A stretch of 64,000 nt of DNA from a virus (Duplodnaviria > Caudoviricetes): the IMG/VR virus record IMGVR_UViG_2936514734_000001, positions 128,001 through 192,000 of that record; one strand, given 5' to 3'. Below the pieces are notes generated by a model. That model worked only from the letters and a program-made list of their open reading frames with translations, ran no database searches and was not told the DNA's origin. Below, in pieces: positions 1 to 64,000 of the stretch; position 1 is the first letter of the stretch; each line of letters begins with the position of its first letter. Both the position numbers and the translations under genes were made by a program.

Positions 1-764
1 ACATTGTTTTGGAGTGGTGTACCTGTACTTGCGAATCGGTAAGTAGAAGGCAATGATTTAATTGCTTTATAGGTTTGAGACTCTTTATTTTTCAATCGAT
101 GGGCTTCATCAGCAATAATGACGTCATAATGAAATTCCTTCATCATATCTGCCATATTTCTTACTAGTTCATAGTTAGCTATACCAAACAGATAGCTACC
201 ATTAATAAATTTAAGAAAAGCATTCTTTTTCTCTTTTGTATTTTTTCCATCTATAACAATATTTTTATGTCCTAGGAATTTATCTATTTCAGATGACCAC
301 TGATACTTTAAAGAGCTAGGACAAATAACTAACACTTTCTTAACTTTTCCTTGTTTCCACAGCATATGAGCAGCACCCATTGTTTGTACGGTTTTACCTA
401 ACCCCATGTCGTCGCCAATAATACCGCTTCCTACATGAGCTAGAAATGAAATCCCTTGCTGTTGAAACTCATAGGGCTGTAACTCGAAGTCGCTAAAATC
501 CGTTAACATTGGAAATTCAGGAACTAATACTTCCTCAATGCCTTTTATGGATTCTATAGTTGTAAACCAAGCAGTTACGTCCTCATAACGCCTTGCAAAT
601 TCATCCACATGACGTTTTGGGACCATCCACTTGTATTTCTCTTCAATGTAATAAGCGCCCGGTAGTGACCTCATAAACTCTGTATAAGACTTAAATGATT
701 CACTAGATAATTTTGACTCTATACGAATATCTAAATAGTTATCCTGTAATCGGAGCGAAAACAA
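1..764 (-). CDS. SNF2-family (SF2) helicase, N-terminal part; runs off the window edge
   Basis: Manual minus-strand translation from a TTG at 764 (RBS GGAGG) gives motifs GIIGDDMGLGKT, VLVICPSSLKYQW, IIADEAHRLKN and STGTPLQN. Missing from the ORF track because it is truncated. Confidence 0.9.
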   Translation of the reverse strand, partial: MFSLRLQDNYLDIRIESKLSSESFKSYTEFMRSLPGAYYIEEKYKWMVPKRHVDEFARRYEDVTAWFTTIESIKGIEEVLVPEFPMLTDFSDFELQPYEFQQQGISFLAHVGSGIIGDDMGLGKTVQTMGAAHMLWKQGKVKKVLVICPSSLKYQWSSEIDKFLGHKNIVIDGKNTKEKKNAFLKFINGSYLFGIANYELVRNMADMMKEFHYDVIIADEAHRLKNKESQTYKAIKSLPSTYRFASTGTPLQNN

Positions 765-783
765 TAACGATCCCTCCTAGTAA

Positions 784-1680
784 TTAGTTAAGGATTTCAA
801 TTTTTATATTTCTCTTACCGAAATCAATAGCATGATCTAAAGATGTCATATAGATATCTACTCTATTTCCATCAATGGCACCGCCACGATCTGCAACCTC
901 ATAGACTCCATTAATAGAAGGGTAATCTTCGCATGTGATTCTTACTTTTGTTCCTAATGGAACCCAGCTATCCATTGCGACCATTCCAGGTTGCACAGTT
1001 TTTCCTGAAGCCGTTACTCCTGTAACACCCGGTTCATTTAAGGTATAAGCAGAAGCTACACCATTTACGACCTGTTTTGTTTCGGTAGTATTTTCTACTG
1101 GTTGTGATGTTTGATTACTAACTTTTTCTACCTTTGATTCTTCTGCTTTTAGTTTTTGCGGTTGTACATTGTTAGTAGCAGAAGATTTAGGAGTAGGTAT
1201 GTTAGTAACAGAAGCCTTTTTAGTCTGTTCTGATTTTACTGGTGAAGTTGTTTTAGCAGACGAATTATCGGCTTTTACTTGCCTGGGATAGTTCTTCTGT
1301 TCTTTTAATTCACTAGATAACGAACTGTTCTTTTGTTCAAGCTCCTTATTTTTTGCTTCAAGATTACTTTTCTGTTCAGACAGAGCTTCCTTTTCTTTTT
1401 TTAAGGACTCTTTTTCCTTGGAAAGTTTTTCTACTTGTTCAGCAAGTTTATCTATTTTTTCTTGCTCTTCTTTTTGATGCTGCTCTATTTCTTTGGCGTA
1501 TTTATTAGCAGCGGCTAATTGATGGACAGTTTTTTTATGGTCTTTACTTAAGGTGGTTAGATCCGCGTTTAGATCATGGTTCTCGTGAAATAGAAATCCT
1601 ACGCCGCCAGCCACTACAATTGCTGCTGAAACCTTCATGCAGTTTTGTATTACTTTGCCCTTTGTGATTTTTTGTTTCAT
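784..1680 (-). CDS. Membrane-anchored/secreted coiled-coil protein with C-terminal 3D domain (cell-wall lytic transglycosylase-like)
   Basis: N-terminal hydrophobic segment, coiled coil, then ASAYT...GVTASG...VAMD...PLGTKV...VADRGGAIDGNRVDIY, typical of 3D domains. Confidence 0.85.
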   Translation of the reverse strand: MKQKITKGKVIQNCMKVSAAIVVAGGVGFLFHENHDLNADLTTLSKDHKKTVHQLAAANKYAKEIEQHQKEEQEKIDKLAEQVEKLSKEKESLKKEKEALSEQKSNLEAKNKELEQKNSSLSSELKEQKNYPRQVKADNSSAKTTSPVKSEQTKKASVTNIPTPKSSATNNVQPQKLKAEESKVEKVSNQTSQPVENTTETKQVVNGVASAYTLNEPGVTGVTASGKTVQPGMVAMDSWVPLGTKVRITCEDYPSINGVYEVADRGGAIDGNRVDIYMTSLDHAIDFGKRNIKIEILN

Positions 1681-1760
1681 GTTGAATCAATCCTCTCGTG
1701 TTTTATTTCTGTTGTATTGGTAGTTAAATAAAACTTGGTGGATAATAAGATATGGAGAAT

Positions 1761-1795
1761 AAAAAAGAGTCCACCAAATAACGATGGACTCTTTT
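1761..1795. terminator. Bidirectional intrinsic terminator
   Basis: AAAAAAGAGTCCA...TGGACTCTTTT hairpin with A and T tails. Confidence 0.65.
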
Positions 1796-1885
1796 AATAT
1801 ATTTTAAATACATGTTTAATTTTAGTTGTTGGGTACTAGTCGATTAGTAAATGGATATGTAATGGGTTACACACACTGCATAGTG

Positions 1886-2128
1886 TTATTCACTAACAGG
1901 TGGGAACTCCTTCTTTTCATACCATTGATGACGACATGCACGCTTCAAGCAAGTATACTTAATACGAGTCTTCCATTCATCTTTATAAGACTTCGCATTT
2001 CCACACTCAGGGCATTGATTCTCGACGTAACGATCCTTGTAGGTATTGCCCTTAGTTTTATGACCTCTTGATTGTGCATTGTATGATACTACTTGTTTAG
2101 TTTCCATATCTATTCCACCCCTACGCAA
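1886..2128 (-). CDS. Small Zn-ribbon protein
   Basis: CPEC...CLKRAC motif; real start probably METKQ. Confidence 0.6.
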   Translation of the reverse strand: MRRGGIDMETKQVVSYNAQSRGHKTKGNTYKDRYVENQCPECGNAKSYKDEWKTRIKYTCLKRACRHQWYEKKEFPPVSE

Positions 2129-2253
2129 TTTTACAACAGTTATTTTTCACCTTAAATATTCCTAAACCATAATATTAAATGTCCAAGGAGAAACATAAGC
2201 ACTTCCCCTACCATTTGGCAAGTGCTTATTGTTAAAAAAATAAAATACAGTAA

Positions 2254-2853
2254 TTATTTTTTATTGTTGTAATGTTCTAGTAGATCGTATAGGATAGACA
2301 GTCTTTTTTCTTCATAACTCTGGTGGAGCTGAAAGTTTGCCTTGACCGCTTCCACACGATCGATATTGCCTGCAACTAAGTTTTCTACATCTTCTAAGAT
2401 TGCAGCCATCTCTTTATGAGCTTTACCAAACACTTCATCGAAATCCTTTGAAACAGCAAGAGGAAAGATACTATAGATTTTGGTAAATTCATTCATCATA
2501 TGACGATGAACATACATCATATATTGTTTAATCTTAGCTACTTCTTGTAAGCCGATAGAAACAGCTCTTGCTTCTTGATCACGGGTAAGGGGTGGCAAAG
2601 GTGTTCTACTAACGAATTGTTCCCATTTGTCGTCACCAATAGAAGGAGGAATATAATCCTGAGCTGCTTGTTCCATTTGTTCAGGTGTAAGTTCTTTCGC
2701 TTCTTCTGTAAATAAAGTATCTTCTAGTGTTTCATTAGCTTTGGGCATTACAACATTATTTTTCTTTGGTTCTTCACCATTTAGTAAATCGCCAAAAGTT
2801 TCTTCGAATACATTCTCTTTTTTGTTATCTTGGTTTTTTTGGTTTTCTTCCAT
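2254..2853 (-). CDS. Hypothetical protein
   Basis: 199-aa ORF with RBS, in operon. Confidence 0.7.
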   Translation of the reverse strand: MEENQKNQDNKKENVFEETFGDLLNGEEPKKNNVVMPKANETLEDTLFTEEAKELTPEQMEQAAQDYIPPSIGDDKWEQFVSRTPLPPLTRDQEARAVSIGLQEVAKIKQYMMYVHRHMMNEFTKIYSIFPLAVSKDFDEVFGKAHKEMAAILEDVENLVAGNIDRVEAVKANFQLHQSYEEKRLSILYDLLEHYNNKK

Positions 2854-2859
2854 ATAAAA

Positions 2860-3051
2860 TTACTCCCTCTTTGAAAAAATAAGTTTGTTACAATTAGTGC
2901 ACGAATATCGTATTTCAGTTTTTTCAGGGAGCTCGTTAAACTCTATCACTCTTCCAGCGGAATCTTTTTTATACGAGGCTAATACGCAAACCTCTTTTCT
3001 TAAATAGGCTTGTTCGCATTCACACCTAGTAAAATCCTCATGAAGTCTCAA
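2860..3051 (-). CDS. Small Cys-rich (Zn-finger) hypothetical protein
   Basis: CEC...CTNC; GGGAGG RBS. Confidence 0.6.
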   Translation of the reverse strand: MRLHEDFTRCECEQAYLRKEVCVLASYKKDSAGRVIEFNELPEKTEIRYSCTNCNKLIFSKRE

Positions 3052-3332
3052 TCATAATTCCTCCCTTGGATGTATTTACTGGTAGAAGTTATTTCCCCAT
3101 GTCTAACAACAAGTTATCTGCTATCCTAGGATAAGTAACTTGTTATATATTTCTATTCTTATATACCTTCAAAGTTAAAATCATTTATATCTGTATAGAC
3201 TTGGAAGATAAAAAGAAATATTAGTAAATAATTTGACAATGTTTTCTAATATAGTATAAATCGGTTTGTAAATTGAGTAAACATACTATTCGTGACTCAT
3301 AAGAAAACGCTTACATTAAAAAAAGAAAGCCT

Positions 3333-3740
3333 TCATCGGAAAGATGGCCGCTTTCTTAAAGTTACTGATCTATTAAGATTTCTATACTCTGATTTATTTA
3401 GATGGTTGTAGCACCTCTTAGTAATGGGTAGGCGCATTATTTTTAGGTCTGCCCACCACGGACCATAAGTAGCATTGTCCCATCCATAACCTATTAGCTT
3501 ATCGAGGTTAATTGCTGCATATCGGGTAACTTTTTCAAACCTGCAGTTACGCCTGTTGAAATAGTTAACCCAAAATGACAGCGAATCTTTAAATCTGTAT
3601 ACTACATTATTTGACACATACACAAGAACATGATGCTGTGTTTCTTCATCAAGCTTGATGCAATATATCTTTTCGTGAAAAGGTTGAAGTTCTGTAATTT
3701 CGTCTGGTAGCTTGCCTTGTACTTCGTAGATATCAGACAT
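3333..3740 (-). CDS. Stand-alone LytTR-type DNA-binding protein
   Basis: IYCI...SL...FEKVTRYAAINLDKL...LPITKR pattern resembles LytTR (F.R.HRSY.VN...I, lpvsR); no receiver domain. Confidence 0.65.
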   Translation of the reverse strand: MSDIYEVQGKLPDEITELQPFHEKIYCIKLDEETQHHVLVYVSNNVVYRFKDSLSFWVNYFNRRNCRFEKVTRYAAINLDKLIGYGWDNATYGPWWADLKIMRLPITKRCYNHLNKSEYRNLNRSVTLRKRPSFR

Positions 3741-3751
3741 ACTTTTTCACC

Positions 3752-3907
3752 TTAATGCCACCACCAAGATAAGCTTGAGGCTTCATATATAGATGAATCA
3801 TCAAAACCTGCCTCAGCTTGCATTGTGTCAGCTTCAGCATAAGCAACAGTGGCGAAGGTAGCTAAAATTAGAGACATTACAAAACCTAATGTAATTTTTC
3901 TAGTCAT
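3752..3907 (-). CDS. Unannotated 51-aa secreted pro-peptide (candidate signalling peptide)
   Basis: RBS GAGGAGGTG; MTRKITLGFVMSLILATFATVAYA-EADTMQAEAGFDDSSIYEASSLSWWWH; Sec signal with AYA cleavage site; start overlaps the upstream stop. Confidence 0.8.
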   Translation of the reverse strand: MTRKITLGFVMSLILATFATVAYAEADTMQAEAGFDDSSIYEASSLSWWWH

Positions 3908-4604
3908 GCTTGTTCACCTCCTCGATTGGTTTTAAGAATTGGATTTCATCGTGTTCTTTCTTTAAAGCATATGCTAGTAGAAAAACGAACACAAAAAATG
4001 AACTAATTGATAAGAATGTTAAGCTAGGGGTAATAGAATTAAGGTGTGTAAATATAATAGTAGAAGGAAGACAAAGTGATGCGCAAATTGATATTCCAAT
4101 TACTAAGTTACGCTCCCATTTGAAACGAATTCTTTCAAAATCAAATGTAAAACCCCATCCTTTTAGATAAAGCAAAACTGCTATTAAGCTATAAACCAGA
4201 CCAGAAGTAATATCCAAGGCATAATTGCGCCATATATGTTGTTTCAGTTCCGCCGGCATAAAAAAGCCAAACGAACTAAATATAATCCCGAGTTGAACCA
4301 CAAGCGGAAGAATAAGACCTCCCGAAACTGTCACCATTAATGACCAGATTGTTGGGATTTTAACTACAGCTGTTAGGTAGAGAAAGGTGATTAAGACTGA
4401 TATGATCGGGACCACATAACCAATTTTAGCATCCGTATTAAAATAGACTAAATAATTGATTATGCTATTTAAAAGTGAAACAACCGCAATCTTTTTAAAA
4501 TGACGACGTACCCTTAGTTGAAATAGGGCTGACATGATTACAAAAGTACCAATATTATAGATACTTTGTGATAGTACAAACCATTCTAAATTAGCGGAAT
4601 TCAA
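3900..4604 (-). CDS. Polytopic membrane protein (~7 TM), AgrC-sensor-like but with no kinase domain
   Basis: Successive hydrophobic helices; protein ends right after the last TM segment. Confidence 0.7.
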   Translation of the reverse strand: MNSANLEWFVLSQSIYNIGTFVIMSALFQLRVRRHFKKIAVVSLLNSIINYLVYFNTDAKIGYVVPIISVLITFLYLTAVVKIPTIWSLMVTVSGGLILPLVVQLGIIFSSFGFFMPAELKQHIWRNYALDITSGLVYSLIAVLLYLKGWGFTFDFERIRFKWERNLVIGISICASLCLPSTIIFTHLNSITPSLTFLSISSFFVFVFLLAYALKKEHDEIQFLKPIEEVNKHD

Positions 4605-4745
4605 ATATTTCTCCCCTTTTATTCTCTACTTCTACCTAGTAAAAATTTCATGCAGTTAATGTTTTCTTCCTTAATTGGGTGTCTTTTATCACAGGAATTA
4701 TTTTCGCATATATAGCCAATATAATCCACAATTTGATGATGAAAA

Positions 4746-5528
4746 TTAGATGACATTTCTGTTATTTTTCTGACCATTTTTACTAATTTGACTTCTCAAT
4801 TCTTCTACTTCTTCACGAAGTCTTCTTAGTTCCTGGTACATTTCTATTTCCATGTCAAATGACTTTACCAAATAAATAGATTCGTCATTTTTATAGCGGA
4901 ATGGTATTACCCAATACGGTCTGTTTTCTTGAAATGCTTCAAGCTCTTGCTTTTCAAGCCATTCTTTAGGAATACTGATAGTTTTCTCTCCTCGTGCATT
5001 TAACGTTCCCCTCTCTTTACATTCCATCAAATAGTCTTGGGTTTTGATGTCTCCTTTTGCATACCACATTGCTCCACTGTTGGCTTGACGCTTAGCGTCT
5101 TCAATAGGTTTTTTTCTCATTGTTGGTGTGGCACCCATTGTAGATAATGAAACTCGTGAAAGAGGATTTACAGGTATTTCTTTAGGGACTTCTTCCTTAT
5201 CATCAGATGATTCTACCTGTATACGAGGTTTTTGTATTTTAGTCTTTTTGTTCGATTGCTTGAAACCCGTAGAGGAAGTAGGACTTTTTGCTTGATAAGC
5301 TGAATTCCATTTCTTTGCTACGGTCTTTTCAAAGGCCATCCCCTCCTTTCGTTCGTCTTTATGAATTCGAAAAGCCGCATTACGCTCAGCTTGTTTTTTC
5401 TGTTCTCTTATTCTGAGCTTTTCTGCTCTTTCCTCATGACTGTTTTTATACAACCGCACACCATCACATAGGTGACAGAGTGCGGAATTCTCACACTTGT
5501 TATGAGTTTCTTGGCTACACTTATGCAA
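4746..5528 (-). CDS. PD-(D/E)xK nuclease, Holliday-junction-resolvase-like
   Basis: GMAFEKTVAK...NSGA...KGDI...LMECK motif; Cys-rich N-terminus. Confidence 0.55.
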   Translation of the reverse strand: MHKCSQETHNKCENSALCHLCDGVRLYKNSHEERAEKLRIREQKKQAERNAAFRIHKDERKEGMAFEKTVAKKWNSAYQAKSPTSSTGFKQSNKKTKIQKPRIQVESSDDKEEVPKEIPVNPLSRVSLSTMGATPTMRKKPIEDAKRQANSGAMWYAKGDIKTQDYLMECKERGTLNARGEKTISIPKEWLEKQELEAFQENRPYWVIPFRYKNDESIYLVKSFDMEIEMYQELRRLREEVEELRSQISKNGQKNNRNVI

Positions 5529-5799
5529 CAGCCATCAACTCCATTTCTAACTTTTCATTGTATTTATAATTAGTTGCATCTTCATTTAAGCGATAAATAG
5601 TTACAACACGGCTCTTATAGCAGACCGCTTGATACTTAGAAGTTACTAAGATATAGTGATCCTTTACCTTAGAAGGTTTACGGTACCTTACATCTCGTTG
5701 CAAGTCTCTATTTATTTGGGTAATGATTCGCTTTCGAGAAGCGGTTTTCTTACCGATACGCCCTTTATACCTCCTTACCGCATGTCTTGTAATTGTCAT
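5521..5799 (-). CDS. Hypothetical protein
   Basis: ITRHAVRRY...VVTIY small basic phage protein; RBS present. Confidence 0.6.
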   Translation of the reverse strand: MTITRHAVRRYKGRIGKKTASRKRIITQINRDLQRDVRYRKPSKVKDHYILVTSKYQAVCYKSRVVTIYRLNEDATNYKYNEKLEMELMAVA

Positions 5800-5825
5800 A
5801 CGATTAGCCCTCCTTTCTTTGAGTA

Positions 5826-6368
5826 TTATGAGTTCCTTGCAAATGAAGAAAATGAATCTTGTGAAACCATTAAGTCTTTATCTAGTTTCAATAAGCCATT
5901 AATTGTAATTAAGCGATTTTGCTTGTTAGTCAGAACATCAAGTATCCCTTTTACATACATATAACGGTCGGTTGTTTCACGTTGCATGTCATAGAGGGTT
6001 AAACCACTATCAGTTTTAACTTTTTGCACTTCTAACACCGCATTACGTTTACGATCATCTTCATTTCTACCTTTAAGACCTACTCTTTCAATCTCTTTTA
6101 CCATCAAGTCGATTCTCTCTTTAGATGCTTCTAAGTCTGAGAATTGTAAACGAAGAAAAGAATAAATGTTATCGATACGTGATAAGATACTAATCGCCAT
6201 ACCAGCATTAACATCTGTAGGGATTTGAATAGATGTAACATTTGCACTAAGAGCAGAACGATAACCGTTCCACTCCTCTTTTGTCATATCAACTATTGGG
6301 TTAGTTGCATGAACAACTATTGGATTTTCTCTAGGCGTAGTTGCTGGATTTACATTATTCATGGTCAT
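5826..6368 (-). CDS. Hypothetical coiled-coil protein
   Basis: 180-aa ORF overlapping the tmk stop. Confidence 0.65.
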   Translation of the reverse strand: MTMNNVNPATTPRENPIVVHATNPIVDMTKEEWNGYRSALSANVTSIQIPTDVNAGMAISILSRIDNIYSFLRLQFSDLEASKERIDLMVKEIERVGLKGRNEDDRKRNAVLEVQKVKTDSGLTLYDMQRETTDRYMYVKGILDVLTNKQNRLITINGLLKLDKDLMVSQDSFSSFARNS

Positions 6369-6979
6369 GCCACCTTCTTTTCTTCTAAAAGAGAAAGTGT
6401 GCGATCTAGGATTTGCTTATGCAATTCTTCAACTTCCTTTGTACCATCCAATATTAAAGCTCGATCTGATTCTTGCTCAATAGTCATGATGCGTAGATAA
6501 TTGTCGCGAGCTTTACTTAATAGAGCACTATCACTTTCATACTTGTCATTCTCTCCCCATTTACCTTTACGCTTCATAGATTCTTCTGGTGAGATATCTA
6601 AAAAGAATTCAAAATTAGGCTCCGGCATACGATCTAACAAGCTTAAAGTAAAGTCAATATCAACTCCATTAGCTGTGCTATAAGCAAATTGACTTGTAAG
6701 ATAGCGGTCTAGAATAAGCACATCTGTCTTTTCCTTAATTTCTTCAAACCAATCTAACTGAGCATACTTATCCGCTGCCATAATACATTCAATAGCAAGT
6801 TGATTTGCCTGGTATTCGCCATCTAAAAACTTACGAATAAGTTGACCCGTTGGTGTGTCATAACGATGAAATTCAGATTTCTCTACGTTATAACCACGTT
6901 CATATAATGCCTGATATAGTAACTCAGATTGAGATTTCTTACCGCTCTTATCTAATCCTTCAAACGTAATAATAATCAT
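6365..6979 (-). CDS. tmk: Thymidylate kinase
   Basis: ITFEGLDKSGKKSQ P-loop; ILDRY motif. Confidence 0.92.
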   Translation of the reverse strand: MIIITFEGLDKSGKKSQSELLYQALYERGYNVEKSEFHRYDTPTGQLIRKFLDGEYQANQLAIECIMAADKYAQLDWFEEIKEKTDVLILDRYLTSQFAYSTANGVDIDFTLSLLDRMPEPNFEFFLDISPEESMKRKGKWGENDKYESDSALLSKARDNYLRIMTIEQESDRALILDGTKEVEELHKQILDRTLSLLEEKKVA

Positions 6980-7461
6980 GCTGCCTTCACTCCTGTGCTT
7001 CCAAATCCTCCATTACGTTCCAGCTTACTAGATTGAGCATCTTCATCTGCTTTTAAGTAAGGTAGGAAAATTCCTTGGGCAATACGGTCCCCATGATTAA
7101 CTCTGAAGACTTCTTCTCCCTCGTTTCGAAGTAAGATTAAGATATGATTACCATAAAAATCTGAATCAATGACTCCTGTAGCATTTTGTAAAGTTAAGTT
7201 ATTTCCATAAGCTAACCCGCTTCTTACAAATAAAGCGAGCCATTCATCTACTCCCATATAAGCAGTTAAGCCAGTATTAACAATAGCTTTAGTGTTTGGC
7301 GGGATAACGTAATCGCCAATTGCACAAATATCGTATCCCGCTGAATCATTTGTTTTACGAACAGGCTTCTTTACTGATCCATTAGCAAAATGCTCCTGAA
7401 AGTTTTCCAATACTTCAAAACCTCTACGCTTTTTTCTTTTAAAAAAATTAAACAATTTCAT
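6976..7461 (-). CDS. dut: Trimeric dUTPase
   Basis: SAGYD, RSG, GVIDSDFYG, GDRIAQGIF and RNGGFGSTG motifs. Confidence 0.95.
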   Translation of the reverse strand: MKLFNFFKRKKRRGFEVLENFQEHFANGSVKKPVRKTNDSAGYDICAIGDYVIPPNTKAIVNTGLTAYMGVDEWLALFVRSGLAYGNNLTLQNATGVIDSDFYGNHILILLRNEGEEVFRVNHGDRIAQGIFLPYLKADEDAQSSKLERNGGFGSTGVKAA

Positions 7462-7490
7462 GTTGATTCTTCCTCCTGTAGAAAAATTGG

Positions 7491-9455
7491 CTATGCAGTT
7501 TGTACCATGACCGTTTTGTAATCTCCTGGTATTTCATCTAAAAACGGACTAGGTTTTTGCCTAATCGGTTTTTGAGAACCATACTCATACTTAAAGGCGG
7601 AATGGGTTAGATATAAACGTTTTCCTGCCCTGGTCATAGCTACATACATCAATCGCCGCTCTTCTTCCATATCAGCAGGATTTCCTTTAGAACGATAATG
7701 TGGGAATACATCATCTTCTAAACCAATAACGAATGTTTCAGGCCATTCTAAACCTTTTGCAGAGTGTACCGAAGTAAGAGTTACAAAATCATCTTCATCT
7801 TCTTCTGCCTCTCCATCTAAACTTATCTCTGAAACGAATTGAGCTAAGGTATTAATATCCTTTTCTTGTGCATCCCAGTGTCGTGCATAATCTCTCAAGT
7901 GGGTTACGTTCTCAATCCTTGCTTCATCCTCTTCTTTATCCCTATCAAATTGCTTCATAAAGTCAGTTTTCTTCAACAAGATACGTAAGAACTTAGCTGC
8001 AGAAAACTCCTCTTCTAAGCCAGCTTGATAAAGCTCCTGCATAATTGAGACATAACCTTTTATCTTCGTCACAGTACCTTTATTAATCTTACTTTGAGCT
8101 GCTACTTCATCAATATTCTGCAAAGCAACAAACATCGGTATTTTACGTTCTTGAGCAAACAATCGAACCTTATTAACAGTTGCTTCACCAATTGCTCTCT
8201 TAGGTACGTTAATCGTCTTTTCAATCGCATAATCGTCTGCCAGGTTATGACTAGCACGAATATAAGAAACGATATCTTTGATTTCTTTTCTGTCATAGAA
8301 AGAGGTTGTTCCTACTATTTTGTAAGGAATATTTTCATCTCTCAATGCAAGTTCTAGATGTTTTGATTGGAAGTTCATACGATACAGAACCGCGAAGTCT
8401 TTCCAATCACACTTCGATGTTTTACGGATATTCACTATTAATCGAGCTACAAAATCAGCTTCTCTTGAAGCATCATTAAAGCGGAATACATGAATATCGT
8501 CACCGGTTGTTCCAACGGAGAAAGCTTCTCTTTCTAATCGCATTTTGTTATGAGAAACCAAAGAGTTAGAGGCGTTCACGATTTTTTGTGTAGAACGATA
8601 ATTTTCTTGAAGTAAGATTACTTTTGTATCAGGATGTAATCTTTGATAATTTAGGATGTTTTCGATCTTAGCAGAGCGGAATGAATAGATAGATTGATCC
8701 GCATCACCTACTAAAAAAATGTTTCCGTGCTTCTGTGATAGCATTTCAATTAATTCAAATTGAACTTTGTTTGTATCCTGAAACTCGTCTACTAAAATGT
8801 AGCGAAATAGATTTTGATACTTCCCTAACAATTCGGGATTTGATTTAAATAAATTAACTGTCTTTAATAACAGATCATCAAAATCAAAATAATTATGAAC
8901 AGCTTTTAAATCTTCATATAATTGATAAACATTAGCTGCATCTGCTTTGTCTCGTTTCCCCTGTGTTTGTGATTGTGCTTCACCAGGTGTAATAGCATCA
9001 TTTTTCCATGAAGAAATTTGACCAAGAAGACTAAATACCGCCTGCTTATCGACTTCAATGCCTAACTGAACAGCCGCTGTTTTTATCATAGCCTTCTGAT
9101 CTGAATCGTCCATTAACGTAAACATTTCTAAGCCTAAATGATGAAGGTTAGTAGATAAGATTCTGTTACATACACTATGAAATGTACCTATCCATGCTTT
9201 AAATGCTCGAGAATCAATATTGTTTACACGTTCTTTCATCTCTTTTGCACTTTTGTTTGTAAATGTGATAGCTAAAATACGCCAAGGATCTACTCCTTGC
9301 TCTAATAAGTACGCAATACGAGTAGTTAGCACTTTTGTTTTTCCAGAACCAGCTCCTGCTAAAACAAGATTACGTCCTTCTGTTTCTAGTACCGCTCGTT
9401 TTTGGCTATCATTTAGCCCTTGCAATAAAGGGTTTTCCAATGCTGTTGTTAGCAC
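7491..9455 (-). CDS. pcrA: PcrA/UvrD ATP-dependent DNA helicase
   Basis: AGAGSGKT, TFTNK, VDEFQD, VGDADQSIY, QENYRST, HSAKGLE and EERRLMYVAMTRA motifs. Confidence 0.95.
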   Translation of the reverse strand: MLTTALENPLLQGLNDSQKRAVLETEGRNLVLAGAGSGKTKVLTTRIAYLLEQGVDPWRILAITFTNKSAKEMKERVNNIDSRAFKAWIGTFHSVCNRILSTNLHHLGLEMFTLMDDSDQKAMIKTAAVQLGIEVDKQAVFSLLGQISSWKNDAITPGEAQSQTQGKRDKADAANVYQLYEDLKAVHNYFDFDDLLLKTVNLFKSNPELLGKYQNLFRYILVDEFQDTNKVQFELIEMLSQKHGNIFLVGDADQSIYSFRSAKIENILNYQRLHPDTKVILLQENYRSTQKIVNASNSLVSHNKMRLEREAFSVGTTGDDIHVFRFNDASREADFVARLIVNIRKTSKCDWKDFAVLYRMNFQSKHLELALRDENIPYKIVGTTSFYDRKEIKDIVSYIRASHNLADDYAIEKTINVPKRAIGEATVNKVRLFAQERKIPMFVALQNIDEVAAQSKINKGTVTKIKGYVSIMQELYQAGLEEEFSAAKFLRILLKKTDFMKQFDRDKEEDEARIENVTHLRDYARHWDAQEKDINTLAQFVSEISLDGEAEEDEDDFVTLTSVHSAKGLEWPETFVIGLEDDVFPHYRSKGNPADMEEERRLMYVAMTRAGKRLYLTHSAFKYEYGSQKPIRQKPSPFLDEIPGDYKTVMVQTA

Positions 9456-9475
9456 ATATTTCTCCCCTTTCTATA

Positions 9476-9709
9476 TCAATAAACCTTGGCTAATGGGTAA
9501 AACGATAATACTTCTTTACTTACTTTCCATTCAGCAGCAGCATCTTTAATTGCCTTTTCATCACTGTCTGCCATATACGTGCCAAGAACAACTTCTTTTG
9601 GATTCTTAAGCTCTACCCATCCTTCTCCATCACGTTCTCCATCCGGATTACCAAGAAAACCTGTGGGATCTGTATAAGCCTCATTTGTGACTATTAGATA
9701 TTCCCTCAT
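9476..9709 (-). CDS. Hypothetical protein
   Basis: 77-aa ORF with AAAGGAG RBS downstream of a promoter. Confidence 0.65.
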   Translation of the reverse strand: MREYLIVTNEAYTDPTGFLGNPDGERDGEGWVELKNPKEVVLGTYMADSDEKAIKDAAAEWKVSKEVLSFYPLAKVY

Positions 9710-9750
9710 ATAAAATCTCCTTTATATCGTTCTGATTAATTCCTCAAAGA

Positions 9751-9779
9751 AACGTAAGCAGTTAAAACTGATTCGTCAA
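9751..9779 (-). promoter_or_regulatory. SigA-like promoter TTGACG-N17-TACGTT
   Basis: One of four promoters sharing the TACGTT -10 element. Confidence 0.65.
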
Positions 9780-9835
9780 TAACTGAAGACAAAAAAATAA
9801 GACGAGCATGTAAGCCCGTCTTGGTGAGGTGACTA

Positions 9836-10057
9836 TTATTTAGTTTTTTTCACTTCTTTTTTAGCCTTATTGTCACCTAATAGCGCCCATACAGACACTA
9901 CAAAAGTGATTACGCTAGATACTGCTTCTTCGTCTAAGACAGGAAGCGGTTGTAAACCTTTTGATACTAGATACTGGTTAATCCATGCTAGTAAGAAAAG
10001 AATGACACGAATTAAAGCTACTTTGTTAAAACCAAGTGAACTCAACATAGGCAACAC
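9836..10057 (-). CDS. Holin, SPP1 family
   Basis: IRVILFLLAWINQYL..KG..PLP...V..VIT....WA pattern; basic C-terminus. Confidence 0.8.
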   Translation of the reverse strand: MLPMLSSLGFNKVALIRVILFLLAWINQYLVSKGLQPLPVLDEEAVSSVITFVVSVWALLGDNKAKKEVKKTK

Positions 10058-10138
10058 CTCAAAAGGAAGATATGGTACATAGTGACTATAACGGTATTAT
10101 GTCAATTATATCCATCTCTTCCTTCGCCTTCTCCCAAC

Positions 10139-11038
10139 TTAAATCACACTTGATAAATCCCCTTGTTGGTTAGCAAATGGACTAGCTGCTTGTTGTTGGT
10201 TAGCAGCCATCCGTGAATCATGAATTTGTTTAATTTCATTCGACATTTCATTAATTTTTACAGCGGCTAACTCAGCTGGCATTTGTTTTGTGATTTGATA
10301 CTTTTCATAAATAGATTTCAACTGTGAAGTCGTTGATTCCTGTGTAGCCCCTGGACCTAAAGTTAAAGATGCAATCTGAACTGCTTTTTCACGTATATCG
10401 TTCATTTGCTGTTGTGTAATCATTTGCACCTGTGGAGGTACAAACTGTTGTTGTTGCTGTTGATAAGCACCTTGTTGTTGATAGCCTTGTTGCTGATAAC
10501 TTACAGGAGCCGTATTAGCTCCTGTTGATTGTGATTCATCAGCATCCGTCGGTAAATCTTCACCTGCATAAACATATAATCCTAGTCCATGACCGGCAAT
10601 CGCTTTTACTTTAGCACGTTGAATATTTTTATTAATATCAAACACAGTCGGTTTAGGAATAGGTTTATTTTTATAATCAAGTACTGGGAAAGGCTCAGAT
10701 ACAGAGATACCATTCACAATAACTTCTACCTCTACAAAGTAACCTAATGACGTTTTGATATATGGAACAGGTACTCCACCCATTTCCGGATCAGGGAAAC
10801 GTTTTACAATAATTTGAGCATCAGGGTGTTTTCTCTTTAGTTGTTCTACAGCATGGGCCCAACTTAAATATGAGAAACCATTTTTCTTTTCAAGAAATTT
10901 ACTTACATCAATACTAGCTAATTCAGCAAAATAGTTTTCGAGTACAACCGGATTTTCTATAATATCCTGAACTACCTCTTTTGGGTTTTCTAATGTATTT
11001 ACCTCTTGATCCGATTGTTGGAATAGTGCTTGAGTCAT
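10139..11038 (-). CDS. Sak/Rad52-like single-strand annealing protein (DUF1071)
   Basis: EKKNGFSYLSWAHA, FDINKNIQRAKVKAIAGHGLGLYVYAGEDLP. Confidence 0.88.
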   Translation of the reverse strand: MTQALFQQSDQEVNTLENPKEVVQDIIENPVVLENYFAELASIDVSKFLEKKNGFSYLSWAHAVEQLKRKHPDAQIIVKRFPDPEMGGVPVPYIKTSLGYFVEVEVIVNGISVSEPFPVLDYKNKPIPKPTVFDINKNIQRAKVKAIAGHGLGLYVYAGEDLPTDADESQSTGANTAPVSYQQQGYQQQGAYQQQQQQFVPPQVQMITQQQMNDIREKAVQIASLTLGPGATQESTTSQLKSIYEKYQITKQMPAELAAVKINEMSNEIKQIHDSRMAANQQQAASPFANQQGDLSSVI

Positions 11039-11523
11039 GCTACCACCTCTTCTTTCGCATCTAAATTGTGTTTTTCATTGTATGTTTTAATATTTTCTTC
11101 AGTAAACTGAAGGTAAAAGTCATCTTTTTCACTCACTACCCATAAAACAAACTCTTGTAATAACATTGGTTCATAAGCCGATTCATTAACCGTGCCGTCA
11201 CTGTTATAAAGATTAACTTCGTTATATGCATCCGTAATTTGAGTAGACGTGATTTTCCTTAACAATTCATAGTTAAGAGTTAGATCTTTTCCTTCGTTAC
11301 TACTAACCAAGTACTCTTCATCAAATTCGCGCATCTCTACTCGAATAACAAGGTACCCTTCTTCATTGATAGCTACCTGTTTGCTATTACTTGCCCAGTC
11401 AAATACAATTTCGTCCTGGTCTTCACCAACAGTAAATCCACCAACTGAAATATAAGCAACATCTTCCGCTTTATAATTAGCTTTATTTACTGAACGAAAT
11501 GTAACATATCCTCTTACCATCAT
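11035..11523 (-). CDS. Hypothetical protein
   Basis: 162-aa ORF with RBS. Confidence 0.65.
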   Translation of the reverse strand: MMVRGYVTFRSVNKANYKAEDVAYISVGGFTVGEDQDEIVFDWASNSKQVAINEEGYLVIRVEMREFDEEYLVSSNEGKDLTLNYELLRKITSTQITDAYNEVNLYNSDGTVNESAYEPMLLQEFVLWVVSEKDDFYLQFTEENIKTYNEKHNLDAKEEVVA

Positions 11524-11603
11524 AATAATTCTCTCCTCATATATTTATTTGAGGTATTAATTTATAAGGAAGGGAAACCCCCTTAAATAAGGAGGCTTCG
11601 GTT

Positions 11604-11738
11604 CTAGTTGTCTTTCTGCTTTGCATCTTCTTTCTTACTTACAACTTCCAAATAACCTTTACCTTTGCACATATGGCAAAACCCTTTTTCAGTTATTCCA
11701 GTGTGGTCGCACGCTGAACAAGAACGATGTTTTAGCAT
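11604..11738 (-). CDS. 44-aa DnaJ-type Zn-finger mini-protein (not in ORF track)
   Basis: MLKHRSCSACDHTGITEKGFCHMCKGKGYLEV...; RBS AAAGGAAG. Confidence 0.65.
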   Translation of the reverse strand: MLKHRSCSACDHTGITEKGFCHMCKGKGYLEVVSKKEDAKQKDN

Positions 11739-11795
11739 AGTAACTCTTCCTTTCGAAAGTATATTTTGAACAAATGATGGTTTAAATCATTTGGT

Positions 11796-12605
11796 TCATA
11801 CAGCAACATCAAAATATATTTGTGGATGTTTCTCATAGTTTTCTAAACGGAAGTCATCTGCTGTAAAACTATAAAAATCTTTCTTTTCTGGATTAATCCA
11901 TAGAGTAGGAGCACTATACGGCTCTCTCTCAAGAATCTCTTTTGCCTGTTCTAGGTGCTTGTTATAAATATGGCAATCGCCTATAACATGGACTAGCTCT
12001 CCTGCTTCTTGTCCAAGATGACGAGCTACCATATGTAGAAGTATTGAATATTCACATACATTAAAACTGTTTGCTGTTATAAAGTCTTGTGAACGTTGTT
12101 TAAGTATGAGATTTGTTTTCTTTGAATCAGACCAGAACTGTAAGTGATGGGCACATGGAGGAAGATTCATCTTTGTAAGATCATCAACGTTCCACATTTC
12201 AATTACTGCTCTTCGAGTGAATGGATCTCTCTCAAGTTCTCCTAAGACATAATCCATTTGATTGTCATATCCATACACAGGTTTAGCTACTTGTGCGCCG
12301 TAAGCTTCACCAATAGAACCTGTTTCATCTGCCCACTCGTCCCAAATTTTTGCCTTCATATCGTTTATGTTGTTGGAACGTTTACGATAAATCCAATCAA
12401 CTTCATCAAAGATAGTCTTTAGTGGTAATGGGCGTGTTGTTGGTGCAGGAAATTCTTTAGATAAATCGTAGCGGTTAACGACACCAAAAATTCGTTTTGT
12501 CATGATTGGTGTTCCATCTTTCCAAACAGCTCGATTATCTGGAGTCCATTCTTGCGCCAATATGCGTTCTAATGTCTCTTTTTGATATTCATCTATTAAA
12601 GCCAA
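11796..12605 (-). CDS. thyA: Thymidylate synthase
   Basis: IWDEWAD, AYG, LPPC, QRSQD, HVIGDCHIY motifs. Confidence 0.95.
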   Translation of the reverse strand: MALIDEYQKETLERILAQEWTPDNRAVWKDGTPIMTKRIFGVVNRYDLSKEFPAPTTRPLPLKTIFDEVDWIYRKRSNNINDMKAKIWDEWADETGSIGEAYGAQVAKPVYGYDNQMDYVLGELERDPFTRRAVIEMWNVDDLTKMNLPPCAHHLQFWSDSKKTNLILKQRSQDFITANSFNVCEYSILLHMVARHLGQEAGELVHVIGDCHIYNKHLEQAKEILEREPYSAPTLWINPEKKDFYSFTADDFRLENYEKHPQIYFDVAV

Positions 12606-12637
12606 TCCTTATCCTCCTTAATTCTTTTTCTTGCTAT

Positions 12638-12667
12638 AACGTAAGGATTTACAAAATAGAAAGTCAA
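12638..12667 (-). promoter_or_regulatory. SigA-like promoter TTGACT-N18-TACGTT
   Basis: Directly upstream of thyA; shared -10 element. Confidence 0.55.
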
Positions 12668-12683
12668 TGCTCTGTCATTAAAA

Positions 12684-13061
12684 TTATCGCAACTTGATAC
12701 GTTCTACACTTTCTTTTTCGATGTAATTATCAAGTAAAGATAAGAGAAAATCTTGAGAGGGTTTATTGATTTTAACATCATCAAAAAACTTAATCTGACC
12801 ATTTACTACACCCTTAGATTGAGGGCCGCGCAAATATAGATCACCTGAATTTTCTTTTGAATTAAAAACCACTACCTTTGTTTCTCCTATACCTGCATCA
12901 ACTAACATGGTAGTAACAATCCCTATGTTCTGCTGCTTAGCAGTAGGCTTGAATAACTTCACCTTACGAATACCAAGCTCTTTGTTGATAAAGCCGGTAT
13001 TGTTTTCTATAGTGAAACGAACATCTGAATCTTTTGTGATTGTGTTTTCTGTAGTTGTCAT
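12684..13061 (-). CDS. Hypothetical protein (possibly SpoVG-like fold)
   Basis: GDLYLRGPQSK...FFDDV loosely resembles SpoVG; weak. Confidence 0.5.
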   Translation of the reverse strand: MTTTENTITKDSDVRFTIENNTGFINKELGIRKVKLFKPTAKQQNIGIVTTMLVDAGIGETKVVVFNSKENSGDLYLRGPQSKGVVNGQIKFFDDVKINKPSQDFLLSLLDNYIEKESVERIKLR

Positions 13062-13126
13062 GTTTGCTCTCCTCCAAATAAAAAAGCCCTCCGCTAGGGA
13101 GAGCTAATTTTTCATATTATGTTCTA

Positions 13127-14749
13127 TCAATCCCAGCGATCAAGCTTATAAGTTGCTGTTCCTGTTTTTGTTGTAACGCGAATTAAAGTATTCCAATTTG
13201 AGCCATATTGTAATCGAACGCCACAAGCTGAAGCTTCGTCATAGCCTTCAATAGTTTCATTTCGAGAATATGCTTCAATAGTTGAACGAATCGCACGTAA
13301 TTCTGATTTAAGAGTTTCTGGGAACAACGCATTGCCTGCACCTTGATGTCTATTGTCTTTTGCACCTTCGATAATAAAGAACACACTTTTACCTTGATGT
13401 GCATTTTCATCATGCCACATTGAAGGCTGTAATGTGATTCCTGTAACCTTACGATAACCAGGAGAAAGATTCCATCTGTTAGCTGGTGATCCACCATTAT
13501 ATACATACCAAGAGAATGGATTTCTTTTTTCCTCTGTATCCCATTTTAGAATAGGTGGTGCATCTTCATGTACAGCCGTAAGAATAGCAGAGTAGTTGTC
13601 GCTTACACTCTTAACGTTATATTCAATTTCTTCAGCAAATGGAAGAACTGTTTCAGAAAACTTCTTCCATGTCATTGTAATTGCAGGCATGTCCATTTTA
13701 GGAAGCGCTTTTTTACCTTTCGTTTCAAGGTGCGAGAACATTCCTCCGCTTTTCACCGCTTCTTTTTTACCTTTTGGTGTCCATAATGTTTCTAGTTCAT
13801 CTAAACGTGCAAAACGACGAGCGAATGATTTCTGAATACCTAGTTTCTCAACAATTCTTTCTGCCTCAGCAATATTACCTGCAGAAGGAGCTGCTTGTGG
13901 ACGCTGATATTGTAAAGGATGCATTTTATCTGCAAATCGACGACTCACATCTTCAAATTCCATACCTGAAGCAATGTCATCAAGTAGAGTACCAATCATT
14001 GAACTTCTGATATGACAGAAACCTACAGGAGCTGTAGCAACCGCTAACCATACAAGGTTTTCTTTGTTACGGTAGTTTTTAATAGCAGCACGATGCTCAA
14101 TTAAGCTTAAGAACCATTCAGCTACACCTAAGCATTTTTCTGAGCGGTACAGAGATTCAGTCTTAAGAAGTGCAACTGCTTGTTCAACTACCTCTTGGGA
14201 GTAATCTAATAATGCATTAATTAACATTTTAAAGTCTTCACGCTTTTCTGCGCTGAGTTGTCTTGCGTTTAATAGATTAGGACGAAAAACTAACTCTTTT
14301 GGTAGTGATACAGATAAATGCTCCCACTCACCTGTAAATGGTTGTCCTAACGTTTGGAACTCAGAATAAAATACACCACTTACTTTTTCTTTGAGTACTA
14401 ATTCTTTCATATTATAAACAGACTCAACAAAGAAAGATGGTGTTTCATTTTCATCCCATAGTGCGGATTGCATTTCTCCACTATCAGAAATCGTTACTAA
14501 CGAACCGTATCTTTCAATAAAATTCTTACAACATCTACAATTGTAATGCTGTCTTGCTTCCTCTGGTAATCCACCTAGATAAGCTTCATACAGGCCTGTA
14601 GCATTTGTTGTGAATAGTTTTGTTCCTGCATTAACTAGTGATTTAAATCGTTTACGAACAGAGCTTAAAAACTCATTATATTGATCATCTTCATTTACAT
14701 ATGTACCGCTTGCCATGTCGTTATGAATACTTAATTTAATTTTACTCAT
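13127..14749 (-). CDS. Conserved phage hypothetical protein, 540 aa
   Basis: Long ORF with HYNCRCC motif; no function recognised. Confidence 0.75.
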   Translation of the reverse strand: MSKIKLSIHNDMASGTYVNEDDQYNEFLSSVRKRFKSLVNAGTKLFTTNATGLYEAYLGGLPEEARQHYNCRCCKNFIERYGSLVTISDSGEMQSALWDENETPSFFVESVYNMKELVLKEKVSGVFYSEFQTLGQPFTGEWEHLSVSLPKELVFRPNLLNARQLSAEKREDFKMLINALLDYSQEVVEQAVALLKTESLYRSEKCLGVAEWFLSLIEHRAAIKNYRNKENLVWLAVATAPVGFCHIRSSMIGTLLDDIASGMEFEDVSRRFADKMHPLQYQRPQAAPSAGNIAEAERIVEKLGIQKSFARRFARLDELETLWTPKGKKEAVKSGGMFSHLETKGKKALPKMDMPAITMTWKKFSETVLPFAEEIEYNVKSVSDNYSAILTAVHEDAPPILKWDTEEKRNPFSWYVYNGGSPANRWNLSPGYRKVTGITLQPSMWHDENAHQGKSVFFIIEGAKDNRHQGAGNALFPETLKSELRAIRSTIEAYSRNETIEGYDEASACGVRLQYGSNWNTLIRVTTKTGTATYKLDRWD

Positions 14750-14770
14750 TATTAGTCCCCCACTTTTTAA

Positions 14771-15094
14771 TTAGTTAATTTTATATTTTCGTTTAATGTT
14801 ATTAATTTCAATTTCATACATCTTTTGATTTAATGTATCTTCACCTAAGTTAATAAGCTTTTGTGCTTCATAATCCAACTTGTGAACTTCATGTCTTAAG
14901 TTAGACTGTTTATTGCGAATCTCTTTTTCTTTCAAAGCGCCCTCGCATTCACAATAATATTGGTCTTCTTCATTTCTGTGATAGCTACCTTCATATACTT
15001 TAACTTGTTCTCCACAGTGACAGCACAATACGACTCCTAAGATTTCTTTTGTAGCTGTAATAGAATAAGCCAAGATACCCCATCCCCTTTTCAC
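14771..15094 (-). CDS. Hypothetical Zn-binding protein
   Basis: CCHC...CEC. Confidence 0.55.
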   Translation of the reverse strand: MKRGWGILAYSITATKEILGVVLCCHCGEQVKVYEGSYHRNEEDQYYCECEGALKEKEIRNKQSNLRHEVHKLDYEAQKLINLGEDTLNQKMYEIEINNIKRKYKIN

Positions 15095-15330
15095 TTCTTG
15101 GTTTTGACAAACTTCTTATTTTTATCTATAGGTTCAATCTTTGAATAACTATCATTTAAAATTTCTAACCTGTAATTATCTCTTAAGTCAATAGCTCCAG
15201 AAGATTCTAATCTATCTTCATAGCATTTATTACAAAAAGGATTAGCTAAATATGCTCTACCTGAAACATTCATTTCACTTTTACAAAACTTACAGATATG
15301 CTTTTTAGCTACTACTTTAATTTGTCTCAT
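15091..15330 (-). CDS. Hypothetical Zn-finger protein
   Basis: CKFC...CNKC. Confidence 0.6.
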   Translation of the reverse strand: MRQIKVVAKKHICKFCKSEMNVSGRAYLANPFCNKCYEDRLESSGAIDLRDNYRLEILNDSYSKIEPIDKNKKFVKTKK

Positions 15331-15389
15331 AGTTGCCTCCTAAACCAAAAAGGGTAAGGGTGTTAACCCTTACCTTGGTAATCTATATA

Positions 15390-16508
15390 TTAAGCTGCGT
15401 ATTGTTTCATAAGTGTTTTAACGTCCATCAATACTCCAAATAATCCATCAGCAGTTGTCGATGTAAAAGGAATATTATTTTCATTACAAATAGCTGCAGC
15501 AGTGTTTGTTGTATCGTGACTATTCTCATAAGTACTTAACAGTACATAATCTGCTTTTAAAATATCGCCACGAATACGGGCTTTATTTTCGTCGCCTGTT
15601 AAGTGAATCAAGTTAATATCTTTATTCTTGTGTAGAATACTAGCAAAACCTTTTTTACGACTACGTAATCCAATTAATACAATTGTTTTATTCAGAAAAG
15701 GAGTTGTATCAAGTCGATCAATCATGGAGAGTCCCGATTCTGATTCAGTTTGATTATTTTGTCTATGGTTTAATTTGCGTGATTCAATAGATTCGACCTG
15801 CCCGTTTGTGCTTGTGTCAATCTTTTGTGTTACACGAAAACTGTTCGTTACATTATTTGTATAGAAGCGTCCATTAACTACATCTCCGTCTTTAATTTTC
15901 AAGCGGTTTGCATCTTTATCATTAATGTATAAACAGATAAACTTATCGTCATTTTCTGCATCTCTAATAGATCCGCTAGCTGTTTCCGTAATAACCAATC
16001 GTTTACCTACACTTTTGACAAATCCATAATTAATTTCTGCTAATGTAGGGTTCGGAATAATTGTCCGATCCACTACTTCAAAGTTGTAAATAGGGGAACC
16101 ATTTTCAAAATTCCCATCTGTACCGCTAATATATAGTTTATTACCGTTTTCCAAACCTCTTTTATATACAATTTCTTCTGGTATTGGATAATCTAACTCT
16201 TCAATAACCCCACCAAATGCTTTCTTTGTAAATGTTAGAGTATGACCAATAGGAAACGTTTCTTTTGCGGCCTCTTCAACATTTACTTCTTCCGGTGATT
16301 TTATTTCTTCTATAATATCTGGACTGCTTATAACGTCTTCTGAAGTTTGAGGCTTATAATCTATATGAGTTAATTTATTTAACTGTTCCATAATTGTTAG
16401 GTTAGGTTTTAACCATTCATAAAATCTATCAAAATCTTGTACGTTTACATTATTAAATTCTTGCAAAACTTTTGCTTTAACATCTTCAAATACACTCTCT
16501 GTATACAT
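15390..16508 (-). CDS. Protein with C-terminal DUF2325-like domain
   Basis: KTIVLIG...I.KADYVLLST...SH....AA..CNENNIPF. Confidence 0.6.
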   Translation of the reverse strand: MYTESVFEDVKAKVLQEFNNVNVQDFDRFYEWLKPNLTIMEQLNKLTHIDYKPQTSEDVISSPDIIEEIKSPEEVNVEEAAKETFPIGHTLTFTKKAFGGVIEELDYPIPEEIVYKRGLENGNKLYISGTDGNFENGSPIYNFEVVDRTIIPNPTLAEINYGFVKSVGKRLVITETASGSIRDAENDDKFICLYINDKDANRLKIKDGDVVNGRFYTNNVTNSFRVTQKIDTSTNGQVESIESRKLNHRQNNQTESESGLSMIDRLDTTPFLNKTIVLIGLRSRKKGFASILHKNKDINLIHLTGDENKARIRGDILKADYVLLSTYENSHDTTNTAAAICNENNIPFTSTTADGLFGVLMDVKTLMKQYAA

Positions 16509-16717
16509 TTATTAATTCCTCCAAAAATAAATTACAAATGTTATTATAACTCCAATAATTTGACAATGAAGAAAAATGACAGAGATGTCATATAGTATTC
16601 ATAATACCTATGTATCTCTGCCATTCCTTTAATTTATCTAAAAATATTATATTTTTTCTATATACAGAATAAAGTTTTCGAGTAGTTTTTTTCTTGTAGA
16701 AACGTATTCTGTATTAA

Positions 16718-17803
16718 TTAAGCAGCGGCTTGAAGTTCTTCAGTTGCTACTTCTGCTTCACCATAGCCATCTTCATCTACGCGTTCACCATCTGGAAGCT
16801 CAACTTCAACTCCACGGATTTTTGCCTCTAACTCTGCAGTTAAATCAGGGTTTTCATGTAAAAATGCTACAAGCTTGGCTTGTCCATTAAATTTAAGCTC
16901 AACACCATTATGCTGACGAATCTCGCCTGTGTCTTCATCAACAATACGGCACCAACCACCATTCTTTTGAATAATTCCAGCAAGAATAGCTACCTGAGCT
17001 ACTTCATCAACATTATCTACTCCATATCCATAAATAAGAGAAAATGAAGCTTCTTTAAATGGAATAGCAATTTTATTTTTGACGACTTTAATTTTCACTA
17101 AGTGACCAATAATGTCATTTCCATCTTTAATATATTCACCCATTTTAACTTGAATACGTTGAGAAGCGTAGAACGGTAATGCACGTCCACCACTTGTAGT
17201 AGTAGGTGTTCCAGCAGGGCTAAATCCACCGATTTTCTCACGAATTTGGTTAATGAAAGCTACTGTACAATCATGTTCATAGGAAATACCCGTTAGCTTT
17301 TGCATAGTTGTACTCATAAAACGTGCTAACAAACCCATTGTTTGTTGTTCAGCGGAAGATTCTACGATTTTAGTAGGAACCATTGCAGAAACTGAATCAA
17401 CTACAATTAGACGAACTTCACCTGAACGAATAAGACTATCAGCAATATCCACAGCATTTTCTGCTGTCTTTGGATTCACATAAATTAACTTATCTAAGTC
17501 TACCCCATATTGTTGTGCTAATTCTTTATTCATGGCATGCTCCATATCAATAAAGGCAGCATATCCATCACCTGAACGTTGCACTGCCGCAATATGAAGG
17601 AATGCAAGAGTAGTTTTACCAGCCATAGAGTTACCAAAATACTCTACAATACGGCCGTTAGCTACACCGCCACCTAATGCTAAATCCATTGTTAAAGAAC
17701 CGCTTGAATAAGTTTTAATCACTGGACCAGTGTTAACACTAAACCCAATAGTGTTGTCACCTAAAGTTTTATTGATTGTAGACATTAATTTATCTATGCT
17801 CAT
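16718..17803 (-). CDS. recA: RecA recombinase
   Basis: SSGSLTMDLALGGG, GRIVE, AGKTT, FIDMEHA, VVDSV, FINQIREKIG, TTSGGRALPFYAS. Confidence 0.95.
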   Translation of the reverse strand: MSIDKLMSTINKTLGDNTIGFSVNTGPVIKTYSSGSLTMDLALGGGVANGRIVEYFGNSMAGKTTLAFLHIAAVQRSGDGYAAFIDMEHAMNKELAQQYGVDLDKLIYVNPKTAENAVDIADSLIRSGEVRLIVVDSVSAMVPTKIVESSAEQQTMGLLARFMSTTMQKLTGISYEHDCTVAFINQIREKIGGFSPAGTPTTTSGGRALPFYASQRIQVKMGEYIKDGNDIIGHLVKIKVVKNKIAIPFKEASFSLIYGYGVDNVDEVAQVAILAGIIQKNGGWCRIVDEDTGEIRQHNGVELKFNGQAKLVAFLHENPDLTAELEAKIRGVEVELPDGERVDEDGYGEAEVATEELQAAA

Positions 17804-18132
17804 TTATTGCCCTCCGTCATGTTGTATTTTGCTAGAATCTCCTGAGCATTCATCAATGCTTCCATTTCTTCATAGAGTTCATGCTGTTTAACGGAGTCTT
17901 GTTCGTTTCTAGCAAGTTGTTCAATTTTCTTAACTAATTCAGCAAAATTAAAAGATTCATCTTGCTTTATAGCTTGTTTAGAGTAATACTCGTACTCTTC
18001 GGCTAAACAATCACTAATCTGCTTCACCGCTTCTTCATGTGATAAAGATTGACGATAAGAGTGGTACAAGGACATAGAGTACTGATGAAGTCCCTGTTTT
18101 AACTCTGATCGCATTCGTCGTTGCTCTGACAT
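17800..18132 (-). CDS. Hypothetical protein
   Basis: 110-aa ORF coupled to recA. Confidence 0.65.
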   Translation of the reverse strand: MSEQRRMRSELKQGLHQYSMSLYHSYRQSLSHEEAVKQISDCLAEEYEYYSKQAIKQDESFNFAELVKKIEQLARNEQDSVKQHELYEEMEALMNAQEILAKYNMTEGNK

Positions 18133-18166
18133 ATACTCACCTCAAGATAGAAAACAACCTACCGTA

Positions 18167-18697
18167 TTAAAACGGTAAGCTGTCATCACTGATATTCATT
18201 TCCATTCCAGCAAATTGATTTTGTCCTGGTTGTTGGAACTGTGGTTGAGCATATGGATTTGGTTGTTGTTGTTGATACATTTGTTGTTGCTGTTGGTAAG
18301 GATTTGGTTGAAACTGTTGTTGTCCTTGTGGTTGAAATTGTTGTTGCTGTTGATACTGCTGTTGTTGCCCTTGTTGTTGACCACCGTTACCTTGTCCGCC
18401 ATCATTGTTAGAAGAAAGGAATCGAACCTGATCAGCACGTAGTTCCCAATAAGTTTTGTCTTCTTTTTTACTAGATTTCATCTTACCTTCTACTAAAACA
18501 ACTGCACCTTTATGAGTGAATTTCTGTACATTTTCACCTTGTTTTCCCCATGCAGAGCAATTAAAGAAATCAGTTTGTTTCTTTTCGCCAAAACCATCAT
18601 CTACAGCAACAGAAAATCGACATACTGTATTTTCTCCATATGTGTTGCTTTCAGGATCACGAGTTAAACGACCTACAATAATTTGTTTTTGATACAT
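18167..18697 (-). CDS. ssb: Single-stranded DNA-binding protein
   Basis: VGRLTRDPE OB fold, Q-rich linker, ISDDSLPF acidic tail. Confidence 0.95.
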   Translation of the reverse strand: MYQKQIIVGRLTRDPESNTYGENTVCRFSVAVDDGFGEKKQTDFFNCSAWGKQGENVQKFTHKGAVVLVEGKMKSSKKEDKTYWELRADQVRFLSSNNDGGQGNGGQQQGQQQQYQQQQQFQPQGQQQFQPNPYQQQQQMYQQQQPNPYAQPQFQQPGQNQFAGMEMNISDDSLPF

Positions 18698-18730
18698 AGT
18701 AAATTACCTCCAAGTATTGTTTTTAATAAA

Positions 18731-19231
18731 TTAATAGCTCATATAAGTTTCATTAGCCAAATAATCATTAAGTGGCTTTAACAGTGAGAACACTGCATCT
18801 TGATTAGACATCTTCTTTTCCTTAAAGTCTTGAACAAACTCGATTTCTGTTAAATCAACACCTTCGTTTCTAGCGGTGTTATTTCGCATCTGTGATTGTA
18901 ATTTTTCTCGAGCTTCTTCTACTTGATTAGGTGTAGGATATGGCATATCTGAGTCACATGAATGATAAATATATGCTCTACATCCTACTGCCACAACATT
19001 GTCAGGAGCGTGTGAAATTTCTTGGTGGCGAATCCCTAACTTATCCAGTGTAGGAATTAAAGTTCTCGGCACACTAACTCCATTTGATCTTTCTCGACGG
19101 TTGTGAATATAAAGTGTCTTAAAATAAATTGTGTATTTTTCTCTGCCATGACGATGACCGTAGTAATTGTACTGCGGGTCATGGTAGTTAAATAAGATAC
19201 TGCCAACATCTAATTTCTTGTGCATTGCCAT
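18731..19231 (-). CDS. Hypothetical protein
   Basis: 166-aa ORF in operon. Confidence 0.65.
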   Translation of the reverse strand: MAMHKKLDVGSILFNYHDPQYNYYGHRHGREKYTIYFKTLYIHNRRERSNGVSVPRTLIPTLDKLGIRHQEISHAPDNVVAVGCRAYIYHSCDSDMPYPTPNQVEEAREKLQSQMRNNTARNEGVDLTEIEFVQDFKEKKMSNQDAVFSLLKPLNDYLANETYMSY

Positions 19232-19233
19232 TA

Positions 19234-19821
19234 TTACATCACTCTTTTCTCTCTCTCAGATTCGTTTTTGGCTTCTCTGAAACAGCGGCGGCATACACTT
19301 ACATATGATTCATTACCACCTGGTTGAATGACTTCTCCTTCAAATACAGGCTTAGAATCTAGTAAACGCATATTATGTGTTGCCTTACTTTCGCAATAAA
19401 GACATTGGTTTTTAATCTCTCGAAGACTTGCTCCTTCTTCAATCAGCTTTTTTGAACCTTCAAATAGCTTTCCTTGAAAGTCTGTTACAAGCCCATAGCA
19501 AATTACATCGATGTTGAATTGATCTACAACTAATGCTAAGGTGCTTATCATTTCTTCATCCATAAATTGCACTTCATCGACAAATAACCAATCAATTTCA
19601 TGCGTTTGAACAAGCTGAAGAATTTCAACAAAATGTGAAATTGGAGTACAATCCATTTCAGTATTCAAAGCCCTGGACTTAATCTTTGTATCTCTTGTAT
19701 CCTGTGAGCTTTTAATAATATGAAATTTCTTTCCCTGTTGTTCAAAATTAAAGGCATTCATAATAAGCTGTGCCGTCTTTGAACTGTTCATACTGCCATA
19801 GTAAAATACTAATTTAGCCAT
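19234..19821 (-). CDS. tdk: Thymidine kinase
   Basis: YYGSMNSSKT, VDEVQF, YGLVTDF...FEGS, YVSVCRRC. Confidence 0.95.
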   Translation of the reverse strand: MAKLVFYYGSMNSSKTAQLIMNAFNFEQQGKKFHIIKSSQDTRDTKIKSRALNTEMDCTPISHFVEILQLVQTHEIDWLFVDEVQFMDEEMISTLALVVDQFNIDVICYGLVTDFQGKLFEGSKKLIEEGASLREIKNQCLYCESKATHNMRLLDSKPVFEGEVIQPGGNESYVSVCRRCFREAKNESEREKRVM

Positions 19822-19847
19822 ATAGACCCTCTCCCTCTAGCGGGCAA

Positions 19848-20285
19848 TCAATGTTGAATGCTGCTTATTTTATTAAGACGTTCGTCCTCTGCAATTAAAA
19901 TGTGTGTCCATTCAAAGGCATACGCTTTTAAAAAACTAAAGTACGCTTTTTGTTCCGGTGTAGATGGAGTTAAGTTAAACACTCTGATTAATCCATTTAC
20001 TATATCAAAAGACTCTGCTTTGTTTTTCTCATTAAACACAAATAAAAAATGCGTTTCCCCTTGCTGGATTTTAATCTGCAAATTTGTTAGCAACAGACTT
20101 GCTATTGTCTGATTGCTAGAACTAGGGAAGAGACGCCTACATGTTTCAATAGAAATATGATTATCGTTATTTAAATCATGATCCTTAAAAAGAGCAGTAT
20201 TCTTTAAATCAGTAACTGATAAGATAAAGTGATTTGGATTAAACGATGTTAGTTTTTCTTCATTAATAGTGGATAAATGGATCAA
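19848..20285 (-). CDS. Hypothetical protein
   Basis: 145-aa ORF with RBS. Confidence 0.55.
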   Translation of the reverse strand: MIHLSTINEEKLTSFNPNHFILSVTDLKNTALFKDHDLNNDNHISIETCRRLFPSSSNQTIASLLLTNLQIKIQQGETHFLFVFNEKNKAESFDIVNGLIRVFNLTPSTPEQKAYFSFLKAYAFEWTHILIAEDERLNKISSIQH

Positions 20286-20441
20286 ATAAATAACTCCTCT
20301 CAGAACTTAAGCACTTAAAAATTAAAAATCAAGAAAAAAAGAACCTTCATTTGTAGTTTTTCTACAAAGGAAAGCTCTTTTAAAAGGTAAAGTAATTATG
20401 AAAAATTAAATATCAAATCGAGGGAGAGTAATATGATTTTT

Positions 20442-20515
20442 TGGCAGGGGCAGTAGGAGTTGAACCCACACTGACGGTTTTGGAGACCGTAGTTCTACCT
20501 TTAAACTATACCCCT
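20442..20515 (-). tRNA. tRNA-Trp(CCA)
   Basis: Canonical cloverleaf; ACGGT-CTCCAAA-ACCGT anticodon arm; encoded CCA. Confidence 0.9.
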
Positions 20516-20527
20516 AGAATATATTCA

Positions 20528-20723
20528 TGTGCTTACAGCGGGAGAGTCCTGACCCCTAGACGACATCGCTCCTTCCCCAGCCAGTAAAAGGTGAGAAATC
20601 TTTTACAGCAAGGTATGTAACACTGTACCCTAAAAAAGTTTCTCAGGCTTTTCTAAGTATTTTCAAGTGTATACGCAAAACGAAGCACGGATTCGAACCG
20701 TGGTTGCTCCCCTTGTAAGCACA
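20528..20723 (-). ncRNA. Circularly permuted tRNA-like RNA (YrlA/Y-RNA-like topology)
   Basis: Termini pair (UGUGCUUACA/UGUAAGCACA). T-arm CACGG-TTCGAAT-CCGTG lies 5' of D-arm GTCT-AGGGGTC-AGGAC; CTCCC/GGGAG stem continues into the terminal helix. Confidence 0.65.
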
Positions 20724-20881
20724 CGAAATATAAGGCGAGGTAATGGGGAATCGAACCCCAATAGTCACACCAGCGATAACCTACTTCTTTTAACTAGTAT
20801 TATACAAAGTAGAAAACAGGAATCGAACCCTATCGGTCAACCATGCTTACCTCATAAAAAGTGGGGGCGTTAGCCCCCGTA

Positions 20882-20995
20882 TAGACAAGGCAGGACTTGA
20901 ACCTGCAGTGGAGTTATTTATATATATCCTCTCATCCCATTTTTCAGGGCGTGTTTGCCAGGCGCGATCGCAACCTATATTCCACCACTTGTCTA
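20882..20995 (-). ncRNA. Aberrant class-II tRNA-like element (expanded D-loop, non-canonical anticodon arm)
   Basis: Acceptor AGACAAG/CTTGTCT; T-arm GCAGG-TTCAAGT-CCTGC; extra hairpin in the D-loop. Confidence 0.55.
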
Positions 20996-21136
20996 GTGTC
21001 CTTTGACCTGTACGCCTCCGAAGGGACACGTCTTTTAAGGGGAGACGCACAGGTTTTGCATTTCGCTAAGCTTAGATAGCTTAGACCGCCTGCTTGGCTA
21101 ACTTTTATAGTTCACATTAAAATGGTGAACCATTAA

Positions 21137-21209
21137 TGCCGACGATAGGACTTGAACCTACAACCTCCTGATTACAAGTCAGGCGCACTACCAATTGTGC
21201 TACACCGGC
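21137..21209 (-). tRNA. tRNA-Thr(UGU)
   Basis: Canonical cloverleaf; CCTGA-CTTGTAA-TCAGG; CCA not encoded. Confidence 0.9.
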
Positions 21210-21218
21210 ATAATAGCA

Positions 21219-21271
21219 ATCAACTAAGGGGAATTGAACCCTTTTCGACTACCGACAAGTCTCTTAGTTGA
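21219..21271 (-). ncRNA. Anticodon-less mini tRNA-like element
   Basis: TCAACTA/TAGTTGA acceptor, GACT/AGTC D-like hairpin, AGGG-TTCAATT-CCCC T-arm; no anticodon arm. Confidence 0.5.
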
Positions 21272-21278
21272 CCTTGAG

Positions 21279-21349
21279 TGATCTTAACAGGAGTTGAACC
21301 TGTGAGTGATAGTGTTTATCTATCGCGTTGACCGCTTCGCCATAAGACC
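21279..21349 (-). tRNA. Atypical tRNA (anticodon loop ATAAACA, nominal AAA); pseudo or mimic
   Basis: Full cloverleaf, but non-canonical anticodon loop. Confidence 0.55.
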
Positions 21350-21360
21350 ATATTACTGTG

Positions 21361-21552
21361 TTAGCTGCTTCTAACTTTAGAACGAATTGAATTATGTCCA
21401 TTTGGAAGACCAGTAGATGAAAACAACATACTTCCTGCATAATCTTTCTCCGCTACTTCACCGCATTCACATGTAGTTTCTGTTGTACCCATCTTTACGA
21501 TTTTCTCAAAAGATGTATCACATTTTTCACAATTAAATCTATAGATTGGCAT
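21361..21552 (-). CDS. FmdB-family zinc-ribbon protein
   Basis: MPIYRFNCEKCDTSFE...CECG. Confidence 0.85.
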   Translation of the reverse strand: MPIYRFNCEKCDTSFEKIVKMGTTETTCECGEVAEKDYAGSMLFSSTGLPNGHNSIRSKVRSS

Positions 21553-21554
21553 TG

Positions 21555-21773
21555 TTAATCTCCTAAGATTGGATTATGCGTTGAATACATAGGTGAACAA
21601 CCTTCATGAGATGGGAAAGTTAATTCTTGAACAGGTTCTTTACTTGTAAGAATTAGCACAGTATTATCTCTTTCAGCATCAAATCTTACATGAGAAATAT
21701 CTACTTCTTCAGGTAATTGCATAATCTTTTTTAATACAGATTTGCGTATAACAAGTTGTCCTTTAGCAGACAT
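21555..21773 (-). CDS. Hypothetical protein (true start probably MSAKGQ)
   Basis: RBS GAGGGG upstream of the ATG; the longer track ORF overlaps tRNAs. Confidence 0.6.
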   Translation of the reverse strand: MSAKGQLVIRKSVLKKIMQLPEEVDISHVRFDAERDNTVLILTSKEPVQELTFPSHEGCSPMYSTHNPILGD

Positions 21774-21801
21774 ATTGATCTTCCCCTCTATTAAATAAAG
21801 A

Positions 21802-21877
21802 TGGCGATCCCGACCGGATTTGAACCGGCGATCTCCTGCGTGACAGGCAGGCGTGTTAACCGCTACACTACGAGACC
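21802..21877 (-). tRNA. tRNA-Asp(GUC)
   Basis: CCTGC-CTGTCAC-GCAGG; CCA. Confidence 0.92.
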
Positions 21878-21880
21878 ATA

Positions 21881-21958
21881 TGGAGCGCAAGACAGGATTC
21901 GAACCTGTGAAATAATAGGGTTGCAACCTATCGCGTTAAGCCGCTTCGCCACATGCGC
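21881..21958 (-). tRNA. tRNA-Cys(GCA)
   Basis: ATAGG-TTGCAAC-CCTAT; U73; CCA. Confidence 0.88.
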
Positions 21959-21962
21959 GTAA

Positions 21963-22040
21963 TGGTCCGGGTGGAAAGACTTGAACTCTCGGCCTCCTGC
22001 TCCCAAAGCAGGCGCTCTAACCAAACTGAGCTACACCCGG
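21963..22040 (-). tRNA. tRNA-Pro(UGG)
   Basis: CCTGC-TTTGGGA-GCAGG; CCA. Confidence 0.9.
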
Positions 22041-22046
22041 ATTTTT

Positions 22047-22220
22047 TGGCGTGCACGGGCTGGAATCGAACCGCCCTTCCACTATGGTCTATCCTATTCT
22101 GACAATAGGGGTTTGTCATAGCTGATCTCTCGCCAACCTAACCGTATCCTTTCCTTCATGTTGTCAGATGCATGAAATACTCCAACGCTTCGTGAAAGGT
22201 TAGCTTCGCCTGAGCTGCAC
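22047..22220 (-). ncRNA. 174-nt CCA-terminated tRNA-like RNA with expanded internal domain
   Basis: GTGCA/GTGCAC-GCCA acceptor; T-arm GGGCGG-TTCGATT-CCAGCCC; two internal hairpins with complementary loops. Confidence 0.65.
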
Positions 22221-22231
22221 ATATTAAATAA

Positions 22232-22305
22232 TGGCTCTTGATTGACTTGAACAATCGACCTTTCCCTTATGAGGGGAACGCTCTAACCAACTGAGCTAAA
22301 GAGCC
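22232..22305 (-). tRNA. tRNA-Met/Ile2(CAU)
   Basis: TTCCC-CTCATAA-GGGAA. Confidence 0.85.
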
Positions 22306-22309
22306 GAAG

Positions 22310-22386
22310 TGGTGGACCTTACAGGATTCGAACCTGTGACCGGACGGTTATGAGCCGTCTGCTCTAACCAGCTGAGCTAAAGGTCC
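22310..22386 (-). tRNA. tRNA-Ile2(CAU), lysidine type
   Basis: GGACCTTTAGCTCAG...GACGG-CTCATAA-CCGTC; closely resembles Bacillus tRNA-Ile2 as recalled. Confidence 0.88.
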
Positions 22387-22389
22387 ATT

Positions 22390-22462
22390 TGGTTGCAGAG
22401 GCAGGAGTTGAACCTGCGTAGTCTTGGTTATGAGCCAAGATGGAATACCCATTCACACTGCT
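22390..22462 (-). tRNA. tRNA-Met(CAU), initiator-like (1:72 mismatch), short D-arm
   Basis: CTTGG-CTCATAA-CCAAG; ACCA end. Confidence 0.7.
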
Positions 22463-22596
22463 ATAATGAAAGACTCCTATGATATTCCCACACATCATAG
22501 GAGTTATTATGATACGGCTATATATCATAATTCTTCTTTTCATACTTCAAGAAAGGAGTGACTTCGTGGCGGGTTATCTTCATAACCCATAATAAA

Positions 22597-22669
22597 AGGT
22601 GCGCCTTACAGGAATTGAACCTGTCCTCGCCCGCGCGGTTGGGCAGTACTACCGCTATACTAAAGGCGC
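22597..22669 (-). tRNA. Atypical tRNA, undetermined anticodon (8-nt loop AACCGCGC)
   Basis: Good acceptor, D and T arms; aberrant anticodon loop; ends ACCT. Confidence 0.55.
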
Positions 22670-22735
22670 ATTGCGCTCAAAGGGATTAAGGAGACCCCTA
22701 AACCTGTAGGTTGTATTTTATGAGCGTCTTGGTAA

Positions 22736-22808
22736 TGGAAGATGAAGGAGTTGAACCTCCGACGCGTAGATCTTCAATCTACCGCTCTACCAACTGAGCT
22801 AATCCTCC
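22736..22808 (-). tRNA. tRNA-Phe(GAA)
   Basis: GTAGA-TTGAAGA-TCTAC. Confidence 0.88.
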
Positions 22809-22809
22809 A

Positions 22810-22884
22810 TGGAGCACCTCACGGGAATCGAACCCGTACTGTCTGCTTGGAAGGCAGAAGTCATAGCCATTAGACCAGAAGCGC
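22810..22884 (-). tRNA. tRNA-Gly(UCC)
   Basis: TCTGC-CTTCCAA-GCAGA; TCCA end. Confidence 0.9.
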
Positions 22885-23039
22885 ACAATCTACGGTTTTC
22901 CGATACCGTAGAAAGAATAAAATAGAGTTCTTATAAAGTGAAAGGAAGGATTTAAATGATAACAGGAAAAGCTATAAAACTAACCCGTACATTATTTAAA
23001 CGGTGACAGGAAGTACCTTTCGGTAAGCCCTGTCATGTA

Positions 23040-23127
23040 TGGAGGAGGGAGCGGGATTCGAACCCGCGGATGTTTTACCACCTCTGGTTTTCAAGACCAG
23101 TACAATAAGCCTCTCTGTCACCCCTCC
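23040..23127 (-). tRNA. tRNA-Ser(UGA)
   Basis: CTGGT-CTTGAAA-ACCAG; long variable arm. Confidence 0.88.
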
Positions 23128-23128
23128 G

Positions 23129-23219
23129 TGGCGGAAGGTAAGGGATTTGAACCCTTGCGCCGACTTAGCGACCTACACCCTTAGCAGGGGCGCCTCTTCA
23201 GCCTCTTGAGTAACCTTCC
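23129..23219 (-). tRNA. tRNA-Ser(GCU)
   Basis: CGCCC-CTGCTAA-GGGTG; long variable arm; GCCA end. Confidence 0.9.
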
Positions 23220-23221
23220 AT

Positions 23222-23305
23222 TGGCACCCATTGAAGGAATCGAACCTCTTGGGAATGGTTTTGGAGACCATCGACTTACCTCTCGTCTTTAACCCTCTAA
23301 TGGAT
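23222..23305 (-). tRNA. Second tRNA-Trp(CCA) with ~10-nt insertion between acceptor stem and D-arm
   Basis: ATGGT-CTCCAAA-ACCAT; acceptor ATCCATT/AATGGGT-GCCA. Confidence 0.65.
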
Positions 23306-23310
23306 ATTGA

Positions 23311-23384
23311 TAGCACTGACGGGATTCGAACCCGCGTATGACCGATAGAAAGTCGGCTGTGTTAGGCCACTTCACCACAGTGCT
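23311..23384 (-). tRNA. tRNA-Glu(UUC)
   Basis: GCCGA-CTTTCTA-TCGGT. Confidence 0.82.
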
Positions 23385-23418
23385 AGATTAAGATGTGACT
23401 TAGAGCCACATCGATTAA

Positions 23419-23811
23419 TTAACTTTTTAATAAGAAATTGAAGTTAGTAAACACTCTTCGTTCAGGGCTAGTATCCCATTGTGATACTTTTTCTTCTGGA
23501 AAATGCACAAAGTCTACAATAACATGAGCATTTACATCCGGAAGTAAGTAAAGGAGTTTCACTATTTTGATGTAATTATTGTCTTGGATAGTTTCAGCTT
23601 CAACTAGTTCAGCTTCAATAGTAGGAAAATCCGTTGCACCGCTTCCTTTATAATTCAACGAAGAAACATAGGTACGGGCATCTGTTAAGCTATTTCTAGA
23701 TGTGTCATTGATGAATCGAGTATTAGTTAACCCATCTACATAGGCAACTACTTGTTCTTCTAAACCATCATACTTAAATAAATAAGTAGCTTCTTTTTTT
23801 ACTACTGACAA
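23419..23811 (-). CDS. Hypothetical protein within the tRNA array
   Basis: 130-aa ORF, RBS GAGGGTG. Confidence 0.65.
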   Translation of the reverse strand: MSVVKKEATYLFKYDGLEEQVVAYVDGLTNTRFINDTSRNSLTDARTYVSSLNYKGSGATDFPTIEAELVEAETIQDNNYIKIVKLLYLLPDVNAHVIVDFVHFPEEKVSQWDTSPERRVFTNFNFLLKS

Positions 23812-23833
23812 TTTAACACCCTCTTCAAAGATT

Positions 23834-23908
23834 TGGCTGCGGGGGAAGGATTCGAACCCTCGTATCCATGAACCAAAATCATGTGCCTTACCGCTTGGCT
23901 ACCCCGTA
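23834..23908 (-). tRNA. tRNA-Gln(UUG)
   Basis: CATGA-TTTTGGT-TCATG; GCCA end. Confidence 0.88.
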
Positions 23909-23911
23909 ATA

Positions 23912-23987
23912 TGGCTCCACCTGCAGGTCTCGAACCTGCGACCACTTGATTAACAGTCAAGCGCTCTACCAACTGAGCTAAGGTGGA
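23912..23987 (-). tRNA. tRNA-Asn(GUU)
   Basis: CTTGA-CTGTTAA-TCAAG; GCCA end. Confidence 0.92.
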
Positions 23988-24062
23988 ATAATGAGTAAGG
24001 AGCAACCCTCTGCACCACGGACTCGAACCGTGACCCCTACTACTTAATGTGACTGTTTGAAT

Positions 24063-24091
24063 AAGGTAAACACTTCATTTCCATTTGTCAA
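24063..24091 (-). promoter_or_regulatory. SigA-like promoter for the tRNA array
   Basis: TTGACA-N17-TACCTT with AT-rich upstream region. Confidence 0.7.
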
Positions 24092-24125
24092 CACTTTTAG
24101 AAAATATTTTTATTTTTTATAATAT

Positions 24126-24452
24126 TTGCTACCTACACTGCCTAGCAGTGATTGAAGGTGTGTATAAAAGCCATTTTACTGTTATCCAGGGTTTTTAAAG
24201 AATGTTAAGGCCTTTACCATTTTAGCTTTAGAAATTAAAAAACTTTAAGTCCTAAGCTTTACTCTTTATAACTTTAAGGTTTAAACTTTTCACCCATTTG
24301 TCTTGTATCTACAAGATATCTGTATTGTTCTCTCTTATTATGAGAAACCTTTTAGTTTAGCCCTATGCTATACAAAGTAATTGGAGCGGGGAAAGTTTAA
24401 CGTCCTCCCTGCAAAGACGTATACACGTTTTAACGTTCCGTGTAAGTAGCAA
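24126..24452 (-). ncRNA. Candidate 327-nt structured RNA with TAAAG repeats
   Basis: 13-bp terminal helix with a G-U pair only on the minus strand; ~7-nt periodic AAAG tract. Confidence 0.55.
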
Positions 24453-24467
24453 GTTATAATTTAGCTA

Positions 24468-25088
24468 TTAGTCTAATTCGATGAATGTAGTTGCGTTTAC
24501 CTCAGATAAACAAGCATCTACCTCAACTAAGAAACTATTAATTTCTTCTTCAAGTTTCTTGATTTCTTCACGAATTGAAATAGGATCAACCATGTTAGGT
24601 TCATTACGTTTCTTGAAGTCAGCGGTTGTTTTCTCTACTTCTTCAGCAAAGTTCTTACGATCCTTACCAAAGTCAGAATTCAAACGTTGATCAAGACGGA
24701 TCTCCATTTCACGACGTTCACGTTCAATCTCTTGATTTACTACAGCGAGTTGACGATTTAATTCATGGAGTAATGACTGCTTATAGTGAATAGCATCTTT
24801 CTGATCAATTGCCTCAGCAATAGTCATTACGACACCAGCAATCTTCACTTCAGTCGTTGCATTTACCAGAATTAATTTAGATTTAATTTCGTTACGACGT
24901 TTGATTAGGTCATTAGCAGATTGGTATCCGCTTTTCGCTAATTCTTCGAACTGCTCTTTAGAGTTATATCCACGAGGCTTCTCGCTTCCTGTTTGAAAAG
25001 TAACAAACTTCTCTCCATTAATAGCTCCTGCAATTCGTTTGTCCAGCATCTTTAATTCAGATAGTGCACGGTGTAAAGATAATTTCAT
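24468..25088 (-). CDS. Coiled-coil protein (DIP1984/DUF6847-like)
   Basis: MKLSLHRALSELKMLDKRI...MTIAEAI...EVDACLSEVNATTFIE pattern. Confidence 0.65.
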   Translation of the reverse strand: MKLSLHRALSELKMLDKRIAGAINGEKFVTFQTGSEKPRGYNSKEQFEELAKSGYQSANDLIKRRNEIKSKLILVNATTEVKIAGVVMTIAEAIDQKDAIHYKQSLLHELNRQLAVVNQEIERERREMEIRLDQRLNSDFGKDRKNFAEEVEKTTADFKKRNEPNMVDPISIREEIKKLEEEINSFLVEVDACLSEVNATTFIELD

Positions 25089-25269
25089 CTATTATCGTCT
25101 CCCTTATGTTTTTATTCTCACAGATTGTAAAAGAATCTATAAAGATTACCCTAGAATCTATTTAAAAAACGTTGATTTTAGTGGAATCAATTACTGTTTT
25201 ACTAATTCAACCCTAAGAGAATAAAAAGTCAAGAGAAAAAGATGGATTTCTCCATCTTTTTTAAAAAAA

Positions 25270-25974
25270 TTATTTAAGTTTTAATACCTGTCCGATGCTA
25301 AGTAAATCAGACTTTAAGCCGTTGAGAGATTTTAGCTTTTCAACTGTCATCTTGTGGTCTTTAGCGATTCCCCAAAGAGTGTCACCTTTTACAACTTTGT
25401 AATTCTCACAAGTTGAAGGTGAACCTGATACTGTTTTACCAGTTAAAGCATGAACAATTGCATTACATGCTCTTTCGATGCCACCGCTAACCATTAATTT
25501 GTTCATATCATCTTTATTATCGATGAAAGCAACTTCAATTAAGATAGCCGGTGCATTAGTACTATTGATAAAACCAATTTTCTTACCATCTTTAGGTCCG
25601 CGATCTGTCGTACCTAATTTAGCAGAAAGTTCTTTTGAAACTTTAGCAGCTAAATCTTTTTGGTTATAGAAAAGAACTTCAGTACCATGTCCTTTTCCAT
25701 TACTAGCGTTTAAATGAATACTAACGTCTAAACGACCAGATGCAGAGTTTTTGTTGCAGTTCTTAACTGCATTAGACCAAACAGCGGTTTTAGTTCTACC
25801 TACATCATCAGTACAGATTTTCACATTTTGACCAACTGATTTTAACTGCTTCTCTAATTCCTTAACAATTGTACGAGCTACTTCGTGTTCTTTATAGCCA
25901 CATCCACTTGCTCCAGGTATGATTGCGTTATGACCAGCGGTTAATGTAATAAGTTTATAACTCATATTAGCCAT
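25270..25974 (-). CDS. N-acetylmuramoyl-L-alanine amidase (Amidase_3) + LysM; endolysin
   Basis: AGH, E, SIHLNA, AILIEVAFIDN; YKVVKGDTLWGIA LysM. Confidence 0.92.
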   Translation of the reverse strand: MANMSYKLITLTAGHNAIIPGASGCGYKEHEVARTIVKELEKQLKSVGQNVKICTDDVGRTKTAVWSNAVKNCNKNSASGRLDVSIHLNASNGKGHGTEVLFYNQKDLAAKVSKELSAKLGTTDRGPKDGKKIGFINSTNAPAILIEVAFIDNKDDMNKLMVSGGIERACNAIVHALTGKTVSGSPSTCENYKVVKGDTLWGIAKDHKMTVEKLKSLNGLKSDLLSIGQVLKLK

Positions 25975-26067
25975 GCACCTCCGATAATTTGCATTAATAA
26001 TGCATGGCTAAATTAACCAGTTCACAAATAAAGCTCAAGCCTAAGCTTGAGCTAGTTACACCGATTA

Positions 26068-26913
26068 TTATGCTACACGGATTTTTTGACCAACAGTGAT
26101 TTTATTAATGTCTTGAATATCAGGATTCAAAGCTTTAATTTTATCAACTGTTGTATTGTACTTAACTGCAATTGCAGAAACTGTATCACCTGCTACTACC
26201 GTATAGTACACCGCTGTAGACTTCACTTTTAACACTTGACCGATAGTGATAATGTCTGAAGTTAAACCGTTTAATTGTTTAAGTTCATCTACAGTCATTT
26301 GATATTTATTAGCGATAGACCAAAGAGTATCACCTGCTACAACTGTATATGTGTCAGTTGCAAGAGATGGTTCAGTAACACCAGCAACTTTACCTGTTAA
26401 GGTTTTAACAATTGCTTGAGCTACTTTCTGAACACCACCAGGGCCCATTACTTTGTCCATATCAGATTGAGTATCAATGAAGCCAGTTTCGACAAGAATA
26501 GCCGGAGCATTTGTTGAGTTAAGGAAACCAATTCCTTGTCGCTCTTGAGGACCACGATCTTTATAACCCATTGCAGTAGCAAGGTCTTTTGATACTTTAG
26601 CTGCAAGTTCTACTTCGCTGTAATAAAGAACCTCACAACCAGTTCCACCACCAGCATTTAAGTGAATACTTACATCTAAACGTCCTTCTTTTGGAAAGCT
26701 ATTAGCTTTTCTTACAGCGTTAGTCCAAACTTCAGTTTGAGTTGTTCCAATGTCATCTGTTACAACTTCTACGTTTTGACCTACTGCCTTCATCTGCTTT
26801 TCAAGTTCAGCAACAATCAATCTAGCTACTTCATGTTCCTTGTAGCCACATCCGTATGCTCCTGGAACAATCGCATTATGGCCCGCTGTTAAAGTGATTA
26901 AATTATAACTCAA
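26068..26913 (-). CDS. Amidase_3 + 2 LysM; paralogous endolysin
   Basis: Same catalytic motifs; two YTVVAGDT LysM repeats. Confidence 0.92.
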
Positions 26914-26998
26914 TAGTCATGCACCTCCGGTAATATTTCGCACTATAAACGATGCATGACTAAATTAACCAGTTAATTACCAAATCTCAATGTTTTAC

Positions 26999-29482
26999 TT
27001 ATGCTATTTTGTTAAAGTTACCTAAACGCATAGTTACTACATGTCCAACTTGTGCTTGAGAGAAGTTTACTACTTCTAGGATTGTTGCTTCATGTTGTTT
27101 GCCGTCCAACAATACAGCTTCAGTCATAGACGCTAGCCCTTGCGCTACAATCTGACCTTCCTTACCTAGAATTGAAACTACTTTACTAGTAATAGGGCCA
27201 CCGTTCATTTGTAATTCACTTACTACTTGAACCCGTTTGCCGACGGATTTTTGCCAAGAGACAGGAGGGAATCCTGTTGTGAATTGAATAACGGTTTCTG
27301 TTTCAGATAGATTGCCTGATCCATCTTGAATGTTACCTACTACTTGTGTTGTTTGCTTCTCTTCTGTTTGAGCATGAATACCTGTTTCTTTTAAAGTCTG
27401 AGTAATCACACCAGAAATTGCACCTTGTGCTTGATCTAAGACATTTTGACGATCCTGTGGTGTTAAAGCCGTTTGGTTACGAATTTCTTGTACAGCTCCA
27501 CCCGGATCTTTTGATTGAGATGTTACTAATTCTTGATAACCTTGAGCATAATTTGCTTGCGGATTTGGTTCTAGCAATTGTTTAGCTTGTTCTGGATTAT
27601 AATCTTTGTTTAATACTTGCTCCGCTGAAACAGTTTGTTCAGCTGCTGGTTGTGTTGCTTCTTGTGTATTTACAGATTGAACTTCTTCTGTAGTTTGAAC
27701 CAGTTGAGAAGCAGCTTTAGCTTCTTCTTGTTTTTGTGCAAGTTCGCGTTGTCTGAACGCAAATGCATCTTCAGTGATTGGTGCAAAGCTAGTTACATCT
27801 AACACTTCATCTTTATTTTCATACGGGAATGCATCTACTTCGATTAAGTAATCAAACTTAACAACTAATTTCTTACGTTGCGTTGATTCATCAGTTACTA
27901 AATCAACATCTGTTAAACGGGCAACCCATTTAGAGTTACGCATTTGTTGTTTGGATAAGATATTTTCTGTAGTAGCCATTTCAAACACGTCATACATTAA
28001 CGCAATACGGTTTGTGTTGTCTGATGTATTATGATAGAATCCCAAACTTAATGACTGTCCAACCATAGCTTTAGCAGCTTCTAAACTAAACATTGCCTCT
28101 GCTTTAGGGTGAAGTACTAACTCTAGTTTATCAGTTACAGGGAAGTCAGCTGGAACTTCACCTTGTGCTTGTAATTGAACTGCTGGTTTAGCAGGTTGTT
28201 CTTGAGTAACTGGCGGCGCCTGCACAGTTTCCCCGATCACTTCTGCATCTAATTTAAATTGAATAAATGTATTACCATTTGCTTCTTTAATTGTATAATC
28301 TAGAATTTTAGCAGAGTAGTTGTTTGGTTTTAATGGTGATTTTTCATCAATACCAATAACTACTGTTCCGTTAGCGTTCTTAGTAAAGAAACGAGCTGTA
28401 CCATTAGCACATGTAATTCCATAAGGTTGTTGTACAACTACGTCTTTTTGATTTTTAAAGATGTCTACAAAGTTAGGGTGAATTAAGAAGCTAGTAACTA
28501 AGAAAGGTTTTTCTTCAGTTGTTGCTTCTTCTTGAACAGGTTGGACTTCTGATTGAGTAGTAACCTCTTCATCCTTTTGTTCAGTAACTGTTGTTTCTTT
28601 AGCTGATTCCTCTTCTTTTTCCTTAGCATGTTCTGGAACCTCTCCTTTTTCAAGAAGGTTTCTCACGTTCTTAACAATCCAATGATCGTCATCTAGTAAT
28701 TGAAGATTTTTATAAGTCACATCTGTGTAACGTGCACGAGATTTCTTAGTGATTTCACTAAATGACACAACTTGTACAGAGATAAATCCATTATTCTTTA
28801 AGTGGTCTTGTACATGTTGTGGGAATTGTTCTAACTTAATTGTTTTTGCAATAGCAACTACTTCATCATCTAAGCAAAGAACTAATGTGAATGAACGTTT
28901 TTCACGGAACATTACACCGCCACGTTCAATGATAGTATCTAAATGTTTATCATTTGTTGGTGAAATAAGTCCAAAAGTTTCTACATACTCCGTTTCATCT
29001 ATAGGTTGTGTCTCTGCAGATACTTCAGCTTTTACTTCTTGCTTAACTTCAGCAACAGGTGCTTCTGCAACTACAGGAGCTGGTTGAGTTTCAACTTTAA
29101 CTTCCTCTACTTCTAGGCTCATTTCTTCTTGAAGTTCTTGCGCTGGTTCTGTTTGCTTTTCTACTACAACAGACTCAGTTGCAACTTCCTCTTGCTTAGC
29201 TTCTTCATTTGTTGTTTCCTGAACAGCTGGTGTTTCAACTACCTCAGAAGTAGTTTCTTCAATACTTACAGGTTCTTGGATTTCTTTCGTAGCAGATGGG
29301 ACAATATCGTCGATTGCGCGTTCAATATTAAAATCCGGTGCTTCCACATTTGCTACTTCTACGCCTTCAACAGCGAATACTTCTAAGTATTTATGAATAG
29401 CAGAGATAATCCCTTGCTTAACCTCAGTATCTTCTTCAAAATTTACACGTTTTAATAGTTTATCAAATTGTTCTACTTTCAT
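26999..29482 (-). CDS. Large acidic multi-domain hypothetical protein (start probably MKVEQF)
   Basis: RBS AAGGAGAG before the ATG near 29480; E/Q/T-rich linkers between globular segments. Confidence 0.7.
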   Translation of the reverse strand: MKVEQFDKLLKRVNFEEDTEVKQGIISAIHKYLEVFAVEGVEVANVEAPDFNIERAIDDIVPSATKEIQEPVSIEETTSEVVETPAVQETTNEEAKQEEVATESVVVEKQTEPAQELQEEMSLEVEEVKVETQPAPVVAEAPVAEVKQEVKAEVSAETQPIDETEYVETFGLISPTNDKHLDTIIERGGVMFREKRSFTLVLCLDDEVVAIAKTIKLEQFPQHVQDHLKNNGFISVQVVSFSEITKKSRARYTDVTYKNLQLLDDDHWIVKNVRNLLEKGEVPEHAKEKEEESAKETTVTEQKDEEVTTQSEVQPVQEEATTEEKPFLVTSFLIHPNFVDIFKNQKDVVVQQPYGITCANGTARFFTKNANGTVVIGIDEKSPLKPNNYSAKILDYTIKEANGNTFIQFKLDAEVIGETVQAPPVTQEQPAKPAVQLQAQGEVPADFPVTDKLELVLHPKAEAMFSLEAAKAMVGQSLSLGFYHNTSDNTNRIALMYDVFEMATTENILSKQQMRNSKWVARLTDVDLVTDESTQRKKLVVKFDYLIEVDAFPYENKDEVLDVTSFAPITEDAFAFRQRELAQKQEEAKAASQLVQTTEEVQSVNTQEATQPAAEQTVSAEQVLNKDYNPEQAKQLLEPNPQANYAQGYQELVTSQSKDPGGAVQEIRNQTALTPQDRQNVLDQAQGAISGVITQTLKETGIHAQTEEKQTTQVVGNIQDGSGNLSETETVIQFTTGFPPVSWQKSVGKRVQVVSELQMNGGPITSKVVSILGKEGQIVAQGLASMTEAVLLDGKQHEATILEVVNFSQAQVGHVVTMRLGNFNKIA

Positions 29483-29567
29483 TATTATTCTCTCCTTTGC
29501 AAATGCTTGTATTGTATTTTCAATTTCAACTAATGTACTCAAACGACTTACTCCTCTCAGTCTTTTG

Positions 29568-29701
29568 AGCAACCTTCTAGGCAAGGCTGGGTTAGGGCGT
29601 CACACCTAACCCATTCTCCTTTGCCTTTAAAACAGAAAAGGATGATATCTGTATGTCCAGAACAGAAAAGGAGGGTAGTCAGCCCTCCCTAGAAGGTTGC
29701 T
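29568..29701 (-). ncRNA. Scaffold sRNA, copy B
   Basis: Terminal helix GCAACCTTCTAG/CTAGAAGGTTGC; GGAGGG-CTGACTA-CCCTCC hairpin; CCTTGCCTAG 3' motif. Confidence 0.6.
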
Positions 29702-29715
29702 AATGCTTTTGTTTT

Positions 29716-29847
29716 AACAGTCCTCTAGGCAAGGAAAGATGTTTCATCACGACATCTTTGTAATCCTCACCCAATCTAAAATCTGGAGGTAAAGTAAAAT
29801 AATTTACGAAAAGCTGGAGGATAGTCACCCCTCCCTAGAAGACTGTT
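29716..29847 (-). ncRNA. Scaffold sRNA, copy A
   Basis: Terminal helix AACAGTCTTCTAG/CTAGAGGACTGTT; GGAGGG-GTGACTA-TCCTCC hairpin; same 3' motif. Confidence 0.6.
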
Positions 29848-29863
29848 TTAAATGACTGAAAGT

Positions 29864-29892
29864 AACGTAAGCAGTTTGTATAAAAAAATCAA
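29864..29892 (-). promoter_or_regulatory. SigA-like promoter TTGATT-N17-TACGTT driving the tandem sRNAs
   Basis: Shared TGCTTACGTT motif about 15 nt upstream of copy A. Confidence 0.65.
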
Positions 29893-30011
29893 TGCTTGGG
29901 CTATTTAATTTACTTAATTTCGGCAAAAAATTTAGGCAAAAGAAAAAGCCCTTCGGCAAAAGGACTCTTTCGTTTAACTAAATTCAAAAAGGATAGGGGC
30001 GTTAGCCCCTA

Positions 30012-30824
30012 TTATTTGATTGGCAACAATGTTGCTCTTGAAGAATGCGTAAGTGCATTAAAGTTAGTGTAGTGATGATACAATCTTCTCTCCGCTAGGA
30101 TTTGATTCAAATAACCCATCGTAATCAAAGCGGCCATCTCATTTGATTGCATTCTTTGTGGTTGAGATACTACATTTTGTCCACAACTTTGAGAAGGTAA
30201 AAGACTCTCTTCATCTTCTAAAATATCAGGATATACACTAGCTACCGGTGGCAGAATTGTATCGTTATGATGAATTCCACATACACAATGACCTGCATAG
30301 CCTGAACGTCTTTTGTCTTCATCGGTTCCTTCTTGCAAGATACCATCTACTCCACAATCAATATAAATAAGATTTTGGTCTTGTTCGAAATATTTATGCA
30401 TAATCTTTCTTGAAGCGTGATTATCCACCGCTCCAATAAGAACCCTAAATAACAAACGTGATTCTTCTAAAACAAATGTTTCTTGATTAGATTGAAAGCA
30501 TTTTGCTAATTCTTCTTCAGACTCTACATATTCTTCTCGATAGAAGATAGGAAACTGATAGGACTTGCCGTAACGTTCCGCTAATATTTTAGCCTTGTTC
30601 TTATTTAAGTCCCTTGGTAGAAAAGGTTGACGCTGTAGATTCTTTTCTTCAACATGATCTAAATCGACAATCGTGTAAGAAAATGTAGTATGAGAAGAAT
30701 TGCTAGATAAAGAGGATAATAACTTAGCTAAACGCTGAGTTATGTACCCACCATTCCCTCCCGCACCAACCTGTACAATATCAAAGTGAATTGTTTTTTC
30801 AGGGAAAAAGTCTAGTGCTTTCAT
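30012..30824 (-). CDS. ThiF/E1-like Ubl-activating enzyme (PRTRC-type), module 1
   Basis: VGAGGNGG, DLDHVEEKNLQRQ, KAKILAERY, GAVDN, SCG candidate catalytic Cys. Confidence 0.88.
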   Translation of the reverse strand: MKALDFFPEKTIHFDIVQVGAGGNGGYITQRLAKLLSSLSSNSSHTTFSYTIVDLDHVEEKNLQRQPFLPRDLNKNKAKILAERYGKSYQFPIFYREEYVESEEELAKCFQSNQETFVLEESRLLFRVLIGAVDNHASRKIMHKYFEQDQNLIYIDCGVDGILQEGTDEDKRRSGYAGHCVCGIHHNDTILPPVASVYPDILEDEESLLPSQSCGQNVVSQPQRMQSNEMAALITMGYLNQILAERRLYHHYTNFNALTHSSRATLLPIK

Positions 30825-30828
30825 CTAA

Positions 30829-31395
30829 TCACCCTTTCTTTGCGCCTGAGACAACAGGAACAACAAGCTTTTTCTCTTCATCTACTTCCATACGACAACG
30901 TTCCTTTGAGAGTTCAGGGTAATCTAATTCCAGCCATTGTCTTAATGCATCTAATGTCATATCGTCCTCTGGTGGATTATGTTGTTGAGCAGCATAAGCA
31001 ACAGTCCATGTTTTATCTACCTTCATATCTTCTTTCTTTTTAACCTGATTCTTAATAGCTTTCGATACAGCGGAATTTTTCTTAGGCTTAGCTTTACTCT
31101 CCTTTTTAACAGGAACTACAGGTGGTTCTTCTTTTTCCTCTTCCTTTTTAACTTCTACCACAGGTGGTTCTTCTTTTTTCTCCTGTGCTTGAGGTTGTGC
31201 AAATGGATTGTCCGTTGTATTTGCGTTTAAATTAGCAAATGGATCAGCGGCAGGCATATTAAATAAATCCGCCCCTGCAGGTTGTTGAAACACGTTATCA
31301 AACCCTTTTGCTTCATTATTTTCTAAGAATGTATTAGCTGTTAAATCTACACTTCCAAATAAATCGTTTGTTTTATTGTTATTATTTTCGCTCAT
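30829..31395 (-). CDS. Disordered N-terminus + C-terminal prokaryotic ubiquitin-like domain ending KKG
   Basis: MTLDALRQWLELDYPELSKE...VVSGAKKG resembles Prok_Ub/PRTRC-C (YPEL...KG). Confidence 0.7.
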   Translation of the reverse strand: MSENNNNKTNDLFGSVDLTANTFLENNEAKGFDNVFQQPAGADLFNMPAADPFANLNANTTDNPFAQPQAQEKKEEPPVVEVKKEEEKEEPPVVPVKKESKAKPKKNSAVSKAIKNQVKKKEDMKVDKTWTVAYAAQQHNPPEDDMTLDALRQWLELDYPELSKERCRMEVDEEKKLVVPVVSGAKKG

Positions 31396-31424
31396 ATGTT
31401 TAACCTCTTTCTATTATTGTTATA

Positions 31425-32129
31425 TTAAGCTTCTGGATAATATTTTCTAACAAATTGTTTTACGATATCCTGTACTGACCAATTAGTTTCTACGAGTTTG
31501 TCATAATCAAAAACAGATTCATTTTGTAATTTCATAAATACATGTCTTAATGAAGTATTCCAGTTGTTCGTTGTCGCTTCAGAATAATAGTGATCTGTAA
31601 ACGAAGCGGACATCCAGTTATGAATAAACGATGACATCTGCGCTAAGTCTTGTACTTCAGACATAAAGAAGAAACACATGTCGCCATCAGATTGAACATG
31701 CGAAAATGGGAACCTATAAAGTTTTGTTGTGTCCCGTAAAACTTTATCCTTAAAACAGAAACATCTTTTTCTCTCTAGTACATACTTACCTTCTGAAGGC
31801 TTAAATACAAAAATGAATAATAAGTTCGGAAAAAGAACATTATCAAATTTTGTTTCATGATATTTGATATTGTGATTTTTCTGTTTCATCTCCATAAATA
31901 AAACAACCTTATCGTCTGGTAGTGTTAAATACTTCACAGTACCTGGTGGTAAAGCAGGTGTTTCAAATACAGGCATTTCATATTTCTTTCTAGTGGTTTT
32001 TCTTTCATAACAATTACGCATTAAAAATTCAAACAATGTATTGTGATCAACGTCAAAAGAACGTTTTAACCCGTCGTGTTCGTACTCTATATGTGGTAAT
32101 TTTTGATCTCCTAATGTAATTTGTATCAT
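31425..32129 (-). CDS. Prokaryotic E2 family D (PRTRC protein B-like), module 1
   Basis: TPALP, FPNLLFIF, LYRFPFSHV..DGDMC. Confidence 0.72.
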   Translation of the reverse strand: MIQITLGDQKLPHIEYEHDGLKRSFDVDHNTLFEFLMRNCYERKTTRKKYEMPVFETPALPPGTVKYLTLPDDKVVLFMEMKQKNHNIKYHETKFDNVLFPNLLFIFVFKPSEGKYVLERKRCFCFKDKVLRDTTKLYRFPFSHVQSDGDMCFFFMSEVQDLAQMSSFIHNWMSASFTDHYYSEATTNNWNTSLRHVFMKLQNESVFDYDKLVETNWSVQDIVKQFVRKYYPEA

Positions 32130-32692
32130 GCAATGTTTTCTCTCCCTTCAGGTTCAAGTAATAAGTAAATATATTCGTTTATTTCTCTAAGTTCTAACAA
32201 GAATTCAATAGTTGTGTGAACATCTATGCCACCATTGTCTTGCATACCAATCATAAAAGTTGCAGGCTGCCGTGCAAATTCACGAAATATAGGCTCTTCG
32301 CTAGTAGCCATAGTTGAATCAGGTAAATATACAAACTCAACTAAGTTACCTCCACCTTTTGAGTGTAGAAGCTGAATGTTTCTAGTAAACTCAAGGAATG
32401 CAGGATGATTAGCATATGGAAGTAGTTCTGGTATACGAAATGCACCTAAGATGTAATAATTCCACCCCTCTGCATGTTCATCATGGATTACGCTAGGGAC
32501 ATCTATCCATTCAAACTGAAAATCAAACATAAGATCCAGAGAGTTATAAATATCGTGAAGATACAAGTCCATATCATCGTCCAATGAATTTCTTAAGAAA
32601 TCTACAAAACGTTCATCCTCTATTCCATGTTTTAATTCAACCGTCTGAATGAATAAATTTTTTTTAATCTCTGCTGCAGAATATTTAAACAT
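32126..32692 (-). CDS. Hypothetical protein
   Basis: 188-aa ORF coupled to the E2 gene. Confidence 0.65.
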   Translation of the reverse strand: MFKYSAAEIKKNLFIQTVELKHGIEDERFVDFLRNSLDDDMDLYLHDIYNSLDLMFDFQFEWIDVPSVIHDEHAEGWNYYILGAFRIPELLPYANHPAFLEFTRNIQLLHSKGGGNLVEFVYLPDSTMATSEEPIFREFARQPATFMIGMQDNGGIDVHTTIEFLLELREINEYIYLLLEPEGRENIA

Positions 32693-32693
32693 A

Positions 32694-33341
32694 TTAAGCT
32701 ACACCTACTTTCTTTCGCTTCTTTATTTCTCCTACAAGATCCTCATAAAATTCACGATAAAACCTTGCGAAATCCATATATGCATTCATAAAGCTAGGGC
32801 CGTAATCATCTACCGTGTGACACTCTATGTCGAAATATATAATGAAGGTGTACTTCATATGGTTCATGTACCTTGTGTAGGACTTACTATCTCCTCCAAA
32901 AAACTGCGTCATAAAGAATGCTTTGTAGAATTCAAGGAAATTCATGAATGAACCATTCATTCCTTCAAACAATTGATTCATACGTAAGGTCCAATCAATT
33001 TGTTCTTGTTCGCTAAATAGATGGAGATTATCAAACAAAAGACCAAAATGAAAAATGCCACCAAATTCGATGGAGAACTGGTCTTCCACGTTCGCCCTTA
33101 TATTTTCTAAACAACCTGCAAATCCATCTTCGGGCCAATCTAATATCACTGATCCACATAGTCTTGATACGGTTTCAGGAACAAATACAGCAAAAACCAA
33201 ATCATCATACATATCGAAAGTTCCTTTACTAGGTGGCTCTTCTGGATTATCAGACAGAGTATTAACATATTCTTGGCATCTTACATAACTTTCATAGAGT
33301 AAAATATTTTTAAAGTATACAAACCCATAGTCCTTAATCAT
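32694..33341 (-). CDS. Hypothetical protein
   Basis: 215-aa ORF in operon. Confidence 0.65.
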   Translation of the reverse strand: MIKDYGFVYFKNILLYESYVRCQEYVNTLSDNPEEPPSKGTFDMYDDLVFAVFVPETVSRLCGSVILDWPEDGFAGCLENIRANVEDQFSIEFGGIFHFGLLFDNLHLFSEQEQIDWTLRMNQLFEGMNGSFMNFLEFYKAFFMTQFFGGDSKSYTRYMNHMKYTFIIYFDIECHTVDDYGPSFMNAYMDFARFYREFYEDLVGEIKKRKKVGVA

Positions 33342-33733
33342 ATAAAGTCACTTTCTTCATCAATAAATTCTTTCAATACAGAAGCTTGTTGTTCTACTCC
33401 AAGGCTTCTTCCGAATTCATAGTAATAATCACGTCCATTTGAAGAAGATGCCTTATCCATAATGTCTTGTAAATCATCATTTATATGTTCATATGCTATT
33501 TCTAATATTTCTCCGCTGTATTCATCCAACATACTTTTTGGAAGTTCACCCTGAGTGAAAAGAACCTTATAAATTTTAGCTATCTTTCCGTAGCGGATTA
33601 ACCAATCCATAGGCATGCTCTTATCTAAATTAGCTTCAAATGTAGTAATTAAGTTTGCAACGTTAACTTTTTCTGTTGGTATCTTTTCTACAACAGTAGT
33701 AAGATCTTGAATGCCATGTAATTTTACCTTCAA
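33338..33733 (-). CDS. Hypothetical protein
   Basis: Overlapping ORF chain. Confidence 0.6.
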   Translation of the reverse strand: MKVKLHGIQDLTTVVEKIPTEKVNVANLITTFEANLDKSMPMDWLIRYGKIAKIYKVLFTQGELPKSMLDEYSGEILEIAYEHINDDLQDIMDKASSSNGRDYYYEFGRSLGVEQQASVLKEFIDEESDFI

Positions 33734-33948
33734 TGTACTTCCTCCTTTGTAAGAGAATTTATAAGGCTATTAAAGTACTTATCATCGGCTCCCAACTGTT
33801 CTGCTAATTCACGTAATGCAATAGATTTACCGTATTCTACATTCATTTTTTGAAAATCATTAAACTTTCTATATTCATCAGCTTTTACTTCAGCCATGAC
33901 TATATTTAAAGCGATTATATTCAATATCTTTATTTGAGCTATAAACAT
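33730..33948 (-). CDS. Hypothetical protein
   Basis: RBS AAGGAGTG. Confidence 0.6.
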   Translation of the reverse strand: MFIAQIKILNIIALNIVMAEVKADEYRKFNDFQKMNVEYGKSIALRELAEQLGADDKYFNSLINSLTKEEVH

Positions 33949-34007
33949 AAAATCACTCCTTCTAAAAAAGTAAAACCGCTACTGTACTAAGCAGCGGTTC
34001 ATGTTTA

Positions 34008-34118
34008 TTATTTATTCGGACGCTTGATTACAATATCTCCGTCAATTAATCCTCGAATGATAGTAATTGTAAGCGCAAAAGATATTATCGTAGAAATAAC
34101 TGTAATGAAACTAGTCAA
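34008..34118 (-). CDS. 36-aa single-TM peptide (not in track)
   Basis: RBS AGGAGGTG, TTG start; MTSFITVISTIISFALTITIIRGLIDGDIVIKRPNK. Confidence 0.55.
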   Translation of the reverse strand: MTSFITVISTIISFALTITIIRGLIDGDIVIKRPNK

Positions 34119-34141
34119 AAGATCACCTCCTGAAGATTTAA

Positions 34142-35026
34142 TTAATAATCATCATTATCTTCTAAATATCTGCGTTTCATTTCATCAGTAATAGAGATAA
34201 CTTTCTTAGCTAAAACATTATGCATTTCAAATTCTTCAGCTTGACTCCCCATTCCGCTTTGAATACTCCAATGTTTTCGAAGTCGCAACAACATAATCTG
34301 CATCGAGATAAGATCAATGATTGCATCTGCTAATTCTAAATTGTTTGATTTAGCTACTTCCATAACTAAAGACTTCATTAGATACCAACCATCTGCAGAA
34401 GATGAAACAGCTTCAATAAAGATATTTCCTGCACCTTCATTAAAATGGTGTAAGCTATAAGGGAAATCTAATTTTCTTTTTTCATCTTTAAAAACATCTG
34501 GATACTTCTCTTCAAGTTCCTCTCTTAGCTGTTTAATTTCCTGCTCATATTTAGAGACAAATAATTCAGCACCTTGTCTGTATTGTAATCGTAGGTGTTT
34601 GATGTTATCTGATAGAGTGTCAAACACGTCTTGACGCACCATCATAAAACCAATATCTTTATAAACACCTCGTTCAATATAATCATTGATTAATTCATCA
34701 AGATTTGCAGGCTTGCCATTGAGTCTATTATGATTTAATTCTTCTTCATCAATTTTGAAATTGATATTGTCACTCATTAAGTGGGTAAATGCTATTTCAT
34801 GAAGACCTGTAAAATTCTCTACACCGCCATAATCATTGTATTCACCATAGATAGGCATAGAGATTGGAAACCATTGATCCCACGGATAACAAAAACCACC
34901 TGAATTTGTTTCTGCATGTTTTTGATGTTTTAAAACAAAAAGAACTACTTTCTCCCCGCTTAAAATTGGTAAATTACTTAATCCACATGTACCATTCCAA
35001 CAACCCATTATAATTACCCCCGTCAT
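34142..35026 (-). CDS. Phage hypothetical protein
   Basis: MGCWNGTCGLSNLPI...GEYNDYG. Confidence 0.7.
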   Translation of the reverse strand: MTGVIIMGCWNGTCGLSNLPILSGEKVVLFVLKHQKHAETNSGGFCYPWDQWFPISMPIYGEYNDYGGVENFTGLHEIAFTHLMSDNINFKIDEEELNHNRLNGKPANLDELINDYIERGVYKDIGFMMVRQDVFDTLSDNIKHLRLQYRQGAELFVSKYEQEIKQLREELEEKYPDVFKDEKRKLDFPYSLHHFNEGAGNIFIEAVSSSADGWYLMKSLVMEVAKSNNLELADAIIDLISMQIMLLRLRKHWSIQSGMGSQAEEFEMHNVLAKKVISITDEMKRRYLEDNDDY

Positions 35027-35028
35027 TT

Positions 35029-35355
35029 TTAATTTGATTCTATATATAATTCTTTAAAACGTTTTGTATTGATTACGTTAATTTGATTGTCAGTAATAAC
35101 AACCCAATCATTATGTTTAACACGAACTCTTTGTTCATTGATTACCACGTAAGGAATAAGATCCTTTTTTGGTCTTCTAAACAATTTTCGTTGTCTTTCA
35201 AATTCTTCAAGCGATAAGTCTTCGCTATATATCCAGTTCTGGTTGAACCAAGTGCGAGTATTAAAGCATACTCCAGCTTCTTGGCCACGCTTGAATTGAA
35301 AGGCTTGTACCTTTTTAGGCTCAACAGGTTTCTCCTGATAAGTAGTAAGGTTCAT
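35029..35355 (-). CDS. Hypothetical phage protein
   Basis: KPVEPKKVQAFQF...NDWVV...F..LY pattern. Confidence 0.65.
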   Translation of the reverse strand: MNLTTYQEKPVEPKKVQAFQFKRGQEAGVCFNTRTWFNQNWIYSEDLSLEEFERQRKLFRRPKKDLIPYVVINEQRVRVKHNDWVVITDNQINVINTKRFKELYIESN

Positions 35356-35469
35356 GTTGCTACCTCCATATTTTTATGTTTACAAGCAGCGGTTCGACAT
35401 CGCTAGGTCAAATCGTTGTTTCTAAACATAAAGAAAGGAACGCCCCAGTTAAGGAGCAATTCCTTCATT

Positions 35470-35832
35470 CTAGATAACAAACCCAACGTAAGGTTCACTA
35501 TCAATAGTTTTTATAATTTCCATATCCATAAACTTTTCAACGATATTAGAAGTATCCGTGTAATCATGGTAAAAATTCGTGTTAGACACTAACTTCATAT
35601 AGTCGTTATGCATTACGAATAATTTATTTGGGTAAATACCATTTCTTCTTACAAATTCATGGTATTTGTAAAAAATCGCATCTACAAGATCGCGTGTTTT
35701 AAATTTATATCTGTCACGTCGGGCATAATCCATAATTTCATCTACCTCTTCATGATATCCACGAAAAGGAGTGCCAATGTATTCACTTGCAAACACTGGA
35801 TTATTGCCTATAAATCTAGTGTCGCCTGACAT
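35470..35832 (-). CDS. Hypothetical protein
   Basis: 120-aa ORF. Confidence 0.6.
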   Translation of the reverse strand: MSGDTRFIGNNPVFASEYIGTPFRGYHEEVDEIMDYARRDRYKFKTRDLVDAIFYKYHEFVRRNGIYPNKLFVMHNDYMKLVSNTNFYHDYTDTSNIVEKFMDMEIIKTIDSEPYVGFVI

Positions 35833-35837
35833 TGTAA

Positions 35838-36971
35838 TTAACCTACTCGACGTTTTACTACAGGGCGAGGAGCTAATTGAGCATGGATTAGGCGAGAATG
35901 CTTTAATACACGTTTACGTACTGAATCTTTACGAATGATATCTGATGCATTTCCATCTTCTACAGATACAATATCAAATACTTTTTTAAATAATTCATCT
36001 ACGAATAACTTACGTTGTTCGTATGTTGCATATTGTTGCTTCCATTTAACAACACCATTGCGATTTACTTCTACACCAACACTTGCTAGTCCAGCTACTA
36101 GAAGTAATCCAATACCTTTTAAAATACCTGTTTTCTTTTCAGCACCACGTTTTTTAATCCAGTTTTGACCTACGCTAGACTTAAGTGGTTTTAGTTGGAT
36201 AACAAATTCTTCATTAAATAATGCATATGATGCAATTTCATGAACATCTTTCGCAATCCATTTAAGAGTATTTTCAAAGAATGTGCTTGAAGCATTTACA
36301 CGATTTAAGAAGCTAACGTTAGCATGTTCTGATTGTTCGATATTTAATAGAATATCAATTTTCTTAGTTTCACCATCATGTTTGAATAAGTTTAAGAAAG
36401 CAACTTCTTCCTTAATTTCAACAGTGCCAGAATCACCTTCGTGATAAATAACGTCTGCTGCTTTTTCTTCAATACAGTTTTTGTGCCAATCAAAAGCACC
36501 TTCTTTATTTTTTAAGCTGTATACTTGTAGTCGTTTATTTAAGTTTAGAGCTTCAGCTACTTTACCGATATTTGCTCTATTAATACCAATTTCAATTGTT
36601 ACTTTTACTTGGCTTACATCTCTACCATGTGCTTTTAATGCGTGGTATGTATGTCCACCATTCGCAATGCCATCTTCATCACCAAACGTAATTGTGAAAG
36701 AACCATCACCATTTGAATCACAAGATGAAGCAAAGATTGTAATACCACTAGAATTCTTGCGAGCAAACATTTCAGGTTCAGAAATTAGAGTCTTAACCAT
36801 TTCTTTATAGTTGAGGTTTGCTTCCCCGATAAATTGACGTGGATTTGGCTTTGTTGGAAGTTCTAACCCTACAAAACTATCACCGCGTACTGTACCTACC
36901 ATTTGTTTTGAACCATCTGAAAAAGTTGTCTCTACAAATTTTGCATTTCTTAATACTACTGAATTTGTCAT
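35838..36971 (-). CDS. AIPR-like (ParB-superfamily) protein
   Basis: PNPRQF...TL..EPEMF..KNSSGITI...GIANGGHT. Confidence 0.65.
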   Translation of the reverse strand: MTNSVVLRNAKFVETTFSDGSKQMVGTVRGDSFVGLELPTKPNPRQFIGEANLNYKEMVKTLISEPEMFARKNSSGITIFASSCDSNGDGSFTITFGDEDGIANGGHTYHALKAHGRDVSQVKVTIEIGINRANIGKVAEALNLNKRLQVYSLKNKEGAFDWHKNCIEEKAADVIYHEGDSGTVEIKEEVAFLNLFKHDGETKKIDILLNIEQSEHANVSFLNRVNASSTFFENTLKWIAKDVHEIASYALFNEEFVIQLKPLKSSVGQNWIKKRGAEKKTGILKGIGLLLVAGLASVGVEVNRNGVVKWKQQYATYEQRKLFVDELFKKVFDIVSVEDGNASDIIRKDSVRKRVLKHSRLIHAQLAPRPVVKRRVG

Positions 36972-37007
36972 AATAAAATCATACTCCCTGTCCTCTATTT
37001 GCTAAGT

Positions 37008-37036
37008 AACGTAAGCATTTATATATATGAATTCAA
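37008..37036 (-). promoter_or_regulatory. SigA-like promoter TTGAAT-N17-TACGTT
   Basis: Shared TGCTTACGTT -10 region. Confidence 0.65.
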
Positions 37037-37251
37037 GGGCCATTTTTCCTATTTAGTCAAATTAAAGCATAGAAAAAATAAAAAAGAGTGACCGGTTAAG
37101 ATCACTCTGTTATTCAAAAGTTATTTAGATTTTTTACATTTTAAAAGCCTATATGTTAAAAAAATAACCCTTGAAGGATTTTATTTTATTGTAAAACACT
37201 ATTTTCCACTAGAATGAACTAGAAAAAAATATATTTTAATTCAAACTAGTG

Positions 37252-37719
37252 TTAATTCACAACAGCATATAATTCATGCTCATATGAACCAGTATATTTA
37301 TCACCAGAAAAATCCACTACGGTAAGTGTCCGAATGGATGGGTGGGATTCTTTTATAATATTATAAACTTCATCAATTGAAGAATAGCAAGGATCTCCTA
37401 ATTTAGAAGGTGTACTTTTTAGATGTATTTCAGCTGTTCCATTTCCAAAGTCATGAATACGGAAATAGATTCTTTTGATGTTTTTAGAATCATCATAATA
37501 GCGAAAACGGTAGTTGTTTTCAACTACATATGTTTCAATACCTTCTTTTTTTAACCGCTGAATATTCTCCTCCATTGAATACCCCAACCAGCTTACTAAT
37601 AAGTAACCACCAATAAACAGGTCTGCCTCATAATTAATTGATATTTTGACAGCCTCTAATAAGTCATCTGTTGGCAGTTGCTGTTTGCGTCCATAGCTTG
37701 GGCACATGTAATAAGGCAT
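37252..37719 (-). CDS. Hypothetical protein
   Basis: 155-aa ORF with RBS. Confidence 0.6.
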   Translation of the reverse strand: MPYYMCPSYGRKQQLPTDDLLEAVKISINYEADLFIGGYLLVSWLGYSMEENIQRLKKEGIETYVVENNYRFRYYDDSKNIKRIYFRIHDFGNGTAEIHLKSTPSKLGDPCYSSIDEVYNIIKESHPSIRTLTVVDFSGDKYTGSYEHELYAVVN

Positions 37720-37962
37720 AGTATCTTCCCCTTTATTAAATTATTTCTATATAGATTATTTCTTTTTCTTTTTACGTGGTAATCCGTATTTGTCGCCTGT
37801 CTCTAAACATTCTTTTGCAAGTTTCTTCGCGTCTGAAGAACTAAGTTTAATCTTGATTGCCATCTTAAATCGCCTCCTGGTTCCCCAGTATGTCCAAAAA
37901 AAATAATTTTATACATACTCCCCCATCCCCTCTCATAATCATAAAAGTGTTAGACACTTAGA

Positions 37963-38643
37963 TTGTGTCCCAAACTTAAAATACGATTTTTGGAGGGAAA
38001 TAGAATGGGTGAGACAAAGAGGAAGGTCAGAAGTGATCGCAAAAAAGATGTGAAGCCGACAGTCGATATTGAACTTTACGAATGCGTTTCACGAATCTCA
38101 CATATTACGAAAACACCAATCAAAGATGTTGGTGAAATATTTTGCAAACATGGATTGTATTCTAAGAAAGTAATTGATAATTTATCACAATATTTTAGAA
38201 GGAACATTCAATTCAACAATACCTTGTATATGGGAAATCGTGAATTACTTTCTGAGCGTGTAACTCGAAAGCCTAGTGAGAATAGAACTCGAATCACAAT
38301 TCGTTTTAGACAAGAAGTATATGACCACATATCTGATTTAGCTTATGCATTAGATCGTACTGTTTCTACAACAGTAGCTATGCTATTAGATGCAGCAGTT
38401 CGGAACACAGATATTCTTAATCAATATGTCGGTGAATATGTTGACGAAGTTCTAGATGACAATCGAAAAAAAGAATTAAGGCATGTCCTAAAATATATAA
38501 ACAAAAATAATCCATATGAAGATGAAGTTACACTTTATCACCTTATTAATAACATAATGGATAAAGCGGTAGACAAAACCATTAACGCACGAATTGCTAT
38601 TGATTCATGGTTAGACCAAGTTATTGACAGGGAAGAGGATTAA
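37963..38643 (+). CDS. Putative DNA-binding regulator with two RHH-like segments (start probably MGETK)
   Basis: RSDRKKDVKPTV..ELYE and RITIRF..EVYDHI..LAYALD; one of the few + strand genes. Confidence 0.55.
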   Translation: MCPKLKIRFLEGNRMGETKRKVRSDRKKDVKPTVDIELYECVSRISHITKTPIKDVGEIFCKHGLYSKKVIDNLSQYFRRNIQFNNTLYMGNRELLSERVTRKPSENRTRITIRFRQEVYDHISDLAYALDRTVSTTVAMLLDAAVRNTDILNQYVGEYVDEVLDDNRKKELRHVLKYINKNNPYEDEVTLYHLINNIMDKAVDKTINARIAIDSWLDQVIDREED

Positions 38644-39062
38644 GCTAATGCTTCCCTCTCCTGCTGTTTCAATAACTCTTCAATGTAATTCTTAAAGGTA
38701 TCACCACACCCGACCATTCCACGGAAAGAAATGGATTCGAATGCTTCAATTTTGCCATCATTATGTTTATAGCATGTCCACCATTCGTCTCCACCATTCA
38801 CTTGGTTCACAAATAGTAAACGATCATAAGCAAAAGCAGAGCGAATAGACCAATTCCCTTGCTCGAATTTCTTTTCTAGTTCTTCAATCGTTTGGCAAGT
38901 GTGAAGACCATAATCATAATCAAGCTCCATTAATGGATCATCTTGAAAATCATAGCCACCTATTTTTAGCCATGGATTCTCTTGGCATTTATTTTTGACT
39001 TCTTCTTCTGTATAGAAAGGCTTTATCGTTTTTACTTCACTCATTTTATTCTCTCCTTTCAA
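38640..39062 (-). CDS. Hypothetical protein
   Basis: FVNQVNGGDEWW motif. Confidence 0.65.
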   Translation of the reverse strand: MKGENKMSEVKTIKPFYTEEEVKNKCQENPWLKIGGYDFQDDPLMELDYDYGLHTCQTIEELEKKFEQGNWSIRSAFAYDRLLFVNQVNGGDEWWTCYKHNDGKIEAFESISFRGMVGCGDTFKNYIEELLKQQEREALA

Positions 39063-39077
39063 TAAAAAAAGAGCAGG

Positions 39078-39566
39078 TTATACCCGCTCTCCTGTCATTA
39101 AATCTGTTCTTAATTGGGTTAATACTTCACCTAACCAGTTCTTACCTTTCCATTTACTTCTATCGAAGCGGTCAGGATGATCTGGGCCCAGTTTAATTCC
39201 CCAAATAGCATCAAACGGACTAGCTTCTACCAGTGTCGTTCCTGCTGTTTCATATAAGGCATGTAATAGTTTTGGATTCTGAGTAAACTTTAGAAAGTTT
39301 CCTTGATACACAACATCTTTACATTTCTTGTCCCACAGTTCTTTATTAAAAGGCTTAACTTGACGACCCAATGCTTTATACTTTTTCGGATTATATGGTG
39401 TTGCCATAATCTCCGCCGCCGTTGCTTGATCCCCCATCATTTCAGCCTTTTTAAACATCATGTATTGTTCCGCACAAGTAAACAATAAATCTCCTAGTCT
39501 AAAAATAGCAGGATGAAACTGTGAGAATGGCGACTTGTCTTGCCAAAAGAATGTAAACTTCTCCAT
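39078..39566 (-). CDS. NADAR (YbiA-like) ADP-ribose/N-glycosidase
   Basis: FSQF, AEQYMM..KA, KFTQN, LVEASPFDAIWGI, GKNWLGEVL. Confidence 0.92.
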   Translation of the reverse strand: MEKFTFFWQDKSPFSQFHPAIFRLGDLLFTCAEQYMMFKKAEMMGDQATAAEIMATPYNPKKYKALGRQVKPFNKELWDKKCKDVVYQGNFLKFTQNPKLLHALYETAGTTLVEASPFDAIWGIKLGPDHPDRFDRSKWKGKNWLGEVLTQLRTDLMTGERV

Positions 39567-39580
39567 TAATTAATTCTCCC

Positions 39581-40588
39581 TTAATTTCCGAGTTTGTATG
39601 TGTAGATACGAACAAAAAAGGCTTCAGCCGCTTCTTCTAAAATACCCTTAACGATATTCCAGTCTCCACCGCCACGAGCACAACCAATAAACTTAGGAAC
39701 GCCAACCTTTAAGTCTGATATATTATGGGTACGTTTCTTCAAATCTTCCAAATAACTAAAGATAGCAGAGCGTAATGCTTCATAATCAGTGTGTTGTATG
39801 TCTGTTCCATATCTAAATTGTCCATAAAGATTTACAACCTCAACAGGCTTTAGTTGGTTTTGTACACGAGCATACGTATATTTACCAAGCTTTTCTTTAG
39901 GTGAAAGCGGTGATTCACAATCTACTTTATACACTTCCGGAAAAGTTTTTTTGATCTGTTTTGCAATACCTGAACCCATTGTTGACTGACAGTTTGCTTG
40001 ATGCATCATCACGTCACAATCACTCTTCAATAAGTCTCCTTTTACTTCAACCACCAATGCCATAGGATTCACCTCTATAATCTTTTTCTCTTTCTTTTTG
40101 GCATAATTAACACAATTAGAGGTGCCACCTTTTGAACCATCAAATATAGCAATTAATTCATCACATGAATTAACCATATACTCATTACGAACCTGCATTA
40201 GATATGGTTGATAATACATAGTACTTGTATAAGTAACAAAATCAGCTTGATCTACAATACTGTGCCACATTTTCTGTGATTCTTTAGGCCATTTCTTTTC
40301 ATGATTCATACAGGGGATAGCAGCTTCAAACTGAACAGGAAATCCCTGCTTCTTTAACTTGAGAGCTACTAATGCAAAAATTGTATCGGCACCTAATGCC
40401 ATCCCACCTATAGCAATGATCTTTTTCCCCTGTTTTATATGGGAAAGAAGATGTTCTCGTAGTTTAAAAGCAATCGCTATATTAACAGGACTATAATAGT
40501 CATATCCTCCAAGACGGCTAGGTCTATGACCAGTAAGGGCTATTCTAATTGTTTGTTTTCCAGCCAAAATAATCTCCTCCTTATTCAA
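39581..40588 (-). CDS. YspA/SLOG domain fused to a macrodomain
   Basis: ALTGHRP, GMALGAD, RNEYMV, GGTSNCV; then VKGDLL, HQANC..MGSGIAKQI, PKFIGCARGGGDW. Confidence 0.85.
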   Translation of the reverse strand: MNKEEIILAGKQTIRIALTGHRPSRLGGYDYYSPVNIAIAFKLREHLLSHIKQGKKIIAIGGMALGADTIFALVALKLKKQGFPVQFEAAIPCMNHEKKWPKESQKMWHSIVDQADFVTYTSTMYYQPYLMQVRNEYMVNSCDELIAIFDGSKGGTSNCVNYAKKKEKKIIEVNPMALVVEVKGDLLKSDCDVMMHQANCQSTMGSGIAKQIKKTFPEVYKVDCESPLSPKEKLGKYTYARVQNQLKPVEVVNLYGQFRYGTDIQHTDYEALRSAIFSYLEDLKKRTHNISDLKVGVPKFIGCARGGGDWNIVKGILEEAAEAFFVRIYTYKLGN

Positions 40589-40645
40589 AACAGGTGGAGG
40601 CGTTAGCCTCCGTCCTAATAGAAGGAGTGCTAATCTCCAATTTAA

Positions 40646-41854
40646 TTAATGCGCCTTAAAGTTATAAAGCGGCTTAATAATATTATCAATAACAATTGAG
40701 TCTTTTACGTTTTGAACAATTTCCTCTATTGGCTTGTATACCATAGGAGCTTCATCTAGCGTAGATTGCTCTACAGATGTTGTCCATACACCAGACATTG
40801 TTTCTTTAAATTCATCTAATGACAGTTTTTCCTTAGCTTTAGAACGAGACATGATACGTCCAGCTCCGTGCGGTGCTGAGAAATTCCAATCCGGATTGCC
40901 AAGACCTGTAGCAATAATACTACCATCTCTCATATTGATAGGAATGATTACACGTTCTCCTTTTTGTGCAGAAATTGCACCTTTACGAAGAATCATATTT
41001 TCCATGTCAATGTAGTTATGGATAGTAGTAAAATCATCTATTACATTCCAGTCCATGCGTGTAACTATTTCATCAATCATTGCCTTACGATTAAGAAGTG
41101 CATAATGCTGTGCAATCTTCATATCATTCATGTAATCGTCAAAAAGTTGGCCTTCTGCATAAGCAAGTTCCTTTTGAATTTTCGGTTTCTTGATATTTTT
41201 AAGTGCATCTTGAATTTCAGATTGACGACCAGCAGCTATTAATTCAGCAATTAAGCGATCTTTTTCATGTTTTACATTCATCAATTCATCATAAGCACGA
41301 TTTTGATAATGCTCAGCTATTTGTTTTCCTAGATTACGAGAACCCGAGTGAATTACAAGAACGACCTTATCATCTAATTCATTAAGCTCAATAAAATGAT
41401 TTCCTCCGCCTAGTGTCCCAATAGAATCCTTAGCACGATCTAGATTAAATGGTGCTCGAACGTTTCTAAAATCTACGCGTTTAGATAATAGGTGTCGTTG
41501 ACTATTAGAGCGAACACTAAATCCGCTTGGAACATGTTTGCGAATAACATCATCAAGCTGGTCAAAATTAACTTCTGTTTTGTTCTTATCAATAATTGCT
41601 ACTTCCATACCACAGCCAATATCAACACCAACTAAATTAGGAACAATCTTGTCTTGAATAGTCATTGTTGTGCCAATCGTACATCCAGCACCAGCATGTG
41701 TATCAGGCATAATACGAATCTGACTGTCTTTTACAAATTCTTGATTACATAGCTGAACAATTTGAGACATAGCTGTAGTTTCTACATTGTCAGTGAACAC
41801 TTTTGCTGTATTATATTTACCTGTTAGTTCTATCATTGGTATCATTCTCCCCAT
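40646..41854 (-). CDS. rtcB: RtcB RNA ligase
   Basis: MPDTHAG, VGVDIGCG, GTLGGGNHFIE, HSGSR, HNY, HGAGR, DEAPMVYK. Confidence 0.95.
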   Translation of the reverse strand: MGRMIPMIELTGKYNTAKVFTDNVETTAMSQIVQLCNQEFVKDSQIRIMPDTHAGAGCTIGTTMTIQDKIVPNLVGVDIGCGMEVAIIDKNKTEVNFDQLDDVIRKHVPSGFSVRSNSQRHLLSKRVDFRNVRAPFNLDRAKDSIGTLGGGNHFIELNELDDKVVLVIHSGSRNLGKQIAEHYQNRAYDELMNVKHEKDRLIAELIAAGRQSEIQDALKNIKKPKIQKELAYAEGQLFDDYMNDMKIAQHYALLNRKAMIDEIVTRMDWNVIDDFTTIHNYIDMENMILRKGAISAQKGERVIIPINMRDGSIIATGLGNPDWNFSAPHGAGRIMSRSKAKEKLSLDEFKETMSGVWTTSVEQSTLDEAPMVYKPIEEIVQNVKDSIVIDNIIKPLYNFKAH

Positions 41855-42020
41855 TCTGTTGTGCTTTCGGATTAAACCCTTCTACTATATCAAAAGATAC
41901 TTCTTTTCTGCCGTACATTTCACAAGCCACTACATAATCTCTAAATAGTTCATTCATATACTCTAACGGTCCATAACCATAAAAGTTTCCATTTAGATAA
42001 CAAGTGTATTTTTTACTCAT
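41817..42020 (-). CDS. Hypothetical protein
   Basis: 67-aa ORF. Confidence 0.5.
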   Translation of the reverse strand: MSKKYTCYLNGNFYGYGPLEYMNELFRDYVVACEMYGRKEVSFDIVEGFNPKAQQNGENDTNDRTNR

Positions 42021-42058
42021 TAATCATCTCACTTACTTTCTTTTAAAAGAAGTGGCAT

Positions 42059-45000
42059 TTAAGCCACTCCACTTGTTACGGTATTCTTCTCGATTTTCTT
42101 CCAAATATCCTTATTGATTTTCTTTGGAATATTAATCGAGTTAATAATATAATCGCGTTGATTGCGTTGCCAGTTCATTTGAGCCCGAATACCAACCTTC
42201 ATGATCATGCCCGGAACTAATCCATCTTTTGCTGTCTCATATTGTTTAGGGAATAGCGTTAAGCTACGTTGTCCTTCCAATGTATCTACTGTTAAGAAAG
42301 CCATGTTATCGCCTTTTTTAGTGCGAATAACGCGTGCATCTACAAGTGATACAACAGTATGATGAACAGCATCATCTAGACCTTCCCAATCTGTTGGTTC
42401 AGCTAATCGATCAAGTACATGTCCGCTTACATATAAGCCAAGGACTTCACGTTCTTTTTCAAACTTTAAGCGGTCAGTATATTTAGCTATAGCATCTACG
42501 AGATCAGGATCTGGTGACTCTCCACGAAGACCTAGAATATAAGCCATTTGTTCAAAGCGGTTATTGAATTCTCCATTTGTAAGAGAATCCAGTGAGCCAC
42601 TATAGTTGAGAGCTGTTAAACTCGCTTTGTTTAAGTTTTTCTTAGGCACACGATTCATAAGGTCATTTATTGATTCAAATGGTCCACCTACTGTTTCAAG
42701 ACCAATAACTATTTCAGGGTCTACTTCTGAGGCTATATCAAGCACTTGAGCTTCATCGTCAGTTAGGTAGGTTAGCCCTCCATCTTCATCTCTAGTACAA
42801 GGAACATCTCGAACCTTACGTTCTTCTAGAATTGCATCCAATGTTGCTTCACCAAGACCTTTAATAGAACCTAGGCCAAATCGAATTGCATTATCCCCAT
42901 CGATAGTAAATCCAACTTCTGAGCGGTTAATGTCAGGAGGAAGGATCTCAAATCCCATATCTCTTGCAACTTTTACATACTTTACAACTTTATCTTCATC
43001 TGTGTAGAACACTTGAAGAACCGCTGTCATATATTCTAGAGGATAGTTAGCTTTAAGGTATCCTGTTTGATAAGCAATGTAAGCATAAGCTGCAGCATGT
43101 GAACGGTTAAATGCATAGCCGGCAAACGGGCGAATATCCTCACAAATTTTAGTTGCTACATGTTCCGGTGTTCCATTTGCCACTAATCTTTTGTGTAGTT
43201 CTTCTAATGCTGGGTTAAGAATCTCAATCTTCTTCTTACCCACCGCTTTACGTAGTACGTCCGCCTCTCCCATGGAGTATCCAGCCATTTCAACCGCTAC
43301 TTCCATCACTTGCTCTTGATAAATCATAATTCCAAATGTATTTTTGGTGATTTTATCAAAGACAGGGTGAACCTCTGGAATCTCTTCATGTCCATTTGCT
43401 AATGCTGTATATTTCGGAATATAATCCATCGGGCCTGGACGATAAAGTGCTACTCCCGCTATAAGAGTCTCAAAGTTTACTTGGTTCATACCATTAAACA
43501 TCTTCTTCATACCATCTGATTCAATTTGGAATAACGAATCTGTTTCTCCACGCCGAATCATTTCGAAAGTATTAGTGTCTTCAGGAATAAGATTATCAAC
43601 ATCAATCAAGAAACCATGACGTTTTTCTACTAATCTACGGCATATTTCAATTACAGATAAGTTCTTTAGTCCCAGGAAATCAAACTTGATAAAACCTTTT
43701 TGTTCAAGTGTTGGTCCATCATAAGCAACAACACGTTCTCCTGCTTTCTTTCCTTTGATTAGAGCAACTTCCTCTGTTATTGGTTCCGGTGTAATTAAAA
43801 CACCACAAGCGTGAACTCCTTGCGTTCTAGGCATACTTTCAACCTCTAACGCTAATTCGAACAGACGAGGATATCTTTCTGCATAAGCTTTAACTTGTTT
43901 AATTTCATCTAATGCATCTGATATAGGCATAACCTTACCTTGGTGAGAAGGAATATGCTTGTTCAGTTCATTAATTTCATTGTGATCAATATTTAATGCA
44001 CGCCCAATATCTTTTAAAGCAGACTTAGTTGATAGCGTACCAAACGTAGCAATTTGAGCTACTTTATCCCATCCATACTTGTTTGTTACATATTCAATTA
44101 CTTCATGACGACGTAAGTAGTCAAAGTCAGTATCCACATCCGGGAATCCAGGGCGTTCTGGATTGATAAAGCGATAGAATAACAGATTATACAAGATAGG
44201 ATCTAAGTTTGTAATACCTAATACGTATGCAACTAGCGAGCCTGCAGCTGAACCCCGACCAGGACCAACAAGAATACCATTACGTTTTGCAAAATCAATA
44301 TAGTCCCAAACGATAAGCATATAGGCACTAATACCTTTGTTCGCAATAACTTCCAATTCATAATCAAGACGTTTCTTGTATGTTTCAAATACCTTATAAG
44401 CAGTTTCACCAATGAAATTTCCATCAGCTAATTTCTCAACTAATCCTTTGTTTGCTAAATGAGATAGGTATGTATCGAAATTATAGCCTTCTGGAACAGT
44501 AAATTCCGGATACTTAATTGTGGTATCATCTAAATCTACATGGCATGAATGAGCAATGTTGTAAGCATTAATTAGGGCTTGTTCCGGGATACCCATATCT
44601 AACATTTCTTGTGCTGAATAGAATACACAGTGCTCATAAACATCGATATCTGATTCATCATCATCTTTACCTTTGTTGATAGAGGTAATTGCTTTATGAA
44701 CAGGACGATCTTCTGGACGCAACATATGAGCATCTGAAGTTGCTACAAGCGGAATACCTAATTCCTCTGACCATTGGATTAAAACACTGTTCACTAACTG
44801 TTGTTCTTCCATTGTGCTAGGTTGAATCTCTAGATAAAATTCATCAAAACATCGTTGATAAAACTTAATATGATTTTTAGCAACGCGCATTTTACCTTTG
44901 CGAATTAACTGAGGAATAGTACCACCTAAACAGCTACTTGTTGCAATAATGCCTTTACCGTATTTTTTAATGTCATGATAATCAATACGTGGCTTACCAT

Positions 45001-45601
45001 AGAACCCTTCAAGTGAGCCAATGGAGGTCATCTTTATTAGGTTTTTATAGCCTTCGTTGTTTTTAGCTATCATAAGCAAGTGAGCTATTCTAGGAGACCA
45101 TTCAAATAAACGTTTTTGTTTGTCATCTTGCTTTCCAGATAGATACCAGCGGTGAGATTTCTTAAGACTTTCAAAATACTCAGGGTTTGCTTCTTTAAAT
45201 TTTTGAAGAAACTCCTCATGCTCAGGTTTTGTAGGTTTGTTTTTAGTAAAAGAATCTTTTTTCTTTTTTTCAAACGCTACATAACCTTCGCTTTCTAATG
45301 CAGCTAGTTCATCTTTTGTACGATAAGCTACATCAGTGTAGTTGATTGTCTCAAAATCTGCTTTTTTCCACTGTTTTTTAGGGGCGATATAACCTTCCAT
45401 CCCTAAAACAGGATGAAGACCTGCCTTTTTACATTTTTGATAAAACTGAATATGGGCGAAGCATGTACCGTGATCACTTACACCGATGGAATCCATTCCG
45501 AATTCTTTTGCTAACTTAATCATTGGATCAATACGACAAAAACCATCTAATAGACTTCCCTCTGGTGTGTGAAGGTGTAAATGTGCAAAAGGTACAGTCA
45601 T
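42059..45601 (-). CDS. dnaE: DNA polymerase III alpha subunit (DnaE)
   Basis: PHP HLHLHT..SLLDG, GPGRGSAAGS, PDVDTDF, KFDFLGL, YAFNRSH, C-terminal OB. Confidence 0.96.
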   Translation of the reverse strand: MTVPFAHLHLHTPEGSLLDGFCRIDPMIKLAKEFGMDSIGVSDHGTCFAHIQFYQKCKKAGLHPVLGMEGYIAPKKQWKKADFETINYTDVAYRTKDELAALESEGYVAFEKKKKDSFTKNKPTKPEHEEFLQKFKEANPEYFESLKKSHRWYLSGKQDDKQKRLFEWSPRIAHLLMIAKNNEGYKNLIKMTSIGSLEGFYGKPRIDYHDIKKYGKGIIATSSCLGGTIPQLIRKGKMRVAKNHIKFYQRCFDEFYLEIQPSTMEEQQLVNSVLIQWSEELGIPLVATSDAHMLRPEDRPVHKAITSINKGKDDDESDIDVYEHCVFYSAQEMLDMGIPEQALINAYNIAHSCHVDLDDTTIKYPEFTVPEGYNFDTYLSHLANKGLVEKLADGNFIGETAYKVFETYKKRLDYELEVIANKGISAYMLIVWDYIDFAKRNGILVGPGRGSAAGSLVAYVLGITNLDPILYNLLFYRFINPERPGFPDVDTDFDYLRRHEVIEYVTNKYGWDKVAQIATFGTLSTKSALKDIGRALNIDHNEINELNKHIPSHQGKVMPISDALDEIKQVKAYAERYPRLFELALEVESMPRTQGVHACGVLITPEPITEEVALIKGKKAGERVVAYDGPTLEQKGFIKFDFLGLKNLSVIEICRRLVEKRHGFLIDVDNLIPEDTNTFEMIRRGETDSLFQIESDGMKKMFNGMNQVNFETLIAGVALYRPGPMDYIPKYTALANGHEEIPEVHPVFDKITKNTFGIMIYQEQVMEVAVEMAGYSMGEADVLRKAVGKKKIEILNPALEELHKRLVANGTPEHVATKICEDIRPFAGYAFNRSHAAAYAYIAYQTGYLKANYPLEYMTAVLQVFYTDEDKVVKYVKVARDMGFEILPPDINRSEVGFTIDGDNAIRFGLGSIKGLGEATLDAILEERKVRDVPCTRDEDGGLTYLTDDEAQVLDIASEVDPEIVIGLETVGGPFESINDLMNRVPKKNLNKASLTALNYSGSLDSLTNGEFNNRFEQMAYILGLRGESPDPDLVDAIAKYTDRLKFEKEREVLGLYVSGHVLDRLAEPTDWEGLDDAVHHTVVSLVDARVIRTKKGDNMAFLTVDTLEGQRSLTLFPKQYETAKDGLVPGMIMKVGIRAQMNWQRNQRDYIINSINIPKKINKDIWKKIEKNTVTSGVA

Positions 45602-45634
45602 TCAGCCACCTCCTTGCTAGTTGTTCTATAGATG

Positions 45635-46213
45635 TTATTCATCGTCATCTTCTTCATACTCATAGATGTCTTCAATTTCAGAAAGTACGTCATCGTTAAG
45701 TATGGTGAAAATGTCGAATCCTTCTTTGTATTTATAAAACCCACCAAAATTTTCGTTTAATTTACGTGCTGGTCCTAAAATATTATAAGTTCTAGATTTT
45801 TCAATGTTATCCCTTAAGTAGATAGCTAATTTAGCAGCTAAAGTAATGAGACCATCATTTTCATAACCATAATCATCATGAGTATCTAAATATTTATAGG
45901 CAAAATCATAGGCTTGTTCAACTATGAAGAAGTCTATGAACTCTACTCTAGAGACAGGTTGACCATCTGCATGCTTTAAATATGCTAAATATTTTTCAAG
46001 GACTTCACATTTTAAATCAAAACCATTGTAGCTTGAATAATACGCCTTCTTTGCTTCAGCAATAGAAGCGGGTGGGACGGCTATTTCCTTACCAATATCC
46101 ATTATTTTTTTAGAAGAGATAAGATTGTTACGACTCCCTTTAATTACACTCTTATTATTACTTCCTAATTGACCTACATTGTATAGAAGAGTTTGAATCA
46201 TCTGACTAATCAT
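45635..46213 (-). CDS. Hypothetical protein
   Basis: 192-aa ORF. Confidence 0.65.
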   Translation of the reverse strand: MISQMIQTLLYNVGQLGSNNKSVIKGSRNNLISSKKIMDIGKEIAVPPASIAEAKKAYYSSYNGFDLKCEVLEKYLAYLKHADGQPVSRVEFIDFFIVEQAYDFAYKYLDTHDDYGYENDGLITLAAKLAIYLRDNIEKSRTYNILGPARKLNENFGGFYKYKEGFDIFTILNDDVLSEIEDIYEYEEDDDE

Positions 46214-46268
46214 TGCGTTATTTTCCTTTCAAAGGATTGGGGTAGCGGGAAGCCACCCCTTAATTGTT

Positions 46269-47171
46269 TTACTCAGCTTGTTTAGGCTTAATCATTACTG
46301 GAACAACAGAACCGCGTTCGAATCTGAAAGCTAATTCAAAGCCTTCTTTACTTGATAAGTACTCAGCAATTTTAAGCATGATGTAGATAGTGTGTTCAGG
46401 TTTATATTCTGTTCCTTCTTCACTCTCTAAACCTTTCTCAATTAGTTTGTGTGCAAAACCACCAAAGAACAATTGCTCATATGCTGCGATAGCATCATCA
46501 CTAATAGAGAAGCTTTTAATAGGTGTATTTTTTGTTAACTGTTCAATAACTTCCTCTGCAACTTCATCTAAGATACTTTGAATAACATCTTCGAGTGTGT
46601 ATTCTTGGGCACCTGAAATAGCTTGTGCGATAATATCCGCTAAATTAGGTTGTAAGTTTGTCTTAGTAGGGTCCGTATCAGCAGTTTCTGTGTATTCAGC
46701 AAAGCGAGCACGAACACTTTCATTTAGTTCTTGCTGCTTAATTTGCTGTTTAATTACTTCAGATAAATCAACCGCTGGAGTGTGTACAGAGCCTGGTTGA
46801 ATATAATCAACAAATAATGGTTTAACTTCTACTGGTTGATTGATTTGTTCACGAATTTGCTTAGATAGTTGTTGAGCTGTTACTTGAGCAGCAATAACAT
46901 CTTTAAGAGGTGTTTCCTCCACTTCTTCTTCTACTGATTCCTCCTCTTCTGCAAGAGCAAGCACTGCTCCAATTCCAGGTAGGATTTCTCCAAAGATGTC
47001 TTGTACAAGAACACCCATTAATTCTTTAGCAACTCCATCCATGATTTCTTGACCATCTGGATGATCCTTAAGTGTTAATGCTAATTCAGCTACTTCTTGA
47101 GGTGTAGCAGTTTCTAATGCCTTTACGATTGATTCCACCATAGTTTGTTTTGAAATGATTCCTACTGTCAT
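46269..47171 (-). CDS. Acidic hypothetical protein with repeated L[SA][ED]xI..Q helices
   Basis: DLSEVIKQQI, NLADIIAQAI, PLKDVIAAQV. Confidence 0.7.
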   Translation of the reverse strand: MTVGIISKQTMVESIVKALETATPQEVAELALTLKDHPDGQEIMDGVAKELMGVLVQDIFGEILPGIGAVLALAEEEESVEEEVEETPLKDVIAAQVTAQQLSKQIREQINQPVEVKPLFVDYIQPGSVHTPAVDLSEVIKQQIKQQELNESVRARFAEYTETADTDPTKTNLQPNLADIIAQAISGAQEYTLEDVIQSILDEVAEEVIEQLTKNTPIKSFSISDDAIAAYEQLFFGGFAHKLIEKGLESEEGTEYKPEHTIYIMLKIAEYLSSKEGFELAFRFERGSVVPVMIKPKQAE

Positions 47172-47193
47172 AATTAATTTCCTCCCGAGATTA

Positions 47194-47442
47194 TCAATGT
47201 GATTGTTTTGGTGATACTGGTTTTACGTACTGTTCGATTCCTTCTACTTCAAACACATGAAGCTCTACTCTCGTTGAGAAATGCTTAATGACCTTTAGAA
47301 TGTCCTCTTGTGTTTTTAGCTTAGTAGGATCTAAGATAAACTTTCCATGAAACTCAAATACTGCTACATCAGGTACCGTATCTGAAGGTATTCCTCCTAC
47401 AGGTTCCAATGTTTCAATCTCCAAGCTCTTCATCCCCCTCAT
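47194..47442 (-). CDS. Hypothetical protein
   Basis: 82-aa ORF. Confidence 0.6.
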   Translation of the reverse strand: MRGMKSLEIETLEPVGGIPSDTVPDVAVFEFHGKFILDPTKLKTQEDILKVIKHFSTRVELHVFEVEGIEQYVKPVSPKQSH

Positions 47443-47587
47443 GTTTAATGAATTCTCATGTTCTTAGTTTTTGTAGTCTTTTAGGTTACTAACTATCAAT
47501 TAGCTTGTTAGTTGTTTTTATGTTCGTTGTGATTTGTGATTTTGTTTAGTTGTTAGTCTAACTGACAAGTTAATAACCTAAATGGAG

Positions 47588-48020
47588 TACACAACTGTTT
47601 AACAGGTACTTTATACTTTTGGTAAGCTGCCGAGTTACGTTAGACCAGAAGATACACCTATCCCTTGGAAGGGGAAAAAGGTGTAAATAGCTACTTTACT
47701 TTTGTATAAGTGCCTGAGAACTTATGAGCCACCGTTATGTTACACGAGATTTCTCTCTAAGTAAGCACAACATCAATCCTCCCCGATGCTGTATCGCTTA
47801 CTTACTATGTCCCCGTAAGGACTAAGGATTCCTCCCAACCTTTTTATTGCAAGAGGTAGTTGTCACCTCTCTGAGACTCCTTTTCCACAATCCATAACGG
47901 TAGATTGCTTGCCTAATGAAAAGTACGCTGATATTATTTGCAGTTGCTTCAGCTCGCCTGACCTTTTATTTTCACGTCGTTTAAGGGCGATTCGACGATT
48001 ATGTATTCAGTTATTGTGCC
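47588..48020 (-). ncRNA. Candidate ~430-nt structured RNA
   Basis: ORF-free; terminal helix plus several long G-U-containing helices on the minus strand. Confidence 0.55.
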
Positions 48021-48133
48021 TACATAAAACAACCCTTTAGTTTTAAAAAGTCAATAGGTCAGGAGTAAGTTATATAATTTAATTTATTCTGACAATTATA
48101 GAAAACAAAAAAGAGAAGGCTACAAAAACCTTC

Positions 48134-48637
48134 TCAGGAAGATACTTTACGTATAGATTTAACTAATATACGAAACGGATCATCATCTTGTTTAACCGTT
48201 ATAGTTGTATTTGCCTCCGATACAAAGTCGCATACTTTTTCGGGTCTAAACACAATACCGGTAGTAATTATAATATCCCCAATAGCAATATCCAGTTGGT
48301 CCCAAAATACTGGTGGTACCACTACAAGTAATTCTCCAAGAGTATCATCAATTGTTACAAATATAATCCGCTGCCTTTGATCATCAATCAGCATACCTGT
48401 ATCGACTATATATTTAACTTTACCACCGCATGTAACTTCATCTTTTTGTTTGCTACTTTTTTGAATAGTATAAGAGAATGCTGTTATATGTGGCTTAATA
48501 GTATCGATAATATTTTTAATCTCTTTTTGTCTTTCTTTTTCGTGATTAGTTAATGGCAAATTCTTCGCCCCTTTCATACATATCCATGAGTTGATTAACA
48601 AGCGCATCTGTGATTTTATTGTGTTCTCTTGGTACAT
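48134..48637 (-). CDS. Stand-alone OB-fold protein (DnaE C-terminal-like)
   Basis: VTCGGKV...IIFVTIDDTLGELLVVVPP..W. Confidence 0.55.
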   Translation of the reverse strand: MYQENTIKSQMRLLINSWICMKGAKNLPLTNHEKERQKEIKNIIDTIKPHITAFSYTIQKSSKQKDEVTCGGKVKYIVDTGMLIDDQRQRIIFVTIDDTLGELLVVVPPVFWDQLDIAIGDIIITTGIVFRPEKVCDFVSEANTTITVKQDDDPFRILVKSIRKVSS

Positions 48638-49226
48638 GCTTCAACTCTACATTAGGGAATGAGTACAATTTATTCTTTAATTCTAGGGCGTAATCTCTAA
48701 ATATCTTTTGTGCAGGTAGTTTAGTTGATACATGCTGTACCATGGATGCACTATCTGTTACAAATATGATTCTGTCTGCTTTAACCTTATATTTTTCTAC
48801 AAACAATAAAGCTTGTAGTAAGCCATGATACTCCGCAAGAGTCGAATTAATATCTACTGTTTCACCTGTTGGTAAAGTAATTTTGTCACCAATAAATGTC
48901 GCATCATGTTTTAACATCTTTTGATCACCGTAGATAGCAAAAGCACTAGCCGATAATGAACGTAAGTTGTTGTCATGATTATTTCGAACACCTCCATCAG
49001 TAAAGACAACCACAGTGTTATATTTCTCTTGAAATGTTTTCTGAGTCTTTAAATCTTCTAATAGAGCGCCTACATCGTATCCATTTTCCTTCATCTCTTT
49101 CAATAGCAAATCTTGTTTTAAAGAAATTTCTTTTGCTGAACTATGATTACCGCTATCAACTTGTTCATAAAAAGAAAAAAACAGATGACTAAACTCACTA
49201 GCCATCTGCTCGACTGTATTAACCAA
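48546..49226 (-). CDS. Ribonuclease HI-like protein
   Basis: VFTDGG.R.N, NSTLAEYHGL..AL, TDS, HVPREHNKITDALVN. Confidence 0.85.
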   Translation of the reverse strand: MVNTVEQMASEFSHLFFSFYEQVDSGNHSSAKEISLKQDLLLKEMKENGYDVGALLEDLKTQKTFQEKYNTVVVFTDGGVRNNHDNNLRSLSASAFAIYGDQKMLKHDATFIGDKITLPTGETVDINSTLAEYHGLLQALLFVEKYKVKADRIIFVTDSASMVQHVSTKLPAQKIFRDYALELKNKLYSFPNVELKHVPREHNKITDALVNQLMDMYERGEEFAIN

Positions 49227-50094
49227 GGTATTGATTAATGATACTTTCTTTATTTAGGAACGTGCGGTAAATTCCTTTTCGCGTATCAAAAGTGATAGCA
49301 AAACAATGTAATCCAGGCATATCCTCATTATCTATTCTTGCAGTTAGGAGGATATTTGCAAAGTTAAACAATAGGTTAGCAGCTGTAATGTTAGTCATAA
49401 TGTTTTGTGGGTGAGATACCGCTGCTTCGTCACAACTTAGCTCTGTAGGTAGTTTATCCGCACCTTCTAGTACTTCAGGAAACATTTCACCTACCATTGG
49501 TGTGCGGAACCAAGAGTTTTGACCAAGTTCATTTACATAACCTCTTCCTGGTAAAAATCCGCATACAACTTGACCATTCAAGAATTCATTACCACTACTT
49601 AATGAAAAAACGCCTCTAGTTTTTTGTTGAAGCTCTAATGCTGCCTCATGAATGAATACGCGTGTTTTATTATTATCAACACAATCAACTAATACAGGAA
49701 TCATAGGAGGTTCATTTTCCAATAAAGATAAAACCAACTTAGTTAACATTTCTGTATTAGTGATATATTCATCTAAATATTGAATGTTTGTGCTAAAAGC
49801 AACACCGTAACGGGTAGATAGAACTTCTGCTTTATTCTTTTCTAAATCCTTTTCTACAAAGTTCTGACGATTAAGGTTAGATAAAGACACAGTATCTGCA
49901 TCAATAAGAACTAACTTATGCGGAGGTAGTCCTTCCATTTTTCTTAATTTATTTGTAATTGAGATTTGTCTTGCTAGGTTAGGAATAAGGTAACCACCTG
50001 TTCCACCCGCACCCACTACTACGAATAGTTTAGATATGTGATATGATGTGTCAAGATTGTATGTAGTTTCTAAATTTAATTGTAACGTTGACAT
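49219..50094 (-). CDS. ThiF/E1-like Ubl-activating enzyme, module 2
   Basis: VVGAGGTGG, DADTVSLSNLNRQ, KAEVL..RY, DCVDN, SCDE candidate catalytic Cys. Confidence 0.9.
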   Translation of the reverse strand: MSTLQLNLETTYNLDTSYHISKLFVVVGAGGTGGYLIPNLARQISITNKLRKMEGLPPHKLVLIDADTVSLSNLNRQNFVEKDLEKNKAEVLSTRYGVAFSTNIQYLDEYITNTEMLTKLVLSLLENEPPMIPVLVDCVDNNKTRVFIHEAALELQQKTRGVFSLSSGNEFLNGQVVCGFLPGRGYVNELGQNSWFRTPMVGEMFPEVLEGADKLPTELSCDEAAVSHPQNIMTNITAANLLFNFANILLTARIDNEDMPGLHCFAITFDTRKGIYRTFLNKESIINQYLG

Positions 50095-50150
50095 ATTAAT
50101 TCCCCTCTCTATAACCGAAAAGTGTAGGGGCGTTAGCCCCCACTATCTTA

Positions 50151-51416
50151 TTAAATTTGGTTTTGTTTAACCGCACCGATTGCGGCTTCAATAATTTGGT
50201 TGTAACCTAACTTTGTATAATCAGCTGTGATATCAGCAACATTATCCGCTACATCCAACTTCCTTACTTCATCTTTTAAGTCTAAGAACTGAACAATTTC
50301 TGCGTTTTCAAAATCATTCGTACTGAATGGTAGTGCTGAATGACCACCATATCCTTCATTTAGAAGGTGACTGCTGTACATAGCTTCCTCCAAGCCGTAG
50401 AGATCGCCTTCAAAATCCTCTGGAAATAATGTTGTTTGCCCTGATAAAGGCTGAAGTTTTCCGTTTGCTTTGGCGAGATAACTGTTACTGGGATAGGTTG
50501 ATTTCAAATTCGGAACATATTTCTTAGTATGTTGTTCCATCCATTCCGCTGGGTATTCAATATTTTCGAATGGTCCTCGATAAAGCTCCTCTGTAGTTTC
50601 TGTAAACGTCTGTGACTCGAAACCTGGAACAGTAGAGCTAACAACATGAGTTGATGTCGTAACCATCATAGGCCAATCAAACAATACAGAAGGGCATACT
50701 AATTTTTTAGATTTACCTGTAACATAACGAAATGCGAAAGCAGGTTGTTCATTTTTAATCTGACCCCATACTCCATAAAACTGCGTGCTGTTTTCATTGG
50801 CGTCATCTGTAGAGCTAAAAAATGCATTCATAGTATGGTGTGAATGAGTTTCTGCTAATAAGGATAAGTTTTGTCTTAGCCAGTCAACCATTGGGTCGCC
50901 ATGAAATTCTGACAAACTAGCACTATTTTCTTGTCGTGGAACATACACAACTAATTGCCCATCAACCAACAACCCCTTCATTGGAGTATCATCAGAGTAC
51001 TTAACTGGCAATGCTTTGTTGTCTTTATTCCAAAAGAAAAGCAATGATGCTTCAGTTCCATCCTTAGCGTGAACATCACGATAAAAGCTTAAAGCCATTT
51101 GAAGATACTTGAATGGAATTTTCGGAACAAGTAGTTCTGTTCCTTCAGTCATTTTATTTAAACCAGGGATGCTATCTTTAAAATCTTGTACCTTTGTTTT
51201 AAATACTGCTGTATCAGTTTTCTCTACACGGAATAAACCGTTAGCTGCTGTCACAAAGTTAATCTTTTTCAAAGAGTCTGTGTTGTAATTAGAGTCATAA
51301 GCTAAGTATTCCGTTACTTGACTTGCAATCTGACTCGCTAGTAGATTTGATAGATTAAGTGTCATTTGTATGCTCTCCATTCTAACTTTTTCTCTTGTAA
51401 TAAATGTTATTAACAC
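50151..51416 (-). CDS. JAB/MPN+ metalloprotease (PRTRC protein A-like)
   Basis: Upstream GTEA Glu and ETHSHHTMNAFFSSTDD JAMM motif. Confidence 0.88.
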   Translation of the reverse strand: MLITFITREKVRMESIQMTLNLSNLLASQIASQVTEYLAYDSNYNTDSLKKINFVTAANGLFRVEKTDTAVFKTKVQDFKDSIPGLNKMTEGTELLVPKIPFKYLQMALSFYRDVHAKDGTEASLLFFWNKDNKALPVKYSDDTPMKGLLVDGQLVVYVPRQENSASLSEFHGDPMVDWLRQNLSLLAETHSHHTMNAFFSSTDDANENSTQFYGVWGQIKNEQPAFAFRYVTGKSKKLVCPSVLFDWPMMVTTSTHVVSSTVPGFESQTFTETTEELYRGPFENIEYPAEWMEQHTKKYVPNLKSTYPSNSYLAKANGKLQPLSGQTTLFPEDFEGDLYGLEEAMYSSHLLNEGYGGHSALPFSTNDFENAEIVQFLDLKDEVRKLDVADNVADITADYTKLGYNQIIEAAIGAVKQNQI

Positions 51417-51508
51417 ATATTCCCCTTATAAACAGTGTTACTTAGTTTATTCTAGGGGAATCTGTTATTTTATAGGTTAATACAGTGTTTATGAGTTGAT
51501 TCTCAAAG

Positions 51509-52279
51509 TCATTCAAAGATGCCTGGAAGATAGTTTTTCACTGCTTGTTGCACATCTAATGTTGAAGATGATTTAAGCGAGTCAAAGGGATAAACAAATT
51601 CTTCTCCCGCTTCTTTGCTTGCTTGTAGTTTTCTAGATAAATCAACCATATGATAAACAGCACAATCTGTATTAAATGGTGAATATTCCTCGGATTCAGG
51701 ATCTGGATTCCATTCAAATTCTTTTACTCGATTATGAGAAAGATCAAAGTTAAATGGTTGAGCAAAGAAACGTGCTGGAATATTTTGAATCGATTTACCC
51801 GTTGGTACCTCTGGATTTTCATGTCCCCAACAAATACCATGAGCAACACCGATATTAGGAAAAGGCGCATGTAAGACCTTATCCTTAAATGAAAGCAATT
51901 CGTGTTTAAGTACGTACATCATAGAATGTCTTAAACGTTTTCTTCCATTTCCATCAGTAAATACTTCAAAAATCCAAAGCATTGGCGGTACTGGAATAGT
52001 AAACTCTTTAGGAACACCAGTATCACGCGATGCAAAAACAACCTGTCTCTCTGTTGCAGGTGTGGTCATTACATAGCCTTCGTAATGATTCTTACGATAA
52101 TACTTAACAACTCCCCATTGAGAAGGAAGAAGCGGTGTTTCCATGGCCTGCTCCTTCATAAAGATTTCTTGAATAGTTTCGATGTTTGTATGTTTAATTG
52201 TTTTAATCCCTTGCTCATTAACAGTCGTTACTGTTACCTTTTCTGGTTCTAAAACAATAGTTGTGCTTGGTGTAGCCAT
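51509..52279 (-). CDS. Prokaryotic E2 family D (PRTRC protein B-like), module 2
   Basis: TPLLP, PVPPMLWIF, HAPFPNI...GICWG, FF..PFN.DL. Confidence 0.8.
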   Translation of the reverse strand: MATPSTTIVLEPEKVTVTTVNEQGIKTIKHTNIETIQEIFMKEQAMETPLLPSQWGVVKYYRKNHYEGYVMTTPATERQVVFASRDTGVPKEFTIPVPPMLWIFEVFTDGNGRKRLRHSMMYVLKHELLSFKDKVLHAPFPNIGVAHGICWGHENPEVPTGKSIQNIPARFFAQPFNFDLSHNRVKEFEWNPDPESEEYSPFNTDCAVYHMVDLSRKLQASKEAGEEFVYPFDSLKSSSTLDVQQAVKNYLPGIFE

Positions 52280-52551
52280 TATTTTACCTCCCTAATGTTC
52301 AATACGCCTTGAATGAATTCTGCATTTTTATCACTATTAAAATCCGCTTTGATTTTATCAATATCAATTCCTAGCTCTACTGCTTGCTCAAAGGATATTC
52401 CAGCTTCACTCATTACTTCATCCGTAATTTTCTCTTCTAAAAGCTCACCCTTATCTAAAGAGGCGGACTGAATAGCTTCCTCTTTAGATAATGCCTTTAC
52501 CTTATATTTTTGTTCAGCAAGAACTAATAAAGTTACCTCATACTCTTTCAT
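52279..52551 (-). CDS. Hypothetical protein
   Basis: 90-aa ORF in operon. Confidence 0.6.
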   Translation of the reverse strand: MKEYEVTLLVLAEQKYKVKALSKEEAIQSASLDKGELLEEKITDEVMSEAGISFEQAVELGIDIDKIKADFNSDKNAEFIQGVLNIREVK

Positions 52552-52565
52552 TAGTAATCCTCCAA

Positions 52566-54203
52566 TCAGCCTGCAAAGCTATGAATAGTGAGCAATGCCT
52601 GTTGTTTTGTACTGTGTCGATCTACAAATTTATAAATAGAATAAAGACCAGGTGGTAATTGTAATGCACGCAATGCCTTATCTATATCTTGATGTATTGT
52701 GTACAATCTTTTTACTCCCTCTTCATCTATTCGTATCGCGCCTATTGTACCTGAGCTGTCTCTAACAACTACAAAGCCATTAGGATGTTTCGCATTTTTT
52801 GTAAGTAATTCCTTACTGAAATCTATAGAAGTTCTTTCGAAACTGTATAAATCATTATCAATGAAAGTTGAAGCTGAACTTGAGTCTTCTTCACTTTGTC
52901 CTTCTAACAGTTTAGAAGTCGTAAGGAATTTCTCCACAACCGCTTTAGGATCTAACGATCTATCTTGTTTAATAAAATCAACTACAGCACTAAATACTGT
53001 ATTCTCCTGCATTTCAAGTTTTTCTAATGGTTTCTCTAAAGATTCCACTAGTTTCTTACAGATTTCAATTTCTTCTACTAACTCTTCCGGTATTAATTGT
53101 TTAAAATCTTCATGTGATGCTTTTACAAAGATATTATTATTAATAATGTAAGGATTAGCTCCATCTAGACTACGAGGTGATTCATTATCATAATCAGTGT
53201 ATTGACCTACTCCTAAATACTTAAGTTCCTCAGTATCAGCGGGCAAAGTATCTGAAATGATAATTGGCTTAGCTACATAACTCGCATCATCACTCATATC
53301 ATGTGAAGAATAGATATGGACAGAAGAACCTAAGAAAAGCAGATCCTCAAATGATGGCTCTTTAACAAACACATCTCTATTGTGTTCTACACAAAGATTG
53401 CGTAAAGCTTCATCTTCTATAAGTGAAACGGGAACAATCATCTTAGAAAGCAACTCTTTAAGAATAGAAACTCCAAACTTCATATGTTCTTCACGTAGTG
53501 ATTCTTTTAGTCGTTCATTAAAAGCATCAACCGCATCATTTAAAGTGCTGTAGTCATCAGATAAATCTTGGATATACCTTTTCTCTGATTTAACTACCTG
53601 ATAAATATTTGAGAAATATGTGCTACCTGCACTTAGTCCAAATAAGCGTCCTCTACTATCATGTGGAAGACAGAAATCCCCACTTAAAGGAATCTTATTT
53701 CTCACGAGAATCAAGTTATCATCTTCATCTTTTGTGCATAGGCTCCTAATACGGTCATAATAGTAATTAGAACGAAACTTACGCCAAAAACCTGAGTTGT
53801 AACTTTGCAAAAATGAATCTCTAAAGCGAGCCATATTCTTATACTTTTCAAACTTCTCAATCATAGCTGCTGTCTCTTCGTCAATTACTAATTTAAAGAC
53901 ATCAGAATGATTATCGTTACTTACTAATTCTTCGTGAGTAATCTCATAGTATTGATTTAGCTCCTTAAGGATTTCATTAGTAACTTCAAAGAATAGCTGC
54001 TTAGATTGTTCAAGATTATTAGAAGGAACATTCTCCATCTTTTCTTGCAGGATATTAATAATTTCTGTAAAGCGTTCCTCGGGCATACTATTCTTTAGAC
54101 TATGTAAAAGATTAAAAACCCCACGTCTATATTCAACTTCTGTAGTCATAAGCTCATTTGACATGTAAACTCTCCTTTCTTTATTAGATGTAATCGACAT
54201 CAA
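52566..54203 (-). CDS. Hypothetical protein, 545 aa, within the Ubl operon
   Basis: Long ORF; no motif recognised. Confidence 0.7.
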   Translation of the reverse strand: MMSITSNKERRVYMSNELMTTEVEYRRGVFNLLHSLKNSMPEERFTEIINILQEKMENVPSNNLEQSKQLFFEVTNEILKELNQYYEITHEELVSNDNHSDVFKLVIDEETAAMIEKFEKYKNMARFRDSFLQSYNSGFWRKFRSNYYYDRIRSLCTKDEDDNLILVRNKIPLSGDFCLPHDSRGRLFGLSAGSTYFSNIYQVVKSEKRYIQDLSDDYSTLNDAVDAFNERLKESLREEHMKFGVSILKELLSKMIVPVSLIEDEALRNLCVEHNRDVFVKEPSFEDLLFLGSSVHIYSSHDMSDDASYVAKPIIISDTLPADTEELKYLGVGQYTDYDNESPRSLDGANPYIINNNIFVKASHEDFKQLIPEELVEEIEICKKLVESLEKPLEKLEMQENTVFSAVVDFIKQDRSLDPKAVVEKFLTTSKLLEGQSEEDSSSASTFIDNDLYSFERTSIDFSKELLTKNAKHPNGFVVVRDSSGTIGAIRIDEEGVKRLYTIHQDIDKALRALQLPPGLYSIYKFVDRHSTKQQALLTIHSFAG

Positions 54204-54534
54204 AAGAGAAAACGTTTGGTAGTCGATCTAAACCAACAAGGTATTTCTTATACTCTTGCAAGTACGTTTTCAATTGACGATCCATATTGTTAATAATGTT
54301 TGAGTTTTGATTTGTCATGTATTCATTAAATTCAAGAAAAGTCATTGGCTTTGTTAAGGTAGCAGAAGCTTCTGCAATTTCCGATGGCCAAAATTCAGTT
54401 TCTTGCACTTGTTCAAAACCATTTATAACTCTTAAAGTGAGCGGCGCTTGCTTTTCCATAAAGGAACCTCCGTATCTATTAAAATAAAACAAAATATGAG
54501 GGAAACCAGTTTTAAACACCAGTTTCCCTTTCAA
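54184..54534 (-). CDS. Hypothetical protein (start probably MEKQAP)
   Basis: GGAGG RBS before the internal ATG. Confidence 0.55.
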   Translation of the reverse strand: MKGKLVFKTGFPHILFYFNRYGGSFMEKQAPLTLRVINGFEQVQETEFWPSEIAEASATLTKPMTFLEFNEYMTNQNSNIINNMDRQLKTYLQEYKKYLVGLDRLPNVFSFDVDYI

Positions 54535-54628
54535 TAAAACATATTCTGTTAGAATCCACTAGAAATCAGTGGATGTGACCTTAAAAAGGTACTGACTATC
54601 TATTGGATTCTAGTATTTTCTATTAGAA

Positions 54629-55336
54629 TTAGTTGCCTTTAGTTCCTGCTTTAGCAGAGAAAGTAACTGTGTTTCCATTTTGAACAACGTTAGCATTTTC
54701 TAATTCCGGAAAGTTTTCTGCCATTGCTACTTTAAGTTGGTTAAGGTCTGTTGTTGCTGGCACGTTGATTTTTGTATCACCGTAAACCACTTCTAGTTGA
54801 TCTGCACCTTTTGTACCTGCTTTTGCGTTGAAGATAATTTGACCTTCATTTACTGTTACGTTAGCATTTTCTAATTCAGGGAAGTTCTCAGCCATTGCTA
54901 CTTTGATGTCCGCTAATTCAGTGCTTGCTGGTAAGTTAATTTTAGTATCTCCATAAACTACTTCTACAGTTTCCATTTCACCCGCTCCTTTAGTTCCTGC
55001 TTTTGCTTTAAATACGATTTCATTGTCGTTCACTTGTACATCAGCGTTTTCAAGCTCCGGGAAATTCTCAGCCATCGCTGCTTTGATGCTTGATAATTCA
55101 GTACCTACTGGTAAATCGATTTTAGTATCTCCGTAAATCACCTTTAAGTTTTCCATGTTTGTTGCCCCTTTCGTTCCTGCTTTCGCTGTGAATTCAATTA
55201 CATTACCGTTTACTGCTACATTTGCATTTTCAAGTTCTGGGAAGTTTTCAGCCATAGCTACCTTAATACTTTCTAAAGCTGTACCTTCTGGAAGATTGAT
55301 TTTTGTATCACCATAAATTACTTGTAATGTGTTCAT
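54629..55336 (-). CDS. Tetrameric prokaryotic ubiquitin-like precursor (4 x Prok_Ub, each ending AKAGTKG)
   Basis: Four ~57-aa repeats V.YGDTKI.LP...AMAENFPELENA...F.AKAGTKG; RBS GAGGAG before the ATG at 55336. Confidence 0.85.
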   Translation of the reverse strand: MNTLQVIYGDTKINLPEGTALESIKVAMAENFPELENANVAVNGNVIEFTAKAGTKGATNMENLKVIYGDTKIDLPVGTELSSIKAAMAENFPELENADVQVNDNEIVFKAKAGTKGAGEMETVEVVYGDTKINLPASTELADIKVAMAENFPELENANVTVNEGQIIFNAKAGTKGADQLEVVYGDTKINVPATTDLNQLKVAMAENFPELENANVVQNGNTVTFSAKAGTKGN

Positions 55337-55513
55337 TTGAAATTCTCCTCTTATAGAAACCATTAGTTTTTTATTTTTCAATAGGGTTTCGTTAATTTTT
55401 TTTATTTTTTTTAGGGCATTGTGTATGCATATAGAAATCTAGGTTAATACCCTATAAAAACTTAGATTCCACTAGAAATTACTCAAAAAAAATAGACCTG
55501 CTTGATCAGCGGG

Positions 55514-55774
55514 TTATTCCCAACCAATCAATACAGGTCCTTTAAAGTCTACAATTCCAGAAACTAATTCTAGATGTGCTGTACCGCAATCTGGACAAAT
55601 AGAAAAGATACTTTCAAATTCTGTTTTTGTATGCGGCATTCCCGCTACATTTAAGAATTCTTCAATAAGCTCTAAATCATTATTACACATTGTGCAAGTA
55701 GATTGATTTGTAGCTCCTACTTGTCTAAGGTGTTTCGTGTAATCCATCGGTACCAATACCAGTTCGTAACTCAT
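55514..55774 (-). CDS. Zn-ribbon hypothetical protein
   Basis: CTMC...CPDCG. Confidence 0.6.
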   Translation of the reverse strand: MSYELVLVPMDYTKHLRQVGATNQSTCTMCNNDLELIEEFLNVAGMPHTKTEFESIFSICPDCGTAHLELVSGIVDFKGPVLIGWE

Positions 55775-56180
55775 TTAATTTTTCCTCCCAATGATAAAGC
55801 CCAGCTACAGCATTCTTATTTGTAACTGGCTTCAGCTCTACATATATAGAAACTACAGTTTTATCATTTCTTAGAGTGACAATATCATCACCAGTAACGT
55901 AATAGCCTTTAATTGATATGTAGAACTCTTTAAGCGTTTGTTCTAAGTTGTTTTGATTACAATAATTAACGTAATAGCTTTCTAGATTCTTATTAAAAGA
56001 TGTAATAGAACTTATGAATCGATTATAGTGTGATCTTCCATCAAATAAGCCTCTAGTAAATCGTAATTCATATACACCATTTGTATTAATTACTCTTTGT
56101 ATAAAATGGTCAATTGATGATTCGTTCATTACACTTTCAAAAACTTCAACTGCGTCGAGTTTCTTATCTAATTTTTGCAA
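55725..56180 (-). CDS. Hypothetical protein
   Basis: 151-aa ORF. Confidence 0.6.
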   Translation of the reverse strand: MQKLDKKLDAVEVFESVMNESSIDHFIQRVINTNGVYELRFTRGLFDGRSHYNRFISSITSFNKNLESYYVNYCNQNNLEQTLKEFYISIKGYYVTGDDIVTLRNDKTVVSIYVELKPVTNKNAVAGLYHWEEKLNELRTGIGTDGLHETP

Positions 56181-56204
56181 CAGGATCCTCTCCCTTTATT
56201 ATGC

Positions 56205-56672
56205 TTAACTAGCTTCCTGGTACTCGACTTGTTCAGATTGTACTTTTTCTTGAGCTTTTAATCTTACTTGCTTTGCATACATTTCTTGTTGCTCTTGTTT
56301 TCTAACGTGTCGAGGAAGGAACATCCTTGCGCCATTAAGACCATACGCAATGCGGTTCCAATCTGTCAAGATGGTTGTTTTGAGCAATTTCGGATTTTGT
56401 AAAATAACATTGTATGCTTCTCTTAGGGTTAAGTCATCTAAATCAATCCCTTGTTCAGTTAAGAAATCGATTGTACTGCCCCGCTGTGTTAATAAGTCAT
56501 CTAAGCCATCTTCAGTAAGATGTAGTAGTGCTTGAAATTCTTTAAAAGTAAAGCGATCTCGCACAATGTGCTTGATTGTGGCATTAAGATTATACTTAGA
56601 TAGTTTTTCAGCCACTTTTTCTCCTTCGGATGTATTGATTGTGTAAATAGTTATAAATTGATTCTCCAACAA
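56205..56672 (-). CDS. Spx/ArsC-family regulator-like protein lacking CxxC
   Basis: ITIYT...LL.LTEDGLDDLL..R...DLDDLTL......I.QNPKLL...I.D..R..G....R.FLPRHVR aligns by eye with Spx. Confidence 0.75.
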   Translation of the reverse strand: MLENQFITIYTINTSEGEKVAEKLSKYNLNATIKHIVRDRFTFKEFQALLHLTEDGLDDLLTQRGSTIDFLTEQGIDLDDLTLREAYNVILQNPKLLKTTILTDWNRIAYGLNGARMFLPRHVRKQEQQEMYAKQVRLKAQEKVQSEQVEYQEAS

Positions 56673-57360
56673 TAATTCCTCCTGATGTTTTGCTTAGCGA
56701 CAACATAAGCACTTGGTTTGAAAAATGCTAGTAGTTTTATCAAAGAAACCACCACCTTTCAAAAATTTTTTTAGCAAAACATCAGTAAACCAAAAAAGGT
56801 GAGGGCGTTAGCCCTCAACCCTTATCTACGAAGTATCGTATTTCATGTATAATTCCCACCTTTCTGATAAATTACAATATCGACATTTTATATTTCATAA
56901 TTCGAGAAAAATTGTCGATATTTATCAATCTTTTACATATTTTTTGTAGATTTCAGCGAAAATGACAATTTTGTAATCAAAAAAAATAACCTTTTCAATT
57001 TAGAAAAAGGTTGTTGCAATAGTATTTTATCCCTTGTATGATTAAAATAAGACAAAAAGATAGCGTATAAAAAATTTGTCAATAGGTTTTTAACATATAT
57101 AAATTTTTTTACGAAAAAAGTACAAAAAAAATAGGCTATCGATGTTCGCTGCATCGTAGCCCGGATAAAAAACTAAAAAAACCAAGAACACATACAATTT
57201 CAGTTACCCACAAAAATTGTGATGTTTAAATAAGAATTTCGATGTACTAATCTTATCATGACTTTTTTAAAAGTTCAATAGTACATATAGTTTTTCTTTG
57301 CCTTTTTTAGTCTTTTATCCTAGTAAACTACAAAAATACTATGGATTGGAGGCTTTTTTC

Positions 57361-58506
57361 ATGTCAAAAAAGCTCATTAAACTTAGCGATATTATTAAAC
57401 AAGAATTCTACCAATTACCTAAACTAGTTGTTTGGAACCAGACATACCGTGAAGGATTAAGCGACGGTGCTAAATTGCTTTACATGATTATTCGTGACCG
57501 CTTTTCATTATCTGTTCATACTTCTGAACAAGAAATTAAACAAGGTAAACCATTAACATATGTAGATCAAGACGAAAACGTATTTTGTATTTTAGACAAT
57601 GGTGAAATCGAATTCACTTTAAATAAAACTAAGAAAACGGCTATTAAATGTATGCAAGAATTAGAAACCTTCGAATTAATTGAAACAAAAGAAGTTGAAG
57701 GTGGCGCAAACAGAATCTACTTGAAAGACTTAGATTCTAGTGGAATCTCTTTAGCAACATTTATTGGCGAGAAAGATTATTATAAGCATGTTCAATCTCG
57801 CAAGAAAAAAGGCAAAGATCCATCTAAGACTTTGGAGGAATTTATCGAAGCTGCTGAAAGACGATTACAAGGTAAAGATGAAAGTAATGAATCCGACAAG
57901 AGTTCAAAAAACAGGGGTGGAAATAATACACCCCCTAGGGATGGAAAAGATACACCCCCCGGGGAGGAAGAAAGTACACCTCTAGGGGATGGAGAAACTG
58001 CACCCCCAGGGGTGGAAAAACTACACCCTAATAAGAATGACTCTAACTCTAATAACTCTAAATCACCTGAAAGTAATGAGAATGAGTTTAATGAATCTTC
58101 TTCTAGTGATAAAGAGCCTAGCGGTTTAGAAGAAGAACAACCAATGATTATCACAGTTGATAATAACTATGCTTTATTGGAGTCTATTAAGCCAATTCAT
58201 GAAATATGCAAAACCCAAAAAGATATTAATGTCGTCAAAAAAGCCCTGATTGAAGCTAAAATAGAGGGTTTCTATAAGTGTGATGTACTTAATGCAATTG
58301 GTTCACATGCTAAGAACATGAATGCTTACAGAGCTAAAGGTGAAACTATCCGCTATGAGCCTGCATTCTTTGCTAATAATCTAGTTGACCGTATCATTTC
58401 TAATGCTGCAGAAAGACAAGCTAAGTCTGAAAAAGAAGCTAAAAAAGCAAAACAACAAACCTTAAATTCTGGACGTATACCCTTTTATAACTTTCTAGAA
58501 GAATAA
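57361..58506 (+). CDS. RepA_N-like replication initiator
   Basis: FYQLPKL....Y..LSDGAKLLY..IRDR..LS...VD...F; central proline-rich iteron-coded linker; PFYNFLE C-terminus. Confidence 0.85.
   Translation: MSKKLIKLSDIIKQEFYQLPKLVVWNQTYREGLSDGAKLLYMIIRDRFSLSVHTSEQEIKQGKPLTYVDQDENVFCILDNGEIEFTLNKTKKTAIKCMQELETFELIETKEVEGGANRIYLKDLDSSGISLATFIGEKDYYKHVQSRKKKGKDPSKTLEEFIEAAERRLQGKDESNESDKSSKNRGGNNTPPRDGKDTPPGEEESTPLGDGETAPPGVEKLHPNKNDSNSNNSKSPESNENEFNESSSSDKEPSGLEEEQPMIITVDNNYALLESIKPIHEICKTQKDINVVKKALIEAKIEGFYKCDVLNAIGSHAKNMNAYRAKGETIRYEPAFFANNLVDRIISNAAERQAKSEKEAKKAKQQTLNSGRIPFYNFLEE
57914..58030. repeat. Five ~24-bp iterons (GGGGTGGAAAnnnTACACCCCC); probable replication origin
   Basis: Tandem imperfect repeats inside rep, as typical for RepA_N origins. 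Confidence 0.8.
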
Positions 58507-58659
58507 GATTCTAGGGGAATCCACTAGAATACATTGTTTTGTAACAAAAAATCATATAATGTCGTAAAAATCTAGTACAATTTATTAGCAATGTATGGTA
58601 TATTGAGTGAGAACACATACAAATATTAATTGATTTAGAGAGAGGAGTTTCGATTTTTT

Positions 58660-59649
58660 ATGGCATTAAATTTGATTTTAGGTGTTGACGCTGGGCTTAA
58701 CTCAGTTAAAGTTGTAGGTCAAAAAGGTGAAACAAAATTCGCATCTGTTGTCACTAGAAAACCTGCACATGCTAAGACTTTCAAAGGCGTTTTAAGCTAT
58801 GAGGAAAAGAATAAACAAAACAGATTTGAATTAACAGTTGATAACAAAGAATATTACTTAGGTGAGCATGCGATCTTTGCTACTAAAAACAGCGGTGTAA
58901 GACGTGGTGGCGGTAGTGATGGTACTGGCTCTAAGAATAATACTAAAGCATTTATCCGCGCTCTAGGTGGAATCTGCTTATATATTGATCATTATGAAAG
59001 ATTCGATGATACAGAGATTAATGTATTTTTAACATATGGTACTCCTATAAACAGTGCAACAAATGATGATGAAATCGAAGAAATTGAAGAGCGCTTCAAA
59101 AACCAAGGACGTCCTATCGAGCTTACATATAACGGCGTTAAACTAAGTATTTCAATCAAGGACATTATTGTATTACCAGAAGGTGCAGCGGCATATTACG
59201 CCAAAGAGGATTATGAAGAAGAAGATGTATATATCCTTGATGCTGGATCACAAACTGTTAACCTTACACACTTAGAAGATGGAGCTCCTGTTCCAAATAG
59301 CTCTGACAACTTAACTGTAGGTGTTGAATTCTACAAAGAAACATACCCTGACAATACCGCTGAAGTATTGAGCGAGGATGCTATTGAGATGTTAAGTGAA
59401 GAGTTAAGATGGCCTAAAGGTTCGAAAATTCATGTGTGTGGTGGATATGCTAATCAATTAGCTTTGGCATTTAATGTAGTAGCTGATGGTAACTATACTG
59501 CAGAAGTATTAGTGCCAGAGATTCCTTTATCAGGAAGACGTGTTAAGACACTTGACCCTATTTATGCAAATGCAACAGGTCTTTTCTTCCTTGCTCTAGA
59601 AGCTTTCCAAGATTACATCAATGTTGCTAAGCCAAAGGTAAAAGGGTGA
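58660..59649 (+). CDS. ParM/Alp actin-like segregation ATPase
   Basis: LGVDAGLNSVK, YGTP, LPEGAAAY, ILDAGSQTVN, VCGGYA, PIYANATG. Confidence 0.88.
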   Translation: MALNLILGVDAGLNSVKVVGQKGETKFASVVTRKPAHAKTFKGVLSYEEKNKQNRFELTVDNKEYYLGEHAIFATKNSGVRRGGGSDGTGSKNNTKAFIRALGGICLYIDHYERFDDTEINVFLTYGTPINSATNDDEIEEIEERFKNQGRPIELTYNGVKLSISIKDIIVLPEGAAAYYAKEDYEEEDVYILDAGSQTVNLTHLEDGAPVPNSSDNLTVGVEFYKETYPDNTAEVLSEDAIEMLSEELRWPKGSKIHVCGGYANQLALAFNVVADGNYTAEVLVPEIPLSGRRVKTLDPIYANATGLFFLALEAFQDYINVAKPKVKG

Positions 59650-59654
59650 TTTAA

Positions 59655-60215
59655 TTGGCTAATAACGAAAACAAATCCAAAGCTAAAAAGAAACCTTCAA
59701 ATCAACAGCATAAAACTGTTTACTTCAATACGCACAATGTAAATGATGTTCAGTTGTACAAATATGCTCAAAGTGTGGGTGTTAGAAACTTTAGCGGTTG
59801 GGTTAAAAGTCTAATTTATCAAGAGATGGTTAGACGAAATGGTGCTCCACCTAACCCATATGAATACGCATCACTTCCTGCTATGGAAGTTGAACAGCAA
59901 GAATCGGTAGAAATTCCTGTTAGATCGATACCAGCTAAAACACAAGGACAATCAATCAAGTTGAAGCCTAAACAGGAAACGGTACCTGAGCAACCTACGA
60001 AACCTGTTGTAGAAGAAACAGAAGTTATTGAAGAAAAACAACAAGTAAAAGAAGAAGAGCCTGCAGTGCAGGAAGTAAATAAAACCAATGAAACAAATGA
60101 GGAAGTAGTTGTAGAGGCTAGTTCTGAAGGGTCTAATGGTGATGAAATAGACATTAGTCGTACTAATCGTGCAGCTAAAGCAAGAAGCATGTTAGGTAAT
60201 AGAGCAAGAAGATAA
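59655..60215 (+). CDS. ParR-like DNA-binding adaptor
   Basis: KTVYFN....D.QLY.YA.....NFSGWVKSLI RHH-like N-terminus, disordered tail; follows the actin gene. Confidence 0.7.
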   Translation: MANNENKSKAKKKPSNQQHKTVYFNTHNVNDVQLYKYAQSVGVRNFSGWVKSLIYQEMVRRNGAPPNPYEYASLPAMEVEQQESVEIPVRSIPAKTQGQSIKLKPKQETVPEQPTKPVVEETEVIEEKQQVKEEEPAVQEVNKTNETNEEVVVEASSEGSNGDEIDISRTNRAAKARSMLGNRARR

Positions 60216-60219
60216 TTAG

Positions 60220-60260
60220 AAATAAGCCCCGTCAAATAATGACGGCGGCTTATTTTTTTT
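60220..60260 (+). terminator. Intrinsic terminator of the par operon
   Basis: AAATAAGCC-CCGTCA...TGACGG-CGGCTTATTTTTTTT. Confidence 0.75.
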
Positions 60261-60298
60261 GTGAGAAATTACTAGTTTTTAATAGATTCCACTAGAAT

Positions 60299-60877
60299 CT
60301 AGGCTAATAACCTAAGATCCATTAAACCTGTTGCTTGGAAGTTCTTATTACTTTCCGTAGCGTATGACCTTATATGAGGGACTAAGTTAATACCTTCTTC
60401 AATGTTTTTTAATAAGATTTTTTTAAAAGTATCTAAGTCATTTGTAGAAGTTAATTCAATTATATTTAATATAAATTCAGCAGAAATAACTGGGCCTTCT
60501 ATATCTGGATGTTCTAATTGACTAAATAATTCTTCTGATATTTCAGGACGATACTTATACAAAATCATTTCATTGCCTTGTATGCTGTCGAATGGGATTT
60601 TTTTAGAAATAAGGTGGTTTTCAATATTAACTAAGCGTTCTTCATCCCATATATCATTATCCATGATGGAAAATACTCCATTGTCATCCCATATGTCCAT
60701 ATGTGTAACAGATTCAATAGCATCAATACAGTGTTTAACTAGGGCAGGATCATCCTTTGAGATACCTAAATTATTTGCTATTGCATCTACATTTATATTA
60801 ATAGACTGATCAGAAACAATATATCTAATACTTTCTATATCTAATAACAATGTTGGAACGTGAATAAAAGCGGACAT
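60299..60877 (-). CDS. Hypothetical protein
   Basis: 192-aa ORF, AAAGGAG RBS. Confidence 0.65.
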   Translation of the reverse strand: MSAFIHVPTLLLDIESIRYIVSDQSININVDAIANNLGISKDDPALVKHCIDAIESVTHMDIWDDNGVFSIMDNDIWDEERLVNIENHLISKKIPFDSIQGNEMILYKYRPEISEELFSQLEHPDIEGPVISAEFILNIIELTSTNDLDTFKKILLKNIEEGINLVPHIRSYATESNKNFQATGLMDLRLLA

Positions 60878-60936
60878 TTAAAAACTCCTTTCTAAAAATA
60901 GGGGAGGGGTAGAAAAGTTACACCCCCCTAAATTAT

Positions 60937-61419
60937 TTATCTGTCATAAGTTAATACTAAATCCATTTCCATTCGCTCTTCTTCAGACATTTTGTTCAAA
61001 CCTAATTTTGCTACAGCTGGATTAGCATAATATAGTTCATACACTAATTTCTGTAGTTTAGATAGACCAAGTATTCTTTTGACTTTTTCTTTACATTGAA
61101 GTTTTATAACATAATTAGATTCTTTTTCAACGGTGAGTTTGTCACTTATAAAAAGTGCTGTATTTAATTCTCTTTCAAACAATGATACTTCATCCATGGC
61201 GAGAACATTGCGTTCACACAATTGGAATAAATCAATTCGGAATGTTTTTCCGGTATTCACAATTTCGTTTTCAATCCATTCTAAAGACTTTTTGGCAAGG
61301 ATACTTACATCATTTGATTCGTTTCTTACAGCAACAATAACTGATTCTAATTTAGTCATCACTTTTTTATCATTAACATTAAACATTATTTGGTTTCCCC
61401 CTCGTGGTGATTGTTTCAA
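60937..61419 (-). CDS. Hypothetical protein
   Basis: ORF; start probably MFNVND. Confidence 0.6.
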   Translation of the reverse strand: MKQSPRGGNQIMFNVNDKKVMTKLESVIVAVRNESNDVSILAKKSLEWIENEIVNTGKTFRIDLFQLCERNVLAMDEVSLFERELNTALFISDKLTVEKESNYVIKLQCKEKVKRILGLSKLQKLVYELYYANPAVAKLGLNKMSEEERMEMDLVLTYDR

Positions 61420-61594
61420 GTCATGTTGGATTCTCTGTTGTAAGAGTTTCTCATATAATCTATTGAAAACTACTAATTTCTATTTAATTTTAGTGGATTA
61501 AACTATATTTCAATACATTCTAATTTGTTTCACTAGTATCTACGTTATTGTAGTTATTAGTATGTATAATATGAGTGCGATTGTTTCAAATATA

Positions 61595-61894
61595 TTAGTT
61601 TATTAATGCAAAAATTTCATTACTTAAAGTTGTTAATCTATTGTATTCACCAATAACTGCGTCTTCAATAATCTTTCTAGCTTCAGCATTGACTGGGTTA
61701 GCCATATCTTTAAATTTGCCTCCAGGCATCTTCTTAGAAGGCATAGCAACCATTAATTTACCGCTTCTATTTTCTACTATGCGGATATCATTCAGAGCAA
61801 TCATGCCATTGACGATAATATTGCAAATTGCTTTCATTCCATTCCCATCTTTGATTTTCATTTTAATATCTGTAATTGTTAGTCCGTATTCCAT
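61595..61894 (-). CDS. spoVG: SpoVG-family protein
   Basis: ITDIKM....GMKAIC.I......NDIRIVE..GKLMVAMPSKK...GKFKDMANPVN.EAR..IEDAV..EY. Confidence 0.9.
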   Translation of the reverse strand: MEYGLTITDIKMKIKDGNGMKAICNIIVNGMIALNDIRIVENRSGKLMVAMPSKKMPGGKFKDMANPVNAEARKIIEDAVIGEYNRLTTLSNEIFALIN

Positions 61895-62106
61895 GTCATA
61901 ATCTCTCCTTTAAAATTTATATCTATTTATATTTTAAGGATAAGTGTAATTGATCATCCCTTATATTATAGTAACCTTAGAATATACCCCATTTTTATAT
62001 ATACGTTTTAACTGTTGTGTTGTACCCTAATATAAATTCACAGATGCATAAAAAAAGACCCCCTAGAATTAGGGGATCATTGAATTTATCGCATCAACTC
62101 CATAAT

Positions 62107-62829
62107 TTATGATAATTGCTTTTTTACTTCATTGCTTAATACTTGTTGACGAATAGCTTTTGATAGATCCTGTACATTAGTTCCGGCCTGTTGTACTAAT
62201 GAGTTAGTAGCTTGTTCCGTAGAAGCATCAACCTCGACTGTTACATCTCGGCGTAACTCTGCAATGATGTCACTCATATTGCGAGTAGTAGTTGAAGTCT
62301 CCTGTGGAGCTGAAGGCTCCGTAGATGTTTCAACAGCTTCTGATTGTTCAACAGCTTCTTGAATAGTTTCAGGAGCTACAACTGATAAGTTTTGTTGTGC
62401 TTGAACTTGATTAGCAATTAACTCAGATAAGTTTACTGCTGGCTGAGCTTCTTGTTCAGTAACTTGTTGTTTAATAATTTCAGATAAAGATGGTGTCGGA
62501 GCAGAAGGGACAACCACTACAGGTTCTGCATTTTGTTGAGCAGCAATTTGACTAGCTATTTGTTGATTTAGTACAGATTGGCGCACTCGATCTTCAACAG
62601 AAACTTCCTCGTCCTCAAAATCTTCTTCATCATCTTCAAAATCCTCTTCGATGTCCTCGTCGTCTTCGATATCTTGAAGTTCTGCCATACGATTATGAAC
62701 AGTATCAAGTAGACCCTGAGTTTTCTCGTTGATGTAACTAATTAATCCTGCCTTAAATGATTCAAGCTCTGATCTAACCTCTTCTAATACTGCTAATTCT
62801 TCATGTTTTTCCATTGTAAAACCCTCCAA
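62107..62829 (-). CDS. Acidic, largely disordered protein with repeated LSExI..Q helices
   Basis: SLSEIIKQQV, NLSELIANQV, NMSDIIAEL, DLSKAIRQQV. Confidence 0.7.
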   Translation of the reverse strand: MEGFTMEKHEELAVLEEVRSELESFKAGLISYINEKTQGLLDTVHNRMAELQDIEDDEDIEEDFEDDEEDFEDEEVSVEDRVRQSVLNQQIASQIAAQQNAEPVVVVPSAPTPSLSEIIKQQVTEQEAQPAVNLSELIANQVQAQQNLSVVAPETIQEAVEQSEAVETSTEPSAPQETSTTTRNMSDIIAELRRDVTVEVDASTEQATNSLVQQAGTNVQDLSKAIRQQVLSNEVKKQLS

Positions 62830-62915
62830 TAAATTATATAAAAGATAAATGTTATATTTGGCTTAACAAACATAACGGTTTGAACACGAAAGTCAATACT
62901 TCCTGAAAAATAATA

Positions 62916-63004
62916 GGGGAATGTGAACGGGATTCGAACCCGTGACCCAAGTACCTAGCATACGCATTATAGGTCCATCGCTCTACCTACTGAGCTATCA
63001 CATC
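62916..63004 (-). ncRNA. Isolated tRNA-like RNA with expanded anticodon arm
   Basis: Acceptor GATGTGA/TCACATT; canonical D-arm GCTC/GAGC; T-arm ACGGG-TTCGAAT-CCCGT; ACCTA/TAGGT stem with 12-nt loop. Confidence 0.6.
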
Positions 63005-63272
63005 ATGGAATACAAAAAGGGTAGGGGCGTTAGCCCCTAAACCCCAATGTAATTAATATTTTTAAAAATAAAAAGCTACGAGCCTCATAGACCCGTAGCG
63101 GTTAACTAACTTTAGTATTGTATTCACGTGTCTTCCTTTTAGCAGAGGACTCGCTTGTTCTTGGTTTTTTCTTACGTGTCGGTTCGCCTTCACGCTTTTT
63201 CTTTTTCATTTAAATTCCCCCTAGATTAATCTTCTAGAGTATATGGGATTGTGTCCTGAAATATGAGTCTAA

Positions 63273-63461
63273 TTATTCATACTTAACCGTGCCAACAACA
63301 TTGCCGTTAATATCTAAGAGCTTGCTTGGCTTGTTATTGTTAGCAATATTCTCAGCTAAACCTATCAATATTCTAGATAATTCAAGATGACCATTATCAT
63401 CAAATGCTGAATTACATGTTTCTATACTAACCGATACTTTCTCCAAAAATTTCACCTCCAA
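63273..63461 (-). CDS. Hypothetical protein
   Basis: NSAFDD...EL.RIL...LLDINGNVVG. Confidence 0.6.
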   Translation of the reverse strand: MEVKFLEKVSVSIETCNSAFDDNGHLELSRILIGLAENIANNNKPSKLLDINGNVVGTVKYE

Positions 63462-63680
63462 TCAATGCAAGGGGATTAATGTAATACTGTCTGACTCTGA
63501 CTTAATAAACTCTTCTAGTTCGCCAAGATTTCTAAAACACTTGTCGTGCTCAAAACCATTGTCGATGTTTTGTAGTTTAATATGTAAGAAGTCATTAGTA
63601 ACTTTATAAACTAGTTTTCCAAGGATCCCTGTGTCTTCAATTAACAGGTCACCAATCTCTACATGGTTGCTATGGATCAA
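63462..63680 (-). CDS. Hypothetical protein
   Basis: 72-aa ORF with GAGGTG RBS. Confidence 0.55.
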   Translation of the reverse strand: MIHSNHVEIGDLLIEDTGILGKLVYKVTNDFLHIKLQNIDNGFEHDKCFRNLGELEEFIKSESDSITLIPLH

Positions 63681-64000
63681 ACCAACTCACCTCAATTCTA
63701 TATGTTTTATGTTTGATAAAATGTCTAGCCATTGTTGAACACCTCCTTCGTGTAGAATTAATCATGATAAAAACTCCCCAATCAATAGAAAGGGGAGTGA
63801 GGAGCTAAATTAAAAAACACTAATTAAAACTAATAATAACTGTTTTCCACTAGAATCTATCAAAAAATAATTTATTTTAATTTATAATGTTATATTAAAT
63901 TGTTTTGTACTATAAAAAACTGAAATCTAATGTGTCGTCTTACCGCATGGTTGGGTGTAAATAGCCGTACATATAGCTATCAATAAAGTTACGACACAAT

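Follow-up and report, generated by a model that had tools for sequence, protein, structure and literature searches.

The window, i.e. the whole stretch of 64,000 nucleotides that was analysed, carries a set of overlapping or closely spaced genes on the minus strand, hereafter module 1, with terminator-like hairpins on both sides. Judged by this layout, module 1 is a single transcription unit. In the order of transcription, its features are as follows:

30012-33948, minus strand: module 1, the operon
33973..34000, minus strand: terminator-like hairpin (11-bp stem with 5 GC pairs, then a T-run) at the end of the upstream gene, taken as the 5' boundary of module 1
33730..33948, minus strand: 72-aa ORF, the first in the operon, not conserved
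33338..33733, minus strand: 131-aa alpha-helical protein, member of the X family (hhalign and AF2)
32694..33341, minus strand: 215-aa acidic, aromatic-rich protein, kept only in the pBtic235-like (Bacillus) clade
32126..32692, minus strand: 188-aa acidic protein, whose stop overlaps the E2 start, kept only in the Bacillus clade
31425..32129, minus strand: 234-aa E2-like protein (Prok-E2_D) with catalytic Cys152 and downstream His180
31674-31676, minus strand: codon of E2 Cys152 (Cys of "DGDMC"), the predicted catalytic residue
30829..31395, minus strand: 188-aa ubiquitin-like (Ubl) protein, ending ...SGAKKG before the stop codon
31021..31395, minus strand: N-terminal arm of the Ubl protein, residues 1-125 (AF2 and composition)
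31357..31371, minus strand: TNDLF, Ubl residues 9-13, a degenerate copy of the family motif Q-[LF]-[DS]-L-F-[GD]
31261-31275, minus strand: GADLF, a second degenerate copy in the same arm
30829..31020, minus strand: beta-grasp (ubiquitin-like) domain, residues 126-188 (pLDDT >90, Ubl-dominated structural matches)
30832-30834, minus strand: codon of the free Gly188, directly before the stop codon
30012..30824, minus strand: 270-aa E1-like adenylating enzyme of the ThiF family (GxGGxG at residues 20-26, Arg finger in NLQRQ)
30183-30185, minus strand: codon of E1 Cys214 (Cys of "SCG"), invariant in the aligned E1s
29942..30012, minus strand: two terminator-like hairpins (30012-29993 and 29971-29942) directly past the E1 stop, marking the 3' boundary

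An earlier note on this DNA had described an operon with its own E1, an E2-like protein and a 188-aa protein, and all of these were found in place on the minus strand. The replicon that carries them is a 239-kb pBtic235-like jumbo phage-plasmid of the Bacillus type, and its host is probably Priestia megaterium. In all lineages the module lies within blocks of replication, recombination and nucleotide-metabolism genes (SNF2 helicase, RecA, SSB, UDG, NrdD, DnaN). An AIPR abortive-infection-type gene is located 2 kb upstream of module 1.

The E1 matches Pfam ThiF (2.9e-7) as well as, under the cut-off, NCBIfam PRTRC_ThiF (2e-22); every other score of the NCBIfam PRTRC models against module 1 also falls short of its cut-off. 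The E2-like protein exceeds the cut-off of Pfam Prok-E2_D (PF14460) with 4.9e-6. For neither enzyme was a related solved structure detectable. The two cysteines singled out previously are indeed invariant: Cys214, together with the GxGGxG, RQ and VDN motifs, in all ten aligned E1s, and Cys152 in 10/10 aligned E2s, most of which also keep the DH motif. Within the Iyer/Aravind "type 6d"/PRTRC-like (Prok-E2_D) Ubl conjugation cassettes, module 1 forms a divergent branch that lacks the JAB.

The Ubl protein consists of two parts, in agreement with the claim of an acidic and Lys-rich disordered N-terminus followed by a domain that ends in a free Gly. Residues 1-70 are acidic and Phe-rich (net charge -7), residues 71-125 are Lys-rich (17 Lys), and the AF2 model presents residues 1-108 as disordered (pLDDT 50-65, without secondary structure) and residues 109-122 as a helix. 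Such an arm is a family-wide feature rather than a peculiarity of module 1. Residues 109-188 are modelled with pLDDT >90 and include a beta-beta-alpha-beta-beta core. A structural search of the PDB with the C-terminal domain returned ubiquitin, ISG15, SUMO or MoaD domains as nearly all of the top 50 matches (Z 4.6-5.5 over 56-61 residues, rmsd 2.4-3.4), so that the predicted domain appears Ubl-like, though with a Z of about 5 the fold match is only middling. Foldseek found nothing significant with the Ubl protein, and its similarity to Pfam ThiS (1.2e-3) remains under the cut-off; among 56 family members, nine match Pfam Prok_Ub and three match NCBIfam PRTRC_C. The free terminal Gly is not due to chance, because the protein stops exactly there in 14/14 close homologues and in 61 of the approximately 159 family representatives examined.

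The absence of a JAB peptidase from module 1, which had been noticed from the sequence alone, was borne out by Pfam, PADLOC and NCBIfam, and the only Prok-JAB match in the whole 239-kb genome lies in the second Ubl module of the replicon:

ThiF 49219-50094, JAB 50151-51416, E2 51509-52279, four-repeat poly-Ubl 54629-55381, same strand as module 1: module 2

Module 2 had been characterized as a capped Ubl with a JAB, and its poly-Ubl does carry a one-residue cap; the distance between the modules, given as about 19 kb, is 18.4 kb. The rule that the earlier note had suggested testing by synteny held in every locus surveyed: none of the 15 loci with a free-Gly Ubl contain a JAB, while all five capped-Ubl loci have one directly downstream, between the Ubl and the E1. 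In five further loci the Ubl is fused to the JAB, with the cut after ...KKG. Moreover, a relative phage (191 kb, 97%-complete) possesses a single Prok-E2_D cassette, of the module-1 type, and no Prok-JAB. The free Gly, the synteny and this JAB-free relative together support the previous proposal of a separate E1-E2-Ubl module whose Ubl needs no processing.

Nonetheless, a free C-terminal Gly also fits a sulfur carrier of the ThiS/MoaD type, in which the E1 would make a thiocarboxylate on the terminal Gly for the synthesis of thio-cofactors or thionucleosides, with no protein conjugation. The weak ThiS match and one homologue named "MoaD/ThiS family protein" in RefSeq point in this direction. 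We regard this as very improbable, as every locus encodes an E2 whose Cys is invariant, the analysis found no partner of the rhodanese, sulfurtransferase or synthase kind, and the sister forms either carry a cap or are joined to a JAB peptidase. Besides, an arm of 125 residues (108 of them disordered) that bears a docking motif ahead of the beta-grasp core would be out of place in a carrier.

The two modules share the superfamilies of E1, E2 and Ubl, the replicon and the strand; they differ in that module 2 combines a JAB with a capped, armless poly-Ubl, whereas module 1 has the arm and neither cap nor JAB. A CBM-like match in the tail of the module-2 JAB is not conserved. The comparison only suggests that the pathways are orthogonal, as had been supposed. 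Alternatively, module 1 may not be autonomous, and the JAB at 50151-51416 could serve as its eraser, or the enzymes could cross-charge, in a single network. This genome and its nearest relatives, G001 and G002, carry both modules, both Ubls end in a K-G tail, and the two Ubls are members of the same superfamily: a profile of the module-1 Ubl matches poly-Ubl proteins (1e-19 and 1e-11), while hhalign relates the module-1 Ubl to the module-2 repeats with E 1.5e-4. This scenario is unlikely, however, given the relative that has the module-1 type alone, the lack of a nearby JAB in the free-Gly loci (0/15), and enzymes of which the E1s are only 29% identical (8e-24) and the E2s barely alignable.

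All four ORFs upstream of the E2 had been put forward as candidate E3 or substrate components; the 131-aa protein is the one that is conserved widely among the cassettes. Its alignment matches that of the X family in hhalign (probability 92.5%, E 4.8e-7, 96 columns), five helices are predicted with a mean pLDDT of 71 (AF2), and its conserved C-terminal end is aromatic-hydrophobic (here DFI). Most cassettes of the module-1 type have an X protein ahead of the E2, and X ties the 131-aa ORF to the free-Gly, capped and fused cassettes. The 215-aa protein, which has no family match and no profile link to other cassettes, has orthologues with 40-44% identity only within the Bacillus clade (L001, L002, L007-L009). 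The 188-aa acidic protein, restricted to the same clade, takes the place of an approximately 165-aa "Y" protein present elsewhere; this equivalence is one of position and size, as no sequence link to the Y proteins is detectable. Finally, the 72-aa ORF has neither a family match nor a BLAST homologue in any related locus, and therefore its membership in the operon is doubtful.

The arm offers a hint as to where this long-unexplained cassette family may act. TNDLF (PWM score 15.9) aligns at the position homologous to QLDLF of two family members (P0010 and P0023) and represents the local form of a family-wide motif, Q-[L/F]-[D/S]-L-F-[G/D]. Its PWM matches 105/151 arms versus 0.9 expected from shuffles (maximum 4), but since the arms scored were also those on which the PWM had been trained, the regular expressions provide the cleaner statistic: Q[LFIMV]x[LIMF]F occurs in 38 of the 151 arms (0.69 in shuffles) and the exact QL[SD]LF in 10 (0.0 in shuffles). 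The composition of 111 sites is Q54 / L32+F30 / D45+S37 / L83 / F103 / G50+D27. In bacteria, the beta-clamp-binding consensus is QL[S/D]LF, or Q-phi-x-L-F, exemplified in B. subtilis by PolC (QLSLF), PolY1 (QLDLF), PolY2 (QLNLF) and MutS (QLSFF), and its position 1 counts among those reported to matter most for binding (PMC12309361; bioRxiv 10.64898/2026.05.27.728225). By sequence comparison, the family motif agrees with this consensus at five positions, one of them being position 3 with its D/S preference. The earlier note had taken "DLF" for a DLF/NPF-type short motif; an endocytic-type reading of it is rejected in favor of the family-wide motif that matches the sliding-clamp-binding consensus.

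Four independent related cassettes have a dnaN paralog within three genes. In two of them (L006 and L031) the order is DnaN-X-Y-E2-[arm-Ubl-JAB]-E1, where dnaN immediately precedes X and points the same way, with gaps of 19 and 66 bp; in L015 dnaN is found two genes past the E1, and in L041, the sole Prok-E2_D match in an unbiased sample of 401 Bacillota genomes, the order is E1-NrdD-DnaN-SSB. Related jumbo phages with consensus motifs (QFSLF, QLALF) encode their own DnaN; none was found in the genome of module 1 or in G001 and G002. It could be that cassettes and dnaN are neighbours because both reside in replication gene blocks, not because their products interact directly. Given the motif and the dnaN neighbours, the clamp or replisome would most likely be the site of action of the pathway. 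The clamp is the weakest step of this proposal, because the copies in module 1 are degenerate (TNDLF, GADLF) and the motif there has neither Gln at position 1 nor an aliphatic residue at position 2. It is conceivable that the arm docks instead on a partner within the cassette (X, Y, E2 or E1), the resemblance to clamp motifs and the dnaN neighbours being coincidental. In most loci the arm-bearing Ubl comes with X and with a Y protein in the equivalent position, the conserved aromatic tail of X suggests a network of peptide docking, and the clade of module 1 has dispensed with Gln and yet retained several Phe motifs. We nevertheless consider such internal docking doubtful in view of the five-position fit to the clamp consensus and of the dnaN paralogs lying no more than three genes away, twice immediately ahead of X.

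We propose that module 1 is a complete, self-contained, JAB-less "type 6d" cassette that acts at the clamp or replisome via its arm, and we assign to this explanation as a whole a probability of about 0.68. The E1 would adenylate Gly188 and take the Ubl as a thioester on Cys214, from which it would move to Cys152 of the E2 and then to a lysine of the target. Because the Ubl gene stops at Gly, no maturation protease would be needed, and since the tag would be passed on whole, the full 188-aa protein, arm included, would constitute the modification. Module 1 would have no eraser of its own. The clamp, or proteins bound to it, might in this way acquire a covalently tethered clamp-docking peptide, or tagged phage proteins might gain clamp binding. 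The phage-plasmid would possess a second Ubl tagging kit, with the tag made ready to use without a trimming protease.

The targets may also be sought among the structural proteins of competing phages rather than replication factors, if the prophage-plasmid used module 1 in Bil-like defence or superinfection exclusion. In favor of this, the Bil systems, built from E1, E2, Ubl and JAB, act against phages, and disordered N-terminal tails occur on some bacterial Ubls (PMC11601603). Iyer speculated in 2006 about a role in protection or addiction (PMC1779556), and the AIPR gene is close by. We deem this improbable, as PADLOC matches nothing past weak E1 similarity, the surroundings are replicative in all lineages, and mitomycin C raises the pBtic235 counterparts of the first three genes 4- to 14-fold, together with the lytic programme of the phage itself (PMC9700832 supplementary file 3). 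The pBtic235 homologues of E2, Ubl and E1 are not among the significantly induced genes (same file).

Returning to the conjugation cassette that we favor, its closest known counterpart is "type 6d" of Iyer, Burroughs and Aravind 2006 (PMC1779556), which corresponds to the Prok-E2_D / Prok_Ub / Prok-JAB cassettes of Pfam. Type 6d cassettes are largely the same as the NCBIfam PRTRC system. Like module 1, type 6d encodes the Ubl, E1-like and E2-like proteins as separate genes, its E2, which lacks the classical His, conserves a His downstream of the catalytic Cys, an alpha-helical protein that diverges rapidly stands alongside, and it resides on mobile elements, with B. cereus and B. thuringiensis already among the hosts (PMC1779556). 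Unlike type 6d, module 1 has no JAB, its Ubl gene stops at the conjugating Gly, it includes two clade-specific extra proteins, and no ParB-family protein was found in its whole genome. The 2006 description (PMC1779556) makes no mention of an N-terminal arm, an arm motif or dnaN linkage. The Bil and Bub operons also have stand-alone E1, E2 and Ubl genes, some of their Ubls have disordered N-terminal tails, and they perform real conjugation (PMC11601603 and works cited there). However, Bil always includes a JAB deubiquitinase (BilC), the E2 family of Bil and Bub differs from that of module 1, PADLOC and sequence searches give no signal of membership, and no clamp-type motif has been reported for either.

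The archaeal SAMPs, TtuB of Thermus and the eukaryotic Urm1 are likewise made with a free C-terminal Gly, use E1s of the ThiF/MoeB type without proteolytic maturation, and double as sulfur carriers. To our knowledge these systems have no E2 and no long N-terminal arm, both of which are present in module 1. A coupling of a Ubl pathway to the sliding clamp is known from the ubiquitination and SUMOylation of eukaryotic PCNA, together with the PIP-box, a short hydrophobic peptide that occupies a pocket of the clamp. Homology of the components ends at the folds of E1, E2 and Ubl, so that the resemblance would be one of analogy, and in module 1 the putative docking peptide is located on the Ubl itself.

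The module on the minus strand of the window (30012-33948) consists of seven co-oriented genes, overlapping or closely spaced, in the order 72-aa, 131-aa, 215-aa and 188-aa ORFs, E2, the 188-aa tag protein and E1. It is bracketed by terminator-like hairpins, listed here in the direction of the minus strand:

34000-33973, minus strand, terminator-like hairpin on the 5' side of the module
30012-29993, minus strand, terminator-like hairpin on the 3' side
29971-29942, minus strand, second terminator-like hairpin on the 3' side

The E1 (30012-30824) matches the Pfam family ThiF (PF00899; 2.9e-7, 30.3 bits, cut-off 28.1) and the E2 (31425-32129) matches Prok-E2_D (PF14460; 4.9e-6, 26.8 bits, cut-off 25). 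In alignments of ten E1s and ten E2s, taken from the module and related loci, the GxGGxG loop, the arginine finger in RQ, the aspartate in VDN and Cys214 in QSCGQ are invariant among the E1s, as is Cys152 (in DMCFF) among the E2s, where it is followed by a conserved DH motif that contains His180. A phmmer search of PDB sequences revealed no relatives of either enzyme, PHROGs gave no matches to the cassette proteins, and PADLOC 2023, a release that may not include Bil models, returned weak CBASS-type E1-E2 matches alone (E >= 0.002), with JAB absent. Neither Pfam, NCBIfam, PADLOC nor a custom JAB HMM detects a JAB within 30012-33948, and the sole JAB of the whole genome is that of module 2 (50151-51416), the second cassette of the same genome. 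The earlier note, which had read from the sequence an E1 with an SCG cysteine, an E2 with DGDMC, a 188-aa protein with a terminal Gly and no JAB in the module, was right in every one of these items.

The tag protein (30829-31395) ends in SGAKKG, directly followed by the stop codon. In the AF2 model, calculated with 56 relatives, residues 1-108 lack secondary structure (pLDDT 50-65), and residues 109-188 are modelled confidently (pLDDT above 90) as a helix followed by a beta-beta-alpha-beta-beta core. Foldseek found nothing in the PDB for the Ubl model at E <= 0.001. An alignment against the whole PDB that is independent of Foldseek placed almost only ubiquitin-fold proteins among its top 50 matches (ISG15, ubiquitin, Fubi, SUMO, FAT10 and MoaD), spanning residues 127-188 with Z-scores of 4.6-5.5 and rmsd of 2.4-3.4 over 56-61 residues; this list is very uniform, though the Z-scores are middling. 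At the sequence level, the window's own protein has a Pfam ThiS match below the cut-off and no PRTRC_C match, and among the 56 relatives 9 match Prok_Ub (PF14454) and 3 match, weakly, the NCBIfam family PRTRC_C; database names include "PRTRC system protein C" for one relative and "MoaD/ThiS family protein" for another. The beta-grasp model, the Ubl-dominated PDB matches and the Prok_Ub and PRTRC_C matches in the relatives bear out the suggestion that the C-terminal domain is Ubl-like. The profile of this domain also matches poly-Ubl proteins (1e-19 and 1e-11), one of which ends in GTKGN like the poly-Ubl of module 2, and hhalign aligns it with the module-2 repeats at E 1.5e-4; the similarity of the tag protein to the module-2 poly-Ubl is not significant by BLASTP, and the link comes from profile methods alone.

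An exhaustive profile search yielded 220 cluster representatives of the Ubl family at E <= 1e-3. Among the approximately 159 examined, 61 stop exactly at the Gly residue ("free-Gly"), 36 end in a cap 1-12 residues long ("capped"), 6 have an extension of 13-60 residues, and 55 run on into a further domain of about 200 residues at the C-terminus, which in the loci open to inspection is a JAB with the HxH...S..D signature ("fused"). The corresponding loci were gathered from genomes, viral contigs, metagenomes and assemblies, and scored with HMMs for Ubl, E1, E2, JAB, DnaN and X, an alpha-helical family encoded upstream of E2. A JAB was found within none of the 15 distinct free-Gly loci, which represent about ten lineages, and in all five capped loci its gene lies directly after that of the Ubl and before that of E1; five further loci encode the Ubl-JAB fusion. 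The survey that the earlier note had proposed, expecting free-Gly Ubls without a JAB and capped Ubls with one, has thus given a simple rule without exception (0/15 versus 5/5 loci), by which the form of the Ubl C-terminus foretells the presence of JAB. Since it does so, JAB seems to serve in these cassettes chiefly as a maturation enzyme, with which the lineage of the module would have dispensed. Both types of module are present in the pBtic235-type phages, and a related 191-kb phage (97% complete) contains a single Prok-E2_D cassette and no Prok-JAB anywhere, indicating that a free-Gly module is viable without a JAB encoded by the element. The module-2 JAB (421 aa) is about twice as long as the JABs that stand alone in capped cassettes (189-224 aa), and its C-terminal extension differs among relatives; a match in its tail that resembles a clamp-binding motif (GQTTLFPE, PWM 12.5) was rejected as chance because it is deleted in the pBtic235-type orthologues.

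Almost every member of the Ubl family, with any type of C-terminus, has an N-terminal extension that precedes the beta-grasp domain. These arms are dominated by one motif, which mostly falls among residues 1-15 and precedes a Lys-rich linker; the composition of the motif over 111 sites is Q 54, L/F 62, D/S 82, L 83, F 103 and G/D 77. With a position matrix it is detected in 105 of 151 arms, where shuffled arms give 0.9 on expectation and 4 at most; for the unbiased pattern Q[LFIMV]x[LIMF]F the figures are 38 arms versus 0.69, and for the exact QL[SD]LF 10 versus 0.0. The consensus for binding to the bacterial beta sliding clamp is QL[S/D]LF or Q-phi-x-L-F, with positions 1, 4 and 5 weighing most, as exemplified in B. 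subtilis by PolC (QLSLF), PolY1 (QLDLF), PolY2 (QLNLF) and MutS (QLSFF) (PMC12309361; bioRxiv 10.64898/2026.05.27.728225). In sequence, the arm motif matches this consensus. In the window's tag protein, TNDLF at residues 9-13 is aligned to QLDLF of the clade members P0010 and P0023; Asp, Leu and Phe at positions 3, 4 and 5 are kept (residues 11-13, in the disordered segment), and Gln at position 1 and the aliphatic residue at position 2 are lost, with Thr and Asn in their place. The protein also contains GADLF at residues 41-45 and additional Phe motifs, and the arms of its clade have two to four such motifs each. Further along the arm there is a tandem Pro-Val-Lys/Glu element (window 31090-31185, residues about 71-102; EEPPVVEVKKE/EEPPVVPVKKE), the core of which, A/PPVVPVK, is found again in many arms of the clade and may represent a second conserved linear motif in their Lys-rich half. 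Some arms of the fused proteins (P0049, P0051, P0054, P0071 and P0080) include a folded peripheral-subunit-binding domain (Pfam E3_binding, PF02817) between the motif and the Ubl; hence the arms can hold extra adaptor modules.

In four independent mobile-element loci a dnaN paralog is found at most three genes away from a Prok-E2_D cassette, and in two of them it is the first gene of the apparent operon:

L006:7167-8276, dnaN paralog
L031:4286-5410, dnaN paralog
L015:7668-8813, dnaN paralog
L041:14959-16077, dnaN paralog

The first of these loci, from Moorellaceae, encodes a full DnaN, which scores 186 bits on TIGR00663 (cut-off 138) and has each of the three Pfam clamp domains, directly before the cassette, with a gap of 19 bp, in the order DnaN-X-Y-E2-[QLNLF arm-Ubl-JAB]-E1, where Y is the protein encoded directly before E2. 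The same gene order is seen in L031, a JGI metagenome locus unrelated to L006 in sequence. In L015, dnaN is two genes past E1 and adjoins nrdD; in this cassette a gene for a 497-aa HNH/RRXRR endonuclease (L015:4022-5515), which is probably a homing element splitting the operon, separates the Ubl-JAB and E1 genes. The fourth locus, which has no JAB, is the sole match among 401 sampled Bacillota genomes that were searched for Prok-E2_D only, so such cassettes are rare. It has the order X-like, Y-like, E2, a 118-aa protein, two small ORFs, E1, NrdD, DnaN and SSB, and its 118-aa protein, with an NNLFGE arm, a terminal Gly and a weak link to the Ubl profile (E about 5e-4, probability 25-31%), probably belongs with the Ubl family. 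None of the four cassette-linked dnaN genes has an oriC context; their genomes hold further DnaN copies, and the separate chromosomal dnaN scores better. The phage relatives with consensus motifs (QFSLF, QLALF) encode a DnaN of their own about 40 kb from the module, and no DnaN is encoded in the genomes of the window's clade.

X (about 110 aa) is encoded upstream of E2 in most loci, whichever of the three Ubl types they carry, and the 131-aa ORF of the window belongs to this family (hhalign probability 92.5%, E 4.8e-7, 96 columns). Five helices are predicted for the 131-aa protein, and neither Foldseek against the PDB nor a shape search of the Atlas gave anything meaningful for its model. In the X-family alignment (A6) all proteins but one end in an aromatic-hydrophobic dipeptide (DFI, AFI, TFF, EYI, DYF, PFY and others), including the 131-aa ORF (DFI; window 33341-33364), and this ending resembles the sort of docking tail that SSB has. 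Y (about 165 aa) is acidic and aromatic, and the Y proteins are connected among themselves by a weak profile link (34% probability). The 188-aa upstream ORF of the window is the Y equivalent by position; no profile link was found between it or the 215-aa ORF and the Y proteins of other cassettes, and its Atlas search was uninformative (best feature score 0.89, TM below 0.5). The 215-aa ORF is clade-specific, with a single near-identical match in a word-based homologue search, and the 72-aa ORF has no homologue among the related loci. In pBtic235, 30 min after addition of mitomycin C, the homologues of the 131-, 215- and 188-aa genes are induced by log2 3.8, 2.0 and 3.1, respectively, and those of E2, Ubl and E1 are missing from the list of significant genes (PMC9700832, supplementary file 3).

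The virus record that contains the window has 239,374 bp and is rated 100% complete. The window is AT-rich (GC about 35%), with almost all genes on the minus strand, and its 29-37 kb region is 70-74% identical in nucleotide sequence to Bacillus "plasmids" of 200-240 kb, including B. velezensis pAD3 and the 235-kb B. thuringiensis israelensis element, pBtic235, which experiments showed to be a circular, inducible jumbo prophage (PMC9700832). A near-identical protein is assigned by NCBI to Priestia megaterium, and a blastn search of a phage collection gave no match. The region is embedded among replication genes (DnaE-type Pol III alpha, RecA, UvrD, Sak and ThyA). Just upstream of the module there are genes for an abortive-infection-type AIPR protein (35838-36971), which keeps the same position in pAD3, and for a phrog_5960 protein (34142-35026) with a weak LmuB-like match in PADLOC. 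After the module, across about 430 bp of structured intergenic DNA, follows a gene for an 861-aa protein without a family match (26999-29584), which has homologues with 48-52% identity in all pBtic235-like relatives, and then two Amidase_3-LysM endolysin genes; in pBtic235 the homologue of the 861-aa protein is strongly induced (log2FC 4.6; PMC9700832, supplementary file 3). In jumbo-phage lineages other than pBtic235, an SNF2-family helicase of about 620 aa is encoded a few genes upstream of the free-Gly cassette (L003:4458-6335, and at the same position in L012, L004, L022 and L024); there is none near the window's module.

Judging from the conserved catalytic residues, a ready-made 188-aa tag would pass from E1 to E2 and then to a lysine. 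The arm motif and the gene neighbourhoods point to the sliding clamp as the place of action, most weakly in the case of the window's degenerate motif. We propose, tentatively and with a probability of about 0.3, that the Prok-E2_D/PRTRC-like cassettes, including their JAB-less phage version, may be sliding-clamp-directed modifiers, in which the Ubl would dock by its N-terminal motif in the DnaN pocket and then be ligated either to the clamp or to a protein bound to it. This would give prokaryotes and phages a counterpart of PCNA ubiquitination and SUMOylation, with the docking peptide on the tag itself, and the mark made by a JAB-less cassette would be irreversible, allowing the phage-plasmid to permanently block or reserve host clamps. 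Our literature search found no paper tying such cassettes to the clamp; if the link is true, this would be the first case, in bacteria or phages, of a Ubl pathway directed at the replication clamp, and a new means for mobile elements to manipulate host replication. The family-wide clamp-type motif and the repeated linkage to dnaN make the question of the target directly testable. The module is a natural minimal version that does without protease and cap and has a single tag, and is therefore a clean system in which to ask whether such enzymes conjugate at all.

Cassettes of the type 6d/PRTRC class were described from sequence in 2006 (Iyer 2006, PMC1779556), and our search of the literature found no paper that gives them a function. 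The module resembles type 6d in its Prok-E2_D E2, with the conserved Cys and a His C-terminal to it, in the adjacent ThiF-type E1 with its conserved Cys, and in a stand-alone beta-grasp Ubl protein of the Prok_Ub type, although the window's own protein scores on ThiS only, below the cut-off. Type 6d's fast-diverging alpha-helical protein also has a counterpart, the 131-aa ORF, which we equate with it by inference rather than by alignment. Unlike type 6d, the module has no JAB peptidase gene; the set of the Bil antiphage system (BilA-D) includes a JAB deubiquitinase. From PRTRC (TIGR03734-03742) it differs in that its proteins score under the curated cut-offs (PRTRC_ThiF 2e-22, 79.6 bits against 144.75; PRTRC_B 16.6 bits against 131.45) or, for protein C, do not match, and in that neither ParB_N nor PRTRC_parB is found in the 239-kb genome at E <= 0.01. 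The module derives from the type 6d/PRTRC-like cassettes and would work as they do, and because it lacks two of their defining features, with no JAB and no ParB in the genome, and scores below the PRTRC cut-offs, it should be regarded as a variant of them rather than as a member sensu stricto.
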